Shown: piece by piece, positions 1 through 64,000 of the stretch
Layout of the letters: the number at the start of each line of letters is the position of its first letter
Numbering within the stretch: the stretch's first letter is position 1
Source: Planctomycetota bacterium
GTDB lineage: Bacteria; Planctomycetota; Planctomycetia; Pirellulales; Pirellulaceae
Direction: 5' to 3'
Length of the DNA stretch: 64,000 bases
NCBI GenBank assembly: GCA_046086325.1
Contig: JBJSXJ010000233.1
Location: forward strand, 2,177 to 66,176
Notes under the pieces: generated by a model
Seen by the model: the letters and a program-made list of their open reading frames with translations, nothing else
Databases searched by the model: none
Told to the model about the DNA's origin: nothing
Position numbers and translations under genes: made by a program

Positions 1-1
1 C

Positions 2-1576
2 ACTCCAGATGGTTTCTTTCAGCGCTGTTCCAACGAAGGCACTTGGTTCACAGAATGTCATCATCGCCACGCCTACACCGTAACAGCACCCGGCCATGCA
101 GTCCTCATGACCGGCAACTATCCGGGACCACTCGGTATCATCGATAACACCTGGTATGACCGTCGACTCGGCAAAGAGGTGTATTGCGTCGAGGATTTAA
201 ATTACCCCATCGTAGGCACTCCACCCACCCAAGCTGAACTCAAAGGTGTCTCACCTCTCAAAATGCATGCTGAGACCGTCGGCGATGTGCTTAAAAGAAC
301 CACTGGTGGCCAAGCCAAAGTATTTGGTGTGACGCTCAAAGATCGGGCAGCCGTATTGATGTCCGGCAAACAAGCTGACAGCGCCTACTGGTTTGACCCC
401 AACTCAGGAAATTGGGTCACTAGCCGCTACTATCGAGCCGCTCTGCCTGACTACCTCATCCAACTCAACGAAGGTGATACCGCGAAATGCTACGCGGGCA
501 GTCGCTGGCAATTGCTTTACCCTGCAGAAAAATACTCTCCGCGACACGCTGACGACGCTCCTTTTGAAGGTAACTACGAAAAACTAGGACGCGCTTTTCC
601 TCATGAATTTGTCTCGGAAACAAATACTCAATATTATAAACAGATTCTCTGTTCACCCTTTGGTAATGAGATGACGTTGCGAGTCGCTCAACTGCTCATC
701 GAACGAGAGCATTTAGGGCAAGATGAAATTCCTGACATCTTGAATCTCGGTTTTTCCGCCAATGACTACGTGGGACATAATTTCGGTCCTCATAGTTTAG
801 AAGTCGAGGATATCACATACCGCACCGATCTCTTGCTAGGAAGTTTCCTACGAATGCTCGACGACAAAGTCGGCGTCGGAAAATGGGTTTGTGTCTTATC
901 CGCTGATCATGCTGTCACACCCATCCCAGAATATGCACAGACGATCGGCCTACCCGCTCGTCGTAACCCCCTCGGAGACCTCGCAAAACTGCGCACCAAA
1001 ATCGAACAGACTCTGGTCGATAAATTCGGTCCACCGCCAACTGCCAACACGTACTTAGAACGATTGACCTCGCGCGAGCTCTTTTTGTCGACCCGTCTGA
1101 TTGAATCGGTTGAGCCCACTCAGGTCGCACAATATCGAACCATCGCTCGCGATTGCCTCGCCCAAGAAGCCGGCGTCGCACTAGCATTCACTCGCGAGGA
1201 ATTGATCAGCTCCGACCGAACAGCCGCTGACATTCCAGCCGCTCACATCGCCCCACCCCTGCAAAACCTCATCGCTACCGGCTCTGAACCACTCTCACTC
1301 TTCCGTCGCTCCTTTAATCCTCGACTTAGCGGCGATGTAGTTTTCTGTCTGCCCCCCTACTGTATCCAAGGCTCGACGCCAGCCACGCACGGCCTACCCT
1401 ATCGCACCGACTCTCATGTACCCCTGCTCTGGATCGGAGCTGGCATTCGCAAACAACAGCGACTCGATAACCCCGTCGGTCCCGCACAAATCGCCGCGAC
1501 GCTCTCGCAGCTACTCCAAATACCGCCACCAGCTCAACATGTCGCCCCGCCGCTCCCTGATTTACTATCACCCTAG
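2..1576 (+). CDS. alkaline phosphatase / nucleotide pyrophosphatase (type I phosphodiesterase) superfamily protein; 5' end cut by window edge
   Basis: The frame of ORF 107..1576 stays open back to base 2 (TPDGFFQ...HAYTVTAPGHAVLMTGNYPG). Metal-site-like motifs are FSANDYVGHNFGPHS and LSADHAV. Stop is TAG at 1574-1576. Confidence 0.7.
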   Translation, partial: TPDGFFQRCSNEGTWFTECHHRHAYTVTAPGHAVLMTGNYPGPLGIIDNTWYDRRLGKEVYCVEDLNYPIVGTPPTQAELKGVSPLKMHAETVGDVLKRTTGGQAKVFGVTLKDRAAVLMSGKQADSAYWFDPNSGNWVTSRYYRAALPDYLIQLNEGDTAKCYAGSRWQLLYPAEKYSPRHADDAPFEGNYEKLGRAFPHEFVSETNTQYYKQILCSPFGNEMTLRVAQLLIEREHLGQDEIPDILNLGFSANDYVGHNFGPHSLEVEDITYRTDLLLGSFLRMLDDKVGVGKWVCVLSADHAVTPIPEYAQTIGLPARRNPLGDLAKLRTKIEQTLVDKFGPPPTANTYLERLTSRELFLSTRLIESVEPTQVAQYRTIARDCLAQEAGVALAFTREELISSDRTAADIPAAHIAPPLQNLIATGSEPLSLFRRSFNPRLSGDVVFCLPPYCIQGSTPATHGLPYRTDSHVPLLWIGAGIRKQQRLDNPVGPAQIAATLSQLLQIPPPAQHVAPPLPDLLSP

Positions 1577-1624
1577 CGCCACAGAACTCGACTAAAGCCG
1601 AGATCCCATCACGCAGTAACAATA

Positions 1625-3112
1625 CTAAAACAGCTTCACAAAGCGCTCATAGGCGTAGTCCCAGGGCAACGGCTGCTGCGGGTAGTATTCCTCCACCGCA
1701 AAACTATGCCGGATGACGTCGCGTGCTTGTGCGATTGAACCAACGTCACCACTGGCCACCGCTTGCAACATTACATTGCCGCTCGCCGTCGCCTCAATCG
1801 GGCCAGCCACCACTCGTCGATTACACGCGTCAGCCGTCATCTGACAGAGTAGTTTGTTTTGCGTACCACCACCGACGATGTGAATGGTGCTGATATGACC
1901 ACCGACGAGTTGTTCAAGCCAACCAAGCACCATGCGATACCGCAGCGCTAAACTTTCCAGCGCACAACGTATCACCGCACCCACGGAGTCGGGTGTGGGC
2001 TGTTTCGTGCGGGCACAGAATTCTTTAATCGTCTTGATCATGTTCGTCGGTGCCACAAAGTCGCCATGATCCGGATTGATGAGCGAGAGCAGCGCCGGGG
2101 AGCGTTCCGCCAATTCCACCAAATGTGACCAGCCATACTCATGGCCCTCCAGCTTCCAGAGTCGACGACACTCCTGCACCAGCCACAAACCCGCAATATT
2201 TTTCAGTAATCGAGTCGTTCCGCCCACTCCACCTTCATTGGTGAAGTTCAATTCTCGACAGCGATCATTCACAATCGGCTCGGGAACCTCCACACCCATG
2301 AGCGACCAGGTCCCGCTGCTGATGTAACACCAATCCGGTCTCTCGCCCGGTCGACTGCTCGCCGGTACCGCCATCACCGCACTGGCCGTATCGTGTGTAC
2401 CCGGCAACACCACCTGTACGTTACGCAGACCTGTGGCCGCTGCCACACTCGCACGCAACGGCCCCAGGCTAGTTCCCGGCTGCACCAGCTCACCAAGAAT
2501 CCGCTCGGGCAATTCCAAACGCTCAAACAGATTCTTACTCCACGCGCGAGTCTTCGGGTTAAGAAACTGAGTCGTCGATGCGTTGGAATACTCGTTCGCC
2601 TTCTCACCACTCAACAACCAGTGGAGCAAATCGGGCATCATCAGAAACGATTCCGCGACCTCCAGCAGCGGCGACTGCGCATACTTCATCGCCAACAACT
2701 GGAACAACGTGTTGAACTCCATGAACTGCACACCAGTCTCCGCAAAAACCTCAGCTCGACTGATATCAGCAAACGCTCGATCGAAAATGCCATTCGTTCG
2801 TCGATCACGATAGGTGTAGGGATTACCCAGCAGTTCATCGCCACGACCGAGCAGCCCAAAATCTACGCCCCAAGTGTCCACTCCCACACTAACAATCTGC
2901 TCTCCAAACCGACTGGCCGCCGCTCGCAATCCTTCCTGAATGCGAGTCCAAAGACTGAGCAAATCCCAGTACAGTCGATCAGCAGCGGCAATTCCACCAT
3001 TTTCAAACCGATGGACTTCATCCAGGGTGAGGCGAGTGCCATCGAAACGCCCACCCACCACTCGCCCTCCCGACGCACCTAGATCGACGGCAAGATAAAG
3101 CTTATCAGCCAT
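1625..3112 (-). CDS. rhaB: rhamnulokinase (FGGY carbohydrate kinase family)
   Basis: The N-terminus YLAVDLGASGGRVVGG...LDEVHRFENG...VGVDTWGVDFGLL closely parallels E. coli RhaB (AVDLGASSGRV...IHRFNNG...IDTWGVDFVLL). The 495 aa length is typical. Confidence 0.8.
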   Translation of the reverse strand: MADKLYLAVDLGASGGRVVGGRFDGTRLTLDEVHRFENGGIAAADRLYWDLLSLWTRIQEGLRAAASRFGEQIVSVGVDTWGVDFGLLGRGDELLGNPYTYRDRRTNGIFDRAFADISRAEVFAETGVQFMEFNTLFQLLAMKYAQSPLLEVAESFLMMPDLLHWLLSGEKANEYSNASTTQFLNPKTRAWSKNLFERLELPERILGELVQPGTSLGPLRASVAAATGLRNVQVVLPGTHDTASAVMAVPASSRPGERPDWCYISSGTWSLMGVEVPEPIVNDRCRELNFTNEGGVGGTTRLLKNIAGLWLVQECRRLWKLEGHEYGWSHLVELAERSPALLSLINPDHGDFVAPTNMIKTIKEFCARTKQPTPDSVGAVIRCALESLALRYRMVLGWLEQLVGGHISTIHIVGGGTQNKLLCQMTADACNRRVVAGPIEATASGNVMLQAVASGDVGSIAQARDVIRHSFAVEEYYPQQPLPWDYAYERFVKLF

Positions 3113-3171
3113 GGTTGGTCACTCGATTTGACTTGAGAGAAAGAGTTCCTGTAACGGAGCGAACGGTCTGT

Positions 3172-4368
3172 TTAGCGACGAGCTCGCGGGTGCTTCAGCG
3201 GCAGCCAATTACCCGCAGCAGCACTCGACGCCACACATTGCTCGATGAAGTACATTCCTTCGACGCCATCAAAGACGTTGGGATAAATCGTATCGCGTCG
3301 TTCAAAAGGCTTACCGGTGGCACGCAAAATCATGTCATCGTACGCGGCCCGATAGATATTCGCGAAGGCCTCGAAAAACGCCTCCGGATGGCCGCTGGGC
3401 AAGCGGCAGGCAGCTTTGCCAGAGTCATTCATGAAGGGAGCATTGGGATCGCGCGTGTACAACCGATGGGGCTCACCATTGCGACGCACCACCATCACAT
3501 TCGGCTCTTCTTGACGCCACTGAATCGCACCCTTCGTGCCATCAATTTCGATGAATAAATCGTTTTCGCGACCATGACTGATCTGCGACGCAGTCACCGT
3601 ACCAAGTGCTCCATTGTCAAATCGAATAACTGCCGTGCCATAATCATCCAGCGCTCGACCTTCCTCAAACGAGCGCAAGTGTGCGCTGACGTCGGCTGGA
3701 ATAAGTCCCGTCATGTACCGAGCGAGATTGTAGGCATGAGTCGCAATGTCACCGAAACAGCCCGCCACACCGCTCTTCTTGGGATCGGTTCGCCAAGATG
3801 CCTGTTTTTGATCGCTCAGCTCCAAGCGAGTACGTAACCAGCCTTGAATATAAAAAGCGCGAACCGCATTGATCTCACCCAACTCACCACTCAAGATCAT
3901 CTCTCGAGCCTGGCGAACCAGGGGATAGCCGGTGTAGTTGTGCGTCACCGCAAACACCACGTTCGACTTCTCCACGACCTTCACGAGCTCTTCCGCTTGC
4001 GCGAGATCGAACGTGAGTGGCTTGTCGCAAATGACGTTGAATCCCGCTTCCACGGCCGCCTTGGCGATTTCAAAATGCGTGTGATTGGGAGTGGTGACCG
4101 AAACGAAATCGATGCGCTGTTCGGCAGGTAATTTATTCTCCGCCTGAAACATTTCCTGATACGACCCATACGCGCGTTCCGCAGCGATATCGTAATCCGG
4201 AGCCGACGCCTTCGACTTCTCGGCACTCGACGACAACGCTCCGGCGACCAGTGCAGCGCGGTTATCCAGGACCGCCGCCGTCGCGTGCACTCGACCAATA
4301 AACGAACCCTGCCCGCCACCGACCAGAGCCATTCTCAGTTTGCGATTTAATGCGCCATTGGTTGCCAT
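3172..4368 (-). CDS. Gfo/Idh/MocA family NAD(P)-dependent oxidoreductase
   Basis: Rossmann N-terminus LRMALVGGGQGSFIGRVH, and EKP-type motif ICDKPLT. I prefer the ATG at 4368 (MATNGALN), which is preceded by GGAG, over the longer ORF start at 4479. Confidence 0.8.
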   Translation of the reverse strand: MATNGALNRKLRMALVGGGQGSFIGRVHATAAVLDNRAALVAGALSSSAEKSKASAPDYDIAAERAYGSYQEMFQAENKLPAEQRIDFVSVTTPNHTHFEIAKAAVEAGFNVICDKPLTFDLAQAEELVKVVEKSNVVFAVTHNYTGYPLVRQAREMILSGELGEINAVRAFYIQGWLRTRLELSDQKQASWRTDPKKSGVAGCFGDIATHAYNLARYMTGLIPADVSAHLRSFEEGRALDDYGTAVIRFDNGALGTVTASQISHGRENDLFIEIDGTKGAIQWRQEEPNVMVVRRNGEPHRLYTRDPNAPFMNDSGKAACRLPSGHPEAFFEAFANIYRAAYDDMILRATGKPFERRDTIYPNVFDGVEGMYFIEQCVASSAAAGNWLPLKHPRARR

Positions 4369-4635
4369 GAGGTGAATCTCCGCGAAATTAAAGAAACTAC
4401 AGCTGAAAATCGTGGCCTGGCCAGAGATCAACTCGAGCCGTGAGGCGGAAGTGTAAACTACCGCCGCCCGCTTCCACAACCGCCGAGAACCGCCGATTCA
4501 CACGGATTCACGCCAGCCAAAAGCTACCCCTAATCCAGCACCACGAAAGTCTGGCACGATAACGGTGAAACCAGTACCATACCGACTGTGGGACGAATCG
4601 ATGGCCGAGCAAAAAGCCTCCTGAGGAGCAGTATC

Positions 4636-5223
4636 ATGTTGCGCTGGTTGAAAAAACGATCGCGGTTGGCGTTCGCAAGTGGATTGAGCGTGGGACTGTT
4701 GATAGGAGCAGGCATGCTCGTCGGCGCCTGGGCCACTCGTGTTCAAACTCCCGCCCAACTGCCGTTTCCCAGTTTTCCGCTACCTAGTCAGGTCAATGCT
4801 GCCGGCTCGCACGGCGGCCTCAGCTTCGCCATGTGCACCGGTCCTATTTATGAAGGGATCGAAGGCCTCTTCATCCTCGACTATCTCAGCGGTGAAATTC
4901 AGTGCTGGGTTCCGAATGGTCGCAGCGGTATGCTCGGCGGTTTGTACAAGCATAATGTGATGGTCGACCTGGGCGTGGAAGCGGGCAGTAATAACAAGCC
5001 CTCATTCGTCATGGTGACCGGGGCCTTTAGTTTGCGGAGCGGATTTGCCGGCAACGTCCGCCCGGCCGAGTGTGTCCTGTATGTCGGTGATGTGAACACC
5101 GGCGCCTGGGTGGCCTACATGATTCCCTGGGACCGCACCATCGCCAACATGGGTTCCATGCAAGCTGGGAAGCTGGTTAAGGTCGGCGGCGGACGCTGCC
5201 GCGATCTCGCCATTCGCGACTAA
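4636..5223 (+). CDS. hypothetical protein with N-terminal signal-anchor
   Basis: ORF 4588..5223. The internal ATG at 4636 gives MLRWLKKRSRLAFASGLSVGLLIGAGMLVGAWA, a basic N-terminus followed by a hydrophobic helix. I recognised no family motif. Confidence 0.45.
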   Translation: MLRWLKKRSRLAFASGLSVGLLIGAGMLVGAWATRVQTPAQLPFPSFPLPSQVNAAGSHGGLSFAMCTGPIYEGIEGLFILDYLSGEIQCWVPNGRSGMLGGLYKHNVMVDLGVEAGSNNKPSFVMVTGAFSLRSGFAGNVRPAECVLYVGDVNTGAWVAYMIPWDRTIANMGSMQAGKLVKVGGGRCRDLAIRD

Positions 5224-5310
5224 ACGGCAACAGTCTTTCACGCTACTCGGTGACGCATTCATCATCCGTCACGCTTCCCTCCAGTTTCCTTCCAACGCTG
5301 ACGGCTCAGT

Positions 5311-5511
5311 ATGCAGGTAATCTACAATGGCGCCCCGCGTGATCTTTCACCGGGCGCCACGGTCTCGGTACTGCTCGCCGAATTAAAACTGGCTTCGCGG
5401 CCAGTAGCCGTAGAAGTAAACGGCGACGTCGTGCCTCGTGAACGTCATGCTGCTGTGACGTTGCAAGCAGGTGACCGAGTGGAAGTCGTGACATTGGTGG
5501 GAGGTGGGTAA
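5311..5511 (+). CDS. thiS: sulfur carrier protein ThiS
   Basis: 66 aa, a ubiquitin-like small protein ending in VGGG (C-terminal Gly-Gly). It sits directly upstream of thiG and overlaps it. Confidence 0.85.
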
Positions 5512-6364
5512 GTCTGTGACTGAACGAACGGCGACAGCCGAAAAAATTCTGCGCCTGGGTACTCATGAACTACAGAGCCGGTTGATTGTCGGCACGGGAC
5601 GTTACGAGTCGTTTGATATGATGCGTCGATCGATCGACGAATCGGGAGCTGATTGTTTGACCGTCGCCGTGCGTCGCGAGCGTCTGCATGACGGGCAAGG
5701 CAATAACATTCTCGATTTCATCGACCTCGACCGTTACATCCTGCTCCCCAACACCGCTGGCTGCTATTCGGCCGATGATGCCATTCGCTGTGCTCGACTG
5801 GGCCGCGAGATTCTGCGAGATCTCGGTAACCCAGGTGCCGACTGGGTGAAACTCGAAGTGCTCGGCGATAGCAAAACCTTACTCCCTGATCCACTCGCCA
5901 CCCTCACCGCCACCGAGCGCCTCGTGCAGGACGGCTTTCAAGTGCTCTGTTACACCAGCGATGATCCGGTGATCGCACGTCGTCTGAAGGAAGCTGGTGC
6001 AACAGCGGTGATGCCTGCCGGAAGCCCCATCGGTTCCGGACAAGGAGTCCTAAATCCCAACAACATTCGCATCATCCTCGAATACCTCAAAGACGGCGAT
6101 CCGGACTATCCAGTGATCATCGATGCCGGCGTGGGTACGGCGAGTGATGTCGCGTTTGCGATGGAACTAGGAGTTGATGCCGTGCTGCTCAACACCGCCA
6201 TTGCTCACGCGCAAGACCCAATCGGCATGGCTCGCGCAATGCGCTTGGCGTGTGAAGCAGGACGACTGGCGAGTCAATCGGGGCGCATTGCTCGCCGACT
6301 CTATGCCACCGCCAGCAGCCCGCTAGATGGTACAATCGTGACCCCGCCGCGCTGGAGTCGCTGA
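5504..6364 (+). CDS. thiG: thiazole synthase ThiG
   Basis: [10 protein letters not shown]...LLPNTAGC...[13 protein letters not shown]...[10 protein letters not shown] is the ThiG TIM-barrel pattern. The GTG start at 5504 overlaps the thiS stop. Confidence 0.9.
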
Positions 6365-6405
6365 CCGACCAGCGATTTATTTCTTACCTCCGGGAGTGAT
6401 TTCCG

Positions 6406-7416
6406 ATGAGCCTGCTGAATCGATGGCGTCCGTGGAGTCTCGCTATGCTTGGTTTAGGCCTGGGCCTCATGACTACTGGTCATCGGCCAGCTGTCGCAGA
6501 CGAAGCGCCCAAGCAAATCCGAGTGGGCATCATTGGACTTGATACGTCTCATGCAGTCGCCTTCACCAAGATTCTGAACAAAGAAACTCCCGGCCCCGAA
6601 ACGGCAGGGGTGCGAGTTGTAGCGGCCTATCCCAAAGGAAGCCCGGATATTGAATCGAGTGTCTCGCGGGTACCGGGCTACACGGATGAAGTACGCAAGC
6701 TGGGCGTTGAAATCGTCGATTCGATTGATCAACTACTCACCAAAGTGGATGCCGTGCTGCTGGAAACCAATGATGGGCGACCGCATTTGGAACAGGTTCG
6801 ACCGGTGTTGAAAGCGGGTAAGCCAGTCTTCATTGATAAGCCGATTGCGGCGTCTCTGGCCGATGCCGTCACCATCTTTGCGGAGGCGAAGGCGGCCGGT
6901 GTGCCACTTTTTTCTGCCTCCTCCCTGCGCTACGGCAAAGCCACATTAGCTGCTCGCGCCGGTTCCCTCGGCCGGATCAAGTCGTGCGAAACCTTCAGTC
7001 CTGCTTCCCTGGAAAAAACTCACCCCGACCTCTTCTGGTATGGAATTCACGGAGTGGAATCGCTCTTCACGGTCCTCGGCACCGGTTGCCAATCCGTGAA
7101 GCGCGGGAAGACGGCCGATGGAAAAATTGAAGTGGTGGGTCAATGGTCTGATGGTCGTTCCGGGACATTTCGCGAAGGCAGCGGTTATGGTGGCAAAGCG
7201 GTCGGGGACAAAGGGGAAGGCGAAGTTGGAAAGTACGATGGGTATGAACCACTAGTGGTCGACATCGTGCGCTTCTTTCGCACCGGCAAGCCCTTGATGA
7301 CCGCCGAAGAGACACTGGAAATCTACGCCTTCATGGAAGCAGCGGATGAGAGCAAGCGACGTGATGGAGCCGTTGTCACCATCGCCGAAGTGCTCGAAAA
7401 AGCTCGTCGCAAGTAA
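6406..7416 (+). CDS. Gfo/Idh/MocA-like oxidoreductase with N-terminal signal peptide
   Basis: Hydrophobic leader WSLAMLGLGLGLMTTG, then IRVGIIGLDTSHAVAF and FIDKPIA motifs. Confidence 0.7.
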   Translation: MSLLNRWRPWSLAMLGLGLGLMTTGHRPAVADEAPKQIRVGIIGLDTSHAVAFTKILNKETPGPETAGVRVVAAYPKGSPDIESSVSRVPGYTDEVRKLGVEIVDSIDQLLTKVDAVLLETNDGRPHLEQVRPVLKAGKPVFIDKPIAASLADAVTIFAEAKAAGVPLFSASSLRYGKATLAARAGSLGRIKSCETFSPASLEKTHPDLFWYGIHGVESLFTVLGTGCQSVKRGKTADGKIEVVGQWSDGRSGTFREGSGYGGKAVGDKGEGEVGKYDGYEPLVVDIVRFFRTGKPLMTAEETLEIYAFMEAADESKRRDGAVVTIAEVLEKARRK

Positions 7417-7433
7417 CTCCCCATGGCGCGACC

Positions 7434-8513
7434 GTGAGCAGATCTGAGGCAGCAGAAGAACCTCGTGGCGGATTAACCGCTGCCGCTCGTCAAACAATCG
7501 CCGCGCGGCTGATGCCTAGTGCGCGGCAAGCCCTGATTAACCGGCAGTTGCGGGCGAATCATGAGACGCGTGATTCCTGGACGAGCTGCGCTGTGCAGCG
7601 CCAGCAGGTAACTCGCTTAATCCGTGAACAGATTGAGTGGCAGCACGCTCATCGACCCCACCTGTCTCCGCTACGCATCGCCATCCTCGGTGCGGGAAAC
7701 GGCAACGACCTCGATCTGGAAGAGCTCACTAGCTTTGGTCGATCGCCCGCCGAACTCGATCCAAGAAACGGGCCTGCTCCATCGCGGCTGAGCGGGGAGC
7801 AGAGTGCTGCGGCGGTGCGACTCCATCTGTTTGACTTAGATGAAGGAGCGATCGGCAGCATTCGTCAGCGGCAGCCACGAGCCAATTGGTCGGCGATTGA
7901 TTGTCATGCGCCCATCGATTTAAGCGGGCTGGATACCATCACTACGAATATGGGCGCTGAAAACAGGGGCGCTGGAAACAGGGGCGCTGAAAAATTGGGC
8001 GCTACGGAGACGAGTACCGCCATTTCCGCTAGTGAGCAAGTTGCGGAGCGTGTGCGAGCGCTCAGTAAGCAAAAAGACTTTGACCTTGTCGTATCGACTT
8101 GTCTGCTCAGTCAGATCATGGAGGGGGTTGTGCATGAGCTGGGAGGTTGGCACGACGACTATTTACCGCTTATCCAGCAACTGCGCACGGAGCATCTGCG
8201 ACTACTGTTCCACTGCACGCGACCGGGCGGCACGATCCTCTTCATTACCGATTTTGTTTCGTCGGACAGTTGTGAAGAGTTGCATCGGATTGCGCCGCAG
8301 GCATTACCGGAACTCGTGCAGCAACTGATCGCGCAGCGAAATTTTTTTACGGGACTTAATCCCGCGGTCCTGGCGCGGTTCTGGTCGAGTGATGCGGTGA
8401 CAGGTCTGCAAGTTGAGCAGGTGCGGGTCACTCAACCGTGGCTTTGGAATCCTGGACCGCGCGTTTACGTGGTCTGTGGATTTATTGTGTCACGCGTGGC
8501 GAAGCGCTGCTGA
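7434..8513 (+). CDS. hypothetical protein, class-I SAM-methyltransferase-like
   Basis: RIAILGAGNGNDLDLEEL (a GxGxG-like motif I) and a later DLVVSTCLLSQI. The start codon is uncertain (GTG at 7434). The gene contains an internal 15-bp tandem repeat. Confidence 0.4.
   Translation: MSRSEAAEEPRGGLTAAARQTIAARLMPSARQALINRQLRANHETRDSWTSCAVQRQQVTRLIREQIEWQHAHRPHLSPLRIAILGAGNGNDLDLEELTSFGRSPAELDPRNGPAPSRLSGEQSAAAVRLHLFDLDEGAIGSIRQRQPRANWSAIDCHAPIDLSGLDTITTNMGAENRGAGNRGAEKLGATETSTAISASEQVAERVRALSKQKDFDLVVSTCLLSQIMEGVVHELGGWHDDYLPLIQQLRTEHLRLLFHCTRPGGTILFITDFVSSDSCEELHRIAPQALPELVQQLIAQRNFFTGLNPAVLARFWSSDAVTGLQVEQVRVTQPWLWNPGPRVYVVCGFIVSRVAKRC
7953..8003 (+). repeat. 15-bp tandem repeat (about 3.4 copies) inside a CDS
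   Basis: ggcgctgaaaacagg / ggcgctggaaacagg / ggcgctgaaaaattg / ggcgct, which encodes GAENR GAGNR GAEKL GA. Confidence 0.8.
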
Positions 8514-9121
8514 ATGACCGCGAGAATACCGCGAGCGACAGCCAGTTTATCGCCCGTGAGGGAAGCAACTGTACGTCCCTGCGCATCCAATAATTCCACG
8601 GAATTGGCCAGCGAGTCGATCGCTTCGGGACCGTTGAGCACCATCAGGTCACAGCTCTTCTTTTCCATTTTGACGAGTGCTCGAAAGCGTGCGTCGGTGG
8701 TTTCCAAGGCAAAGCCGACGAGCCACTGATGAGGTTTTTTTTGGAGGCCCAAGGTAGCCATCACATCGGCGGTTTCAATCAGGTTCAACACGAGTGGCTG
8801 ACCGGTTTTCACGATCTTATGTTCTTCCACCCGGTGAGGCCGGTAATCGCAAGGTGCGGCACAGCCGATCACGCCATCCACCTGAGGAAACATGCGCTGA
8901 CATTCGCGCAGCAAATCCTCCGTGGAAACAATCGGGATCACGTGGCAGGCGCTGGGGTAAGTGAGCTGCACTGGGCCACTGATCACAATCACGTCGTGTC
9001 CCAGCTCCAAAGCCGCAATGGCGAGTGATTGTCCCATCCGGCCACTCGACGCGTTCGTCAAATAGCGGACGGGATCAAGGTATTGGCGAGTGGGACCGGA
9101 AGTGATGAGGATGCGAGCCAT
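8465..9121 (-). CDS. coaB: phosphopantothenate-cysteine ligase (CoaB domain as a separate ORF)
   Basis: ILITSGPTRQYLDPVRYLTNASSGRMG is the canonical CoaB motif (compare LITAGPT.E.lDPVR.isN.SSGKMG). Confidence 0.8.
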   Translation of the reverse strand: MARILITSGPTRQYLDPVRYLTNASSGRMGQSLAIAALELGHDVIVISGPVQLTYPSACHVIPIVSTEDLLRECQRMFPQVDGVIGCAAPCDYRPHRVEEHKIVKTGQPLVLNLIETADVMATLGLQKKPHQWLVGFALETTDARFRALVKMEKKSCDLMVLNGPEAIDSLANSVELLDAQGRTVASLTGDKLAVARGILAVIQQRFATRDTINPQTT

Positions 9122-9139
9122 AGCGAGCGCCGGGAGAGA

Positions 9140-9742
9140 TTAACGGGCGAGTGCTGCTGTGACGGCAGCGGCAATGGATTCCGGTTGAGCCATTCGCCCC
9201 TTCCCACGCACTCGACAACTCAACCAGCCTTCTTCGGGATCGATGAACTGGACACCGTCGAGCCGCAGTTGATCGACATTTCGCTGCACGGCTGGCTTGG
9301 CCCACATTTCCGCATTCATGGCAGGCGCCATCAGCACTCGGCCGGTGAACGCCAGGTACAGAGTTGAAAGCAGATCGTCAGCTAGTCCGTGAGCGGCCTT
9401 GGCGAGAAAGTCGGCGGACGCGGGCGCCACACATAATAGTTGTGCGCGGCGAGCGAGCTCGATGTGGGCGCCCAGCGGGTAAGCGGCGTCGTCAAAAATC
9501 TGAGTTGCAACGGGTCGACTGGTGAGCGCGGCAAAAGTGGCTGGACCGACGAACTGCCGCGCGGCCGCCGTCATGACAACGGTAACCGCGTGGCCGGCTT
9601 GTACCAGTTGACTGACCAGTGCCGCTGCTTTGTAACCGGCAATACCTCCGGTAACACCAATCACGATCTCGGGTGCAACGACACGCTCGGGCGCTACGTC
9701 TGGCCGATGGAACTCATCGATGCCGCCGCCAGGACCACTCAT
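9140..9742 (-). CDS. coaC: phosphopantothenoylcysteine decarboxylase flavoprotein (CoaC domain as a separate ORF)
   Basis: IVIGVTGGIAGYKAAALVSQL and APAMNAEMW flavoprotein motifs. The ATG at 9742 lies 1 nt after the rpoZ TAA, so I prefer it to the ORF start at 9793. Confidence 0.8.
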   Translation of the reverse strand: MSGPGGGIDEFHRPDVAPERVVAPEIVIGVTGGIAGYKAAALVSQLVQAGHAVTVVMTAAARQFVGPATFAALTSRPVATQIFDDAAYPLGAHIELARRAQLLCVAPASADFLAKAAHGLADDLLSTLYLAFTGRVLMAPAMNAEMWAKPAVQRNVDQLRLDGVQFIDPEEGWLSCRVRGKGRMAQPESIAAAVTAALAR

Positions 9743-9743
9743 G

Positions 9744-10004
9744 TTAGTCGCCGATGCTGAAGTCGGGTCCTTCTTGACTGATCGGCATGTCACCCGTCAC
9801 TCGCACTTCATTGGAAGCATCGAGGAAGATTTTGTCTTGAAGGATTTCCTGCAGCACGATTTTCATTTTGTCCTGCGAATCGGTGATCACCATGGGCTTC
9901 AGGCCTTGGTTGAGTTGCAGGAGGCGCTTCTGGATGAGCGTCGACAGTTTGAATCGTCCACCAACTTTGTTGACGATCGCTTCTTCTTTCAATTCTTCGT
10001 GCAT
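9744..10004 (-). CDS. rpoZ: DNA-directed RNA polymerase subunit omega (divergent)
   Basis: 86 aa with VGGRFKLSTLIQKRLLQL, resembling the RpoZ core (vgNRf.Lv..aakRArql). It occupies the conserved gmk-rpoZ-coaBC position. Confidence 0.6.
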   Translation of the reverse strand: MHEELKEEAIVNKVGGRFKLSTLIQKRLLQLNQGLKPMVITDSQDKMKIVLQEILQDKIFLDASNEVRVTGDMPISQEGPDFSIGD

Positions 10005-10032
10005 GAAACTCTTCTCGCGTTAAGGGCCAGTT

Positions 10033-10632
10033 TCAGGTGGAACCTGCGTACTGCCGCAAGAGTCCGATGATCTCCTGTGCCGAGCGATCAGGATCGTCAT
10101 TGACGACCGAATGCTGGTAGCGTGGGAGATATTCGATTTCTTGGCGGGCAACTTCCAGACGGCGCTGCAGCGATTCGGCGGATTCCGTGCCGCGCCCTCG
10201 CAATCGTCGCTCTAGTTCGTCAATCGAACCGGGGTGCAAAAAGATCGTGATGGCGTCCGGGTATCGTTCCACTACGGTCATTGCACCGGCAACGTCAATC
10301 TCCAAGATTAACCACTTCCCCTGCTGTAAGCCAGTGGTTACCTGACTCCAGAGGGTTCCATACCAGTCTCCCCGCCCAAAAACTTCCTTCCACTCCAGGA
10401 ACTCATCCCGAGCTCGTCGAGCGGCAAAATCGTCTTTGGAGAGGAAGTAATAGTCGACCCCGTCCCGCTCCCCCGGTCGTGGCGATCGGGTGGTAGCAGA
10501 AACGCTCAGCGCCAGCGGCCATGGGGCCTGGTCCAGTAGGCGGCGCAGCACCGTCGACTTGCCGGCACCCGACGGTCCCGACACGATCACGATGCGACCT
10601 GACTGAGCACTCCCGGTCATCCCCTTCCCCAT
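10033..10632 (-). CDS. gmk: guanylate kinase
   Basis: P-loop IVIVSGPSGAGKSTV, then TTRSPRPGERDGVDYYF. Confidence 0.9.
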   Translation of the reverse strand: MGKGMTGSAQSGRIVIVSGPSGAGKSTVLRRLLDQAPWPLALSVSATTRSPRPGERDGVDYYFLSKDDFAARRARDEFLEWKEVFGRGDWYGTLWSQVTTGLQQGKWLILEIDVAGAMTVVERYPDAITIFLHPGSIDELERRLRGRGTESAESLQRRLEVARQEIEYLPRYQHSVVNDDPDRSAQEIIGLLRQYAGST

Positions 10633-11517
10633 TCACTCCACGTTTTGAATCATTTCTCGTAATCGCTCGATCGCTGTCTTGATTTCAATCACATGCAAAT
10701 TGATTTGCGTATCGTTGGCCTTGGAGCCGATCGTGTTGGTCTCGCGAAACATCTCCTGAGTGAGGAATTCCAGCTTACGACCGCTGCTCTCCGTGGCCCT
10801 CAAAATGCTGTCGAATTGCTCCAAGTGACTCCGCAATCGCACAATTTCCTCCGATATATCGCTGCGATCGGCAAACAAGCCGATTTCCCGAGCGATGTCG
10901 GCAGGGTTGATTTCGACGCCTAAATCCTTCGCCCAGGCACGCGAGCGGTCCAGCAGCCGCTGGCGGTAGGCCGCCACAACGCCGGGCGCAAGTCGTTCAA
11001 TATGAGCCAATTCCGCTGCGATCACTTGGCGATTGGCCTGGAGGTCGGCGAGCAGCGAACGGCCTTCATCCAGTCGCATGCGGTGGAGGTGCTCGAGTGC
11101 CGTTCGCAAAGCACGCTCCACCAGCGGCCACTGCTGCTCGACATCGGTCGCCTGAGTGGCTCGTTCGTCAACCACTCCGGGTAACCCCAGCAACGATTCC
11201 AGACGAATCGGTTCCGACCACTTCAAATGCTGTTCGATCGCGGCCAACTGCTGGCGGTAACTGGCCAGGACAATTTCGTTGAGTCGATAGTCATCGGGGG
11301 TCGATTCCCGCTGAATCTGCACGCTCACCTGAACACTCCCACGACGTACTTGATCGCGGACAAGGTTCTCGATGGCGGTTTCCAGAGCGGCCAGGCGATC
11401 GGTGGTGCGCAGCGTCAGCTTGAAGAACTTGTTGTTGACCGTGCGCACTTCAACCCAGACGTTACAGCCAACGTCCTGCAGTCGCGCCTCACCATGTCCG
11501 GTCATGCTTAAGAGCAC
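10633..11517 (-). CDS. yicC: YicC/YloC family stress-induced endoribonuclease
   Basis: N-terminus SMTGHGEA and C-terminus QEMFRETNTIGSKAND...IKTAIERLREMIQNVE, both typical of the YicC family. It abuts gmk with no gap. Confidence 0.8.
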   Translation of the reverse strand: MLLSMTGHGEARLQDVGCNVWVEVRTVNNKFFKLTLRTTDRLAALETAIENLVRDQVRRGSVQVSVQIQRESTPDDYRLNEIVLASYRQQLAAIEQHLKWSEPIRLESLLGLPGVVDERATQATDVEQQWPLVERALRTALEHLHRMRLDEGRSLLADLQANRQVIAAELAHIERLAPGVVAAYRQRLLDRSRAWAKDLGVEINPADIAREIGLFADRSDISEEIVRLRSHLEQFDSILRATESSGRKLEFLTQEMFRETNTIGSKANDTQINLHVIEIKTAIERLREMIQNVE

Positions 11518-11621
11518 GTTTGGTACCTTGCACCTGAATGACCGCTGCGGACCGACTGGTCACGCAGCGATGGGAACTCACGCGGCGGACGCTAGCCGAG
11601 GCCGTTTCGTCCCGACCTGCA

Positions 11622-12221
11622 CTATTCCGGCTTCTTCTCGTCCGCCTTCTTCGCGTCGGCCTTCTTCTCGTCAGCCTTCGGCTCTTCCTTCTTAGGCTCG
11701 TCGGCCTTCTTCTCTTCGGCCTTGGGCTCTTCCTTCTTAGGCTCGTCCTTCTTGGGCTCGTCCTTCTTGGGCTCGTCCTGGCTTGGTTCTGTTACCGGAT
11801 CGGTCTTCGGTGCTGGCTCACTACCGCTGTTCGGCAGATCGCTGGGACGATTGGAATCGTCTTCGCTGGTGGGACTGCGACCATCATCGGCCGATTCAAT
11901 CTCACCCGGTGGATTCTTCACCGTGCTGGCCTTGAAGGGACCGGACGATGAAGTGCTGAGTGCCTTTACCGCACCGACGCACAAGACGATCCAAACGACG
12001 GCACAGATGATCGTGATGCGGGTGAAGAGATCGCCCGCCTTGGTGCCGAACGCACTTTGACCACCCATGCCGCCCAGTGCACCGGCTAAGCCGCCGCCAC
12101 GTCCGCGCTGCACCAGGATCAAGAGAATCAGGAACACTGCGGTGAGGAACATCAGGATTCCGAACACGTAGTGCAAGAATTGAGCGAACAGCAGTGCAGA
12201 CATGGGATCTTGATGCTCCAT
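11622..12221 (-). CDS. secG: preprotein translocase subunit SecG with long charged C-terminal extension
   Basis: LLILVQRGRGGGLAGALGGMGGQSAFG is the SecG signature. It lies downstream of tpiA, which is conserved synteny. The C-terminal tail of roughly 100 aa is low-complexity (KKDEPKKDEPKKEEPKAEEKKADEPKK...). Confidence 0.75.
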   Translation of the reverse strand: MEHQDPMSALLFAQFLHYVFGILMFLTAVFLILLILVQRGRGGGLAGALGGMGGQSAFGTKAGDLFTRITIICAVVWIVLCVGAVKALSTSSSGPFKASTVKNPPGEIESADDGRSPTSEDDSNRPSDLPNSGSEPAPKTDPVTEPSQDEPKKDEPKKDEPKKEEPKAEEKKADEPKKEEPKADEKKADAKKADEKKPE

Positions 12222-12294
12222 TCGAACAAAAATCGGATGATGACAGACCGGCCAGGGCGGCTAGCCGCTGGCTCGTACCGTCGCGTGCGACCTT

Positions 12295-13059
12295 CTACTG
12301 CGAACCGGCAATAATACCTAGGAAACTATCAGCTTTCAGCGAAGCACCACCGACCAGGGCGCCATCGATGTTGGGCTGAGCCATTAATTCAGCGGCATTG
12401 TCGGGCTTGACGCTGCCGCCGTATTGAATGCGAATTTGCTGCGCGGTGGCGGCATCGTAGCGGCTGGTCAACATGCGTCGCAGTTCGGCGTGCACCTCTT
12501 CGGCCTGCGCAGGCGTCGCGGTTTTGCCGGTGCCAATCGCCCATACCGGTTCATACGCAATGACCACTCGACCCGCTGTAGCGGCGTTGAGTCCGGCGAG
12601 TGAGCCGCTGAGTTGTTCCTGAACGATGTCGGTGGTCTGACCGGCTTCGCGTTCTGCCAGGGTTTCGCCCACGCAGACGATCGGCGTCAAGCCTGCCTGG
12701 AGCGCGGCCTGAAGCTTGCGATTCACGTCGGCATTCGATTCACCCAAAATATGTCGTCGTTCGCTGTGTCCGAGGATGACGTATCGACAGCCGATGTCGA
12801 CGAGCATGGCGGTGCTGAGTTCACCGGTGTACGCGCCGTTGGCTTCGTGATAGACATTCTGAGCACCGACACCGATGGCGCTCCCCTGTAGCTCCGTCAC
12901 CACCGCATCCAGATAGACGCTCGGCGGACAAACCGCGACGTCGACCGAGCCGCCTGCTGGCACCGCTGCTTTGAGGGCGCGAGCCAGAGCCAAGCTATCG
13001 GACTTGGACAAATTCATTTTCCAGTTGCCGGCGATAAACGGACGTCGCATGCGCTGCAC
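12295..13059 (-). CDS. tpiA: triosephosphate isomerase
   Basis: FIAGNWKMN, ILGHSERR, VCVGE, AYEPVWAIGTG and YGGSV motifs. Confidence 0.9.
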   Translation of the reverse strand: MQRMRRPFIAGNWKMNLSKSDSLALARALKAAVPAGGSVDVAVCPPSVYLDAVVTELQGSAIGVGAQNVYHEANGAYTGELSTAMLVDIGCRYVILGHSERRHILGESNADVNRKLQAALQAGLTPIVCVGETLAEREAGQTTDIVQEQLSGSLAGLNAATAGRVVIAYEPVWAIGTGKTATPAQAEEVHAELRRMLTSRYDAATAQQIRIQYGGSVKPDNAAELMAQPNIDGALVGGASLKADSFLGIIAGSQ

Positions 13060-13065
13060 TCCAAC

Positions 13066-14115
13066 TTAAGACTTACTGGGCGGAACCGAGATCTGACGTC
13101 CGAAGAGCTCCGCGAGGCGCCGAATCTGCTGCGCGAGCTCGGCGTATTGTTTGGGGAGCAGGGCTTGCGGACCATCCGACTTCGCTTTTTCGGGACAATC
13201 GTGCACCTCAATGTGCACTCCATCCGCTCCCGCAGCGACCCCCGCCAGGGCACACGGCGGAATCAGGTCGGGACGTCCCGTCGCGTGACTGGGATCGACA
13301 ATAATCGGTAAATGGGAGAGTCCTTGCACGAGCGGAACGGCAGCGACGTCGTAGAGATTTCGAGTGGCTGGGTCCCAACCCTTCACGCCCCGCTCACACA
13401 ACACCACTTGCGAATTACCCTGCGACAAAATGTATTCGGCACTCATCAGCAAATCGGTCACGGTGGCCGACATGCCGCGTTTCAGGAGAACCGGTTTACG
13501 AGTGCGTCCAATCTCGGTGAGCAGCGAGAAATTCTGCATGTTGCGCGCACCGACTTGAATCATGTCGGTGTAGCGATCGATCACTTCGACTTGGCGTGGA
13601 TCCATCACTTCGGTGACGATCGGCAGTCCCACTGCATCGCCAGTTTCTCGCAGGATGCGTAAGCCGTCTTCGCCGAGTCCCTGAAAGGCGTAGGGGCTGG
13701 TGCGCGGCTTGAAGGCACCGCCACGGAGAATGTTGGCTCCGGCGTCTTTGATCGCGCGAGCGATCGTCAACATGCGAGCGGGATCTTCGACGGCACAGGG
13801 ACCGGCGATCATGGCGAGATAGCCGCCACCGATCTTCACACCCGCCACATCCACCACGCTCGACTGCGGATGAGCCTCACGGCTGGCCAGTTTATACGGT
13901 GGCAGTACCGGCACCACTTCGATTACTCCCGGAATCGCCAGCAGCGGTTCCGTCTGCAACTTTTGTTCGTCGCCAATGACGCCCACAATGGTTCGAAAGG
14001 TACCCCGACTAACGTGAGCGCGAAGCCCCAGCTCCTCCACTCGGTCCACTACATGTTGGACCTGTTCGTCCGTCACCCCCGACTTAAGAATGATAATCAC
14101 GCCGTCGATCCTCAC
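13066..14115 (-). CDS. 3-deoxy-7-phosphoheptulonate (DAHP) synthase, type I-beta with N-terminal regulatory domain
   Basis: [22 protein letters not shown] and DPSH motifs. I prefer the GTG at 14115 ([11 protein letters not shown]), giving 349 aa. The 76-codon upstream extension of the ORF looks non-coding. Confidence 0.8.
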
Positions 14116-14481
14116 CGCTGTTTTCTCACCGCATGGCCGCTGGTGGCAACCGCCCTCCCCGGAACATGCCAGTCCCTGATTCAGGGCCTTGTAGCTTACC
14201 ACAGGAAGTCGGACGCCGTCGAGATGACCTGGAGCGACGCATTCGCGGCGGGAGTGGCTTCCCGCAAAAATACCTCTGGCTTTTCGCTGGCTCACTGATA
14301 CAATCACCTCCGGTATTAAGGTCGATGACTCGAAGCGCCGCATACTCCGTAGTTTGCAATTGGTCCTATTGGTCCGCCGCTTTTACTCGCTCTTTTACTT
14401 GGCGGACCACCATGTCTGGTCCCTTTCGCATGGGCCTGGAAAGTGCAAACAGGCCATAGGGCCCTCTCTTCAAGGAGTTGA

Positions 14482-14823
14482 ATGATGGGCAAGAAACTGT
14501 ATGTCGGCAATTTGAACTATCGCGTTACCAGCGAAAGCCTGGAACAGCTCTTCAGCCAATTTGGCCAAGTGGTCAAGGCTGAAGTGGTGAAGGATCGCGA
14601 CACGGGGAACAGCAAGGGCTTCGGCTTCGTGGAAATGGCAGACGCTGGCGCAGCCAACAGCGCCATTGAAGCGTTGCACGACAAGGATCACGAAGGTCGT
14701 CCTTTGATCGTCAACGAAGCTCGTCCTCGTGAGGATCGTCCTCGCGGTGGCGGCGGCGGTGGCCGTGGCTACGGTGGTGGCGGCGGCGGCTATGGTGGCG
14801 GTGGCGGCTACGGCCGTCGTTAA
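14482..14823 (+). CDS. RRM-type RNA-binding protein with Gly-rich tail
   Basis: RNP2 KLYVGNL and RNP1 KGFGFVEM, with a C-terminal RGGGGGGRGYGGGGGGYGGGGGYGRR. AGGAG lies 6 nt upstream of the start. Confidence 0.85.
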   Translation: MMGKKLYVGNLNYRVTSESLEQLFSQFGQVVKAEVVKDRDTGNSKGFGFVEMADAGAANSAIEALHDKDHEGRPLIVNEARPREDRPRGGGGGGRGYGGGGGGYGGGGGYGRR

Positions 14824-14859
14824 TCGCTCCAGCCTCTCCGGCAGTTGCTGAATCAACAC

Positions 14860-14908
14860 GCGGATCAGATGGACTCCACAAGGGTCCAACTGATCCGCGA
14901 TTTTTTTT
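14860..14908 (+). terminator. rho-independent terminator after the RRM gene
   Basis: gcggatcag (14860-14868) pairs with ctgatccgc (14890-14898), followed by gaTTTTTTTT. Confidence 0.6.
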
Positions 14909-14940
14909 GCGCGCTAGCGGACCAAAAACTGACCGCGCAT

Positions 14941-14978
14941 AAAAAAAGCCCCCGGAAACAGCGGGTCCCAGGGGGGCT
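14941..14978 (-). terminator. candidate minus-strand terminator hairpin
   Basis: agccccc (14947-14953) pairs with gggggct (14972-14978). The A7 run at 14941-14947 becomes a T-run after the stem on the minus strand. It lies about 250 nt downstream of the minus-strand gene ending at 15234. Confidence 0.4.
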
Positions 14979-15016
14979 AAGAACTCCGCTATGTTCCGGG
15001 AGCGATTGGACGGTGG

Positions 15017-15045
15017 GCGACGACTCACATCCTGTGAGTCGTCGC
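15017..15045. repeat. perfect 13-bp inverted repeat with 3-nt loop
   Basis: gcgacgactcaca tcc tgtgagtcgtcgc. There is no flanking T-run. Confidence 0.85.
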
Positions 15046-15233
15046 GCGCCTCGAACCCAATTCACCACGAGGAATCCGTCGTTCGCGAACAGCTTCCGTG
15101 CTGCTGTTGAACGCCGCGGTCCGCAGAGACAAGCTCGCAGGCAACTTGCTCCAGATGCAGACTCAACCTCGTGGTTGCTCGTGTGAGGCGGGAGAATACG
15201 GGAAAGCGTCTTTCCGGGTCAAGACGGAAATTT

Positions 15234-16454
15234 TTACGCTCCAGCTGGCTCTAAAGCCTGCTTTAAATCCGCAATCAAATCGGCCGTATTTTCGATGCCG
15301 CAGGCGAGCCGAATCATGTTGTCGTAGATCCCGAAACGAGCTCGATCTTCCGGTGCATAATCAAAGTAGCTCATCACCATCGGTTGCTCGATCAACGATT
15401 CCACACCGCCCAAACTAGGGCCAATCCGCGGAATACAAACACGATCAATCACGTCAGCGGTCTGGCGCCAGTCGGCATCCCGCAACAAGAACGTGATCAA
15501 ACCGCCAAATCCACGCATCGTACGCCGCGCGACGTCGTAATAAGGATGACTTTCCAGGCCGGGATAATAAACTCGCTCCACACGCGGATGCTGGGCCAGA
15601 AACTGAGCAATCGCCAAGCCATTGGCGTTCTGACGCTCCATACGCAATTCAAACGTCTTCAACCCACGCTGTAGCAAATAAATATTTTGCGGCGAATTAA
15701 TGGCTCCCATGATGCCGCGCAGTTTGCGGACTGGTTCGAGCTGAGCTTCGCTACCGACGATGACACCCGCCAGCAGATCGTTGTGCCCCCCCAGATACTT
15801 CGTGGCTGAATGCAGTACATAATCGACGCCATAACGCAGCGGCTGCACGTTGTAAGGTGTCGCTAACGTGGCATCAATGAGCGTCTCGACACGGTGACGG
15901 CGACCAATCGCCGCAAACTTTTCCATATCCACCACACTCAAATGCGGATTCGTCGGTGATTCGCTGATGAGCATCTTGGTGCGGGGAGTGATCGCGGCTT
16001 CCATCGCGGCGTAATCACCGGTTTTCACCTGATGAGTAACCACGCCGTACCGCGATAAATGCTTGGTGCAGAACTCTCGACTACGGTGATAGCATTCGTC
16101 GAAAAAAATCACCTCGTCGCCACCATTCACCTTCGCCATCAGCAGTCCGACGATCGCCGCCATTCCAGTGGCGAAGAGCAGCGCGGTTTCGCCGCCATCG
16201 AGTGCGGCGAGTTTCCGTTCAACCACCTTCTCGCCCGGATTTCCATAACGCCCATATTCCTCGCGCGGCTGTTTTTGCTGAATAAAATCCAGCACGGCTT
16301 GCGTGTTATCGAAAGTATAGGTGGCCGCACAAACGATCGGATCAACAATCGCATCCGCCAGCTTGTGATGAGCCTCCCCGGCATGTACCGCCAGTGTCGA
16401 AGCCCCTAATTCGGTGGTGGGAGAAATACGTTCCAGTTGCAGCCGTCCGGTCAT
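15234..16454 (-). CDS. PLP-dependent trans-sulfuration enzyme (cystathionine gamma-synthase/beta-lyase family)
   Basis: Cys/Met-metabolism PLP family pattern: a SATKYLGGHNDLLAG PLP-lysine motif and C-terminal IRLACGIE. Confidence 0.8.
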   Translation of the reverse strand: MTGRLQLERISPTTELGASTLAVHAGEAHHKLADAIVDPIVCAATYTFDNTQAVLDFIQQKQPREEYGRYGNPGEKVVERKLAALDGGETALLFATGMAAIVGLLMAKVNGGDEVIFFDECYHRSREFCTKHLSRYGVVTHQVKTGDYAAMEAAITPRTKMLISESPTNPHLSVVDMEKFAAIGRRHRVETLIDATLATPYNVQPLRYGVDYVLHSATKYLGGHNDLLAGVIVGSEAQLEPVRKLRGIMGAINSPQNIYLLQRGLKTFELRMERQNANGLAIAQFLAQHPRVERVYYPGLESHPYYDVARRTMRGFGGLITFLLRDADWRQTADVIDRVCIPRIGPSLGGVESLIEQPMVMSYFDYAPEDRARFGIYDNMIRLACGIENTADLIADLKQALEPAGA

Positions 16455-16911
16455 CGCTTACAAGCTCCCCAATTCCAAACCTACCCCAGCGCACCGCAAC
16501 AGCAGGAACCGTCACTCGGAAAACACGCTCGGGAAAACTCGGCCAAAACGACCGCCATAGGCCCTGATGCATCGTCGAATGCGATGCGACCGGAAGAGCA
16601 ATTACGTGGGGGGAAAAGCGGTTCGAAGGCTAGCTTCAAACGCTCGGATCCAATTACCATCCACGCCAACGGCTCTTTAGCAGGTCAGGCTGCAAGCGGC
16701 CACAAATCCCTCATGGTCGTGGGATTGTAATGCGCCAACAGTGACCCTACAAGCAGCGGCGCGGGGCGAGTAACGTGGGATCAGCGGTACGCACAGTGGC
16801 GATCGCCCAGCGGTAGGTGAGTGGGAATCATCTGGGGAAATCACCCACTAGGGCCTTGGAATCGCTTCCCACATAGGCCCCCGCAAACGTACAATAGAGA
16901 CCGGTTGTCGT

Positions 16912-18330
16912 TTGTACCGCTCCGACCCTGCACTTGGGCTCGCCCCCTCCCGATACCGCTGCGCGGCATCTGACCTAGCCACGAGAGGATTCCACTTGCC
17001 ACGATTCATCGTAGAGCGACCAGCAAGCTTCAAGATTCTGCTGGCGCTGCTGACCACTTGCAGCCCACTCCCCTACCTCGGGCCACTTTTCCTGGCTGCG
17101 CCCCTTCCCTCCGCCTCGGCCCAAGAACCCAAACCTGACCCCAAGCCCGCCGCGAAACCAGAAGCCAAGCCCGACGCCAACTCCTCGACACCCAGTGCCA
17201 CTGCCGCCGCGGGCGCCACGGCCGCAACCACCCCACCAGCTACCCCCGCCGATCTCCGCCGTTTGCTGGACCAGTTAGGTGACGAGCAGTATTCGGCGCG
17301 CGAGCAAGCGGCCGAGAAGCTGCTGCGGATGGGACCACCGGCTGTCGCCGTCTTACAGACTGGCCGGCGACATCCCGATCGTGAGGTGCGCTATCGCTGC
17401 GAACGCATCTTATTACTGATCACTCAGCAGGATTTCGAATTGAAGCTCACCGCGTTCCTGCGTGATGCCGGATCGGGAAAGAGCAGTGATTTACCGGGCT
17501 GGGAAGCTTATCGCAGCGGCTACGGCGATACGCGCGATTCCCGCTTGTTGTTCGTGGAAATGCAACGCGCCGAACCAGAACTACTCGCCGCTCTCGACCG
17601 CGGCCCTGGCGCAGCGATCGATCTGCTGGTAGCTCGAGTCCAAGAGTTTCAGCGCAGTTTACAAGGCCAGAATGCCGAGATTCCCACGGGCAGTATGGCG
17701 GCGCTCCTGCATGTGGCCGTGAAAGCTCGTGCAGAATCAAACTTGGCAGCCGGCCAGCAGCTCTATTCACTCTGTCATCAACCGTCATTCCGCAATGCCA
17801 TCACCACGGGCATCCATAAGGAGCTCCTGCGAAAGATGCTCGGTGAGTGGATTGTGCGGGGAGATGACAATTTAGCATATATGGGCATCATGCTGGCCAT
17901 GCAGTATGAAATGAAGGAGGGAATTGGTCCTGCAGAAAAGATTATGAAGAACCAGGGCTCGCAGCCCTACATTCGCCAATATGCGATTCTGATGTTGGCT
18001 CGATTGGGTGGCCCTGAGCATCTACCGCTGCTCGAATCTTGCCTCACCGACGAACGATCGATTGGCACGTGGCAGATTCAGAACGTGAACATCAATACCC
18101 AAGTGCGTGACGTGGCTCTGGCCTCATTAGTGCTTCTCACCAAACAGCAGCCGAAAGATTATGGATTTGAACGGTTACAAACAAATCCTCAACAATTGTT
18201 TTCACCGATCACAGCCGGTTTTGAATCGGCCGATGCCCGCGCCCAGGCGGTGAAGAAATGGCGCGAATACCGCGAAAAGATGCCGGCTGTTGTGCCGGCA
18301 GCCAAGCCGGATGACGGCCCCAAGAAATAA
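16912..18330 (+). CDS. hypothetical secreted protein with HEAT/PBS-lyase-like repeats
   Basis: Hydrophobic leader, a Pro/Lys-rich linker (EPKPDPKPAAKPEAKPDA), then LGDEQYSAREQAAEKLLRMGPPAVAVL...PDREVRYRC, which looks like a HEAT helix pair. Confidence 0.45.
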   Translation: MYRSDPALGLAPSRYRCAASDLATRGFHLPRFIVERPASFKILLALLTTCSPLPYLGPLFLAAPLPSASAQEPKPDPKPAAKPEAKPDANSSTPSATAAAGATAATTPPATPADLRRLLDQLGDEQYSAREQAAEKLLRMGPPAVAVLQTGRRHPDREVRYRCERILLLITQQDFELKLTAFLRDAGSGKSSDLPGWEAYRSGYGDTRDSRLLFVEMQRAEPELLAALDRGPGAAIDLLVARVQEFQRSLQGQNAEIPTGSMAALLHVAVKARAESNLAAGQQLYSLCHQPSFRNAITTGIHKELLRKMLGEWIVRGDDNLAYMGIMLAMQYEMKEGIGPAEKIMKNQGSQPYIRQYAILMLARLGGPEHLPLLESCLTDERSIGTWQIQNVNINTQVRDVALASLVLLTKQQPKDYGFERLQTNPQQLFSPITAGFESADARAQAVKKWREYREKMPAVVPAAKPDDGPKK

Positions 18331-18347
18331 CTTTAATTGGATACGAG

Positions 18348-19673
18348 ATGACAGAAAAAGTTCGTTTTGCAGATTTAGATATATCCGAAGAGATGTTGGA
18401 ATTGCTGGAGGATATTGGTTATGAATATCCAACAGATATTCAAGCCGGTTTAATTCCGCTCGCACTCGAAGGCTATGATGTTTTAGGTCAAGCGCGCACC
18501 GGCACGGGTAAAACCGCTTCCTTTGTGATTCCCATCTTGGAACAAGTCGCTCCGCGCGATGAAATTGCTGGCGTGCAGGCCATCATCCTCGTGCCAACTC
18601 GAGAACTAGCTGTGCAAGTGCACGACGAAGTGGTGAAACTGGCCGATGGGTTGGACCTCGACTGCGTCGCCGTCTACGGCGGCACTCCCATTCGCGGACA
18701 GATCGAAAAGCTGAAGCGGGGAGCGGAAGTGGTGGTGGGCACACCAGGCCGAGTGCTCGATCACATCAGTCGCGGTACCTTGCAGCTCAACGATATCTGG
18801 TGTGTGGTGCTCGATGAAGCCGATCGGATGCTCGATATCGGCTTCCGACCGGATATCGAAAAAATCTTGCGGCGCTGCCCGCGTGATCGCCAGACGTTAT
18901 TGCTGAGCGCCACCGTGCCGCCCGATATCAAGAAGCTGGCTGAGCGCTACATGGTGAAGCCCAAGGTCGTCAACTGCGCGCCACAAGTGGCGGTGGAAAC
19001 GATCGAACAGTTTTATTTCACGATCAATCCTGATCAGAAATTTGATTTGCTGGTCAAACTGATTGAACGCGAACAGCCAAAACAGGCAATTGTCTTTTGC
19101 CGCACGAAACGTGGTACCGATCGGATCGCCGAAAAACTCGGCAAGAAAATCCAAGGTGTCTCCTGTATTCATGGTGACATGGGTCAAGGAGCACGCGACT
19201 CCGTCATGCGTAAATTCCGCGCTGGCAACGTCCGCTATCTCGTCGCCACCGATGTCGTGGGACGAGGCATCGATGTCTCCAGTATCTCGCACATCATCAA
19301 CTTCGATATTCCCGAATTCTGTGATGATTATGTGCATCGAGTGGGGCGCACGGGCCGCATGGGACGCGAAGGCGTGGCCTATACGTTTGTTTGCCCGCAC
19401 GAAGGTCCGCAGCTCACCAGCATCGAACAGCGCATCGATCGACTCTTGAAACGCGATCAGATGCCCGACTTGGCACCGTCGCGCAGCGGGCCCGCCGCAG
19501 CACCGGGTCGACCAGGACCAGAAGGCCAGACGGCTGGTGCCGCCGGCACTGCGACCGATGGCGGCGACGGAGCAGCAGGGGCCGACGAGTCGGCTGGCGC
19601 TGGCTCACCACCTCGTGCGGTGCCCGCCGAGCTCCAGCGACGCGGTGGCAAACGCTATCGGCGCGCACTGTAA
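18348..19673 (+). CDS. DEAD-box ATP-dependent RNA helicase with basic/Gly-rich tail
   Basis: AQTGTGKT-like ARTGTGKT, PTRELA, DEAD (VLDEADRML), SAT, and HRVGRTGRMG. Confidence 0.9.
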   Translation: MTEKVRFADLDISEEMLELLEDIGYEYPTDIQAGLIPLALEGYDVLGQARTGTGKTASFVIPILEQVAPRDEIAGVQAIILVPTRELAVQVHDEVVKLADGLDLDCVAVYGGTPIRGQIEKLKRGAEVVVGTPGRVLDHISRGTLQLNDIWCVVLDEADRMLDIGFRPDIEKILRRCPRDRQTLLLSATVPPDIKKLAERYMVKPKVVNCAPQVAVETIEQFYFTINPDQKFDLLVKLIEREQPKQAIVFCRTKRGTDRIAEKLGKKIQGVSCIHGDMGQGARDSVMRKFRAGNVRYLVATDVVGRGIDVSSISHIINFDIPEFCDDYVHRVGRTGRMGREGVAYTFVCPHEGPQLTSIEQRIDRLLKRDQMPDLAPSRSGPAAAPGRPGPEGQTAGAAGTATDGGDGAAGADESAGAGSPPRAVPAELQRRGGKRYRRAL

Positions 19674-19761
19674 GCGCTCGCAGAATTTGCTGATTGAGAC
19701 CATTCGTGGAATTCGTGGTCCCCTCACCTTCGTGCCCTTCGTGATCCCGCCTTTTCCGATT

Positions 19762-19800
19762 CGTCCGTCCTAAAAAACAGGTGACGGACGATGTTTATTG
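19762..19800 (+). terminator. candidate terminator hairpin after the helicase gene
   Basis: cgtccgtc (19762-19769) pairs with gacggacg (19783-19790), followed by atgTTTaTT. Confidence 0.45.
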
Positions 19801-19869
19801 ATGGCCGCTGCCTGATACACTGGGCGAAATTCAGATTGCTCGGGCGGACAGGCTAGGGAGTGTGCAGCG

Positions 19870-20943
19870 ATGGCTATCGGTTTTGGAATTATTGGTTGTG
19901 GGATGATCGCCAAGTTTCACAGCAAGGCGATTGCGGATATTCGTGGTGCGAAAGTCGTTGGCTGCTATAGCCGCACCGGCGAAAAAGCGGAACGGTTAGC
20001 CGCAGAAGTGGGCTGTCAGGCCTATGCCGATTTGCCAGCGATGCTCGCCAATCCCGACATTCATATCGTTACGGTCTGCACGCCCAGCGGAGCGCATCTG
20101 GAGCCGGCGGTGGCCGCTGCGAAGGCCGGCAAGCATGTCATCGTGGAAAAACCACTCGAAATTTCGCTCAGTCGCTGTGATGCGATCATCAAAGCTTGTC
20201 GCGACCATCAAGTGACCCTCGCCACCATCTTCCCCTCGCGCTTTCACGAATCCGCTCTGCTGCTCAAGCAGGCCGTCGATGCCGGCCGATTCGGGCGACT
20301 CACCATTGGCGATGCCTACGTAAAGTGGTATCGCACTCAGCAGTATTACGACAGCGGCGCTTGGCGAGGAACGTGGAAATTGGATGGCGGCGGAGCGCTC
20401 ATGAATCAGGCCATTCACAGCGTCGACCTACTCACCTGGCTCATGGGCCCCGTCACCGAGGTGACCGCGCGAGTCGCCACGTTGGCTCACGAACGGATTG
20501 AAGTGGAAGATGTGGCGATGGCGACGTTGAAGTTCGCGAATGGAGCGCTCGGAGTGATCGAAGCGACGACCGCGGCCTATCCCGGTGCACTCAAACGCAT
20601 CGAGATCCACGGTTCGGAGGGATCTGCCGTGCTGGAGGAGGAGAGTATTCGCCAGTGGTCATTTGCCAAAGTTACCAAGCGCGATGAAGCGTTATTGGAG
20701 CGCATGCGAGACAAGACGAAGACAGGTGGCGGGGCCGCCGATCCAGCGGCCATCGGTCACCACGGTCACATGCTGCTATTTAAGGATGTGCTCGACGCCA
20801 TCAAAAAAGGACGTGCACCGCGCATCGATGGTGCCGAAGGGCGTCGCTCAGTGGAAATCATTCAAGCGATCTATAAGGCCGCTGAAACCGGCAAAACGGT
20901 TACTCTGCCACTGAAGAACGATCCCGTTTTCCGGTCACGATAG
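19870..20943 (+). CDS. Gfo/Idh/MocA family oxidoreductase
   Basis: IGFGIIGCGMIAKFH Rossmann start and the VEKPLE motif. Confidence 0.8.
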   Translation: MAIGFGIIGCGMIAKFHSKAIADIRGAKVVGCYSRTGEKAERLAAEVGCQAYADLPAMLANPDIHIVTVCTPSGAHLEPAVAAAKAGKHVIVEKPLEISLSRCDAIIKACRDHQVTLATIFPSRFHESALLLKQAVDAGRFGRLTIGDAYVKWYRTQQYYDSGAWRGTWKLDGGGALMNQAIHSVDLLTWLMGPVTEVTARVATLAHERIEVEDVAMATLKFANGALGVIEATTAAYPGALKRIEIHGSEGSAVLEEESIRQWSFAKVTKRDEALLERMRDKTKTGGGAADPAAIGHHGHMLLFKDVLDAIKKGRAPRIDGAEGRRSVEIIQAIYKAAETGKTVTLPLKNDPVFRSR

Positions 20944-21649
20944 GCTGAAAGGTGCGATAGTGATCGGCAGTGTAGTAACACTCTTGTTCTTTACCGAGGA
21001 TGATGCGCTGCGGTCCGGGGCCGCGTAGCTTTGGCGTGGGATGCACATATTCGGTGTAGTAACCAGTTGGTTTCCGCGGTAAACGTCCTTCGCGATTCTG
21101 AAAGACACTGCCGTCATTGCGATGAGGAAACGATTCACCGCGGCGAATACGAGCGAGCGTCGCGGTGATATCGACGTCACCCTGATAGACAATTTTGCCA
21201 TCCTCATCACGAATGGTCTGACCGCGAATGACGACGGTTTTCGCAGTCGCTGTGGGTGCTGTGGTCGCTGTAGATCCTGATGGTGCCGTCGGGACGGATG
21301 GTGCCCTAGAAGCCGGTGCTGACTGAGAACTCGCGTCTGTCCGCTCGCTGTCCTGCGGTTCCGGATCGGTTGCCGGTCCAATCGTGATCGGCCCACGCGT
21401 CTTACTCGCTGCCGCCGACTCGTCCGATCCATCGAATTCGTCGTTCGCGGGCTTGGCAACCGTCGAGTTGTCAGGGGTGACAGAAGTGCTGGTCGATGGT
21501 CGCACGTTCGAGGGCAACCAGCCTTTTTTCTCGGCGACATAGATGGCCAGGCCCACAGCCAGCATCACTGCCAGGCGCACCACGGCTCGTCGAACTGATC
21601 CTGGTTCACGACGCAGTGAAGTCGATCCATCCTGATCCGTTTGATTCAT
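20900..21649 (-). CDS. membrane-anchored guanyl-specific ribonuclease (RNase Sa / barnase / N1-T1 family)
   Basis: The C-terminal domain FPHRNDGSVFQNREGRLP...GYYTEYVHPTP..RGPGPQRIILG...YYTADHYRTF parallels RNase Sa (FPYSQDGVVFQNRESVLP...GYYHEYTV.TPG..RG.RRII.G...YYTGDHYATF). The N-terminus has a TM helix (LAVMLAVGLAIYVA) and a Ser/Thr/Pro-rich linker. Confidence 0.8.
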   Translation of the reverse strand: MNQTDQDGSTSLRREPGSVRRAVVRLAVMLAVGLAIYVAEKKGWLPSNVRPSTSTSVTPDNSTVAKPANDEFDGSDESAAASKTRGPITIGPATDPEPQDSERTDASSQSAPASRAPSVPTAPSGSTATTAPTATAKTVVIRGQTIRDEDGKIVYQGDVDITATLARIRRGESFPHRNDGSVFQNREGRLPRKPTGYYTEYVHPTPKLRGPGPQRIILGKEQECYYTADHYRTFQPIVTGKRDRSSVAE

Positions 21650-21737
21650 CGCTTGACACTCATCATGTTGTTTGAAATCTCGGCCAAATCAGAATTCGCT
21701 CGTCTGCAGAATTGCCAACCTAGCGATCGCTAGCATA

Positions 21738-22379
21738 TCAAGAATTTGGCTGTGCGGTGAGTCGCTGGTAATCCTCGGGGGTATCCAGATCGTCCACGAT
21801 CGACGGCTGAGAAACAGCGATCTCGTGAACAGGAAAATCGCGGAGCAGCCGGTTCACACCATCATTTTCTTCCAACCGATGGACGGCCTCGGCGAGCTGC
21901 CAGGGAAAAAGTACCGGATGTCCGCGGCGACCATGGTAGACGGGGACCAGTATGGCGGGCACCGGTCTGTCGGGGACTGGAATGGTTGCTGCGGTGGCAG
22001 CAAATTCGGCGAGTAGCTGCTGGATGACGGCAGCTGCGATGCGTGGTTGATCCGCGGGTGCGAGTAGCCAAGCACCAGGTAACGCTCGACCTGTCTCAGT
22101 CGACTCGGCTTCCAGCCAGCGCAAGGCCACCTGCACCGAAGCTTTCATATCGGGTGGATCAATCGCGGGCTGTAGCACCTCCACTCGCTCCTGCTGGCAG
22201 ATGGCGGCGAGCTGATGATCACTCTGCCGGACCACCACCAGAATGCGATCGACTGCCGTCGCTTTCCAGGCTTGCAGCACGTGCTGTATCACTGCCTGAC
22301 CGTTCCAGGGCAGAAGCAATTTTGGTTCACCCATGCGCCGACTGTGTCCGGCGGCTGGTATAATTGCGACGGTTTTCAT
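21738..22379 (-). CDS. MobA/MocA-like nucleotidyltransferase (molybdenum cofactor cytidylyl/guanylyl-transferase family)
   Basis: N-terminus AIIPAAGHSRRMGEPKLLLPW, the typical GT-A NTP-transferase loop. Confidence 0.7.
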   Translation of the reverse strand: MKTVAIIPAAGHSRRMGEPKLLLPWNGQAVIQHVLQAWKATAVDRILVVVRQSDHQLAAICQQERVEVLQPAIDPPDMKASVQVALRWLEAESTETGRALPGAWLLAPADQPRIAAAVIQQLLAEFAATAATIPVPDRPVPAILVPVYHGRRGHPVLFPWQLAEAVHRLEENDGVNRLLRDFPVHEIAVSQPSIVDDLDTPEDYQRLTAQPNS

Positions 22380-22465
22380 GGAGCTGCCAGGGATGGAAAC
22401 ATAGTTCCAGAAAAAGCTGAGAAGACGAATCCAGACGTGAATTGGGAAATGGATGACAAGGGCCG

Positions 22466-22993
22466 ATGAATCGACAACCTGCTGAACTGCCGCTGGTGAT
22501 CGTTCGCTCGCCTGGCCAAGGTTCGGGAAGCGCTATTGTACGACCAGCGCTGCTGCGCGACGATGCATGGCGACTGGCAATCGCCATGTTGACGCTGCTG
22601 CTCATCGATACGTTACCGGCCCTCCTCGATGTCATCAGTCACTGGCAAGCGGCAAAATCTGCGGGGGTGACTCGCTGGGCTGGTCTCCTGCTGCTGTTAG
22701 CCGTAATCCATTTTGCCTATCTCTGCTATGTCGTCCAACTAGCGGACTGGAGCAGTTTCTGGGTGATCGCGCTGTTCTTGCTCGTCTTGGCCATGGCGCA
22801 TGCAGTGCTGCTGGGACTGCTCATGTACGCCCAGCCCAACAGTCCGCTCATCAACTGGTGGGAGTTGAACGATTTGTTGAGCTCGCGGTGGTCGCGCTGG
22901 TGGGCTTTGATCGTCACCAGTAGCGCCAGTGTGCTGGCTTTAATCGCAGGCATGATGGCAGTTCGTTGGCGAAAGGTAGTTTCGCCAGCATGA
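22466..22993 (+). CDS. hypothetical integral membrane protein (about 4 TM)
   Basis: Four hydrophobic stretches, for example WAGLLLLLAVIHFAYLCYVV and FWVIALFLLVLAMAHAVLLGLL. I recognised no family motif. Confidence 0.4.
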   Translation: MNRQPAELPLVIVRSPGQGSGSAIVRPALLRDDAWRLAIAMLTLLLIDTLPALLDVISHWQAAKSAGVTRWAGLLLLLAVIHFAYLCYVVQLADWSSFWVIALFLLVLAMAHAVLLGLLMYAQPNSPLINWWELNDLLSSRWSRWWALIVTSSASVLALIAGMMAVRWRKVVSPA

Positions 22994-23514
22994 CACATCC
23001 TCTCGATCGTCGTGACGGCGAAGCAGGCCAAGGGGAGGGCTGGAACGCTCCCGGTCTGCCCTGGAACCAGAACAAAAGTGCCACCGATTACGCAATTCTG
23101 GCAGGCTGGATGGTCGCTGGCACCGGCTTCTTGGTAGCCGTCGTCGGTGCCTTGATTCTAGCGACCGAAAACCCCGCCTTGGATACGATGGGAAGCGCCA
23201 TTCACACGGCCAGCAAACTCATCCTGGTGCTCGGCATGCTGATCCTCTTGATCTCCTATCGCTTCCGGCAAATGTTCACCGTTAGCCAGCGGCAGGTCAA
23301 ACGGCAGCAAGCACGCCAGTCGCGACAGGTGATCGTGACCGCCGAGCTCATTGCCCCTGCAGCTCAACCGCCCAGCAGTCCGTTTGCGCCAGCACCACGC
23401 CGCCCTGCTGTGAGCTCCACACAGGATCTGCTACGCCAAATGTCTGCTCTCAGCCCAATGTCCGACCAACCATCCCACCCACAAAGCCCGCGATCATCGG
23501 CGGATCGTACATGA
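22966..23514 (+). CDS. hypothetical membrane protein (2 TM, Pro-rich tail)
   Basis: ILAGWMVAGTGFLVAVVGALILA and LILVLGMLILLISY. It overlaps the previous ORF by 28 nt. Confidence 0.4.
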   Translation: MAKGSFASMTHPLDRRDGEAGQGEGWNAPGLPWNQNKSATDYAILAGWMVAGTGFLVAVVGALILATENPALDTMGSAIHTASKLILVLGMLILLISYRFRQMFTVSQRQVKRQQARQSRQVIVTAELIAPAAQPPSSPFAPAPRRPAVSSTQDLLRQMSALSPMSDQPSHPQSPRSSADRT

Positions 23515-23924
23515 GCGACGAACATAAACCCACGGAGAACGATGCGGCTGCCAGACGTTCGCGTGTCTGGGCACGCTGGTCGATTTTGGCGGCGATGATC
23601 TGTTTGATGAGTAATTTTCTGGCGAATCGAATCACGGGACGGTTCGGAGTCGATCGCTGGGGCTGGTTGACTTGGCTGGTGAGTTGGACCACGATGCTCA
23701 TGGTTGTCGTGGGACTCCTCCTGGGACTCGCAGCACTCGTCACCGGTGCTCGCCAGCTCACAGCTGCTCGACAGCCCTCCCCATCCCCTCTCCACGACCA
23801 ACGCTCGGCAACCGAGCGGGCGACCGATACCATCGGAATGGCCTTAATCGGGTTTACGCTGAACCTGATGATCGTGCTCAGTGTGATCTACTTCCGTAAC
23901 CTGCTGGCCACTAGTGGTGGGTAA
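23511..23924 (+). CDS. hypothetical membrane protein (3 TM)
   Basis: ATGA start/stop overlap with the previous ORF. Hydrophobic segments include WSILAAMICLMSNFL and MLMVVVGLLLGLAALV. Confidence 0.4.
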   Translation: MSDEHKPTENDAAARRSRVWARWSILAAMICLMSNFLANRITGRFGVDRWGWLTWLVSWTTMLMVVVGLLLGLAALVTGARQLTAARQPSPSPLHDQRSATERATDTIGMALIGFTLNLMIVLSVIYFRNLLATSGG

Positions 23925-24171
23925 CCCTTTAACCACCTCAACACCAGGTCGCCTCATAAACTCTGACGACTGGAGTGATTATCCCCGACGCACCTCGCGG
24001 CGGGTCACTCTTTCGTTAGGAATTCTCTGCGGGAATCGTTTCCGTTTTCACGGAGCGCGAATTACTCTTGTGGGCTTGACCAAAATCGGTAATTGTCGGC
24101 GGTGGTGAGACCGGCGCGAGCTGGTCCACGTCGCAGTACTACGGTTTCAATCATTTACGGAGGCATTATCA

Positions 24172-24879
24172 ATGTCGTTAGGAAAGAAATGTGCAGCCGA
24201 AGTTCTCGGCACATTCTGGTTAACTTTTGGTGGTTGTGGTAGCGCGGTGTTAGCGGCGGGCGTACCCGACGTGGGGATCGGCTATCTGGGAGTTTCCTTA
24301 GCGTTCGGTTTGACCGTGCTCACGATGGCTTATTCGATCGGCCATATTTCGGGCTGTCACCTGAATCCAGCCGTCTCGGTGGGGCTGATGGTCGGCAAGC
24401 GTTTCTCAGCTGGCGAATTGGTGCCCTACGTCATCTCGCAAGTGCTCGGTGCGGTGCTCGGCGCCGGCGTGCTCTACGTCATCGCCAGCGGCGTGGATGG
24501 GTTTAGTTTGAGCGGCGGGTTTGCCTCGAACGGTTACGGCGAACATTCACCGCAGAAGTACTCGATGGTGGCTGGTTTCGTGTCGGAAGTCGTTCTGACC
24601 TTTGTCTTCCTGATGATCATTTTGGGTTCGACGGACAAGCGGGCTCCTGCCGGCATGGCCCCGATCGCGATCGGTCTGGGACTGACTCTGATCCACTTGA
24701 TCGGTATTCCCGTGACGAACCTGTCGGTCAATCCCGCGCGCAGCACCGGCCCCGCGTTGTTTGTTGGCGGCTGGGCCATCGCCCAATTGTGGCTCTTCTG
24801 GGTTGCTCCGATCGTCGGCGCTGCCCTGGCAGGTGTGGTTCACAACATCCTGTTTACAAACGACGATTCCACCAAATAA
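24172..24879 (+). CDS. aqpZ: aquaporin Z
   Basis: Two NPA boxes (HLNPAVS and SVNPARS), AEVLGTFWL, and a 235 aa length. Confidence 0.9.
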
Positions 24880-26419
24880 CCGCCCGCGGTTTATTCGGCT
24901 GAATGACTCGTTGAAAATTGCCGGCCGCGATATCCGGCCGGCCGTCGCCATCAAAATCAGCGACCTCGATCGACGGGAAGTCGAACGATCCCTGCAGTAA
25001 CCGCCGCCGCGAGAACCGACCAGACGACGTTTGTTCGAGCAGAATCACGGAGTCGTGTTGGTCGAGCGGTGGTGGGTCGACCAGGTCGCCGGAAAGAAAT
25101 CCTGCGGCGACGATATCCAGATCGCCGTCGAGATCCATGTCGACGGCCAGTGCTCGATAGGCCCCGATGAGGTCAGCGAGCCGATGGGAAATGAAGCCCT
25201 CGGCGCCACGATTCTCCAGCCACTGCAGCCCGTGGTAGGGCTTGGCAATCTTGCTATCGAACGTGTCGCCGTTGCTGTACAGCAAGTCAAGATCACCGTC
25301 GGCGTCGAGATCCACCAGTTCAATTCCGCTGGAACCAAAAGCAGGATCTTGGGGCGGACTGATGACCTGACGCTGAAAGGTTCCGTCGCCTTGATTAATC
25401 CAGGCGAGAATCTCTTCATAACCCTGACTCATGAGTGCCAGGAAGTCGGGTTTGCCGTCGGCGTTCCAGTCGACGATCGGCAGATGAATTCCACCGGCGC
25501 GACTATCCACAGCATGTCGCACAAATTTCGGGCGACTGGCAGTTTCACTAAGATTCTCTAGCCAGAACACGCTGCCAGTTTTCTGCCAACCGAACTCGGC
25601 CACGACGAGATCCAGATCGCCATCGGCATCGAAATCAGCCGAGCGCACATCCGCCACTCGCCCTAGTCCCGCCAGTAACTCCACCGCTTCCCACGGCTGG
25701 CCTTCCGCACCGGGTCGCAACCACATTACTCGTCCGTCCTGATGATCGCGTGCTTCGAAGCTGCCGAGGTCGGCGATGACCAAATCGGTCACACCATCGT
25801 GATCCAAATCCGTTGGCTCAGCGCGGCATGGGTGCCGCAGCTTGGCCAGTAATCGCGATTTGCCGGTGGGATGCCCCGCGCGCACTTCACCGCTGCGGAT
25901 ATCGCAGGTGAGCAAGATTGGTTGCGGGTCGGGTAGGAGTTGTGTCCAGCGAATATTACCGATGGCGGGTGCGCCGTCCGTCACGATTTCCCACTCTTGT
26001 TTCTCCCAGCGCATACTGGCTGGCCGTTCCGCGTACGTTGGCGGAGGAAAGCTGAGTTTCTCGGGGGCACGACTTTGAAAATAACGAACAACCGTGGCGA
26101 TGGGTGGAACTTTCAGATCACTACGACCTGATTCCACGAAGAATCCAAAAGCCCGATCCACTTCGTCATGCCAGGCATGACGAGGAAAATAGTCGGCTCG
26201 CGGACCGAGGTGACAGGCGGCGCAAAAGCGATCGATCTCGGCGGCCACTTCCGCAGAAATCTCGGTCCGCGAGGAAGTCGCTGGGGATGACGAACTGGCA
26301 GTTGGTGGTGCAGCGGGTGGTGGCTCTGCAGTTTTCGAGCTGCAGCCACTCAGGGCGAACAGCAAGAGGCCGATGGCCCACGAGGTTCGACCACGGTGAG
26401 CCCCATGCGAGCCCGTCAC
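24854..26419 (-). CDS. FG-GAP/VCBS-repeat lipoprotein with one CxxCH heme motif
   Basis: Lipobox LFALSGC, CAACH, and repeated DxDxDGxxD loops ([66 protein letters not shown]). Confidence 0.65.
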
Positions 26420-29400
26420 GGTGCCACTCCCAAGGACTTTATATAAGCCAATAAATCGGCAGCTTCTTGGGCCGTGAGGTCGCTGAGAAGCCCATCGGGC
26501 ATCAGTGATTTGGCACTCCGCTTTAATTCACTGACATCCTCACGAGGGATTCGCACCAAGCGTTTTTCCGCCGTTCGCAGAACGACTTCGGTCGAGTTGT
26601 CTTTTACGAGCAGCCCGGAGAGTAAACGGCCGTCGGCAGTTTCAACCGTGTAAGCAGAGAAGGCTTCATCCACCTTCTGTGACGGCTGCAGAACATGCTG
26701 AATCAGTTCGTCAATCTGCGGATACTTTTTGTTGATCTCGCGCAAGGTGGGACCGAGTGACTGCTCCCGGTCCGCCGCATCATGACACGCTCGACAACGT
26801 GCCCCATCGCTGAAGAAGATGAGTTTCCCGCGTTCCTTATCTCCTTGGCGTTCCAGTACCACTCGAGGATCCACGCGATGTCCCAGGGTCGGCCGACGCT
26901 GCGACTCCGGTACAAACGTTTCCACCAAACCCCGAATATCGCTTTGCGACAGCGCGCGTCCCAGTTCCACCGTCGTCGCCGCATCGCTGACCGCCAGTCG
27001 CCCGGCATGCAGCCGCGTGAGCAGTGCCAGCGCACCTTCCGTCGTGCTCAGCAGCTCTTTCACCGCTGCTTGTCGCTCCGCCGGAGTGCCGCCGTCAGCA
27101 GTGGCGAGTAGTTCGAGTGCTCGGGCGGCAGTGGAGTTCTTGGTCAGTGGAGCTGAACGAGTCTGCTCCGGCGACTCGGCGTCTGCTGGCAGCGGGAGCG
27201 AACGAATCCACTCTTCGATCAACGCCACGCCGGCACTATCGACAAGTCGAGAGCCGATATACGGCATGCGGGCATATCCCAATTTCGACATGCGGTAGAG
27301 CAGCACGCTGCGATACGGATCACTCGCCTTGATGATCTTCGCTTCGGACATGCCAAAGGTGCCGATGCCGGTGCCCTTGTTCGTGTTGAGTTGTTCGAAG
27401 GGCAAATCACGCCGCAGATAGAACGACACGATGGCGTTGCCTCGCGGATGATGACACATGCTGCAATTGACATGCAGATAAGAGCGCGCTCGATCGTCCA
27501 GTGATGCTTGCGGATCATGCGGATCGACCAACCGCAGCTCGGCGCTGGCGGCGGCGGTGTGAGCTGTCTCAGTGGATTCGCGATTCTTCTTGGAGGACGT
27601 AGTCGCCGCGGGCGAGTTCGCGGAGCGGATCCCGGCAGCGGCCGAAAAATCGTGTGCGACAAGCGCTTTCAGCCGCTCGTCCGTGGCGGATCGGCCGTGT
27701 AATTGATGAGGAACAAATCCCAGGATGTTACCTGCATTCGCGTTGTGACAAAGCTTGCACTCGTTGACGGCGTTGACATGCCACGTCCGCTCACTTTGCC
27801 CCGCAGGCTGATGAATATCCGCTGCCTTGATCACTCGACTTGCTCCCTGAGCATCGACGAGTTCCGCGTCCCGTCCCTGTTCGTCCCACAGATAGCTGTA
27901 TGGATGCCATTCTCCATCCTCGTAGTGCAGGAGCTGCGTTTCGAGCCGCAGCAGATCGCTGGTGTCGGTGTTATCTGTCGCGCGCGCGCCTTTTCGTGAG
28001 GCTTGCTTCGGGATGAAGAGTTGTTTGACGAGCACGGTGCCGTGGGGAAAGTTGGGAGTCACGGCGATCCAGCGCTGGGCCGTCGCCCCATCCATCCAGC
28101 GCGCGACGGTGATGTCGTAAGGTAACACGCCCGCGGCAGGTTTCAGTTTGGCGACGTCTTGGAACAAACCAGTCTCGCTCAAACGCCGCGGAAAGCGCGC
28201 GGACAGATCGGGCTTGTTCGCGGGGAGCAGTTCGTAGATCTGTCCCGTGACATCGAAATCCAGCACGAGCAACTGACCCGACTCGGTCTGCGTGAAGGCC
28301 ACAATCTGCAGGTCGGTATCGAGTAGCGTGGTGCGCGAATAGCCACCTTCAGAGTTGCGCTGTAGCGCCCAGATGGTGCCGGTAATGTAGTCTCCATAGA
28401 TGAACCAGCCGTCGAGTGCCGGCAGGGTGGCTCCACGATAAACCGTTCCACCAACCACGGAGTTAGCTTCCGTATGCGGATGATCGACCGCCGGCGGCAG
28501 GATAGGCGTCGGGCCAACGGGCACCTCCGTCCGCAAAGCGGCTCGCCCCTCCATGATCGGCCATCCTCCGTTCCCTCCCTTCACCACACGATGCACCATC
28601 TCCCATGTTTCCCAGCCATTGTCCGCGACGAACATCTCACCCGTTTGCGGATCAACACCAAACTTCCAGGGATTGCGCAGACCATAGAACCAGATTTCGG
28701 GTCGAGCACCGGGAAGGTCGACAAATGGGTTATCTGCAGGAACGGTGTAGCGCTGCTCAGCCGATGCCGGATGATCGACATCCAGACGGAGGATAGCACC
28801 CAGCAAATCATCGACCGTTTGGCCGGTCGTCAGCCCGTCCGGCGGATTGGGGCCAGCACCATCACCCGTGGCCACATAAAGATACCCATCCTTGCCAAAC
28901 TCCAGACAACCAGCGTTATGTCCACCGGCAGGCCATGTGATGATGACTTGTTCGCTGCCGGGGACGAGTTGCGGTGGATTGTCACCGGTGAGTTGGAGGC
29001 GGGAGACGCGAGTATGACCGCCGTCGCCCGGATGCACATAGCAGACAAACAGATAGTGATTCTGGCTGAAGTTTGGATGCGGTTCGGCATCCCAAAGGGA
29101 GAGGTTCTTGGACGACAACTCTGCGGGAAGCAAGGTACGCAGATCGACCAACAGGTCCGAGCTCGTCACCTTAAGGGGCTCCTGATCAGCCTTCTGGCTG
29201 GCTCCTGGTTCTTTTCCCGCCGCCGTCCCAGTGGCAGGCGCGCGACTCGCAGGCGCGCGACTCGCAACCGGGGCAGGTAACGTAAAAATACGGCCACCAA
29301 TTTCAGTCACCAACAACCGGTTCGCCCCAGGCAGCGACTCGACACTGGTCGGCTTGCTGAACGCCACCTGCGGATAAACCGCTCGCAGGCGATAGGCGGG

Positions 29401-29556
29401 AGGTGGCTGCGGCGCGCCTTGGATGCGCGACTGAGTCCAAACGGCCGGTGTTTTGGCGGCGGCCCGATCAGCAGAGTTTTGGCCAGCGGCAGGATCGGTA
29501 GCCGCGACAAGCATGCCAGCCAGAATAACAGCTAGCAGTCGAGTGAAGCGAGACAT
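26416..29556 (-). CDS. PQQ-type soluble sugar dehydrogenase-like beta-propeller fused to three c-type heme (CxxCH) domains
   Basis: Signal peptide MSRFTRLLAVILAGMLVAA (ATG 29556). GGHNAGCLEFGKDGYLYVATGDG and WFYGLRNPW are glucose/sorbosone-dehydrogenase-like. Heme motifs are CKLCH, CSMCH and CRACH. There is a 4-nt overlap with the downstream FG-GAP gene. Confidence 0.7.
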   Translation of the reverse strand: MSRFTRLLAVILAGMLVAATDPAAGQNSADRAAAKTPAVWTQSRIQGAPQPPPAYRLRAVYPQVAFSKPTSVESLPGANRLLVTEIGGRIFTLPAPVASRAPASRAPATGTAAGKEPGASQKADQEPLKVTSSDLLVDLRTLLPAELSSKNLSLWDAEPHPNFSQNHYLFVCYVHPGDGGHTRVSRLQLTGDNPPQLVPGSEQVIITWPAGGHNAGCLEFGKDGYLYVATGDGAGPNPPDGLTTGQTVDDLLGAILRLDVDHPASAEQRYTVPADNPFVDLPGARPEIWFYGLRNPWKFGVDPQTGEMFVADNGWETWEMVHRVVKGGNGGWPIMEGRAALRTEVPVGPTPILPPAVDHPHTEANSVVGGTVYRGATLPALDGWFIYGDYITGTIWALQRNSEGGYSRTTLLDTDLQIVAFTQTESGQLLVLDFDVTGQIYELLPANKPDLSARFPRRLSETGLFQDVAKLKPAAGVLPYDITVARWMDGATAQRWIAVTPNFPHGTVLVKQLFIPKQASRKGARATDNTDTSDLLRLETQLLHYEDGEWHPYSYLWDEQGRDAELVDAQGASRVIKAADIHQPAGQSERTWHVNAVNECKLCHNANAGNILGFVPHQLHGRSATDERLKALVAHDFSAAAGIRSANSPAATTSSKKNRESTETAHTAAASAELRLVDPHDPQASLDDRARSYLHVNCSMCHHPRGNAIVSFYLRRDLPFEQLNTNKGTGIGTFGMSEAKIIKASDPYRSVLLYRMSKLGYARMPYIGSRLVDSAGVALIEEWIRSLPLPADAESPEQTRSAPLTKNSTAARALELLATADGGTPAERQAAVKELLSTTEGALALLTRLHAGRLAVSDAATTVELGRALSQSDIRGLVETFVPESQRRPTLGHRVDPRVVLERQGDKERGKLIFFSDGARCRACHDAADREQSLGPTLREINKKYPQIDELIQHVLQPSQKVDEAFSAYTVETADGRLLSGLLVKDNSTEVVLRTAEKRLVRIPREDVSELKRSAKSLMPDGLLSDLTAQEAADLLAYIKSLGVAP

Positions 29557-29900
29557 GATAGGACTCTCGGGGAAGCACGGAGGTGTGAAAGCCAGTATGA
29601 GACGGTAGTTCGAGGCGGATGGCAAGAACCATCTTCCGCGTTCTGGTAGACTGGTATAGCGAACACCTTTCGTGTTCGTAATACTACTGGCGTCGCGATG
29701 GGCGATTATTCGAGAGGCTTCCTGAACTGAGAACGAGCTCGTACGTATACCGTAGTTGGCCAGAATAGATCACCGTTCACCTCTAGCCATCAAACAGTCT
29801 GCGCTTCGAGATTCCTCGCTTCCCAATCTTGGCTTTTCATTCGCTTAGCTCGCTTCACGTCCGCATTCTTCTCACCTGTTTGAAATAACCCTAGCGTTTT

Positions 29901-32900
29901 GTGTCATCCGAGGACCTGTTTATGCCCCCTGTTTCACAACGTCGTTTGCGTCGCCGATTTATCATGGAATTCCTGGAAGAGCGAACTCTGATGACAGCGG
30001 CACCGCATGAGCTGCGGGTGCGGCCGGAGTGGTTTGGAGTGGTGAATGGTGCCGAGTCGGCGACACGGATGGAGGCGGTACAGCCGGCAAGCGGTGAGTT
30101 CTGGAATGTGCAGTTGGACTACGCTCGCACCAACCAGCTCGCCCAAGTTGCGGACGTGGAACCGCTGCTAGGGAACGCTCCTTTTCGCTATTCGCTTGTG
30201 CGAGGACTGGGGGAAGTGGGGCAAATCCAACTGCGTACCTGGGCGGATCCGGCTCAGGTACGGGACTGGCTATCGACGAACGATGTCGTGCAATCGTTCA
30301 GTTCGGATTCCGTGGTGAGTGTGGAGCGCGCGCCCAACGACAGTTTGTATTCAACCTATCTGTGGGGCCTGGAAAACACCGGACAGTTCAGCGGCACGGT
30401 GGATGCTGACATTGATGCGGAAGCGGCCAGGGATCGCACGACAGGCAGTAGCAATACGGTCGTCGCGGTCATCGACACGGGAATTGATTACACGCATCCC
30501 GATCTGGCACCCAACATGTGGGTGAATCCGGGGGAGGTCGCGGGGGACGGAATCGATAACGACGGCAATGGCTTTGTTGATGACATTTACGGCTACGACT
30601 TCTTCAATAACGATGGCAATCCGCTGGATGACCAGTACCATGGCACTCACGTCGCCGGCACGATCGGAGCCCGTGGCAATAACTCCATCGGCGTGGTCGG
30701 CGTGAATTGGGACGTCAAGCTCATGGCGCTCAAGTTCCTCAATTCCTCTGGACAAGGTTACGTTTCTGATTCGGTCTTAGCGACCAACTATGCCACGATG
30801 ATGAACGAACGTGGCACCAATGTGCGCGTGATCAACGCCAGCTATGGTGGCGGTGGATATGATGCCTCGGTGGCATCATCGATCGCTCGTTTTGGCGATG
30901 CGGGTGGACTTTTTGTTGCCGCCGCCGGCAATGCCGGTTCGAATAATGACTCGGCGCCGTTCTATCCCGCGGCCTATGGGTTGCCCAATATGGTCGCCGT
31001 CGCCGCCTCCACGCGTACGGAAACCTTGGCCAGCTTTTCGAACTATGGAGCAACCACGGTTGATCTCGCGGCACCCGGCCTCGAGATCGCCAGCACGTAT
31101 CCCGGCAATCAATATGCTTACCTAAGTGGCACGTCGATGGCATCGCCCCACGTAGCGGGTGCGGCTGCACTAGCCTTTTCGGAATTCCCCGATGCCACCT
31201 ACGGCGAGATTCGTCAAGCGCTGCGCTCCGGGGTTGATCTGAAGTCCGCCTACAGCGGCAAAACGATTACTGGCGGTCGGCTGAACGTAAACGGCACGCT
31301 CAACTACCTCGCCGCCAACGCCCCCTCCACACCGTCGATTTATCTGCACGCCGCTCAAACTTATGAATCGCTCGATCTCACCCCCGGCAGCAGCGGCGTC
31401 ACAACACTACTCAATAGCAGTTCGGGCACTACTACTGCCGCAGTTAATCTCGACACCAACACATTTCGCTTTTATGGCACGAACTACACTGGCGCCACGT
31501 CGTTATACGTCTCTGAAAACGGTTTGATCACGTTTGGATCAGCGAATAGTTCCGGTTCCAACAATAACTTGGTGAGTTCACCCACTCAGCCGACGATTGC
31601 ACCATTCTGGGACGATTTAGTGTTAGGTTCCACGAATGGTGGAGCGGTTCTCGCGAAACTGGAAGATACGAACGCGGATGGCACCGCCGATCGTTTGATT
31701 GTGGAGTGGAGTAACGTCACGGGCACCAACGTCTCTTCGACCATCGGCACATTCCAAGCGATACTCGAATTGAATACGGGCAATAGCGACGGCCGTATTA
31801 CGTTCAACTATCCCGATCTAGACTTTGGTCTCACAGCCATGAATCGTGGTACGAGTGCCACGATTGGAGTTTCCAACGGATCGGCGTCGGGAGCTCGTGA
31901 ACTCATCTCGTTCAACAATGGCACCCATGCCCTCATCAACTCCGGCACAGCCATTCAGCTTGATCGCACACGACCGGTCGCGCAGCTCGCCGCAATCACA
32001 CCGAACTCGCGCATCCTGCCGCTCTCAACCGCCACGCTAACGTTCAGCGAACCGATTCAGGAATCAACGTTCACGACGAGTGATCTGGCGTTGAGCCTCA
32101 ACGGCTCGCCCATCGCCCTCAGTAATGATGTCGCCATTAGTTCCCTCGGGAATAATCAGTATCAAATCTCTGGCCTGACGATCAGCACCAGTTACAGTGG
32201 CACCTTCAGTCTGTCCGTGAAAAACTTCGCCGTTCGCGATGCTCTCGGGCACTATGGTGATGGAACGAGCAGCGTGACTTGGAATCAAGTTTTACCTGCC
32301 GCACCAGTGAAGCTCCTGTCGGTCACGTCGACCGATGGGACAACGTTGTCTGTGACGTACGAGATGCTGGCCGCTCACTCCAGCGCGTTCTCATTCACGG
32401 CACTGCTCTCCGCCGACACAGTGCCCGACGTCGGCGATACCTCCTTGGCCACCGTCCTCGTCCAAGCCGCCGCCGACTTAACATTAGGAACGCATACGAT
32501 CACCTACCCGATTGGAACTGGGACCGGAAAGATTCCATTACCAGGTCTCGGTACTGCCGAATCGTCCGCCGATTATGGCATCCTGTTGACGGCTGACAGC
32601 AGCTACGCACTGGGCGTTGACCCACCCTCCAATGCCGCTGATCTCACACTCAGCTTTGTCGGCACCTACAATCCCGGCGCAGGTGTGATCTACGTCCACG
32701 GCAGCCCGTCAGCCGACACGATTACGATCGACAGCGCACTGAACATTTCCGTTGGCTCGAGCAATTACAGCTACTCCCCGACTGGCATCACGCAAATTCG
32801 AGTTCGTGGGCGGGAGGGCAATGACACGATCAATGCGTCGACGGCGACGCTACCGGTTTTTGTATTGGGTGGAGCGGGCAACGACACAATTACCGGCAGT

Positions 32901-35900
32901 ACCGTGGCTGATTTTTTGGACGGTGGTGCCGGAGATAATGTGCTCAACGGCGGCGATGGCAATGACATGCTCATCAGCTCCCTGGGCAACGACGCACTCA
33001 ACGGTGGCAACGGCAATGACACCTACTGGTTCGATCACGACAGTGCACTCGGCAGCGACTCCATCACTGATTCTGCAGGCATCGACGTAGTAGATCTTTC
33101 GTCTACGACCACAACCGGAGTGACTCTGGATCTATCGCTCACTGCGGCTCAAACGACTAGCGCGAATCAAACTTTGACGATCAACGCGGGGACTGTCTTA
33201 AAGAATATCATCGGCACCCCTCTCGCCGATCAACTCACCGGCAACTCCGCCAATAACTTGATCCAGGGCGGCTTGGGAAATGACATCCTCTCCGGTGGCG
33301 CTGGCGCCGATACACTCGATGGTGGTGACGGCAACGATCGCTACGCCTTGGATACCGACGAGGCTCAGGGATTCGACACGATCGTTGATTCCAGCGGCAC
33401 GGATACGCTGGATTTTTCCAGCACCACCACGAAGACAATTGAATGCAGTCTATGGGCTACGTTCACGCAGTTAATCAATTCGAACCTGAGCCTCACGTTG
33501 CCTTCCTCGACAACGATCGAAAACCTGATTGGTGGTCAACTGAACGATACGCTCTGGGGAAATGGTCTACAAAACGTGATCGATGGCCAAGCCGGGAATG
33601 ACACGCTGCGCTCATCGCGCGGTGGCGATACGCTGACAGGAGGTGCGGGGGACGATACTTATCTGTTGAGCTGGGATGTGGCTATTGATGGTGTTTCCGG
33701 TAGCCAGGGTGCGGTCACCATTACCGATACCAGTGGCACGGACACACTCGATTTCTCCGGCGCGACGACGTTAGCCGTAACCGTGAATCTGGCTACTACC
33801 ACGTCGCAAACCGTGAACTCCAATCTGTCACTGATTCTGTCCGCGGGGGATGCCATCGAGAATGTCTATGGCACACCAAGCAACGATTTCCTCACCGGTA
33901 ATACGCTCGACAATCTGCTGAAAGGTGGAGCGGGAAATGACACCTATCGCTTTAATGCTGGTGTCGCACAGGGAAGCGATACGATCGACGAATCGGGCGG
34001 AGGCACTGATACGCTGGACTTCACCACCACCACCGCGGTGCCTGTCACCGCGAATCTCGGTCTGACAACGTCACAAGTAGTTCACTCCAATCTGTCACTC
34101 ACCCTCACCAGCGCCACTTCCATTGAAAATCTGATCGGTGGTTCACTCGGCGACAATCTCACGGGCAACTCGCTGGCGAACGTCATCAACGGTGGTGCTG
34201 GCGACGATGTGCTGGTCGGCGGCGCCGGCAACGATTTGCTCGTTGGAGGAACGGGCAACGATCGCTATACCTTCAGCACCGATACGGCTCTGGGTACCGA
34301 TACTCTGGACGAATCGAGCGGCGGCGTCGATACACTCGACTTTTTAAACTCCACCACCCTAGCTGCCACCGTGAACCTGGGGCTCGCGACCACGCAAGTC
34401 ATCAACTCGAATCTGTCGCTGATCCTTGGTTCTGCGACCACGTTCGAATCCGTTTGGGGAAGCCCGCTCAACGACACCATCATTGGGAATGCCAATGCCA
34501 ATATGATTTTTGGTAATGGCGGCAATGACATACTGTCCGGTTTGGGCGGAAACGATACGCTCAACGGCGGCGACGGTGACGATACCTATCTCTTCAACAC
34601 CAACACGGCGCTCGGGACCGATACGCTGTCGGACTCCAGTGGAGTTGACCTGCTGGATTTTTCAGCCTCCACCACCCTAGGTGCGACGGTCAATCTCGGT
34701 CTTACAACCGTTCAGGTAGTCAATACAGGACTATCGTTGGTGCTGAATTCGGCCAGTGCTTTTGAAAATGTGTATGGCACGGCGCTGAATGATGTCTTCG
34801 TGAGCAACAGCGCCAACAACTTGTTCCGTGGTGGAGCGGGAAATGACAGCTATCGCTTCAATACGAATACGGCATCTGGCACCGACACTCTGGAAGAATC
34901 CGGCAGCGGAGTCGATACCGTCGACTTCTCGAGCACCACAGCGGCGGCCGTCACCGTCGATCTAAGTGTCAACGGCGCCCAAACGGTCAATTCCAATCTG
35001 GTACTCATCTTGGGAACCGGCACAAATTTCGAGAACCTGCTCGGCGGTGCACTCAACGACACACTCACCGGAAATGCCAACGCCAATTCCATCAGTGGCA
35101 ACGCGGGGAATGACACCATTGTCGGCAGCGGCGGCAACGATACGCTCATCGGCGGCGCCGGTAATGACCTCTATCCCTTCACGGCGGATGCGGCACTCGG
35201 CACCGATACCATTGACGAATCGGGCGGTGGTACCGACACGCTCAATTTCTCCTCCACGACAACGCTGGCGGTGACCGTGAATGCAGGGCTAGCAACCATC
35301 CAAACGGTGAACTCCAACCTCTCTCTCATTCTCGGCTCGGCATCCACCATCGAGAATTTGACTGGCACCGCGCTGAATGACACGTTGCTGGGGAACTCAC
35401 TGGCGAACACAATCCTGGCAGGCGATGGCGACGATACGCTCGCCGGTCTTGGTGGAGCCGATGCGCTCAACGGTGGCAATGGCAATGACACTTACAGCTT
35501 CGTGGCCAACAGTGCGCTAGGTACCGACACTCTGACCGATCCGTCTGGCACCGATCTGCTCGACTTCTCCGGTTCCACCACCCTGGGCGTTACGGTCAAT
35601 CTTGCCATCACGACCACTCAGGTAGTGAACAGCAATCTATCTCTCGTCCTCACTTCTGCGACAGCGTTCGAAAACATCATAGGCACTGGCCTGAACGACA
35701 CCTTCACCGGCAATAGCCTGAATAATCTACTGGTCGGTGGTGCCGGAAATGACAGCTATCGCTTCAACGCTAACACGGCACTCGGCACCGACACGATTGA
35801 CGAATCAGGCGGTGGAATCGACACGCTTGATTTCACGACAACTACGACAGTCGCCGTGTCCGTGAATCTGAATCTCGATACGGTGCAAACGGTTCATACG

Positions 35901-37655
35901 AATCTGGCATTGATCCTCGGTTCCGGTGCGAACTTTGAAAACCTGCTCGGTGGCTCGCTGGCCGACACCCTTATCGGCAACGCCAATAACAACACCATCA
36001 CCGGCAACGCTGGCAATGACACGATCACCGGTGGTGATGGTAACGACACGCTCATCGGCAGTGCCGGCAACGACACGTATCTATTCGACGCTGATTCCGC
36101 TCTTGGCAGTGACACGATCAATGAAGCGGGTGGCGGCATCGATCTGCTTAACTTCTCCTCCACTACCACCCTTCCCGTGACAGTCGATCTGGGATCCACT
36201 GCTGTTCAAGTCGTGAACTCGAATCTGTCGTTGAGCCTAACTGCCACCAATACGGTCGAAAGCGTAACCGGCACTCCACTGGCTGATACCCTCTACGGCA
36301 ATTCCCTCGTGAACACCATTCTCGGCGGCGATGGCAATGACACGCTGGCTGGTTTCGGTGGCAACGATACGCTGAACGGCGGCGCTGGTAATGACACGTA
36401 CCTCTTCAACACCTCGACCGCTTTAGGAACGGATACGCTCGCGGATTCGGCTGGAGTCGACTCACTCGACTTTTCCGCCTCCAGCACGTTAGGCGTGACG
36501 GTCAACCTCGGCGCTACCACCAGTCAAGTCGTAAACTCGAACCTGTCGTTGGTTCTGGGTTCCGCCACAGCCTTCGAGAATCTCATCGGCACCGCGTTCA
36601 ATGACACCATCACGGGAAATGCGGTGAGCAACGTGCTGCGCGGAGGAGCCGGGAATGACAGTTATCGTTTCAATACCAATACGGCCCAAGGAAGTGACAC
36701 AATCGACGAGTCGGATGGCGGCTATGACACACTCGACTTTACCACCACCACGCTGGTCGCGGTAAACGTGAATCTGGGCTTAAGCGGAACACAAACCGTA
36801 AACGCTAATTTGTCGCTGAACCTCGGTTCCGCAACCAGCTTTGAACGACTCATCGGTGGATCACTCAATGACACCCTTACCGGTAATGCCAACAACAATC
36901 AAATCGAAGGCAACGCGGGAAATGACACGATTTCAGGCGGCGCCGGTGACGATATCCTGATTGGCAATGCTGGCAATGACACGCTGAGCGGGAACGATGG
37001 CAACGACATTTATCAGTTCAAAGCTGATACCCTACTCGGGACCGACACGCTCAATGAAGCCTCCGGTGGCGGAATCGATCTCCTCGACTTTGGTGCATCC
37101 ACCACCGCCCTCGCCGTAAATCTCGCAGCTACCACCCTGCAAACGCTCAATGCGAACTTGATGATCATGCTGTCGAGCGGTTCCACGTTTGAAATGCTGG
37201 TCGGTTCCAGTGGCAGTGATACGCTCACCGGGAACGCCGCGAACAACGTGATCTTCGGTGGCGCCGGCAACGATACGATCAATGGGCTCGATGGAGCTGA
37301 TCTGCTCGTCGGCGGAAGCGGTGCTGATACGATCAACGGTGGCAATGGCGATGATCTCGTCATCGGCAGTTTGCTGACCTACCACAACGAATCCACTCGA
37401 CTACTCGATCTGGCGTCTGTGCTGGCCGTGCAAGCCGAGTGGCAACGGAGCGACATCGGTTATCTGGATCGAATCACCAATCTGGTAAACGGTGGCGGCA
37501 CCAACGGCAGCGTCACCGTCAACAGTTCCACAGCCACCGATGATTCCGCCGTCGATACCCTATTCGGAAACGCGGATCTCGATTGGTTCTGGATCTATGG
37601 CAGCGATTCCGTGGCAGATCTCCATCTCGGCGGCACCGAAGTCAACAACGCGTAG
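29901..37655 (+). CDS. giant secreted protein: S8 subtilase + NIDO-like + Ig-like + RTX/hemolysin-type Ca-binding repeat array
   Basis: Single 2584-codon ORF. The S8 triad motifs are VAVIDTGIDYTHPDL, HGTHVAGTIG and SGTSMASPHVAGAAAL. There are dozens of GGxGxD nonapeptide motifs (GGAGNDTL, GGDGNDT...). The start may instead be the ATG at 29922 (MPPVSQRRLRRRFIMEFLEERTLMTA). Confidence 0.85.
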   Translation: MSSEDLFMPPVSQRRLRRRFIMEFLEERTLMTAAPHELRVRPEWFGVVNGAESATRMEAVQPASGEFWNVQLDYARTNQLAQVADVEPLLGNAPFRYSLVRGLGEVGQIQLRTWADPAQVRDWLSTNDVVQSFSSDSVVSVERAPNDSLYSTYLWGLENTGQFSGTVDADIDAEAARDRTTGSSNTVVAVIDTGIDYTHPDLAPNMWVNPGEVAGDGIDNDGNGFVDDIYGYDFFNNDGNPLDDQYHGTHVAGTIGARGNNSIGVVGVNWDVKLMALKFLNSSGQGYVSDSVLATNYATMMNERGTNVRVINASYGGGGYDASVASSIARFGDAGGLFVAAAGNAGSNNDSAPFYPAAYGLPNMVAVAASTRTETLASFSNYGATTVDLAAPGLEIASTYPGNQYAYLSGTSMASPHVAGAAALAFSEFPDATYGEIRQALRSGVDLKSAYSGKTITGGRLNVNGTLNYLAANAPSTPSIYLHAAQTYESLDLTPGSSGVTTLLNSSSGTTTAAVNLDTNTFRFYGTNYTGATSLYVSENGLITFGSANSSGSNNNLVSSPTQPTIAPFWDDLVLGSTNGGAVLAKLEDTNADGTADRLIVEWSNVTGTNVSSTIGTFQAILELNTGNSDGRITFNYPDLDFGLTAMNRGTSATIGVSNGSASGARELISFNNGTHALINSGTAIQLDRTRPVAQLAAITPNSRILPLSTATLTFSEPIQESTFTTSDLALSLNGSPIALSNDVAISSLGNNQYQISGLTISTSYSGTFSLSVKNFAVRDALGHYGDGTSSVTWNQVLPAAPVKLLSVTSTDGTTLSVTYEMLAAHSSAFSFTALLSADTVPDVGDTSLATVLVQAAADLTLGTHTITYPIGTGTGKIPLPGLGTAESSADYGILLTADSSYALGVDPPSNAADLTLSFVGTYNPGAGVIYVHGSPSADTITIDSALNISVGSSNYSYSPTGITQIRVRGREGNDTINASTATLPVFVLGGAGNDTITGSTVADFLDGGAGDNVLNGGDGNDMLISSLGNDALNGGNGNDTYWFDHDSALGSDSITDSAGIDVVDLSSTTTTGVTLDLSLTAAQTTSANQTLTINAGTVLKNIIGTPLADQLTGNSANNLIQGGLGNDILSGGAGADTLDGGDGNDRYALDTDEAQGFDTIVDSSGTDTLDFSSTTTKTIECSLWATFTQLINSNLSLTLPSSTTIENLIGGQLNDTLWGNGLQNVIDGQAGNDTLRSSRGGDTLTGGAGDDTYLLSWDVAIDGVSGSQGAVTITDTSGTDTLDFSGATTLAVTVNLATTTSQTVNSNLSLILSAGDAIENVYGTPSNDFLTGNTLDNLLKGGAGNDTYRFNAGVAQGSDTIDESGGGTDTLDFTTTTAVPVTANLGLTTSQVVHSNLSLTLTSATSIENLIGGSLGDNLTGNSLANVINGGAGDDVLVGGAGNDLLVGGTGNDRYTFSTDTALGTDTLDESSGGVDTLDFLNSTTLAATVNLGLATTQVINSNLSLILGSATTFESVWGSPLNDTIIGNANANMIFGNGGNDILSGLGGNDTLNGGDGDDTYLFNTNTALGTDTLSDSSGVDLLDFSASTTLGATVNLGLTTVQVVNTGLSLVLNSASAFENVYGTALNDVFVSNSANNLFRGGAGNDSYRFNTNTASGTDTLEESGSGVDTVDFSSTTAAAVTVDLSVNGAQTVNSNLVLILGTGTNFENLLGGALNDTLTGNANANSISGNAGNDTIVGSGGNDTLIGGAGNDLYPFTADAALGTDTIDESGGGTDTLNFSSTTTLAVTVNAGLATIQTVNSNLSLILGSASTIENLTGTALNDTLLGNSLANTILAGDGDDTLAGLGGADALNGGNGNDTYSFVANSALGTDTLTDPSGTDLLDFSGSTTLGVTVNLAITTTQVVNSNLSLVLTSATAFENIIGTGLNDTFTGNSLNNLLVGGAGNDSYRFNANTALGTDTIDESGGGIDTLDFTTTTTVAVSVNLNLDTVQTVHTNLALILGSGANFENLLGGSLADTLIGNANNNTITGNAGNDTITGGDGNDTLIGSAGNDTYLFDADSALGSDTINEAGGGIDLLNFSSTTTLPVTVDLGSTAVQVVNSNLSLSLTATNTVESVTGTPLADTLYGNSLVNTILGGDGNDTLAGFGGNDTLNGGAGNDTYLFNTSTALGTDTLADSAGVDSLDFSASSTLGVTVNLGATTSQVVNSNLSLVLGSATAFENLIGTAFNDTITGNAVSNVLRGGAGNDSYRFNTNTAQGSDTIDESDGGYDTLDFTTTTLVAVNVNLGLSGTQTVNANLSLNLGSATSFERLIGGSLNDTLTGNANNNQIEGNAGNDTISGGAGDDILIGNAGNDTLSGNDGNDIYQFKADTLLGTDTLNEASGGGIDLLDFGASTTALAVNLAATTLQTLNANLMIMLSSGSTFEMLVGSSGSDTLTGNAANNVIFGGAGNDTINGLDGADLLVGGSGADTINGGNGDDLVIGSLLTYHNESTRLLDLASVLAVQAEWQRSDIGYLDRITNLVNGGGTNGSVTVNSSTATDDSAVDTLFGNADLDWFWIYGSDSVADLHLGGTEVNNA
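32830..37350 (+). repeat. tandem coding repeat array (units of about 100 aa with RTX motifs; exact 906-bp higher-order period)
   Basis: The marker tatcgcttYa (from GNDxYRFN) occurs at 33945, 34851, 35757 and 36663, so the spacing is 906, 906 and 906 bp. Each 302-aa super-unit contains three related sub-units. Confidence 0.85.
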
Positions 37656-37925
37656 CGCACGGAGCCACGGTTGGATTGCGCACGGAGACACAGGCAGATT
37701 GCGCACGGAGAACACAGGCAGATTGCGCACGGAGAACACGGGTAGGTTTCGCACGGAGACACAGAGACTCGGAGGAATTACCCATTCAACATTCATAGGA
37801 AGTAGGCTGATTTGGAACAACGCCCTGCCTCCTTGCAAAATCCTCTCCGTGCCTCAGTGTCTCCGTGCGAAACACCCTCCGTGCCTCCGTGTCTCCGTGC
37901 GAAACACCCTCCGTGCCTCCGTGCG
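37656..37925. repeat. dyad-symmetric intergenic repeat array (CGCACGGAG / CTCCGTGCG motifs)
   Basis: gcacggag occurs at 37657, 37680, 37703, 37727 and 37751 (period 23-24 bp). Its complement ctccgtgc occurs at 37845, 37861, 37877, 37893, 37909 and 37917. A perfect 16-bp inverted repeat, tttcgcacggagacac (37747-37762), matches gtgtctccgtgcgaaa (37857-37872 and again at 37889-37904). Confidence 0.9.
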
Positions 37926-37950
37926 AAACACTCCCCGCGTGCGACGAATA

Positions 37951-39126
37951 TCACTTATTGCCGGGGATAACCTTGCGAGGTTCATAGCTATGCGGGCGCT
38001 TACGAAGCACGCTAGCGCGGACGATACGATCCGATTCTTCGGGTGCCTGAGTCGTCTGGCGCCGATGCAATTTCGTCAACACTTCTTGGCCCTCGAGGAT
38101 TCGACCGAAGACCGTGTGTTTTGTATCGAGCTGAAATGCGGGGGCGAGGGTGAAAAAGAACTGCGAGCCACCGGTATTCGGCCCGGCATCTTGTGCCAGA
38201 CTTAGATAACCCGCGAAATGATGACGAGCATCCTCGCGTTCCGCTTCACTGTAGATGCGATAACCAGGTCCTCCCGTGCCGTCACCTTTAGGACAGCCAC
38301 CTTGCGCGAGTAGTCCGCCGACCACGCGATGGAAGGTCAGCCCATCATAAAACTTGTTCTCCACCAGATGAATAAAGTTGGCGACGGTCTGAGGCGCTTC
38401 ATTTTCGAATAGTTCCACCACCATTTCGCCTTTACTCGTCGTCAAACGCACACGCGGCAAGTCGTCCGCCTTTCGCTCCAGCTCTCGGCGCTGCTGCTCC
38501 TCCTCCCACTCCTCGCGAATCTCCGGTAATTCAGCCAGCAGCATCTTTTGTGCGGCATCGAGCGAGTTGGCAGCGGCGGCTTGCTGCAGATAACGCTCAG
38601 CGGTAACGAAATCATTTAGGCCGTAAGCCGCAGCCGCAGCTTTGCCCGGCAGCGTCTTGTCCGGACATTCACGCTCGATTAACAGTCGAGCGATTTCCAG
38701 CGCCTGAGCATACTGGTCTGCTTTGAGATCGTTCGCGAGTAAGCCGAGCAGCGTGCGGACCACTTCCTTCTGTTCATTACCCAGTCGGCGATACTCGGCG
38801 ATCGACGAGGAGCGCAGTCGCGACAGAGCTCGCGGGGCACTGGCTACCAGTTCCAGATAAGCCTTACGCAGCGGCTCGCGCTGCTCCGCCGGTACCTCCC
38901 GGAACTGCGCGATCATGTCGCTGAGTCGCTTCTCCAGCGCATCCCATTCCGCTTTGACTTTCGTGAACTCCTCGACCGGCAGCGGTTCGGCTACCGATAC
39001 CGACCGCTCTTCGCCCTCGGCCCGGCGGCTGAGCTCAGCGCTACTCAACAAGCCACTGACACTCGCCGTCATCCATAACAGGCAAGCGTACCACAGGCCG
39101 TCACGAGTCTGGGAATTGTTACCCAT
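37951..39126 (-). CDS. cyclophilin-type peptidyl-prolyl cis-trans isomerase with N-terminal helical (TPR-like) domain
   Basis: C-terminal FHRVVGGLLAQGGCP.GDGTGGPGY...LSLAQDAGPNTGGSQFFFT...LD.KHTVFGR is the cyclophilin core. There is an N-terminal signal-anchor. Confidence 0.8.
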   Translation of the reverse strand: MGNNSQTRDGLWYACLLWMTASVSGLLSSAELSRRAEGEERSVSVAEPLPVEEFTKVKAEWDALEKRLSDMIAQFREVPAEQREPLRKAYLELVASAPRALSRLRSSSIAEYRRLGNEQKEVVRTLLGLLANDLKADQYAQALEIARLLIERECPDKTLPGKAAAAAYGLNDFVTAERYLQQAAAANSLDAAQKMLLAELPEIREEWEEEQQRRELERKADDLPRVRLTTSKGEMVVELFENEAPQTVANFIHLVENKFYDGLTFHRVVGGLLAQGGCPKGDGTGGPGYRIYSEAEREDARHHFAGYLSLAQDAGPNTGGSQFFFTLAPAFQLDTKHTVFGRILEGQEVLTKLHRRQTTQAPEESDRIVRASVLRKRPHSYEPRKVIPGNK

Positions 39127-39151
39127 CGCCGGTCCTAGTACGAGCTCGCAA

Positions 39152-40420
39152 TTATTTCACTTTGTTGGGCACATACTCATGATCGCGCTTTCGCAGCACC
39201 GTAACTTCCAACATCTTGTCGGGTGGAGTGCGCGATGGATCTTCGGGATTAATGCGCTGAATCTTCGCCAGCACATCCAGCCCCTCGATCACGCGACCAA
39301 AGACCGTGTGACGTCCATTCAGATGACTCGTCGGTACAAACGTCAGAAAGAATTGCGATCCACCCGTGTCTTTACCCGCATGAGCCATGCTCAAGGTACC
39401 GCGGAAATGACTACGATGATTGTCCTTGGGCCATTCGCAGTAGATTTTATAGCCGGGATCGCCCGTGCCGGTGCCGATCGGGCAGCCACCTTGAGCCATG
39501 AAATTCCCTAGCACTCGATGGAACAACAACCCATTGTAGAACTTGCTCTCCACCAGATTAATGAAGTTGCCCACGGTCTCCGGAGCTTCATTCTCGAATA
39601 ACTCCACCACCATGTCGCCCTTCGTAGTCTTGATTTTGACCCGCGGCAAATCATCTTTTTCCGCTTCTGCTTTTCGCAGCTTCTCTTCCACTTCCCAGAG
39701 CTGCTTGTATTCACCAATCGAAGCTTGAAACTTCTTCGCTAAATCGTTCGTGAGCGCGTTCGCATCGGCGGCTTTCTTGAACAGCTCTTCCGCTTTGTCG
39801 TATTGATTGAGCGAAAAAGCGGTGACACCTGCGAATTGATAGAGTTCCGCGAGTTCACATTGGTTGTCCAGTAACGTCTGTGCCAGCACGGATGCATCTT
39901 CGTAGCGATCCTGCCGCACATCATCCTCAATCATGTTGACGAGGAAACGAGCCAGAGCGAGGTCCACATTGGGCTGCGCGACATAGGCTGCGGTACCGAG
40001 TGTCCGCAGTTGCGGAATCAAAGCATTCCCCTTCGTTACCGACTCATCCCACGCCTTGCGCAGTTCCGCCGCCTCTGCGTCCGGTGCCGTCTGGAACTTG
40101 ACTTTGATCGCTCGCAGTTCCTTGAGCACGCCCTTCCACTCGGCCAGTCTCGCCTGGTATTCCTTGATCGCCTGCTCACCTTCGACCACAGCCGGCTTTT
40201 CAGCCGCCGGCTTTTCAGCCGCTGGTTTTTCAGCGGCTGGTTTTTCCGCGGCTGGTTTCTCAGCCGCTGGTTTCTCAGCCGCTGGTTTAGGCTCGTCGTC
40301 CGCTCGCAGCCCAAGCGGGTCGACCGCTAAGCCGAGCGCCACCAGGCTTGTCGTCATCCAACTTCCGCACCAAAAAGACCGCATCGCCGAGACTCGCTGC
40401 AGATAGCCGATCTTGTTCAT
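39152..40420 (-). CDS. cyclophilin-type PPIase paralog with (KPAAE)n linker and helical N-domain
   Basis: [25 protein letters not shown]...[18 protein letters not shown]...[11 protein letters not shown] prefer the ATG at 40420 (MNKIGYLQ...) because the upstream 121 codons of the ORF look non-coding. Confidence 0.75.
40191..40288. repeat. 15-bp tandem repeat, about 6.5 copies, coding (KPAAE)n on the minus strand
   Basis: gccggcttttcagcc / gccggcttttcagcc / gctggtttttcagcg / gctggtttttccgcg / gctggtttctcagcc / gctggtttctcagcc / gctggttt. Confidence 0.85.
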
Positions 40421-40649
40421 CGCGTCGCACTCCACTATTTGGGAAGACCTGATAAGCATCTTCAGGGACAGGCTGTTGCCCACGTCCTGCAAGCTCCGTA
40501 TTCTACCAGCGAAGGATGCCGCGGGTAGACGCCCCCCGCCTAGGCTGCTAAAAACTTCACACCCGTGCAGTGGCCTCGCGGTCGCTGAAAAACTCCCCTG
40601 AGGTTCGTTTACCCGGTCGCCGGCAAGGTTATGTCGAGCGGCAGAAAGG

Positions 40650-41387
40650 TTGGTTGAGAGGATGGGACGTCGTCGTTCAACCGATCGTTCTCGGCAAGAT
40701 TCCTCGTTCGAGGAAACAGCGCCGCGACCCGCGCCCACTCCTCGTGGCGGCTCCGAGCAGCCGACGGGTGAGGTGCGAATCATTGGCGGATCGCTACGTG
40801 GTCGAGTGTTACCGTTTTTGGGCGGCGATCACCTGCGTCCCATGAAGGACCGAGTGCGCGAGGCGGTATTCAACCTGCTCGCCGATAACGTTAAAGGTAC
40901 GCAGGTTATCGATCTGTTTGCGGGAACCGGTGTGCTGGCCTTCGAAGCGCTCAGTCGCGGTGCCACCGCCGCTCTGCTGCTCGAACGACATTTTCCGACG
41001 GCGCGACAGATGCAGCGCCGAGCGGCTGAAATGCAACTGGAAGATCGCGTCGAGGTGCTTTCGAGCGACACGTTTGTCTGGGCCAAACGATTCTTCGCCG
41101 GGACACTGGCCAATCCCGATGGCACTCGTCGTGACCTGTTAAGCGAATGGCAAGGACGGCCTTGGCTGATCTTCTGCTGTCCGCCTTATTCCCTCTTCGT
41201 CACTCGCCCCGACGAAGTAATTCAACTCGTAACTCAATTGCGTGATCGAGCTCCACCGGGCAGCTTGCTGGTGGTGGAATCGGATGAACGGTTTGATCCC
41301 GGCCAGCTTCCCGATGCCGACGCCTGGGTCACTCGAGTTTATCCGCCCGCAGTCATCGCCATCTGGCGTTGCCGTAACGACTCATAA
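40650..41387 (+). CDS. rsmD: 16S rRNA (guanine966-N2)-methyltransferase RsmD
   Basis: [10 protein letters not shown]...[33 protein letters not shown], and the CPPY (D/NPPY-type) motif. Confidence 0.75.
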
Positions 41388-42157
41388 CTCATCACCGCCG
41401 CTGCCACCGACACATTCAAACTATCGGCGCGTCCCAGCATCGGCAGCCGAATCGGCGTGACTTCCGGTCCCCGCCACTCGTCGCTCAACCCCTGCGACTC
41501 CGCGCCAAACACCAGGGCCACAAGTCCGGTGAGGTCCACGGCGGTGTATTCAGCGGCGCCGTCGACGCGCGCCGTGAACAAACGAGCTCGATGCTGGAGC
41601 AGCCATTTTTTCGCGGCGGCACTTTCAGCGGCACAGACCGGCACGGTGAAGATGGTCCCCACACTGGCGCGAATGACGTTGGGATTATAGAGGTCCGTGC
41701 CACCACAGCTGATGACTGCCGCCGCACCCACGGCATCTGCTGTGCGTAAGACCGCTCCCACGTTGCCGGGTTTTTCTAATTGTTCGAGCACCAGGATCAA
41801 GCCGCTGGGGGGAAGCTGAAGATCAGTCAGCGTCGGGCGCGGTAAGCGTGCCACTCCCAACAAACCCTCGCCTCGCTCACCATAGACGAGCTTCTCGAGC
41901 ACATTCGGTGTTACCGTATAGACCTCGGGCGCACGCTGGCCCAACTCACCGGCTTGAGCCAGCAGTGCATAGTCCTCTTCGCCCGCACATCGTTCCGGAC
42001 AGAAGAATAACTCTAAGATCTCGACTCCCGCCTCGAGCGCACGACGCAGCTCGCGCACTCCATCAATGAGTAGTCGCCCCTGACGCTGACGATCGCGTCG
42101 ATCGCGCAGCTTGACCGCTTCTTTCACTCGCGGATTATGAACACTGGTGATAAGCAT
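41339..42157 (-). CDS. TrmH/SpoU family RNA 2'-O-methyltransferase
   Basis: NPRVKE...LIDGVRELRRALEAG N-domain, then LEQLEKPGNVGAVLRTADAVGA, FGAESQGLS and [13 protein letters not shown] motifs. The ATG at 42157 (MLITSVHNP) is preferred. Confidence 0.75.
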   Translation of the reverse strand: MLITSVHNPRVKEAVKLRDRRDRQRQGRLLIDGVRELRRALEAGVEILELFFCPERCAGEEDYALLAQAGELGQRAPEVYTVTPNVLEKLVYGERGEGLLGVARLPRPTLTDLQLPPSGLILVLEQLEKPGNVGAVLRTADAVGAAAVISCGGTDLYNPNVIRASVGTIFTVPVCAAESAAAKKWLLQHRARLFTARVDGAAEYTAVDLTGLVALVFGAESQGLSDEWRGPEVTPIRLPMLGRADSLNVSVAAAVMSYESLRQRQMAMTAGG

Positions 42158-42189
42158 GTTGCCATGATACGGAAGCGAGGCGCCCAACG

Positions 42190-42831
42190 CTACGACGCAC
42201 GATCTCGCTCGCCACGCAGCAAACGTTGTTTCATGGTTACTCCCTGCGGAGCGGAGAAACCAACCAACTGGCCGCTCGCTCCGACCACGCGATGACACGG
42301 CACCACGAGCGGCACTCGATTGCGCGCCATCACGCTGCCTACCGCTCGAGCCGCTTGCGGCGATCCGACCTGTCGAGCCAACTCGCCGTAGGTTCTGGTT
42401 TCGCCAGGTGGGATTGAACGACAACTGGCAATCACTTGTCGCTGAAAATCAGTCAGCCCAACTTCATCAATCGCCACATCTCGAAAATCACCATCAGCAA
42501 ACGTTTCCGCATACCGTCGCAAGCGTCGCACCAGCTCCGTGTGCTCGCTCAACACTGTCGCCTCCTGCGGGTTCAGGCGAGCGTCTCGGGAGCCGGACAG
42601 GATCGCCTGCAGAGCTTCTGCTGCGGTCTCGTGTCCGAAGGAAAGTTGTGCCAGCAAGGCACCACGCCACCGAACCGCGATCCAGCCCAATGGGCTCGGA
42701 AATACCGCCACCAAGGTCGTGGGCTCCAGCCACAACCACTGCTCGGCGCCGCTAACTGCCTGACTTGTCAGTGACTCGCTAATCGTTACGACCGGAATTT
42801 GATTTCCAAAAAAATCGATTTCAACGGTCAT
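42190..42831 (-). CDS. ogt: methylated-DNA--protein-cysteine methyltransferase
   Basis: Active site VPCHRVV, preceded by TYGELARQVGSPQAARAVGSVMARN. The ATG at 42831 is preferred. Confidence 0.8.
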   Translation of the reverse strand: MTVEIDFFGNQIPVVTISESLTSQAVSGAEQWLWLEPTTLVAVFPSPLGWIAVRWRGALLAQLSFGHETAAEALQAILSGSRDARLNPQEATVLSEHTELVRRLRRYAETFADGDFRDVAIDEVGLTDFQRQVIASCRSIPPGETRTYGELARQVGSPQAARAVGSVMARNRVPLVVPCHRVVGASGQLVGFSAPQGVTMKQRLLRGERDRAS

Positions 42832-43010
42832 TACGAAGTACCAGCCATTTGACGAGGAAAAGTTGCCACGAAATGATGGAAACCGCTGAAGTTGAAGGTT
42901 AGTCGCACCGCAGCGCACTGGGGCCTTCCCAGTCGTCTGCCGTTCGCTCGACCATCATCCGGCAATCGGACTCCTGGACCCTTTGGTACCCTGGCACGAG
43001 GAACCAACGA

Positions 43011-43682
43011 ATGACTCGCCTGACAACTCTGAGCGGCCTGCTGTTACTGTCACTCACCTCGATCGCCAATGCACAGCAAACTTGGCAAACGCTGCCCACC
43101 AATCCCGCCGCAGGATCCCCCGCTCCCACTTACTCAGCACCCGCCTATCCCACACCTGCTTATCCCACACCTGCTTACGCGGCACCGATGTATGCCGCTC
43201 CCGTGTACTCAACTCCCACGTATCCAACTCCCACGTATTCTGCTGCCGCTTATCCGCCGCCGGCCTACGCCGCGGGTACTCCCTATGTCGTGCCGTCCTA
43301 TGCAGCGCCGCCGTCCTATGCAGCGCCGCCACCTCGCTGGTGGAATCTCCCGGTGAGCAGTTGGTTTGGGTCGGCACGCCCGGCTGCTCCCACGGTTGCC
43401 GCCAAACCAGCCTACGCCCAGCCGCCCGTCTATGCTGCCGCACCGGCTTACACTCCAGCTCCGGTCTACGCTGCTGCACCCACCTACGCTGCTGCACCCA
43501 TTTACGGATCTCCACCCGCCTACGCTGCCGCGCCCGCTTATGCTGCCGCACCGGCTTACACAGCGTCACCGAACTTTGTCACCACGATGAGGCCCGCCGT
43601 TCCACCGCCAGCGAACGTGCCAACCAATTTCCTCTATACGCGAGGTTTATTTGGTCAGCCGCGAATTGTGCCGCTGCCTTAG
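43011..43682 (+). CDS. secreted Pro/Ala/Tyr-rich repeat protein (hypothetical)
   Basis: Signal peptide MTRLTTLSGLLLLSLTSIANAQQ, followed by about 30 short x-P-x-Y / YAAAP repeats. Two other frames are also open across this low-complexity DNA, so the frame was chosen on the signal peptide. Confidence 0.5.
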   Translation: MTRLTTLSGLLLLSLTSIANAQQTWQTLPTNPAAGSPAPTYSAPAYPTPAYPTPAYAAPMYAAPVYSTPTYPTPTYSAAAYPPPAYAAGTPYVVPSYAAPPSYAAPPPRWWNLPVSSWFGSARPAAPTVAAKPAYAQPPVYAAAPAYTPAPVYAAAPTYAAAPIYGSPPAYAAAPAYAAAPAYTASPNFVTTMRPAVPPPANVPTNFLYTRGLFGQPRIVPLP

Positions 43683-43773
43683 ACAACCCTCGGCCCACGG
43701 GGGTCGTCACCGAGCAGTCTTTATCCGTTTCTGTCGGCTGGAATCGGTCCACGAGCGGCCGCTTTCGCGCCGC

Positions 43774-45348
43774 TTAGCCGCCCACGTCGCCCGTGCTCCA
43801 TGAGCCATTGATGAGCCGCCACATGCCGCCGGGATTCTTGTCGCGCAGCGCGTCGGGTAATCGCTGAGGCCGCACGCCATCGAAGCATTGCAGCATGCCG
43901 AAGCGCCGCAGTGATGCTGGAATGCCGACTGCCGTAAAGCCCGGATGGCCTGTCGCGGGAAATGGACCGCCATGGTTCATCGCGGCACTGACCGCCACGC
44001 CCGTCGGCATTTTGTCATTCAGCAACCGGCCCACTCGCTGTCGCAGCCGTGGTGCCAGATGATCATACGCATCATCATCGCTGCCGCGCGTGTCAGAGTA
44101 GATGCAGCCCGTGAGATTACCTTCCATGTGATCGAGGATCACACCGGCTTGAGCCAAACTATCCGCGACAACAAATAACGCCTCATTGCCAAATGCCTCC
44201 GCTTGCAGCTCTTCCGGATGCTGCAAAAACTGACTTCCCGTTACTCGCAACAGCGTGTTGGCGTGACAGTAGCCGGCTCCTCCACCGCTGGTATTACCCG
44301 CCACCACTTCCGCACCGGCAGCGGTGAGCGTATTGATTCCCTGCCGCAGCGAGGCTTCCACGCTCTTCGACAGCAGGGTGCCGACGGGCGCTTGCTGGAA
44401 TGCCGCCGCCACCTTGCCGATGAATTCTTCCGTCTCGGCACCCGCGACGAGCACCACGAGTCCTGGATTGGTGCAAAACTGTCCGGTCCCCATCAAGCAG
44501 CTACTCGAGAATTGCTGCACGAGATCATCGAGTCGCTCGCGGAGCGCACCCGGCAAGATCACCACCGGATTGACGCTCGACAGCTCCAGATAAATCGGCT
44601 TTCCAACTCGATCGGCGGCCGTTTTCAGTGCCAAGCCTGCGGAGCGACTACCGGTGTAGCCCGTCGCACCCACTCGCGGGTCCGAAACCAATCGTTCGCC
44701 ATCCGCATGTCCCGTTCGATAGATAAGCTGCACGGTTCCCGCTGGCAAACCCGCTTCTTGCAGCGCTGCCAAAGCTTCTTCGGCAAACAACCGAGTCGTG
44801 CCGGGATGTGAGGAATTGGCTTTACCGATTACCGGATTGCCAGCCGCAATCGCAGCGGCAAAATCTCCGCCCGCTAAACTGTTGAACGCGAACGGAAAAT
44901 TATTCGGACCGAATACGCAGACCGGTCCCAGCGGTGCCAGGTACGAGCGGATATTCGCGGCCGTATCAATGGTGGGAAGCGACCACGAGCCCTCGCGCGC
45001 TGCCGCCGCTGCCTGCCGCAACTGCGCCGTCGTCCGCGGCAACTCGACATCATTCAAGCGCGGTGCCTTCGGCAGCGCGGTTTCCAAATGAGCCATCTCG
45101 ACCAAGTCGGCGCGTCGAGCCTCGATGCGCGTCGCAAACAGTTCCAGAAAATTGGCGATCGCTTCCCGCGGCAACGCGCGCAGCGCTGCGGCTGCCGCCG
45201 TCGCGGTCGTCAATGCCTCGTCGCAGTCCGCCCAGAAACTCACCGGATACTCGTCTGCCAACGGCTCCTTGGTGCGAGGATTTTCCGCTCGAAACGATTG
45301 ATTCCCATACGCGGGACGCCAATGACCGGAGATCAATACGGGCTGCAT
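43774..45348 (-). CDS. NAD(P)+-dependent aldehyde dehydrogenase (alpha-ketoglutaric-semialdehyde-dehydrogenase-like)
   Basis: ALDH-family layout: FGPNNFPFAF, LELSSVNP (catalytic Glu region), GQFCTNPG (catalytic Cys). 524 aa. Confidence 0.8.
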   Translation of the reverse strand: MQPVLISGHWRPAYGNQSFRAENPRTKEPLADEYPVSFWADCDEALTTATAAAAALRALPREAIANFLELFATRIEARRADLVEMAHLETALPKAPRLNDVELPRTTAQLRQAAAAAREGSWSLPTIDTAANIRSYLAPLGPVCVFGPNNFPFAFNSLAGGDFAAAIAAGNPVIGKANSSHPGTTRLFAEEALAALQEAGLPAGTVQLIYRTGHADGERLVSDPRVGATGYTGSRSAGLALKTAADRVGKPIYLELSSVNPVVILPGALRERLDDLVQQFSSSCLMGTGQFCTNPGLVVLVAGAETEEFIGKVAAAFQQAPVGTLLSKSVEASLRQGINTLTAAGAEVVAGNTSGGGAGYCHANTLLRVTGSQFLQHPEELQAEAFGNEALFVVADSLAQAGVILDHMEGNLTGCIYSDTRGSDDDAYDHLAPRLRQRVGRLLNDKMPTGVAVSAAMNHGGPFPATGHPGFTAVGIPASLRRFGMLQCFDGVRPQRLPDALRDKNPGGMWRLINGSWSTGDVGG

Positions 45349-45539
45349 GATTATTTAAGTCGCTCAAAGAGGGAAGAAGAAAAACATGTCGGCATTCGAT
45401 TCCTGGTTGCGCGGCAGCATCAGCAGACGTTACACTGGCCACCGGTTCCGGATTGTACGGTGGCAACTATCCCATGGGGAAGGTTGCATCCACCAGCCGA
45501 CCCTCGCAAAACTCGACCAACGATCCTCAGGATTCTTCC

Positions 45540-46823
45540 ATGAACACCACACCTCGTACCAACCGGCTGGTGATTTTGATCGCCAACTTGGCATTTGTCG
45601 CTAGCACATTTGTAATTAGCACACTGGCGAACCGGAGCCCATCACTCTTGGCCGCCGACGTCGCGCTGCGTGAACAAGAGTTACCCACGAAACTCACCGT
45701 GGGTTACGCCGTCCGTCTCCTCGACATGAACGCCGATAAACGACTCGACATCTGCATCGTCGACTCCGACCGAATTCTCTGGTTGGAAAACCCAAATTGG
45801 AACGAGCACATTTTGGTGGGCCCGGGACAAACCAAAAAAGATAACGTCTGTTTCGCTCCCTACGATATCGATGGAGATGGATTGCCAGAGTTCGCAGTAG
45901 GAGCTGATTGGCGCCCCTTCGACACCGCCACTGGCGGCACCATCCAATGGATCGGTCGCGGCGAGAAACCACAAGATTCCTGGCGAGTCTATCCGATTGG
46001 CGAGGAGCCTACGGTCCATCGTATGCAGTTCGCGGACCTCGATGCCGATGGGCGTGCCGAGCTGATTGTTTCGCCGCTGATGGGTCGCGGAACCACGAAA
46101 CCGAATTGGTCTGAAGCGCCCGTTCGGCTACTCGCCTACACCATCCCGAAAGATCCGCGCCGTGAGCCGTGGGTCCCCAAAGTCCTCAATGAAGATGTGC
46201 ATGTCACCCACAATCTCATCCCGGCCGACGTTGATGGCGATGGCAAGCTGGACTTGCTGCTGGTGAGTTTTGAAGGAGTGCACTGGCTGCGCCGCACTCC
46301 CAGCGGCTCCTGGCAACGCACTCGAATTGGCACCGGCAATCAAGCCACTTCACCGAATCGCGGCGCCAGTGAAATCAAATATGGGAAATTGGGGAAGACC
46401 GATTACATAGCGACGATTGAACCATGGCATGGAAGTCAAGTTGTTGTTTACACGCGACCCACCACAGCGGCTCCCGCCATTGATCCCAGCGCAAAGCCCA
46501 ATGAATGGCTCTGGCAACGTCATCTGCTCGATGAAAAACTCGCCTGGGGTCACGGCGTATTCTGCGCGAACTTGGATGATGACGCCGACGAAGAACTGAT
46601 CATCGGCGTGCGCGATGATCTCGATCCCCAGAATCGTCGCGGAGTGCGCATCTATGATCCCACCGATGCAGCTGCCGGTAAGTGGTCGCGACAAGTGATC
46701 GACCCAGGCAGCGTGGCCGTCGAGGATCTGGCAGCGGGTGACTTGAATGGTGACGGACGCGTCGACATCGTCGCCGTCGGACGACAAACCCACAACGTCA
46801 AGATTTACTGGAATTCGAAATGA
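45540..46823 (+). CDS. FG-GAP/VCBS repeat protein with signal-anchor
   Basis: DIDGDGLPEF, DLDADGRAELIV, DVDGDGKLDLLLV and DLNGDGRVDIVAV. The ATG at 45540 gives MNTTPRTNRLVILIANLAFVAS. An alternative start lies at 45453. Confidence 0.6.
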   Translation: MNTTPRTNRLVILIANLAFVASTFVISTLANRSPSLLAADVALREQELPTKLTVGYAVRLLDMNADKRLDICIVDSDRILWLENPNWNEHILVGPGQTKKDNVCFAPYDIDGDGLPEFAVGADWRPFDTATGGTIQWIGRGEKPQDSWRVYPIGEEPTVHRMQFADLDADGRAELIVSPLMGRGTTKPNWSEAPVRLLAYTIPKDPRREPWVPKVLNEDVHVTHNLIPADVDGDGKLDLLLVSFEGVHWLRRTPSGSWQRTRIGTGNQATSPNRGASEIKYGKLGKTDYIATIEPWHGSQVVVYTRPTTAAPAIDPSAKPNEWLWQRHLLDEKLAWGHGVFCANLDDDADEELIIGVRDDLDPQNRRGVRIYDPTDAAAGKWSRQVIDPGSVAVEDLAAGDLNGDGRVDIVAVGRQTHNVKIYWNSK

Positions 46824-48844
46824 TCGGGACATTGCTCTTAGCGACTACCACGATGCTGGCCGCTGACCAACGTGAATGGACACCAGAAACCATGCTACTG
46901 GTGCGACGCATCAACAGCGTCCAGGTGTCGCCCGACGGCCAGCGAGTCGTCGTCGCAGTTCGTTCTGCCGTCATGAATGATGGACAGAGCGAGTATCGCA
47001 CTGCGCTCTATTTGGGATCCCACGGGGAACAAGCTCGGAACCCCGTAGCGCTGCGACCTCTCACACTCAGTTCGCATTCCTGCGACGACCCTCAGTGGTC
47101 TCCGTCTGGCGACTGGATTGCCTTTCTGTCCAATCGAGTGGGCAAGAAAAATCTGTGGCTCATTCGACCAGATGGCGGCGAAGCACTGCAGCTCACCGAT
47201 AGTCAAACAGATCTATCCAGCTATCAATGGGCACCCGATTCCCAATCGATCGCCTTCACCGCCTTGGAGCCGCTAAGTGCCACGGAACAGCAGCAACTTG
47301 CCGAAAAGAATGACAGTCGAGTCGTCGATGAGAACATCAAGAAACAACGCCTTTGGCTGGCAGCGGTCCATGCATCACCTGTTTTGCAGCGCACACCACG
47401 ACTGTTATCACCGGAGACGATGAATCTGGTGGTTGATACGGGGCGGCCAGGACGTGCCGCGTTTGATTGGTCTCCCGATAGTCAATCGCTCGTGGTTTCT
47501 CATTCCCGTTCACCACTGGCTGACGACTGGGGCACCGCCGATCTCTCCATCATCGAAGTCGCCTCTGGGAATCAGCGTTCCTTGGTGAAGAGTGCGGCGG
47601 CGGAGACCGCGCCGTTGTTTTCACCCGACGGGCAGACCATCGCCTTCTGTCAAAGTGATTCACCTCCATCCTGGGCCGGTCATCGCCAATTACATCTTGT
47701 TGCGGCAAGTGGTGGCAAGCCGCGTCCTCTCGCCTCTACACCCGACGAGTTCGGTCGCTATTCGGAACTCATCGGCTGGTCGGGCGATGGCCAGTCGCTG
47801 TTTGTCACCGAAATACGGGGAACAAATCTGCGCGTCATGAAGGTACCTTGCGACGCCTCAGCGCCACAGGATTTATCGAGCGGTGAGGGGATGGCTATTA
47901 CGGGTGTGGCACTGAATCACACTCACACTCATTTTGGTTTTAGCTGGGAAACTCTCAGCCAAGCAGCAGAAGCGATGGTAACGTCGGTCGAGTCGTGGCA
48001 GCCGCTCGCCGTGAGCAAGGTGAATCAGGACCTCCCCAAGTACGATGCCGGTGAAACTCGTTTGATTCGCTGGCCCTCGACCGACGGACTCCAAGTCGAA
48101 GGTCTGATCACCTACCCTCGCGGCTATGACCCTAAAAAACGCTATCCACTCCTCGTGATTATTCACGGTGGTCCGATGGGCGTGTTCACTCAAACTTTTC
48201 CGGGTGTAGCTGGCAATTATCCTGTAGCAGCATTTGCGGCCCGCGGTTATCTGGTGCTGCGCCCCAACCCGCGCGGCAGTAGTGGTTACGGTCGAGCATT
48301 CCGCTATGCAAACTATCAGGATTGGGGCGGTGGCGATTACCGAGACATCATGGCGGGTGTGGATCGGCTCGTGAAAGACGGTATCGCCGATCCAGAAAAC
48401 ATGGGCGTGATGGGGTGGAGCTATGGGGGCTTCATGACCTCTTGGACCATCACGCAGACGCAGCGTTTCCGCGCTGCATCCGTGGGCGCCGGCGTCACGA
48501 ATTTGATGAGCTTCACTGGCACGGCGGATATTCCTGGATTTCTGCCAGATTATTTTCGGGGCGAGTTTTGGACCAATCCAGCGACTTATCAAGAACACTC
48601 CCCCATGTTTCATATCAAAGGTGTCAAAACACCAACTTTGATCCAGCACGGGGAACGCGATGAACGAGTGCCGCTGTCCCAAGGACAAGAACTCTACAAC
48701 GCTTTAAAGCGACAAGGATGTGAGACGAAAATGGTCGTCTATCCGAGAACTCCTCACGGGATCGAGGAACCGCGCTTACTACTCGACTGCATGCAGCGAA
48801 ATCTCGACTGGTTCGACCAGTATTTACGTCGCGACCCACGATAA
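46820..48844 (+). CDS. S9 family serine peptidase (prolyl oligopeptidase / acylaminoacyl-peptidase type)
   Basis: N-terminal beta-propeller-like region (repeated SPDG / WSPDS motifs). C-terminal hydrolase with GWSYGGFMT nucleophile elbow and HGERDERVP. ATGA overlap with the upstream gene. Confidence 0.85.
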   Translation: MIGTLLLATTTMLAADQREWTPETMLLVRRINSVQVSPDGQRVVVAVRSAVMNDGQSEYRTALYLGSHGEQARNPVALRPLTLSSHSCDDPQWSPSGDWIAFLSNRVGKKNLWLIRPDGGEALQLTDSQTDLSSYQWAPDSQSIAFTALEPLSATEQQQLAEKNDSRVVDENIKKQRLWLAAVHASPVLQRTPRLLSPETMNLVVDTGRPGRAAFDWSPDSQSLVVSHSRSPLADDWGTADLSIIEVASGNQRSLVKSAAAETAPLFSPDGQTIAFCQSDSPPSWAGHRQLHLVAASGGKPRPLASTPDEFGRYSELIGWSGDGQSLFVTEIRGTNLRVMKVPCDASAPQDLSSGEGMAITGVALNHTHTHFGFSWETLSQAAEAMVTSVESWQPLAVSKVNQDLPKYDAGETRLIRWPSTDGLQVEGLITYPRGYDPKKRYPLLVIIHGGPMGVFTQTFPGVAGNYPVAAFAARGYLVLRPNPRGSSGYGRAFRYANYQDWGGGDYRDIMAGVDRLVKDGIADPENMGVMGWSYGGFMTSWTITQTQRFRAASVGAGVTNLMSFTGTADIPGFLPDYFRGEFWTNPATYQEHSPMFHIKGVKTPTLIQHGERDERVPLSQGQELYNALKRQGCETKMVVYPRTPHGIEEPRLLLDCMQRNLDWFDQYLRRDPR

Positions 48845-48887
48845 GAAGCCGGACGACGGCAGCAGCCTGCGCCGCTGCGCGCATTCC

Positions 48888-49898
48888 TCAAAACCATTCG
48901 GCCTTACGCACCACGTTGTTCAGCGGCTCGCCCGCCACAAAGCGGCGGATATTTTCCAGCAGCGTCTGGCGATGGCGAGTGGCAATGTGTACTGAACACG
49001 CTGCGACATGGGGAGTGATCAGGACGTTCGGCATTCGCCAGAGTTGATGCTGGTCGGGTAAGGGTTCCGTTTCAAAGACATCAAGCGCCGCACCAGCAAT
49101 TCGACCGGCTTGCAGCGCCGCGACTAAATCGTCCAGCTTCACAATCGCACCTCGACCAATATTGATCAGATAGCCAGTCGATTTCATCTGGGTCAATCGC
49201 TGCGCGTTGAAAAGCCCTGCCGTGGCGGGTGTGTGTGGTGCACAGATCACAACGTAGTCACTGCGACGGAGTAAATCATCGAGCTGATCGACGCCGCCGA
49301 GCAGCGTCACGCCGTCCGGCGGCTTGTTCACCACCGGATCAACCGCCAGCACTCGCAGCCCAAACGCTAAGGCCCGTCGAGCGACCTCTTGACCGATTTG
49401 TCCCAAGCCAACGATCCCCAGCGTGTCATCGCTGAGGTGTCGATGAGCTCGATCCATGCCGCTGACAAAACAGGGCCCCGCCGCAAACGTGGTGCGCTGG
49501 TTTTCACCACCGATCGGCGCCCACACTGCTTGTTGCTGCTGGCGAATATACAGATGCAGGTTGCGAGCAAAGCAGAGGATATAACCCAGAACATGATCGG
49601 CGATGACATCGGAGAACAGTCCGCGCATGTTCGTCAACGTGCAGGGATGCTCGACAAGCTCCGGAAAGATGTAATGTTCGAGACTCGCCGTTGCCGACTG
49701 CACCCAGCGCAGGCGTCGTGCTGCAGCCAGTAGCGGCGGCGTGATCTTGCCGAAGAACGCATCCGCTCCTTCGATCTCCACGAAAGCTTGCTGCTCGGTA
49801 TCACACGAGATGACTTGCAACTGGCCAGCAGCAGCCACTTCCTGCATCGCTCGCTGCCGTTCTTCCTCGACCGGCGGATAACAGATCAGTTTCAACAT
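48888..49898 (-). CDS. D-isomer-specific 2-hydroxyacid dehydrogenase family protein
   Basis: NAD motif LGIVGLGQIGQEVARRA, NIGRGAIV, and ALDVFETEPLP...ITPHVA. Confidence 0.8.
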   Translation of the reverse strand: MLKLICYPPVEEERQRAMQEVAAAGQLQVISCDTEQQAFVEIEGADAFFGKITPPLLAAARRLRWVQSATASLEHYIFPELVEHPCTLTNMRGLFSDVIADHVLGYILCFARNLHLYIRQQQQAVWAPIGGENQRTTFAAGPCFVSGMDRAHRHLSDDTLGIVGLGQIGQEVARRALAFGLRVLAVDPVVNKPPDGVTLLGGVDQLDDLLRRSDYVVICAPHTPATAGLFNAQRLTQMKSTGYLINIGRGAIVKLDDLVAALQAGRIAGAALDVFETEPLPDQHQLWRMPNVLITPHVAACSVHIATRHRQTLLENIRRFVAGEPLNNVVRKAEWF

Positions 49899-49910
49899 GC
49901 TCGTCTCCGG

Positions 49911-50453
49911 TTATGAGGGAACGGTAGGGGAAGCGGGAGAAGCGGGAGTCGGGGGAGAAGCAGGAGCCGTGGGCGTATTGGGAGTCGGGGTGGAGACTGG
50001 TCGTGGTACGTAGAACTCGAGCAGAGCCAGGAGTGGCTCGCGCCGGCCATTCCACGGCAACCAGCGACCACGCCAGGCGGCCAGCGGAGTGTCATCCCAA
50101 TCGGGAAGCAGCAAGGCCCCGTCGCGCAGCGGCCGCCAGCGAGCGATTTGCGACCACGCCACTCGACGACTCCCCCACCAAGTCGATTCCACAATGCCAG
50201 CCGGACCAATCTCATACCAGACGGGAAACCACTGTCGCCCACTCACCAGCAACAAGGCTGCCACGACGAAGATGGTCAGACCGCGACCGCTGCCCGCTCC
50301 GTCGACGGCCACCACGAGAATGGTTGAGACCAGTAGTTGCAGCAGCGTACGCCACGGAGCATCACGCGGGGCCCAAGCCGAATAGTGCAAATCTGCCGGC
50401 GCAACTCGTGGCTCCATGCGTGGCTCCATTGACCGTTCTATTCGCCGTTCCAT
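49911..50453 (-). CDS. hypothetical membrane protein, Pro/Thr-rich C-terminus
   Basis: Two hydrophobic helices (LLQLLVSTILVVAV and LTIFVVAALLLVSG). The start is uncertain because the 5' end lies in a 12-bp repeat array. Confidence 0.35.
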   Translation of the reverse strand: MERRIERSMEPRMEPRVAPADLHYSAWAPRDAPWRTLLQLLVSTILVVAVDGAGSGRGLTIFVVAALLLVSGRQWFPVWYEIGPAGIVESTWWGSRRVAWSQIARWRPLRDGALLLPDWDDTPLAAWRGRWLPWNGRREPLLALLEFYVPRPVSTPTPNTPTAPASPPTPASPASPTVPS

Positions 50454-50502
50454 TTACCGTTCCATTTACCGTTCCAGGCGCGGCTCCAGGCGCGGCTCAG
50501 TC
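50407..50502. repeat. degenerate 12-bp tandem repeat, 8 copies
   Basis: cgtggctccatg / cgtggctccatt / gaccgttctatt / cgccgttccatt / taccgttccatt / taccgttccagg / cgcggctccagg / cgcggctcagtc. Confidence 0.75.
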
Positions 50503-50970
50503 GGTTGTCCGCTGGTTAAAAAAGCGTCGATCGAGCCAGCTACCGACGAGCATGCCGATCGTCGCTCCCGTCGTATCGCACAGCCAATCATAGAAGTCAG
50601 CATAGCGATCGGGGATCAGCGCCTGCGTCAACTCATCCAGCACTCCATGCAGACTGAGCAGCCCGGCGGCCAACACCAACCAGCGTCCGGGGCGTCGACG
50701 TCCCGCAATAAAAACCAACCAGACCAGACCCGCCAGACCAAAATAGGCACAGCCATGAATGATTTTGTCCAGGTGCGGAATCGACCACGAAGGCTCAACC
50801 TTCTCACCCGTGAATTCTCCATACAACCAGGTGTAATACCAGACGCTGAGGATATTACCGGGCAGGTGAGTGCCGATGACCCAGACCAGCCAGTAACAAA
50901 ACAGCACCACGCCGGAAAGCCAGGGATGAAACCAGAGCCACACAGGGACGATTTTTTTTCGAAGTGACAT
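50497..50970 (-). CDS. VanZ-like family membrane protein
   Basis: DKIIHGCAYFGLAGL and DELTQALIPDRYADFYDWLCDTTGATIGMLVG match the VanZ-like pattern (DK..H...y..l and DE..Q.f.p.R......D...n..G...G). Confidence 0.7.
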   Translation of the reverse strand: MSLRKKIVPVWLWFHPWLSGVVLFCYWLVWVIGTHLPGNILSVWYYTWLYGEFTGEKVEPSWSIPHLDKIIHGCAYFGLAGLVWLVFIAGRRRPGRWLVLAAGLLSLHGVLDELTQALIPDRYADFYDWLCDTTGATIGMLVGSWLDRRFFNQRTTD

Positions 50971-51039
50971 ACGCTAGCATTGTCGCTGGTTATAAAGTTG
51001 AGCAACCTGAAACGCGATTCTACAGGAGCCGTGGCAACC

Positions 51040-51759
51040 ATGCGATTGACGAACTCAACCGGCGACACACGCTGGAGCAGACGAACCTTGATCAAGGCGA
51101 ATGTGGCGTTAGCAACCGGCCTGACCCTCGCCGGCCCGCTCGGTACCTTTTTGTCCGGCCTATTCCTGGATCATCCCGAGCGACAGTTGCAGGCCGCCGA
51201 CGCCGAGGAAGGCTGGCGACCTCTCTTCGATGGCAAGTCACTCACCAACTGGAAGCCCACTCGCTTTGGCGGTGACGGCGAGATTCATATTGAAAACGGC
51301 GAGCTGATTTTCGAACAAGGCTCGCCCCTGACTGGCCTCACCTGGACCAAGGAGTTTCCCAAACAGGATTTCGAGATCAGCCTGGAAGCCAAGCGCGTGG
51401 AGGGAAGTGATTTCTTTGTGGGGCTGACATTCCCGGTGCGCGATTCGCACGCCAGCTTTATCGTGGGTGGCTGGGCCGGTAGCGTTGTTGGCATCTCCTG
51501 CATCGACGGTCACGATGCCTCCGACAACAACACCACCAAAGTCATCAAATTCGATAACGGCAAATGGTACAAGTTCAAAGTACAGGTGCGTGCCGATCGG
51601 ATTAAGTGCTGGATCGATGGTGAAGCCATCATTGACGAAGACATCAAAGGCAAACGCATTCACACTCGTAATGAAGTCGATCCCTCTCGCCCCTTGGGGA
51701 TCGCCACCTTTGAAACCAAAGCCGCCCTCAAGAACTTTCAGTATCGGGTGGTCAAATAG
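51040..51759 (+). CDS. DUF1080 (3-keto-disaccharide hydrolase-like) domain protein with Tat-like signal
   Basis: [21 protein letters not shown] leader, then [15 protein letters not shown]...HIENGELIF...[10 protein letters not shown], typical of DUF1080. An alternative start lies at 50980. Confidence 0.75.
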
Positions 51760-52268
51760 TGGATCGCAGCGATTGGGACGAGGAGTTTGAAGAACTGCCG
51801 CTGGCATCGCCGCATGAATACTACATGCGGCAAGCTCTGCGCGAGGCCGAAGCCGCTCAGGGCGAAAACGAAGTGCCGATCGGTGCCGTCATTGTGCGCG
51901 ATGGGCGAGTGATCGCAGCCGCTCATAACCAACGTGAACAGCTCCATGATCCGACCGCTCATGCTGAAATGGTCGCGATCACACAGGCCGCAGGTCAAAT
52001 CGGCGACTGGCGCTTGGAACGCTGCGCTCTGTACGTCACCCTGGAACCCTGCCCAATGTGTGCCGGAGCAATCTTGCAGGCGCGCATTCCCATCGTCGTG
52101 TTCGGCGCCACCGACCCCAAGGCCGGCGCCGTGCAATCACTCTATCAACTTCTCAACGATCCACGCCTCAATCATCGCTGTCACGTGATCGGCGGAGTAC
52201 TCGCCGATTCTTGCGGAGGCCTGCTCACCAGCTTCTTCCAAGCTCAACGCAAACTGGGGAAGAAATAG
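51759..52268 (+). CDS. tadA: tRNA adenosine(34) deaminase
   Basis: [15 protein letters not shown], and [12 protein letters not shown] zinc motifs. The GTG start overlaps the preceding TAG by 1 nt, and a later ATG (MRQALREAE) is also possible. Confidence 0.85.
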
Positions 52269-52301
52269 GGTGAGTTACCACGGGAAACGTGGAAGGACCA
52301 A

Positions 52302-52337
52302 TAAAAAAAGGATTCGTTGTGGTCGACAACGAATCCT
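52302..52337 (-). terminator. rho-independent terminator of the DUF1559 gene (possibly bidirectional)
   Basis: 11-bp stem: aggattcgttg (52309-52319) pairs with caacgaatcct (52327-52337). The A7 run at 52303-52309 becomes a T-run after the stem on the minus strand. Confidence 0.7.
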
Positions 52338-52387
52338 TGGTGGTTGGATCTACGATGAAACTTGCGAGTTGCAAGTTCCGGTGCGGC

Positions 52388-53425
52388 TTACTCGTAATCG
52401 GCACTCTTGAGCGGAATGTAGCGGTACGGATCAACCGCCTTCTCGCTGTTAGGCGTGCACAGCTGCACGTAAACGCGATACTCAATCCCTTCTCGCAAGA
52501 ACGCGACGTGGCGATCGGCGAACACCGCGTTGACTCCGCCCGAGTGGTTACTCGAAGGACGCAGGAATTCTTCCGTCATTTGCGACCATTGATTTACCTG
52601 CTTCTTCATCTGATTGATCTTCATCGCTTGAGTCGTGGCGGTGGGATCAGGCAGGTTGGTGTCGGCAGCAAGGAGCGGTGGAGGAGTATCGCTACGATAG
52701 AGCCAGCAGAACAAGTTTGAACCGCCCGGGAAAGCCGGAGCCGAGCTGGCTTCGTACTTGTTATTGAGCGTACCGTTCGTCCAGTAAGCCGCCAGCAGCG
52801 ATTCCGAGTACATCAAGGTGTTGCTCATGCCGTCCTTGATGTTGGACAGCGTCACTTTACTGGGCATGATCACCGTGCCATTCCAATTCGCGGGAGCTGG
52901 CAAGGCGTTGACGAACAAACCGTTATCAGGCCCTTCCACGTAAGGATTGGTGAAGGTGTAAGGCGCACCGGCGGTGAGCGGCGTGGAGGCGGGATTCGCA
53001 CCGCTCGGCTTGTAACCACCGTTGGCCACATACGAATTGTGCGGGAAGTTCGAATCCGGTGCCGAGTTGCTGGGGCAACGCATGGTCGCGATGTAAGGAG
53101 CCAACCGAGGGTCGGTGAGTGACACCGAGGATTCGTTCCAGAGGTCATAGAGCGGCTGCTGATCCATTTCAGCCAAAAGCGGCACGAACCAAGATGCCTC
53201 TTTGCCACCCACCACTTCTCGATAACCCGGCAGGCGCTGCCGATTCGTTTCCCACGTGAGCGTGCCGACCGCCAGCTGCGAGAGCTGATTGGCACACTTG
53301 ATGCGCCGAGCCGCCTCGCGTGCAGCTTGCACGGCGGGCATCAGCAAGCCCATCAAAATGCCAATAATGGCAATGACCACGAGTAATTCCACCAGGGTGA
53401 AACCTGGACGACGACGATCTGACAT
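52388..53425 (-). CDS. DUF1559 domain protein with prepilin-type N-terminal cleavage/methylation domain
   Basis: [47 protein letters not shown] is the canonical planctomycetal DUF1559 N-terminus. The C-terminal region has [14 protein letters not shown]. Confidence 0.85.
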
Positions 53426-53650
53426 GGGATGCCTCCTCTGCCCTGAGTGGATGAAAGAATGAAGTTAGGACTTGCTTGACAAGACTTCTTTAACAGGACT
53501 TGCTTAACAATGAAAAGCGACTACTGTTTCCCGAGCCCGGACGAATAGCCTGTAGCGGCTGAGGATAAGCTTAGTCTGATTGTGTCAAAATAACGATAGC
53601 GAGTCTAGTTTTCGTCTGTTTTTTCCCGGCACGGTTAATCTCTCCCACGG

Positions 53651-54418
53651 ATGCCGGACAACTTCCCAAATCACCCCGTGCAGGCTTCTATGATCGATCC
53701 ACCTCTGACCTTGGATAAAGATCTTCCGGTGGATCCACCATCATCTCCCCTGGGACTCCTGCTGAGCGGCGGCCTCGATAGCGCCATTCTACTAGCTGTC
53801 CTCCTGGAAGAGGGGCGAACTGTGTTTCCCATTTTCATTCGCGGCGGATTGCTATGGGAGAATGAGGAGCGGCGGGCAGTCGAGCAGTTTTGGGAGTCGC
53901 AGCGTGAGCGGCATGGCGAACGGTTGCGGCCCGTGGTCGAATTGCAGCAGCCAGTACGCGACCTCTACGGGGACCACTGGAGCACCACCGGCCAAGGTAT
54001 TCCCGGAACCGAATCGCCCGACGAAGCCGTTTTTCTACCGGGTCGCAATGCCCTGCTCCTCGTCAAAGCCATCCTCTGGTGCCAACTGCATCAAGTCCCC
54101 GAACTGGCACTCGCCCCACTCGCCTCCAATCCCTTCGGAGACGCCAGTGACGCCTTTTTCGCCGACTTCGAACGGGCCATGACCCAAGCGATGATGAAGC
54201 CGATACGCATTTCGCGTCCGTTTGCACAGTTGAAAAAGCCAGCAGTCATGAAGCTGGGAGCTCATTTACCGCTCGAGCTCTCCTTTTCGTGCATCGCGCC
54301 CCGCGCGGGAAACCACTGCGGAGCGTGTAATAAGTGCGAGGAGCGGCGAGTGGCTTTCCGCGCTGCAGGACTCGAAGATCGAACGGTCTACGCGGAGCGA
54401 CGTGGGGTCACGGGGTGA
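53651..54418 (+). CDS. queC: 7-cyano-7-deazaguanine synthase
   Basis: PP-loop LLLSGGLDSA and C-terminal Zn-Cys cluster SCIAP...CGACNKCEERRVAF. Confidence 0.8.
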   Translation: MPDNFPNHPVQASMIDPPLTLDKDLPVDPPSSPLGLLLSGGLDSAILLAVLLEEGRTVFPIFIRGGLLWENEERRAVEQFWESQRERHGERLRPVVELQQPVRDLYGDHWSTTGQGIPGTESPDEAVFLPGRNALLLVKAILWCQLHQVPELALAPLASNPFGDASDAFFADFERAMTQAMMKPIRISRPFAQLKKPAVMKLGAHLPLELSFSCIAPRAGNHCGACNKCEERRVAFRAAGLEDRTVYAERRGVTG

Positions 54419-54474
54419 GAATTTTGCGGCAGATACAACAACCTAAACCGGGCAATTTACCCGGACTATGAGGA

Positions 54475-54882
54475 TTGTCCATGTTTCGGATCGAACGACA
54501 ATTTGATTTCTGCTACGGTCACCGCCTGCTGAACTACGACGGCAAGTGCCGCTTTCTGCACGGGCATAATGGCCGCGCTGTAATTACCCTCGAATCACCC
54601 GATTTGGATCATCGCGGCATGCTGATTGACTTCTCGGACGTCAAGCGCATTGTCGGCAAGTGGCTCGATGATACCCTCGATCATCGCATGATTCTGCATC
54701 GAGACGATCCAGCTGCGGAGTACCTGCAGAAGATGGGGGAGCCGTTATGTCTGGTGGATTACAATCCGACTGCGGAAAACATCGCCAAGCTGATATTCGA
54801 CTTCACTCACCAAGCTGGGTTTCCTATCATCGCGGCCCAACTTTGGGAAACTCCCAATTGTTCCGCGACCTATCGACCTTAA
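54475..54882 (+). CDS. queD: 6-carboxy-5,6,7,8-tetrahydropterin synthase
   Basis: FDFCYGHRL...GKCRFLHGHN...DH (PTPS-family Zn/His motifs). 135 aa. Adjacent to queC. Confidence 0.85.
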   Translation: MSMFRIERQFDFCYGHRLLNYDGKCRFLHGHNGRAVITLESPDLDHRGMLIDFSDVKRIVGKWLDDTLDHRMILHRDDPAAEYLQKMGEPLCLVDYNPTAENIAKLIFDFTHQAGFPIIAAQLWETPNCSATYRP

Positions 54883-54958
54883 AGGGAAATCCGAGCTGCA
54901 GTCTGTGTTGAATGTTTGTCGCACGACCGCGCCGTTGTGTGCTGCTAGCGGCATGCGC

Positions 54959-54998
54959 AAAAAAAAAGCCCGGGCGACCTCGATTCAGGTCGCTCCGG
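54959..54998 (-). terminator. orphan minus-strand terminator-like hairpin
   Basis: ccgggcgacc (54970-54979) pairs with ggtcgc(t)ccgg (54988-54998). The A9 run at 54959-54967 becomes a T9 run immediately after the stem on the minus strand. No annotated minus-strand gene lies upstream of it. Confidence 0.45.
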
Positions 54999-55207
54999 AC
55001 TCGGTCCCCCCCGGGATACGTTCACCAGGGCTGGTGATGTGTTGGATAGAAGAGTTATCGGTTGAGTAGGCAGCGCAGCTTTGGCAAAGTTTTATTTCAG
55101 GGAAAGAAATCGCAATCAGGTCGCCCAATAAAGACTGAACAAGGTGTAGCGATCAGGTCGATTCTATCGCTAGGCCGTCACACCAATTCGTTGCACTGCG
55201 AGAAAGG

Positions 55208-55687
55208 ATGCTCACGGTGTCTCACGCCGATCATCACGCGTCTGAATCCCAACCGTCTTCACCCGCTGGCTCGTCCACCGAGACTCGCTGCCCGTCGCTG
55301 CTGTCGATCATCAGCGGTTTGGGGTGGCCCGTGTTTCTGGGATTGGGAGCGACCACTCTGTTCTTTGTCCTGATTCATCGCGGCCCACTGAATCATCCGC
55401 TGATGCATCGCTATTTTGCGTCGCATCCGGTGACCTACTGCGAAACCGCGCTGTTCTTCATCGGCATGGCTGCGCTGATCTTGAAGCTGACCGAGGTGGC
55501 GGGCCAGTACTGGGCGTTTGGCGGAGTGTCCTTGCGGCCGGTAAAAACCGGTGGCGATGCGCTCAGCGACTGCCCGCAACTGCTCGCCGATCTGAACGAA
55601 CTACCTACGGGCGTACGACGCTCACACCTCGCTCGACGACTCGGCGATGCACTCGAAATGGTGCGCCGAACTGGCTCGGCTGAATAG
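55208..55687 (+). CDS. membrane protein; apparent N-terminal part (TM1-TM2 plus loop) of a MotA/ExbB-like protein, ending at an in-frame TAG
   Basis: Hydrophobic segments LLSIISGLGWPVFLGLGATTLFFVLI and YCETALFFIGMAALILKL. The TAG at 55685-55687 is in the same frame as the next ORF. Confidence 0.55.
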   Translation: MLTVSHADHHASESQPSSPAGSSTETRCPSLLSIISGLGWPVFLGLGATTLFFVLIHRGPLNHPLMHRYFASHPVTYCETALFFIGMAALILKLTEVAGQYWAFGGVSLRPVKTGGDALSDCPQLLADLNELPTGVRRSHLARRLGDALEMVRRTGSAE

Positions 55688-56500
55688 TTGGCCGACGAGC
55701 TGAAATATCTGGCGGATGTCGAAGCGGCCGCTCAGCAGGAAAGCTATTCGCTCGTGCGCATCGTCATCTGGGCGACGCCGATGCTCGGTTTCCTCGGCAC
55801 CGTGATGGGCATCACCGAAGCTCTGGGCGACTTAAGTAAAAACGCCGAGCTGCTCGCGACATCCATCGACACCGCCATTCAAGGTTTGCTCGGAGGTTTG
55901 TACGTCGCGTTCGACACCACCGCCCTCGCGCTCACCCTCTCCATGCTGCTGATGTTCATTCAGTTTGTGATTGACCGCGTGGAGCAGCAGTTGCTGTCAT
56001 CGGTTGATCGAGCGGCAAATGAACAGTTGATGGGGCGGTTTCCTGGGCTGGTCACCAGCAGTGATCCGCAGGTGGCGATGGTGGAGCGGCTGCTTCAAGT
56101 GCTCAGTCGCGGCGCCGAACAATTATCACAGCGACAAGCCGAAATCTGGCAGGCATCGCTCGTCAAAGCCGAACAGCAGTGGCAGTCGATGTTCCGCGTC
56201 GCCAGCGAACAGATGACGGCGAACTTAACGACGCATCATGATCAATGGGAACGATCCTGCAATGTACTGACCCGAGCGCTGCAGGCATCGAGCGACGTGA
56301 CTGGTTTGGAACAAGCACTGAATTCCAACCTCGCCGCGCTCGCCAGCACGAAGAATTTCGAGGATATGGTGATGAGCTTGACCGCTGCCATCCACCTCCT
56401 CACCACTCGACTGTCGAATACTCCCGAAACCATTGCGTTGACTGACCGCTCACGATTAACGGCCGACGAACTTCGAGTGCTTCGAGGCAAGGCTGCATGA
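55688..56500 (+). CDS. MotA/TolQ/ExbB proton-channel domain protein with a helical C-terminal tail of about 165 aa
   Basis: IVIWATPMLGFLGTVMGITEALG...AIQGLLGGLYVAFDTTALALTLSMLLMFIQFVI matches the MotA_ExbB channel pattern (a.lLGLLGTV.Gmi.aF...gi..AL.tT..GL...ip). The only start at the ORF boundary is TTG at 55688. Confidence 0.7.
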   Translation: MADELKYLADVEAAAQQESYSLVRIVIWATPMLGFLGTVMGITEALGDLSKNAELLATSIDTAIQGLLGGLYVAFDTTALALTLSMLLMFIQFVIDRVEQQLLSSVDRAANEQLMGRFPGLVTSSDPQVAMVERLLQVLSRGAEQLSQRQAEIWQASLVKAEQQWQSMFRVASEQMTANLTTHHDQWERSCNVLTRALQASSDVTGLEQALNSNLAALASTKNFEDMVMSLTAAIHLLTTRLSNTPETIALTDRSRLTADELRVLRGKAA

Positions 56501-58572
56501 GACGTGCCGTATTCCGCCGGACCTCCCAAGGACTGGCGTTATTTCCGTTTCTCGCTGTGCTCATCTGCACCATGGGTTCACTCATCGTGCTCTTGGTGCT
56601 GGTGCTGCAGCAAGCACGCGTGCAGGGCGGTTCCGCTGTGGCGGAAGCGGTCGAAGAGGCGCAGCGCACCGCTCGTGAACAGCGAGTGGCGTTACGGCAG
56701 CAGCAACGCGAGCAACTGGTAGCTGAGCAGCTAGAGCAGCGCAAGCGGCGGGAACTGCACGAAGAGCTGGAGTGGCAGCGCGAACAGTTTGCAGAACAAC
56801 ATGCCTCGCAAGCCGAACAGCTGCGGCGTCAACGGTTGGAATTGAGTCACCTGGAGGATCACATTCGTCGACTGGAAGATCAGCATCGACGCTTGATGAT
56901 CGAGCATGACAAGTTGACCAGCAGCGAGCCCGAGGAAGCCGCGGATCAAGCACAAAAAAAAGAGGCCGATGCGCAAGCGGCCGAATTAGCCGAGCTCCAG
57001 CAGAAGATCGCGGAAGCCAAGAAGTTACTGGAAGAGACGCGGGCTCGTAACGCGAAGCGACCGCCTTCGTTCGCCATCGTTCCCTACACCGGCCAGAACG
57101 GCACTCGTCGCCGACCGATCTACATTGAGTGTGGTGAAGAAGGAATCGTGCTGCATCCCGAGGGCGTGGTGTTTATGCGGCGCGATTTCGAAGGTCCGCT
57201 GGGGCCAGGAAATCCGCTCGATGCGGCCTTGCGCACGGTCCGCGAGTATTGGGCGAAAGTAAACGATCCCCAGCAAACGGGCGAGCCGTATCCGCTCTTG
57301 ATCGTGCGGCCGAGTGGGGCGATTGCGTATGCGATGGCGCGGGCGGCGATGAAGTCGTGGGAAGAAGAGTTTGGATATGAGTTGGTAGACGCGGAGACTC
57401 GCCTGGAGTTTCCCCCGGCGGATCCAGAACTCGAACAGTTATTAAATCGGACGATCCGGGATGCGCGGCAGCGTCAGTCGGCGCTGGCGGCCGCGATGCC
57501 GAGTCGGTTCCAGGGCGAGCAGCCGATGGCGGACGGCCCAGGATTCAGCAGCGGCCCAGGCAGTGCGAATGCTGGCGGTGCGAATGCTGGCAGTGCAAGT
57601 GCCAGCGGTGGTAGCGGAGCGGGGCTGGCAGGTGGTGGTAATGGTGGCAGCCGCGGCAGCCAGCAACTGGTGCGTGGCACCAGTTCGCTTGGGGGAAGCG
57701 GTTCAATAGCAGGCAACGCTGGCGGCTCAGGGCAAACAGGCAGTGCTAGCGGATCTGGGTTAGCGGGTGGTGCTGGCAGCTCAGGGCAAACAGGCAGTGC
57801 TGGCGGATCGGGCCTATCAGGTGGCGCAGTCGGAGCCAACGGCGGCGGTGGTGCCGCAGGTCGCGGGACCTCCGCAGGTGCTCCCGGTGGAAGTGGAAAC
57901 GGAACTGGTGCCGGTGGCGGCGCACCCGGATTTGCCGCTACCTTACCCGGCGTCTCTCCCCCGCCAGGCTCCTCTGACTCCGCTGACGCTCGCCCTCCGG
58001 CCGGTGGCTCCTTCTACGGCGGTGCCGCCTCCCAATACAACTCCGCCTCTTCCACCAGTGGCAACACCAATACCAGTGCCAGCGGTTCTTCAACTGGCAG
58101 TGCCGGTGCCTCTGGTTCCCCGAATTCATCCGCCAATGGCTCCTCGCCCGGCAGTTTTTCCGTGTCACCCGGTGCCGCGGTCGCCGCCCAGCGTGGTGCC
58201 AATTGGGCACTACCCAAACAAGCGAGCTACTCCACCGGAATCACTCGACCCATTCGCATCCGCTGCTTACCGGATCGACTAGTCATCATGCCCGAACGCG
58301 GCGATGACTTCCGTCCGCGGACCGTGATGTGGAACCCGAGTAATCCCCAGAGCTCAACCGAAGAATTCGTCGCGGCGATCTGGAAGCATACCGAACGCTG
58401 GGGGATCGCCGTCGCTGGTGGTTATTGGAAGCCCGTGCTGAGCGTCGAGGTATTGCCCGGCGCGGCTGCCCGTTATCAGGAACTCACTCGCATGCTCAGC
58501 GAGAGCGGTTTGGAATTTCAAGAAAAACAACCGAGTAACGCTCGTGGCCCGTCGCGCAACACAACACGCTGA
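56497..58572 (+). CDS. membrane-anchored coiled-coil protein with ExbD/TolR-like features and a Gly/Ser-rich region of about 215 aa
   Basis: ATGA overlap with the MotA-like ORF. N-terminal TM LALFPFLAVLICTMGSLIVLLVLV. E/R/Q-rich heptad-like region (about aa 40-190). Two segments match the ExbD-periplasmic-type pattern (LLIVRPSGAIAYAMARAAMKSWEEEFGYELV and VLSVEVLPGAAARYQELTRMLSESGLEF). Confidence 0.55.
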   Translation: MRRAVFRRTSQGLALFPFLAVLICTMGSLIVLLVLVLQQARVQGGSAVAEAVEEAQRTAREQRVALRQQQREQLVAEQLEQRKRRELHEELEWQREQFAEQHASQAEQLRRQRLELSHLEDHIRRLEDQHRRLMIEHDKLTSSEPEEAADQAQKKEADAQAAELAELQQKIAEAKKLLEETRARNAKRPPSFAIVPYTGQNGTRRRPIYIECGEEGIVLHPEGVVFMRRDFEGPLGPGNPLDAALRTVREYWAKVNDPQQTGEPYPLLIVRPSGAIAYAMARAAMKSWEEEFGYELVDAETRLEFPPADPELEQLLNRTIRDARQRQSALAAAMPSRFQGEQPMADGPGFSSGPGSANAGGANAGSASASGGSGAGLAGGGNGGSRGSQQLVRGTSSLGGSGSIAGNAGGSGQTGSASGSGLAGGAGSSGQTGSAGGSGLSGGAVGANGGGGAAGRGTSAGAPGGSGNGTGAGGGAPGFAATLPGVSPPPGSSDSADARPPAGGSFYGGAASQYNSASSTSGNTNTSASGSSTGSAGASGSPNSSANGSSPGSFSVSPGAAVAAQRGANWALPKQASYSTGITRPIRIRCLPDRLVIMPERGDDFRPRTVMWNPSNPQSSTEEFVAAIWKHTERWGIAVAGGYWKPVLSVEVLPGAAARYQELTRMLSESGLEFQEKQPSNARGPSRNTTR

Positions 58573-59680
58573 AGCACCCGGACAGGATTCCTTCCTGGAC
58601 GTCGTCGCCAACCTGGTCGGGATCATCATCATCCTGATCATCGTCGTGGGCGTCGCCGCCAAAAAAGCGGTCGTCATGCATGGAGCCGCCGCGGCACTCG
58701 CCGCCTCCCACTCCGAACTCGACTCCACCAACGATCCTGCCGACGACACGGATGCCGTCGCCACCGACAACTCGGACAGCAGTGCCTCCAGCCCATCAGA
58801 CTCCGCTGCCACCACTCCTGAGCCGCTCATCACCGACGCGGATATCCGCGAAGCCAAACGGTCCATGAATGCTGTCGAGGCGTCGATCTTTGAAACCGCC
58901 GGCAAGCTGCAGCGCGACCAGCTCGAAGTGAACTACCGGCGACTCGAACGTGATCGCGTGCAAGCACTCGTCACACTCGCCGAACGCGCCGTCGAAGAGC
59001 AACGCGACAAGCTGGCCGAAGAACGTCGCTCGGAATTCGATGAATCTCGAGCACTCGAAGAAGCGCGACGCGAACTGGCTGACCTGCAGCGCGCCCAATT
59101 AGCACTCGAACGAGCTCGCCCGACCAAAGGGATCTTGGAGCATCTGCCCACACCGATGGCCAAAACAGTCTTTGGCAAAGAAGTGCATCTGCGACTGGCC
59201 GGCGGCAGGCTCGCCTTCATCCCGTGGGACGACTTGGTCGAACGGCTGAAAGCCGATGTGCCGCGCAAGGTTCATCGCTTGCAGGAAACACCCTCCTTCA
59301 CCGAGACACTCGGCCCCGTCGATGGTTTCTCCATTCGTTACACCATGAAACGGACGGAACAGCGAGTCGGTCCCGGATCGACGGGACCCGTACAGCAGCG
59401 TGCTGAGCTGGATCGTTTCCTGATGCTGCCGATGGCGGATGATGTGGGCGAGTCGGTGGAGCAGGCGCTGCGGGCGAATTCCGATTTTCTGGCGCGCTTC
59501 GAGCGACTGGATCCGGCGCGCACAACGGTCACCGTGTGGGTCTACCCAGACAGTTTCGGTTACTTCCGCACCTTCAAAAAACTGCTCTTTGAAAAGGGCT
59601 TTCTCACGGCCGCTCGACCCTTGCCAGACGGTCACCCCGTGGGTGGTTCACCGGACGGTTCCCGTTCTACCGCCGAATAG
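58544..59680 (+). CDS. membrane-anchored coiled-coil protein with ExbD/TolR-like TM (Asp-containing) and C-terminal domain
   Basis: GTG start overlaps the upstream ORF by 29 nt. DSFLDVVANLVGIIIILIIVVG resembles the ExbD/TolR TM helix with its conserved Asp. There is a coiled-coil stretch (about aa 105-190). The C-terminal VTVWVYPDSFGYFRTFKKLLFEKGF is ExbD-like. Confidence 0.55.
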   Translation: MARRATQHAEAPGQDSFLDVVANLVGIIIILIIVVGVAAKKAVVMHGAAAALAASHSELDSTNDPADDTDAVATDNSDSSASSPSDSAATTPEPLITDADIREAKRSMNAVEASIFETAGKLQRDQLEVNYRRLERDRVQALVTLAERAVEEQRDKLAEERRSEFDESRALEEARRELADLQRAQLALERARPTKGILEHLPTPMAKTVFGKEVHLRLAGGRLAFIPWDDLVERLKADVPRKVHRLQETPSFTETLGPVDGFSIRYTMKRTEQRVGPGSTGPVQQRAELDRFLMLPMADDVGESVEQALRANSDFLARFERLDPARTTVTVWVYPDSFGYFRTFKKLLFEKGFLTAARPLPDGHPVGGSPDGSRSTAE

Positions 59681-59731
59681 CACTCCGCGACCCCAGCCCT
59701 CCCGCCCGTATCCAACCAGGAGATTCCTCGC

Positions 59732-61372
59732 ATGAAAATTGTCATTGTAGGTGCTGTCGCGGGAGGTGCCTCCGCTGCCACTCGCGCGCGACGACTAGCC
59801 GAATCGGCAGACATTGTGCTCTTTGAACGCGGCACCGTCCCGTCGTTCGCCAATTGCGGCATGCCTTATTACGTGGGCGGTGAAATCACAGACCGAGCGA
59901 AACTGCTCGTCACCCCTCCCGAACGTTTGCGTCGTCGCTATCACCTGGACTTGCGCTTACAGACCGAAGTCGTGGCTATCGATCGAGCACGACAGGTTGT
60001 GGTCGCGCGCGATCTGACGACGGGTCGGGAGTATGAGGAGTCGTATGACAAACTGATTTTGTCGCCCGGTGCCGCGCCGCTGCGCCCGCCACTGCCCGGT
60101 AGCGATCATCCGCAGATTTACACCTTGCGAGAACTCCGCGATTGCGATCGCATCAAAGCTGCGATTGATCGCGGTGCCACCGATGTACTGATTATCGGTG
60201 CCGGCTTTATTGGCTTGGAAATGGCTGAGAACTGCGTGCGCCGCAATCTGAAAACGACGATCGTCGAACGCAATCAGCAGATTCTGCCACCTTGGGACAC
60301 CGAGATGACGACCACCGCAGCCGCTCATCTGCGTCAGCACCAAATCGACCTGCGTTTGGGCGATCAAGTCGTCAGCTATGCCGATGAAGCGGGACGAGTG
60401 CGTGTCAGCTATCAGTCGGGCGCGACGCAGGTGGTCGATTTTGTGATCTTGAGTGTCGGCGTTAAGCCCGAGAATTCACTGGCAGTCGCAGCGGGTCTGG
60501 AAATTGGCACTCGCGGCGGCATTCGCGTCAATGAATATCTGCAGACCAGCGATCCTCATATCTATGCGGTGGGAGATGCCATTGAAGTGCGCGACTTCGT
60601 GCTCGGCGAATCCACGCAAATTCCGCTCGCCGGACCCGCGAATCGCCAAGGGCGACTAGCGGCCGATCACCTTTCTAATCACAACCCACCTCCGTATCGT
60701 GGCACTCAGGGGACCGCGATCTTGCGTCTCTTTGAGATGACTGTGGCGATGACGGGTGCGAGTGAGAAATCGCTGCGCCGAGCGGGACGGGAGTACCGCA
60801 AGATTTACATTCATCCCGCGCAGCATGCCGGTTACTATCCGGGTGCCGAGTCGATGACTATCAAGCTGCTCTTCGCACCCACCGACGGACAAATCCTCGG
60901 TGCACAAATTGCTGGTGGTGAGGGAGTGGATAAACGGATCGACGTGCTGGCGGTTGCCATCCAAGCGCGACTCACCGTGTTTGATCTGGAACATTTAGAA
61001 CTGGCTTATTCGCCGCAGTTTGGATCGGCGAAGGATCCGATCAACATGGCGGGCTTCGTGGCAGCTGGACTACTGCGCGGTGATCATCCGCAGATTGCCG
61101 TGGACGAGCTACCGACGCTCGCGGCAGGAACGTCGCTCGTGGACGTGCGCATGCCGAGTGAATTCCAGGCCGGCTCGATACCCGGAGCTATCAACATTCC
61201 CGTAGACGATCTCCGCGACCGGCTCCACGAACTACCCGTCGACCGCCCGCTCGTCGTCTATTGCCAAGTTGGCATGCGAGGTTATTTGTCAACGCGTATA
61301 CTGATGCAGCACGGCTACCAAGTCCGCAACCTAAGCGGCGGCTATCGCTCCTACCAGTTGGCCACGGGATAA
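59732..61372 (+). CDS. CoA-disulfide reductase / NADH-oxidase family flavoprotein fused to a rhodanese domain
   Basis: MKIVIVGAVAGGASAA (FAD), SFANCGMPYY (redox Cys), a second dinucleotide site IIGAGFIGLEMAE, and the C-terminal rhodanese loop VVYCQVGMRG. Confidence 0.8.
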   Translation: MKIVIVGAVAGGASAATRARRLAESADIVLFERGTVPSFANCGMPYYVGGEITDRAKLLVTPPERLRRRYHLDLRLQTEVVAIDRARQVVVARDLTTGREYEESYDKLILSPGAAPLRPPLPGSDHPQIYTLRELRDCDRIKAAIDRGATDVLIIGAGFIGLEMAENCVRRNLKTTIVERNQQILPPWDTEMTTTAAAHLRQHQIDLRLGDQVVSYADEAGRVRVSYQSGATQVVDFVILSVGVKPENSLAVAAGLEIGTRGGIRVNEYLQTSDPHIYAVGDAIEVRDFVLGESTQIPLAGPANRQGRLAADHLSNHNPPPYRGTQGTAILRLFEMTVAMTGASEKSLRRAGREYRKIYIHPAQHAGYYPGAESMTIKLLFAPTDGQILGAQIAGGEGVDKRIDVLAVAIQARLTVFDLEHLELAYSPQFGSAKDPINMAGFVAAGLLRGDHPQIAVDELPTLAAGTSLVDVRMPSEFQAGSIPGAINIPVDDLRDRLHELPVDRPLVVYCQVGMRGYLSTRILMQHGYQVRNLSGGYRSYQLATG

Positions 61373-61386
61373 TGGGGAGGCTTCCC

Positions 61387-62790
61387 ATGCGTATTGACCA
61401 TTTAGAACTCCGGAATTTTAGAAAGTTCATCGAGGCTGAAGTCGAATTTCCCAGGTCGTTTTTAGGACCACCAGATGCCGGATCCTTTCACGTACTGATC
61501 GGTGAAAACGGAATAGGAAAAACCACGATCCTCGACGCGCTCGCCGTAACGCTAGGCGTCTGGTTAGAGTCGGTGCCCGATTCATTGCTTGCCAATAGCC
61601 ACCGCCGACTCAGCAAAGACGATAAGCGGCTGATTACCACCGCGAGTGGTGACCGAAAGCAGTATCAGCGCGTGCCCGAGTCGATGTCGGTGCGAGTCAC
61701 AGGAAATATCCTCGACCTGGAAAACGTAACCTGGGGGCAAGAACTCGCGGTGGGCAGGACGAAGGTGAGCAACGACTGCTCAAAAACGGTATTAGCATCG
61801 ATTCGTTCAGCTTATGATCGAGCCAGCCACTGCGAACCAGTGTTACTTCCGGTCATCTGTTACTACGGAGCAGGCCGAGCGTGGCTTTCGCATAACGAAC
61901 GCAAAAAGGCGAAGGTGAAGTCAAATGGCCCGGCAAACCGATGGGAGGCATTCTACGATTGTTTAAACGAACGCATAAGGGTTTCTGATCTTGCGCGATG
62001 GTTTCAACGCGAACATATCGAAATGGGTCATCGAGGAAAACCGCGTCCCGGTTTTGATGTTGTACGAAGAGCTGTGTTAGGGTGCGTCCCCGGCGCGGAT
62101 GGAATTCGATATGACGGTGATGCAGGTGAGATCGCGTTGTCGATTGACGGCAACGACCAGCCTTTTAGTAATCTGAGCGCCGGACAGCGAGTTATGTTAG
62201 CAATGGTTGCCGACCTGGCCATCAAGATGGTTACGCAAAACAACTTTCTTGTACCAGCCGATGCGCTCAGGCCCGAAGATGCACCATTACCCCGCGTTTT
62301 AGCTGAAACACCAGGCGTTGTGCTGATCGACGAACTAGATGTTCACTTGCATCCCAAGTGGCAGCGTGGGATGGTCGAAGCCTTACGGGAAACCTTTCCG
62401 AAGACTCAGTTCATCGCGACAACTCATTCGCCATTTATCGTGCAGTCCTTACGCGAAGACGAGCTGATTAACCTCCAGGGACAGACTATTCCGCAACTTG
62501 GTAATCTCGGTGTAGAACAAATCGTACGTGGACTGATGGGAGTGGATCGTCCAGAAGTGGCGTTGCGGTACGACGAAATGGTGACGGCTGCCAAAGATTA
62601 CCTGACCACCCTCGACGAGGCAGCGAACGCTCCCGCAGAGATGCGCAGTCATTATGAAGCAAAGCTTGCCGATCGTGTCGCAAGGTATGCTGATAATCCC
62701 GCTTATCAAGCATTTTTAGAGCTCAAACATGCCGCTAGGTTGGGTACCAATGCGTCGAGTTCGGCCACCGCTCAGCAAAGAGGGGCTTGA
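61387..62790 (+). CDS. AAA/ABC-type ATPase (AAA_15/AAA_21-like), PtuA-like
   Basis: MRIDHLELRNFRKF, Walker A GENGIGKTT, Walker B VVLIDELDVHLHP, and ATTHSPFIV. GGGGAGG lies 7 nt upstream of the ATG. Confidence 0.6.
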   Translation: MRIDHLELRNFRKFIEAEVEFPRSFLGPPDAGSFHVLIGENGIGKTTILDALAVTLGVWLESVPDSLLANSHRRLSKDDKRLITTASGDRKQYQRVPESMSVRVTGNILDLENVTWGQELAVGRTKVSNDCSKTVLASIRSAYDRASHCEPVLLPVICYYGAGRAWLSHNERKKAKVKSNGPANRWEAFYDCLNERIRVSDLARWFQREHIEMGHRGKPRPGFDVVRRAVLGCVPGADGIRYDGDAGEIALSIDGNDQPFSNLSAGQRVMLAMVADLAIKMVTQNNFLVPADALRPEDAPLPRVLAETPGVVLIDELDVHLHPKWQRGMVEALRETFPKTQFIATTHSPFIVQSLREDELINLQGQTIPQLGNLGVEQIVRGLMGVDRPEVALRYDEMVTAAKDYLTTLDEAANAPAEMRSHYEAKLADRVARYADNPAYQAFLELKHAARLGTNASSSATAQQRGA

Positions 62791-63511
62791 GGTGCGACCG
62801 ATCGATCGTGGCGACAGCCCTCAGGCAATTGAATACGAAAACTACCGAGACGCATTTCCCATGCTGGTCAAGCGAATTGGTCCCTTTTGTTCGTATTGTG
62901 AACGTCGTTTTCCGTCAGCGCTCGCAGTGGAGCACATACAGCCCAAGAAGGCTCATGTAGCGCTGAAAGGTCACTGGTATAACTTTTTGTTGGGTTGCAC
63001 GAACTGCAATTCAACCAAAAAAGATAAGTCAGTAATTCTGGACTAACTGCTTCTTCCCGATCGCGATAATACGGCGGCCGCATATCGGTACTCAGACGAT
63101 GGTCGAATAACGGTCAATCCCAAATTAACTGCAGCCCAAAAGGTAATGGCAGAAGAAACCCTCGCATTGATAGGCCTCGATAAGCAAGAGGCGAACGACA
63201 CTAACTCGAATAGCCAGTTGGTCGCGATCGACCGACGAACTCAAAGAAAAGAGGTTTGGTGTATCGCGCAGGTTAGTAAAGCTGACTTGAACCTTAATCC
63301 TACTGATGGATTTCGCCGGCAGATTGCGCGTACAGCGTATGGGTGTGGCTTCTTCAGTATCTGGATGACGGTATTTGAAGACGATGTAATGGTCAGAACA
63401 TTATTAATCGAGGCTTTCACGGGTACAGCACAAGATTGTTTTGACCCAAATACGACAAAGGTAATCAGTCCTCGTCCAAAAAACGGATTACCTAGTGGTG
63501 GCAAAACATAG
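62750..63511 (+). pseudogene. HNH endonuclease (TIGR02646-like, PtuB-like) interrupted by one in-frame TAA at 63044-63046
   Basis: HNH core CSYCERRF...LAVEHIQPK...WYNFLLGCTNCNSTK. ORFs 62729..63046 and 63146..63511 are in the same frame, and the 99 nt between them (LLLPDRDNTAAAYRYSDDGRITVNPKLTAAQKV) contain no stop. Confidence 0.6.
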
Positions 63512-63554
63512 CCCCGCGGAAAATCGAATTGCCAGGAGCCAATCCGGCGACGGC

Positions 63555-64000
63555 TCATGCGGCGCGGAGGGCGGGGGACTGGGTGAGTGCGGTGGCGAGC
63601 TGACCGATCACGTCGTGGACTCGACGCTTGGCTTTTACGACTCGGTCCTGCAGCAGGTTGTGATCTACCAAGCTTAACGCTCCCAGCGACTCGGCTAGCT
63701 TCGACCAGGAGACCAGTAAGCTCGATTCGGGCAGACCAACTTGCTCCAGGAAACCAGCAACTTTCGTCATGCGGGACGAACAGCAAAGATGCGGGATCCC
63801 CAGCGCGAATGCGGTGATGTTGGCATGCAGGCTGGTCGCCGCCACGTAATCGCTTCCCGCTAGCACCGCCAGCATGCCACGCACCGATGACTCTTCCAGA
63901 TAATGAAAACGGCCGTAGCCATAGTGAGCGATATGACGCAGGAATTGCTGGTCGTCGTGACAATGGCCCACCGGCAATAACACCACCTCACCGCCCGACT
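63555..64000 (-). CDS. polysaccharide pyruvyl-transferase-like protein, N-terminus beyond window
   Basis: The frame stays open to base 64000. The SLHANITAFALGIPHL segment resembles the (R)lHa.I.a...g.P motif of pyruvyl transferases. This is a weak call. Confidence 0.35.
   Translation of the reverse strand, partial: SGGEVVLLPVGHCHDDQQFLRHIAHYGYGRFHYLEESSVRGMLAVLAGSDYVAATSLHANITAFALGIPHLCCSSRMTKVAGFLEQVGLPESSLLVSWSKLAESLGALSLVDHNLLQDRVVKAKRRVHDVIGQLATALTQSPALRAA

Follow-up and report, generated by a model that had tools for sequence, protein, structure and literature searches.

The window analyzed here is a stretch of 64,000 nt from a Planctomycetota bacterium (GCA_046086325.1, contig JBJSXJ010000233.1, positions 2,177–66,176 of the forward strand). 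A sequence-only reading had described four co-directional ORFs in it, and their coordinates were correct: ORF1 (55208–55687, 159 aa) and ORF2 (55688–56500, 270 aa) are followed by ORF3 and ORF4, all on the + strand (Table 1). However, these four ORFs represent three genes. ORF1 and ORF2 form a single MotA/ExbB-like gene (the A subunit), and the supposed in-frame junction at 55687/55688 is an in-frame TAG stop codon (GAA TAG TTG) within this gene, not a gene boundary. The ATGA overlap at 56497–56500 and the 29-nt overlap at 58544–58572 are both real, and ORF4 starts with the GTG at 58544, which agrees with the N-termini of its homologues and with an identical 378-aa NCBI protein (P0001).

When the gene order was compared among related genomes, A, ORF3, and ORF4 followed one another in all 66 related loci whose upstream DNA reached far enough, and the genes of the trio often abutted or overlapped. 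The protein at the ORF3 position has 510–740 aa in these loci and the next one, at the ORF4 position, approximately 340 aa. The features of the module go far beyond chance, because every informative related locus has kept all three genes together. A relative of the module is encoded by 477 species-level genomes; the best 80 of these are all Planctomycetota, and those named more precisely are Pirellulales. As far as sampled, the family is confined to one bacterial order. The module is single-copy and syntenic with queC/queD and other housekeeping genes, its neighbors being queC, queD, an oxidoreductase, and the like, and no outer-membrane or wall partner is encoded alongside it. The locus is a three-gene operon, lineage-specific and vertically conserved in Pirellulales, which was previously uncharacterized and annotated only as "hypothetical."

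Table 1. Coordinates of the features of the three-gene locus, counted from the first nucleotide of the window
Feature	Position	Strand	Support
A subunit gene, MotA/ExbB-like	55208..56500	+	PF01618 match; single ORF of 422–500 aa in relatives
In-frame TAG (amber), cuts A gene into 159-aa and 270-aa ORFs	55685..55687	+	CAG (Gln) in L008
A subunit channel core TM3-loop-TM4, motifs LGFLGTV and AF(D)TT	55751..55954	+	invariant columns, 36 sequences
A subunit T198 codon	55799–55801	+	
A subunit T238 codon	55919–55921	+	
ORF3, 691 aa, Asp-less putative B-type partner	56497..58572	+	at least 1799 homologues; AF2 model m6a426ca96a1e
ORF3 transmembrane helix LFPFLAVLICTMGSLIVLLVLVL	56539..56607	+	most of residues 15–33 ≥ 95% conserved
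ORF3 Ala20 codon, at B-subunit Asp position	56554–56556	+	
ORF3 alpha/beta domain 1, residues ~190–335	57064..57501	+	AF2 10-residue block pLDDT means mostly 87–97
ORF3 disordered linker, residues 342–555	57520..58161	+	pLDDT < 50; 32% Gly, 22% Ser, 16% Ala
ORF3 alpha/beta domain 2, residues ~558–680	58168..58536	+	block pLDDT means 86–97 over 561–680
ORF4, 378 aa, Asp-bearing putative B-type partner	58544..59680	+	at least 1313 homologues; AF2 model m118b7ac00c42, mean pLDDT 81
ORF4 transmembrane helix with SFLDVVANLVG	58583..58657	+	D19, N23, V25, G36 invariant (118 sequences)
ORF4 invariant Asp19 codon	58598–58600	+	
ORF4 helical hairpin (predicted periplasmic), H98–156 and H159–190	58835..59113	+	AF2 block pLDDT means ~89–96
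ORF4 invariant linear motif HLPTPMAKTVFG, between stalk and domain	59141..59176	+	sequence conservation
ORF4 alpha/beta domain (212–368) and C-terminal peptide RPLPxGxPxGGSPxGSRS	59177..59677	+	block pLDDT means 85–97

The A subunit and its interrupted gene

The assignment of the first two ORFs to the MotA/TolQ/ExbB class was supported by Pfam: ORF2 matches PF01618 (MotA_ExbB) with E = 7e-9 (35.9 bits; cut-off, 22.9), and three intact A relatives match the same family with E = 1.7e-10 to 8e-10 (38.9–41.2 bits). The A subunit has four hydrophobic segments, at residues 38–56, 74–92, 182–200, and 231–249. None of its residues T198, T237, and T238 varied among 36 sequences, and all were ≥ 90% conserved in a 63-sequence alignment. 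When A was aligned with Escherichia coli ExbB using hhalign (E = 1.1e-3, probability 20%), LGFLGTV fell on GLFGTVWG and AFDTTAL on ALLATAI, which places the A motifs on the GTV and ATA motifs in the last two transmembrane helices of ExbB. We take the Thr positions of A to be the equivalents of T148/T181 of ExbB. In MotAB, ExbBD, and TolQR, the ion pathway depends on Asp and Thr residues. Among the A subunits of 5:2 motors with solved structures, A resembles MotA (E = 0.03 when searched with the family profile) and ZorA (E = 2e-4 from the single sequence) only very weakly, and against the MotA equivalogs of NCBIfam it scores 17 bits, with cut-offs of > 300. The long extension described after TM4 is present, although it measures 175 aa here, rather than the ~165 aa first given, and 171–238 aa in 62 relatives; it is rich in A, L, Q, and E, with 1.3% Pro.

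This tail had been compared with that of ZorA, and a defense role had been entertained on account of a Septu-like locus nearby. According to such a reading, the trio would be a Zorya-like or other anti-phage defense module, i.e., a ZorA-like motor with a signaling tail that is functionally linked to the Septu; we consider this extremely improbable. Some similarity to ZorA does exist beyond the long cytoplasmic tail. The only PADLOC matches of the trio were ZorA models on the A subunit (E = 6e-7 to 6e-8, 13–30 bits), and the best PDB match of the single A sequence was 8vvn_C (696 aa, E = 2e-4), which was deposited as a MotA/TolQ/ExbB domain protein and which we take to be ZorA. However, the resemblance is weak and generic (20–30 bits): in NCBIfam, A scores 13.7 bits for antiphage_ZorA_2 (cut-off, 100) and 9.7 bits for ZorA2 (cut-off, 700), and ZorA was lost from the matches when the A family profile was used. 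Furthermore, the trio comes without an OmpA-type ZorB and with no ZorC, ZorD, or ZorE nearby, and the partners match no PADLOC model. Septu PtuA/PtuB lies 1.6 kb downstream of the trio but is an unrelated neighbor: a CoA-disulfide-reductase-like gene intervenes, and the slot is variable, being occupied by GmrSD in an 89%-identical relative and by nothing similar in others. Together with the single-copy occurrence of the module among housekeeping genes in 477 species, these results leave the defense role unsupported. The module may serve the cell envelope.

The copy of the A gene in the window is either inactivated or mis-called. At the amber site, the 89%-identical relative (L008) has CAG (Gln) and an intact A ORF of 430 aa. 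We judge the chances to be about even that this genome carries a decaying pseudogene locus, or that the stop is an assembly or consensus error; in either case, the window copy would be uninformative about function. In addition to the TAG itself, PtuB, 7 kb downstream, is split by a second nonsense change from C to T (CAA to TAA); in a sister MAG contig with 97.5% identity (99% for the ORF4 protein), it is an oxidoreductase gene that is split instead; and no called protein is recorded for either A fragment. Against this, both halves of the A gene still share 93% protein identity with the intact relative and contain neither another stop nor a frameshift, and ORF3 and ORF4 are intact; therefore, the stop is very recent, polymorphic, or artefactual. 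The amber codon leaves the family-level conclusion unaffected.

Architecture and relationships of the two partner proteins

Each partner has one N-terminal transmembrane (TM) segment, as had been noticed, and the long coiled coils attributed to both appear as coiled-coil hairpins in the AF2 models. In ORF3, the TM helix is followed by a long helical hairpin (H19–142 and H150–187), alpha/beta domain 1 with the predicted topology beta-beta-beta-alpha-beta-alpha-beta(-alpha), a G/S/A-rich disordered linker (82–290 aa in the family), and alpha/beta domain 2. ORF3 matched no family in Pfam, NCBIfam, or PADLOC. The order in ORF4 is TM helix, acidic/Ser-rich disordered insert, coiled-coil hairpin, conserved linear motif, alpha/beta domain, and conserved C-terminal peptide, and 878 clusters of this family at 50% identity reach E ≤ 1e-30. 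H200, L201, P202, T203, P204, A206, T208, and V209 are invariant in the linear motif, which is a candidate partner-binding or strand-addition site; residues 196–206 have low pLDDT. In the C-terminal part, the columns R358, P359, P370, G372, and S375 are invariant.

The sequence-only reading had placed an Asp in the TM helix of the second partner and an Ala at that position in the first, and both hold for the families. D19 was invariant in 118 of 118 ORF4 homologues, and position 20 of ORF3 was Ala in 115 of 120 homologues and Asp in the other five, which have the motif FLDVLICTMG and are encoded in the same kind of trio, next to an ORF4 that bears the Asp. Four Arg residues precede the TM helix of ORF3 and two that of ORF4. 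Nearly every residue of both helices is ≥ 95% conserved, which is unusual for a passive membrane anchor. With hhalign, the two helices align with A20 on D19 (E = 1.9e-4); given this alignment and the Asp kept in 5 of 120 ORF3 homologues, both look like paralogous "B-type" pore helices. The three alpha/beta domains are also mutually related, weakly to moderately: ORF3 domain 1 matches domain 2 (probability 85%, E = 6e-6), and domain 2 matches the ORF4 domain (E = 2.4e-4). Therefore, ORF3 and ORF4 are paralogues.

The label "ExbD-like" proved apt for the Asp-bearing TM helix only. The segments thought to follow the ExbD periplasmic pattern do correspond to domains in the AF2 models, two in ORF3 and one in ORF4, but an ExbD type was not confirmed for them. 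SFLDVV of ORF4 aligns with PFIDVM of ExbD, and the Ala of the ORF3 helix falls on the Asp of TolR PLLDV (hhalign E = 0.004; short motif); the scores of the partner helices against ExbD/TolR, over this short motif, were non-significant (E = 0.004–0.15). PF02472 matched neither the window proteins nor 5 ORF3 homologues, was absent from the best 25 of 166 families listed for 118 ORF4 homologues, and gave no match at E ≤ 10 with consensus sequences of the domains and TM helices. Similarly, the partners were not picked up by jackhmmer searches started from ExbD and TolR. Against a diverse ExbD/TolR profile, the three domains gave non-significant E-values of 0.08–0.5, with local matches co-linear with ExbD beta1-beta2 or beta3-alpha2-beta4. 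Foldseek found nothing below E = 0.02 for the partner domains and no PDB match better than E = 0.09 for that of ORF4, and TolR 5by4 ranked 36th (E = 0.5, TM 0.39).

The earlier impression that OmpA, TonB C-terminal, and TolA domains are missing was borne out by Pfam in the window proteins and the relatives examined; PF03544, PF06519, and PF13103 were also absent from the best 25 of 166 families for the ORF4 homologues, and the partners had no OmpA/MotB match in Pfam or NCBIfam. The partners are not an ordinary ExbD plus TonB/TolA. A highly diverged Ton/Tol system, with A as the ExbB/TolQ analogue, ORF4 as a homodimeric axle, and ORF3 as a TolA/TonB-like transducer at the periphery of the pentamer, seems to us rather unlikely. 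ORF3 recalls TolA/TonB in its TM anchor, long helix, G/S/A/P-rich disordered linker, and C-terminal globular domain, and it has no Asp in most lineages; the co-linear, non-significant domain matches and the rank of TolR 5by4 point in the same direction, and Tol-Pal is reported to be largely reduced in Planctomycetes (PMC8871954). However, there is no His in the TM helix of ORF3 or ORF4 and no SHLS-type motif in that of ORF3, which is of the B type and still has the Asp in a few homologues. TonB_C, TolA, and PF02472 are unmatched, the ORF3 domains are paralogous to that of ORF4 and not TonB/TolA-like, and A, with its four hydrophobic segments and long tail, is unlike ExbB/TolQ.

A proposed membrane motor and its relation to known systems

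We consider it fairly likely that the trio is a MotA/ExbB-class membrane motor of the 5:2 type, driven by ions (probably protons) and lineage-specific in Pirellulales. Direct support was obtained for the family membership of A, the conservation of the Asp and Thr residues, the paralogy of the partners, the conservation of the operon, and the predicted folds; we infer the 5:2 stoichiometry, an ORF3:ORF4 heterodimer, rotation, and the periplasmic orientation of the partners. In the proposed mechanism, the A subunit, with a four-segment membrane core and a cytoplasmic helical tail of 170–240 aa, would form a pentameric ring, in the pore of which the N-terminal helices of ORF3 and ORF4 would sit, with the protonatable Asp19 of ORF4 facing the conserved Thr residues of A. 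ORF3 would have lost its Asp to Ala in most lineages, and the favored axle would be an ORF3:ORF4 heterodimer with a single Asp, for which we know of no characterized precedent to cite. The hairpins, the three alpha/beta domains, the ORF3 linker, and the invariant peptides may reach across the enlarged planctomycetal periplasm and be fixed to, or exert a pull on, a partner in the wall or outer membrane whose gene lies outside the operon. Such an output would be closer to that of Ton/Tol or GldLM than to that of a flagellar stator.

The loss of Asp from one partner could also be read in terms of a MotA/ExbB-derived ion channel or static scaffold that does not rotate, in which the partners are spacers, tethers, or stress sensors and the Asp serves only gating or assembly. 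We regard this as very unlikely. It is consistent with the divergence of A from all solved motors and with the lack of a recognizable wall- or outer-membrane-binding output domain in the trio, whereas the strict retention of the ion-pathway Asp and Thr residues, the extreme conservation of both partner TM helices, and the translational coupling of the genes argue against it. Pirellulales are FtsZ-less budding bacteria. Quite unlikely, in our estimate, is an asymmetric 5:1:1 motor that replaces the largely reduced Tol-Pal/Ton in this order, with a heterodimeric drive shaft composed of one Asp-bearing and one Asp-less pore helix and a coiled coil across the enlarged planctomycetal periplasm, and that powers constriction of the outer membrane or wall at the bud neck or energized uptake of macromolecules.

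Flagella, gliding, Ton/Tol transport, and Zorya defense all run on ion-driven 5:2 motors, and to our knowledge each family added so far has shown another route by which membrane energy can be turned into work in a different part of the cell. The present family is large (878 clusters, 477 species) and occurs in an order whose envelope biology is unusual and whose cell division is unexplained; the trio is a concrete candidate for energizing the outer envelope of these bacteria. The natural Asp-to-Ala swap in one of two paralogous pore helices, together with the Asp-retaining relatives, provides a ready comparison with which to ask whether a single protonatable site is enough to drive a 5:2 motor.

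Among the known systems, ExbB-ExbD and TolQ-TolR share with the trio an A subunit in PF01618 with the GTV and TT/AT Thr motifs, a partner with a single N-terminal TM helix and an Asp near its cytoplasmic end in the context (S/P)-F/L-L/I-D-V, adjacent and translationally coupled genes, and a probably periplasmic output. In contrast to ExbB/TolQ, the A subunit of the trio has an extra N-terminal hydrophobic segment and the C-terminal tail. Its partners are far longer than ExbD/TolR (340 aa and 510–740 aa vs. about 140 aa), have coiled-coil hairpins and an alpha/beta domain family of their own, which PF02472 does not match, and include one without the Asp; TonB, TolA, TolB, and Pal are not encoded alongside. 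ZorA-ZorB likewise combines a MotA-like A subunit with a long cytoplasmic tail (probably helical in the trio), which is much longer in ZorA; the trio differs in lacking an OmpA-type ZorB, ZorC, and ZorD, and in lying outside defense islands, in the core gene set of one order. The partners have no OmpA or MotB match, unlike those of MotAB/PomAB. GldL-GldM and PorL-PorM have an A subunit with a cytoplasmic extension and a single-pass partner whose long multi-domain part could span the periplasm, but no sequence or Pfam relation to the trio was found. In GldLM, the acidic residue is on GldL and an Arg on GldM, whereas the Asp of the trio is on the partner, as in MotB, ExbD, and TolR.

Motors of the TolQ type with uncharacterized "transpore-helix" vWA transducers are reported from PVC bacteria and Proteobacteria, and two different ExbD/TolR-like genes per operon are found elsewhere (PMC12204202). 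The output of the trio consists of coiled coils and a new alpha/beta domain rather than vWA, no TPR/vWA genes lie near it, and one of its partners has replaced the Asp. The concept is nevertheless alike: in those motors, each output protein would contribute an Asp-bearing helix of its own to a TolQ-like pentamer, and for PVC bacteria it has been proposed that heterologous pairs of TolR-like/"transpore-helix" proteins work with such pentamers (PMC12204202).

Structure and integrity of the three-gene module

The sequence-only reading described four co-directional ORFs. Their positions and shared direction stood exactly as given, but they represent three genes, the first of which is broken by an in-frame TAG codon (GAA TAG TTG), the only feature dividing ORF1 from ORF2 (see table). 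When this stop is read through, ORF1 and ORF2 yield one protein of 430 residues, which matched uninterrupted ORFs of 430–500 aa in relatives along its full length, and a related contig (L008, 86% identical, with an ORF4 protein 89% identical) has CAG (Gln) at the TAG position and an intact ORF of 430 aa. We therefore treat the module as three genes: the MotA/ExbB-like A gene, ORF3, and ORF4. These alignments attribute the interruption either to a nonsense change from C to T or to an error in the consensus. Apart from the window and the MAGs L055 and L064, both riddled with frameshifts, all fetched loci had the A gene as a single ORF, and neither fragment was found when the products of an interrupted A gene were sought among recorded proteins. 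A second in-frame stop (CAA to TAA) divides the downstream gene for PtuB. Relative to close relatives, both stops are C-to-T changes at Gln codons less than 8 kb apart, and the 14 other genes compared in the region were intact. In a sister contig (L007, 97.5% identical), PtuB is intact and an oxidoreductase gene is split. Polymorphism between strains, errors of the deamination type, or artefacts of the MAG consensus could each account for the two stops in the window.

The ATGA overlap proposed between the A gene and ORF3 was confirmed in the window sequence, and the GTG start of ORF4 at 58544 was backed by the N-termini of homologues and by an NCBI protein of 378 aa that is identical and comes from a Planctomycetota MAG. 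A conserved G-[KR]-A-A forms the C-terminus of the A subunit at the ATGA junction. It may be conserved as a recognition tag or because the ribosome-binding site and start of ORF3 (AAGGCTGCATGA) overlap it. Rfam, promoter, and terminator scans of the module region returned nothing informative. One homologue found among the representatives (P0458, 1019 aa) is a predicted ORF3–ORF4 fusion with two TM helices. It was rejected as evidence for a true (Rosetta-stone) fusion and regarded as a read-through that probably lost its stop codon or is an assembly artefact, because the two-TM topology would be inconsistent.

Features of the module and its surroundings in the window
Feature	Window position	Residues	Strand	Remarks
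queC-, queD-like (PTPS) genes	53651–54882		+	
ORF1 (A gene)	55208–55687		+	
In-frame stop in A gene	55685–55687		+	CAG to TAG
A hydrophobic segments		38–56, 74–92, 182–200, 231–249		
ORF2 (A gene)	55688–56500		+	
Conserved G-[KR]-A-A	56486–56500		+	C-terminus of A
ATGA overlap	56497–56500		+	
ORF3	56497–58572		+	691 aa
ORF3 helices		19–142, 150–187		AF2; continuous helix and return helix
ORF3 alpha/beta domains		190–335 (d1), 558–680 (d2)		AF2
ORF4	58544–59680		+	378 aa
ORF4 acidic/Ser insert		58–97		AF2; disordered, lineage-specific
ORF4 helical hairpin		98–190		AF2
ORF4 peptide HLPTPMAKTVFG	59141–59176		+	Invariant; low AF2 confidence
ORF4 alpha/beta domain		212–368		AF2
ORF4 peptide RPLPxGxPxGGSPxGSRS	59615–59677		+	Invariant, C-terminal; low AF2 confidence
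Septu pair	61261–63511			
PtuB pieces	62729–63046, 63146–63511			
In-frame stop in PtuB	63044–63046			CAA to TAA

The MotA/ExbB-like A subunit

ORF2 exceeded the curated cut-off of PF01618 (MotA_ExbB), and three intact relatives scored 39–41 bits. The last two of the four hydrophobic segments are near-invariant in an alignment of 63 sequences (WATPMLGFLGTVxGIT and GLYVAFDTTALAL). T198 and T238 of A lie opposite the Thr residues of the GTV and ATA motifs of E. coli ExbB (hhalign E = 1.1e-3, probability 20%), which we take to be the pore residues T148 and T181. The tail that follows the fourth segment spans 171–238 aa in the alignment and 175 aa in the window; Ala, Leu, Gln, and Glu are abundant in it, Pro accounts for 1.3%, and a conserved motif, LExALNxNLxAL...FE...AAIHLL, lies close to its end.

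When the single A sequence was compared with the PDB, the top match was 8vvn_C (E = 2e-4), a 696-aa chain with a MotA/TolQ/ExbB domain that is presumably ZorA; with the A-family profile, MotA was the only A subunit matched, and weakly (E = 0.03). The PADLOC ZorA models gave 13–30 bits, and the NCBIfam models of ZorA, MotA, ExbB, and TolQ all scored far under their cut-offs. Because of this weak similarity to solved A subunits and these sub-cut-off scores, we regard the A subunit, on sequence comparison, as a separate, deeply branching lineage within the MotA/ExbB superfamily and not as a ZorA.

The partner proteins ORF3 and ORF4

ORF3 and ORF4 matched no family in Pfam, NCBIfam, or PADLOC, and the scans of these collections, which also took in 118 homologues and the domain consensus sequences, returned coiled-coil noise alone. 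PDB sequence searches with the ORF4- and A-family profiles recovered only coiled-coil proteins and weak MotA matches. The families comprise at least 1,799 (ORF3) and at least 1,313 (ORF4) proteins, annotated as hypothetical throughout, and at 50% identity the ORF4 family falls into 878 clusters (E ≤ 1e-30). Five ORF3 homologues (P0130, P0166, P0200, P0123, and P0139, residues ∼18–170) repeatedly gave sub-threshold matches to PF06785 (UPF0242), the highest being 31.3 bits against a cut-off of 33.5. UPF0242 is a chlamydial family that combines a TM segment with a coiled coil. The matches may be coiled-coil noise, or the Asp-less partner may have a relative across the PVC group.

Arg residues precede the single N-terminal TM helix of each partner, and both helices are conserved at almost all positions. 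D19 of ORF4, in SFLDVVANLVG, was invariant (118/118 sequences), and the aligned position of ORF3, in LFPFLAVLICTMG, was Ala in 115 and Asp in 5 of 120 sequences. The homologues that keep the Asp (LFTFLDVLICTMG; loci L090:7001–8944 and L091:604–2628) also stand in this three-gene arrangement, next to an ORF4 that bears the Asp, and this minority lineage looks like the ancestral two-Asp state. The two helices aligned with each other, with A20 on D19 (hhalign E = 1.9e-4), and both aligned to the P-F/L-I/L-D-V motif of ExbD/TolR over 6–18 columns, non-significantly.

AlphaFold2 models built with family alignments (mean pLDDT 81 for ORF4 and 71 for ORF3) predict for ORF4 a TM helix, the insert, the hairpin, HLPTPMAKTVFG, the alpha/beta domain, and the C-terminal peptide, in that order; the two invariant peptides are probably partner-binding elements. 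In ORF3, d1 and d2 are separated by a Gly/Ser/Ala linker of 214 aa (82–290 aa across the family). The d1 and d2 domains resembled each other (hhalign E = 6e-6, probability 85%), d2 resembled the ORF4 domain (E = 2.4e-4), and the three domains are mutually related; ORF3 and ORF4 are therefore paralogues. Their predicted common plan is a pore-type helix, a coiled-coil stalk, a conserved peptide, and an alpha/beta domain.

The partners had also been described as ExbD-like, which our comparisons did not confirm for the alpha/beta domains. PF02472 (ExbD) was unmatched by the window proteins and consensus domains and was absent from the 25 most frequent families of the 118 homologues, jackhmmer searches of all fetched loci, seeded with ExbD and TolR, did not recruit the partners, and hhalign comparisons with E. 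coli ExbD alone and with 113 enterobacterial ExbD/TolR sequences were non-significant. Against a diverse profile (78 metagenomic ExbD and 7 enterobacterial ExbD/TolR sequences), the alpha/beta domains gave non-significant E-values of 0.08–0.5, and at these values the top local match of each domain fell on the topologically equivalent ExbD element (WALP...RPIRIxC on V(N/D)LP...PVYLSV; VRPxGxxxY or VYPDSFxxF on FRADKTVDY). Foldseek searches of the PDB with both models found nothing under E = 0.02. The top matches, ribosomal uS11 and ASKHA-type kinases, have only a generic beta-beta-beta-alpha-beta-alpha-beta topology in common, and TolR (5by4) ranked 36th, beneath them (E = 0.5, TM 0.39). The domains may be related to ExbD very distantly, or they may form a family of their own.

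Distribution, surroundings, and proposed mechanism

In a scan of one genome per GTDB species, 477 genomes encoded an ORF4 relative. The best 80 of these were all Planctomycetota, those named more precisely being Pirellulales, Pirellulaceae, Anatilimnocola, Blastopirellula, and Ca. Anammoximicrobium. Among the carriers, Anatilimnocola aggregata ETAA8 (ETAA8_25460) is culturable. The gene order of the window was borne out by HMM searches of 66 loci, a set in which a few entries repeat a contig already fetched: A, ORF3-like, and ORF4-like genes lie on one strand wherever the upstream DNA suffices, and mostly abut or overlap. No universal neighbour was found in 83 related loci, where most apparent clusters were shadow ORFs; queD was upstream in 23 of the 83, and the remaining neighbours varied. 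The window has queC- and queD-like genes just upstream on the same strand, with no evident functional link to the module.

The nearby Septu pair, from which a defence link had been suggested, is real (PtuA E = 2e-104, with PtuB in two pieces). It occupies a slot bounded by a CoA-disulfide-reductase-like gene, on the side of the module, and a polysaccharide pyruvyl transferase gene. In L008, this slot (L008:12918–14600) holds GmrSD, encoded on the opposite strand, and in other relatives it holds other genes; it looks like a small defence hotspot. The trio is conserved and its surroundings, including the Septu slot, are variable, and thus the module is part of the vertically inherited core rather than the cargo of a defence island. 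With Septu in a variable slot beyond another gene, and with an A subunit that we do not class as a ZorA despite the 8vvn_C match, we rejected the defence link and regard a Zorya-like role as very unlikely.

The motor-type module first proposed is likely, given the membership of A in PF01618, the conserved Asp and Thr, the paralogous partners, and the conserved operon. These features, like the predicted folds, are established; the stoichiometry, rotation, and orientation of the module we infer. As the class of machine, we favor, with some reserve, a MotA/ExbB-type ion-driven complex. The A subunit would form its ring, and the pore would be filled by a B-type helix of ORF4 and, we think, of ORF3. 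The ion pathway would involve D19 of ORF4 and the Thr residues of A, the stalks and domains of the partners would be periplasmic and join the motor to a wall or outer-membrane partner, and the A tail would be a cytoplasmic extension. An ORF3:ORF4 heterodimer is a possibility that we take seriously, and an envelope function is suggested tentatively. The main rival keeps the motor and makes ORF3 a peripheral TolA/TonB-like transducer; this seems rather unlikely to us, and we prefer an ORF3 helix within the pore.

A literature search found no paper on the A–ORF3–ORF4 trio. Tol-Pal has been reported to be largely reduced in Planctomycetes (PMC8871954), and both heterologous TolR-like pairs and "transpore-helix" transducers have been proposed at other PVC loci (PMC12204202). 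The evidence, computational throughout, suggests that the trio represents a large and uncharacterised branch of the 5:2-motor superfamily that is specific to one lineage and naturally asymmetric, with a single Asp.
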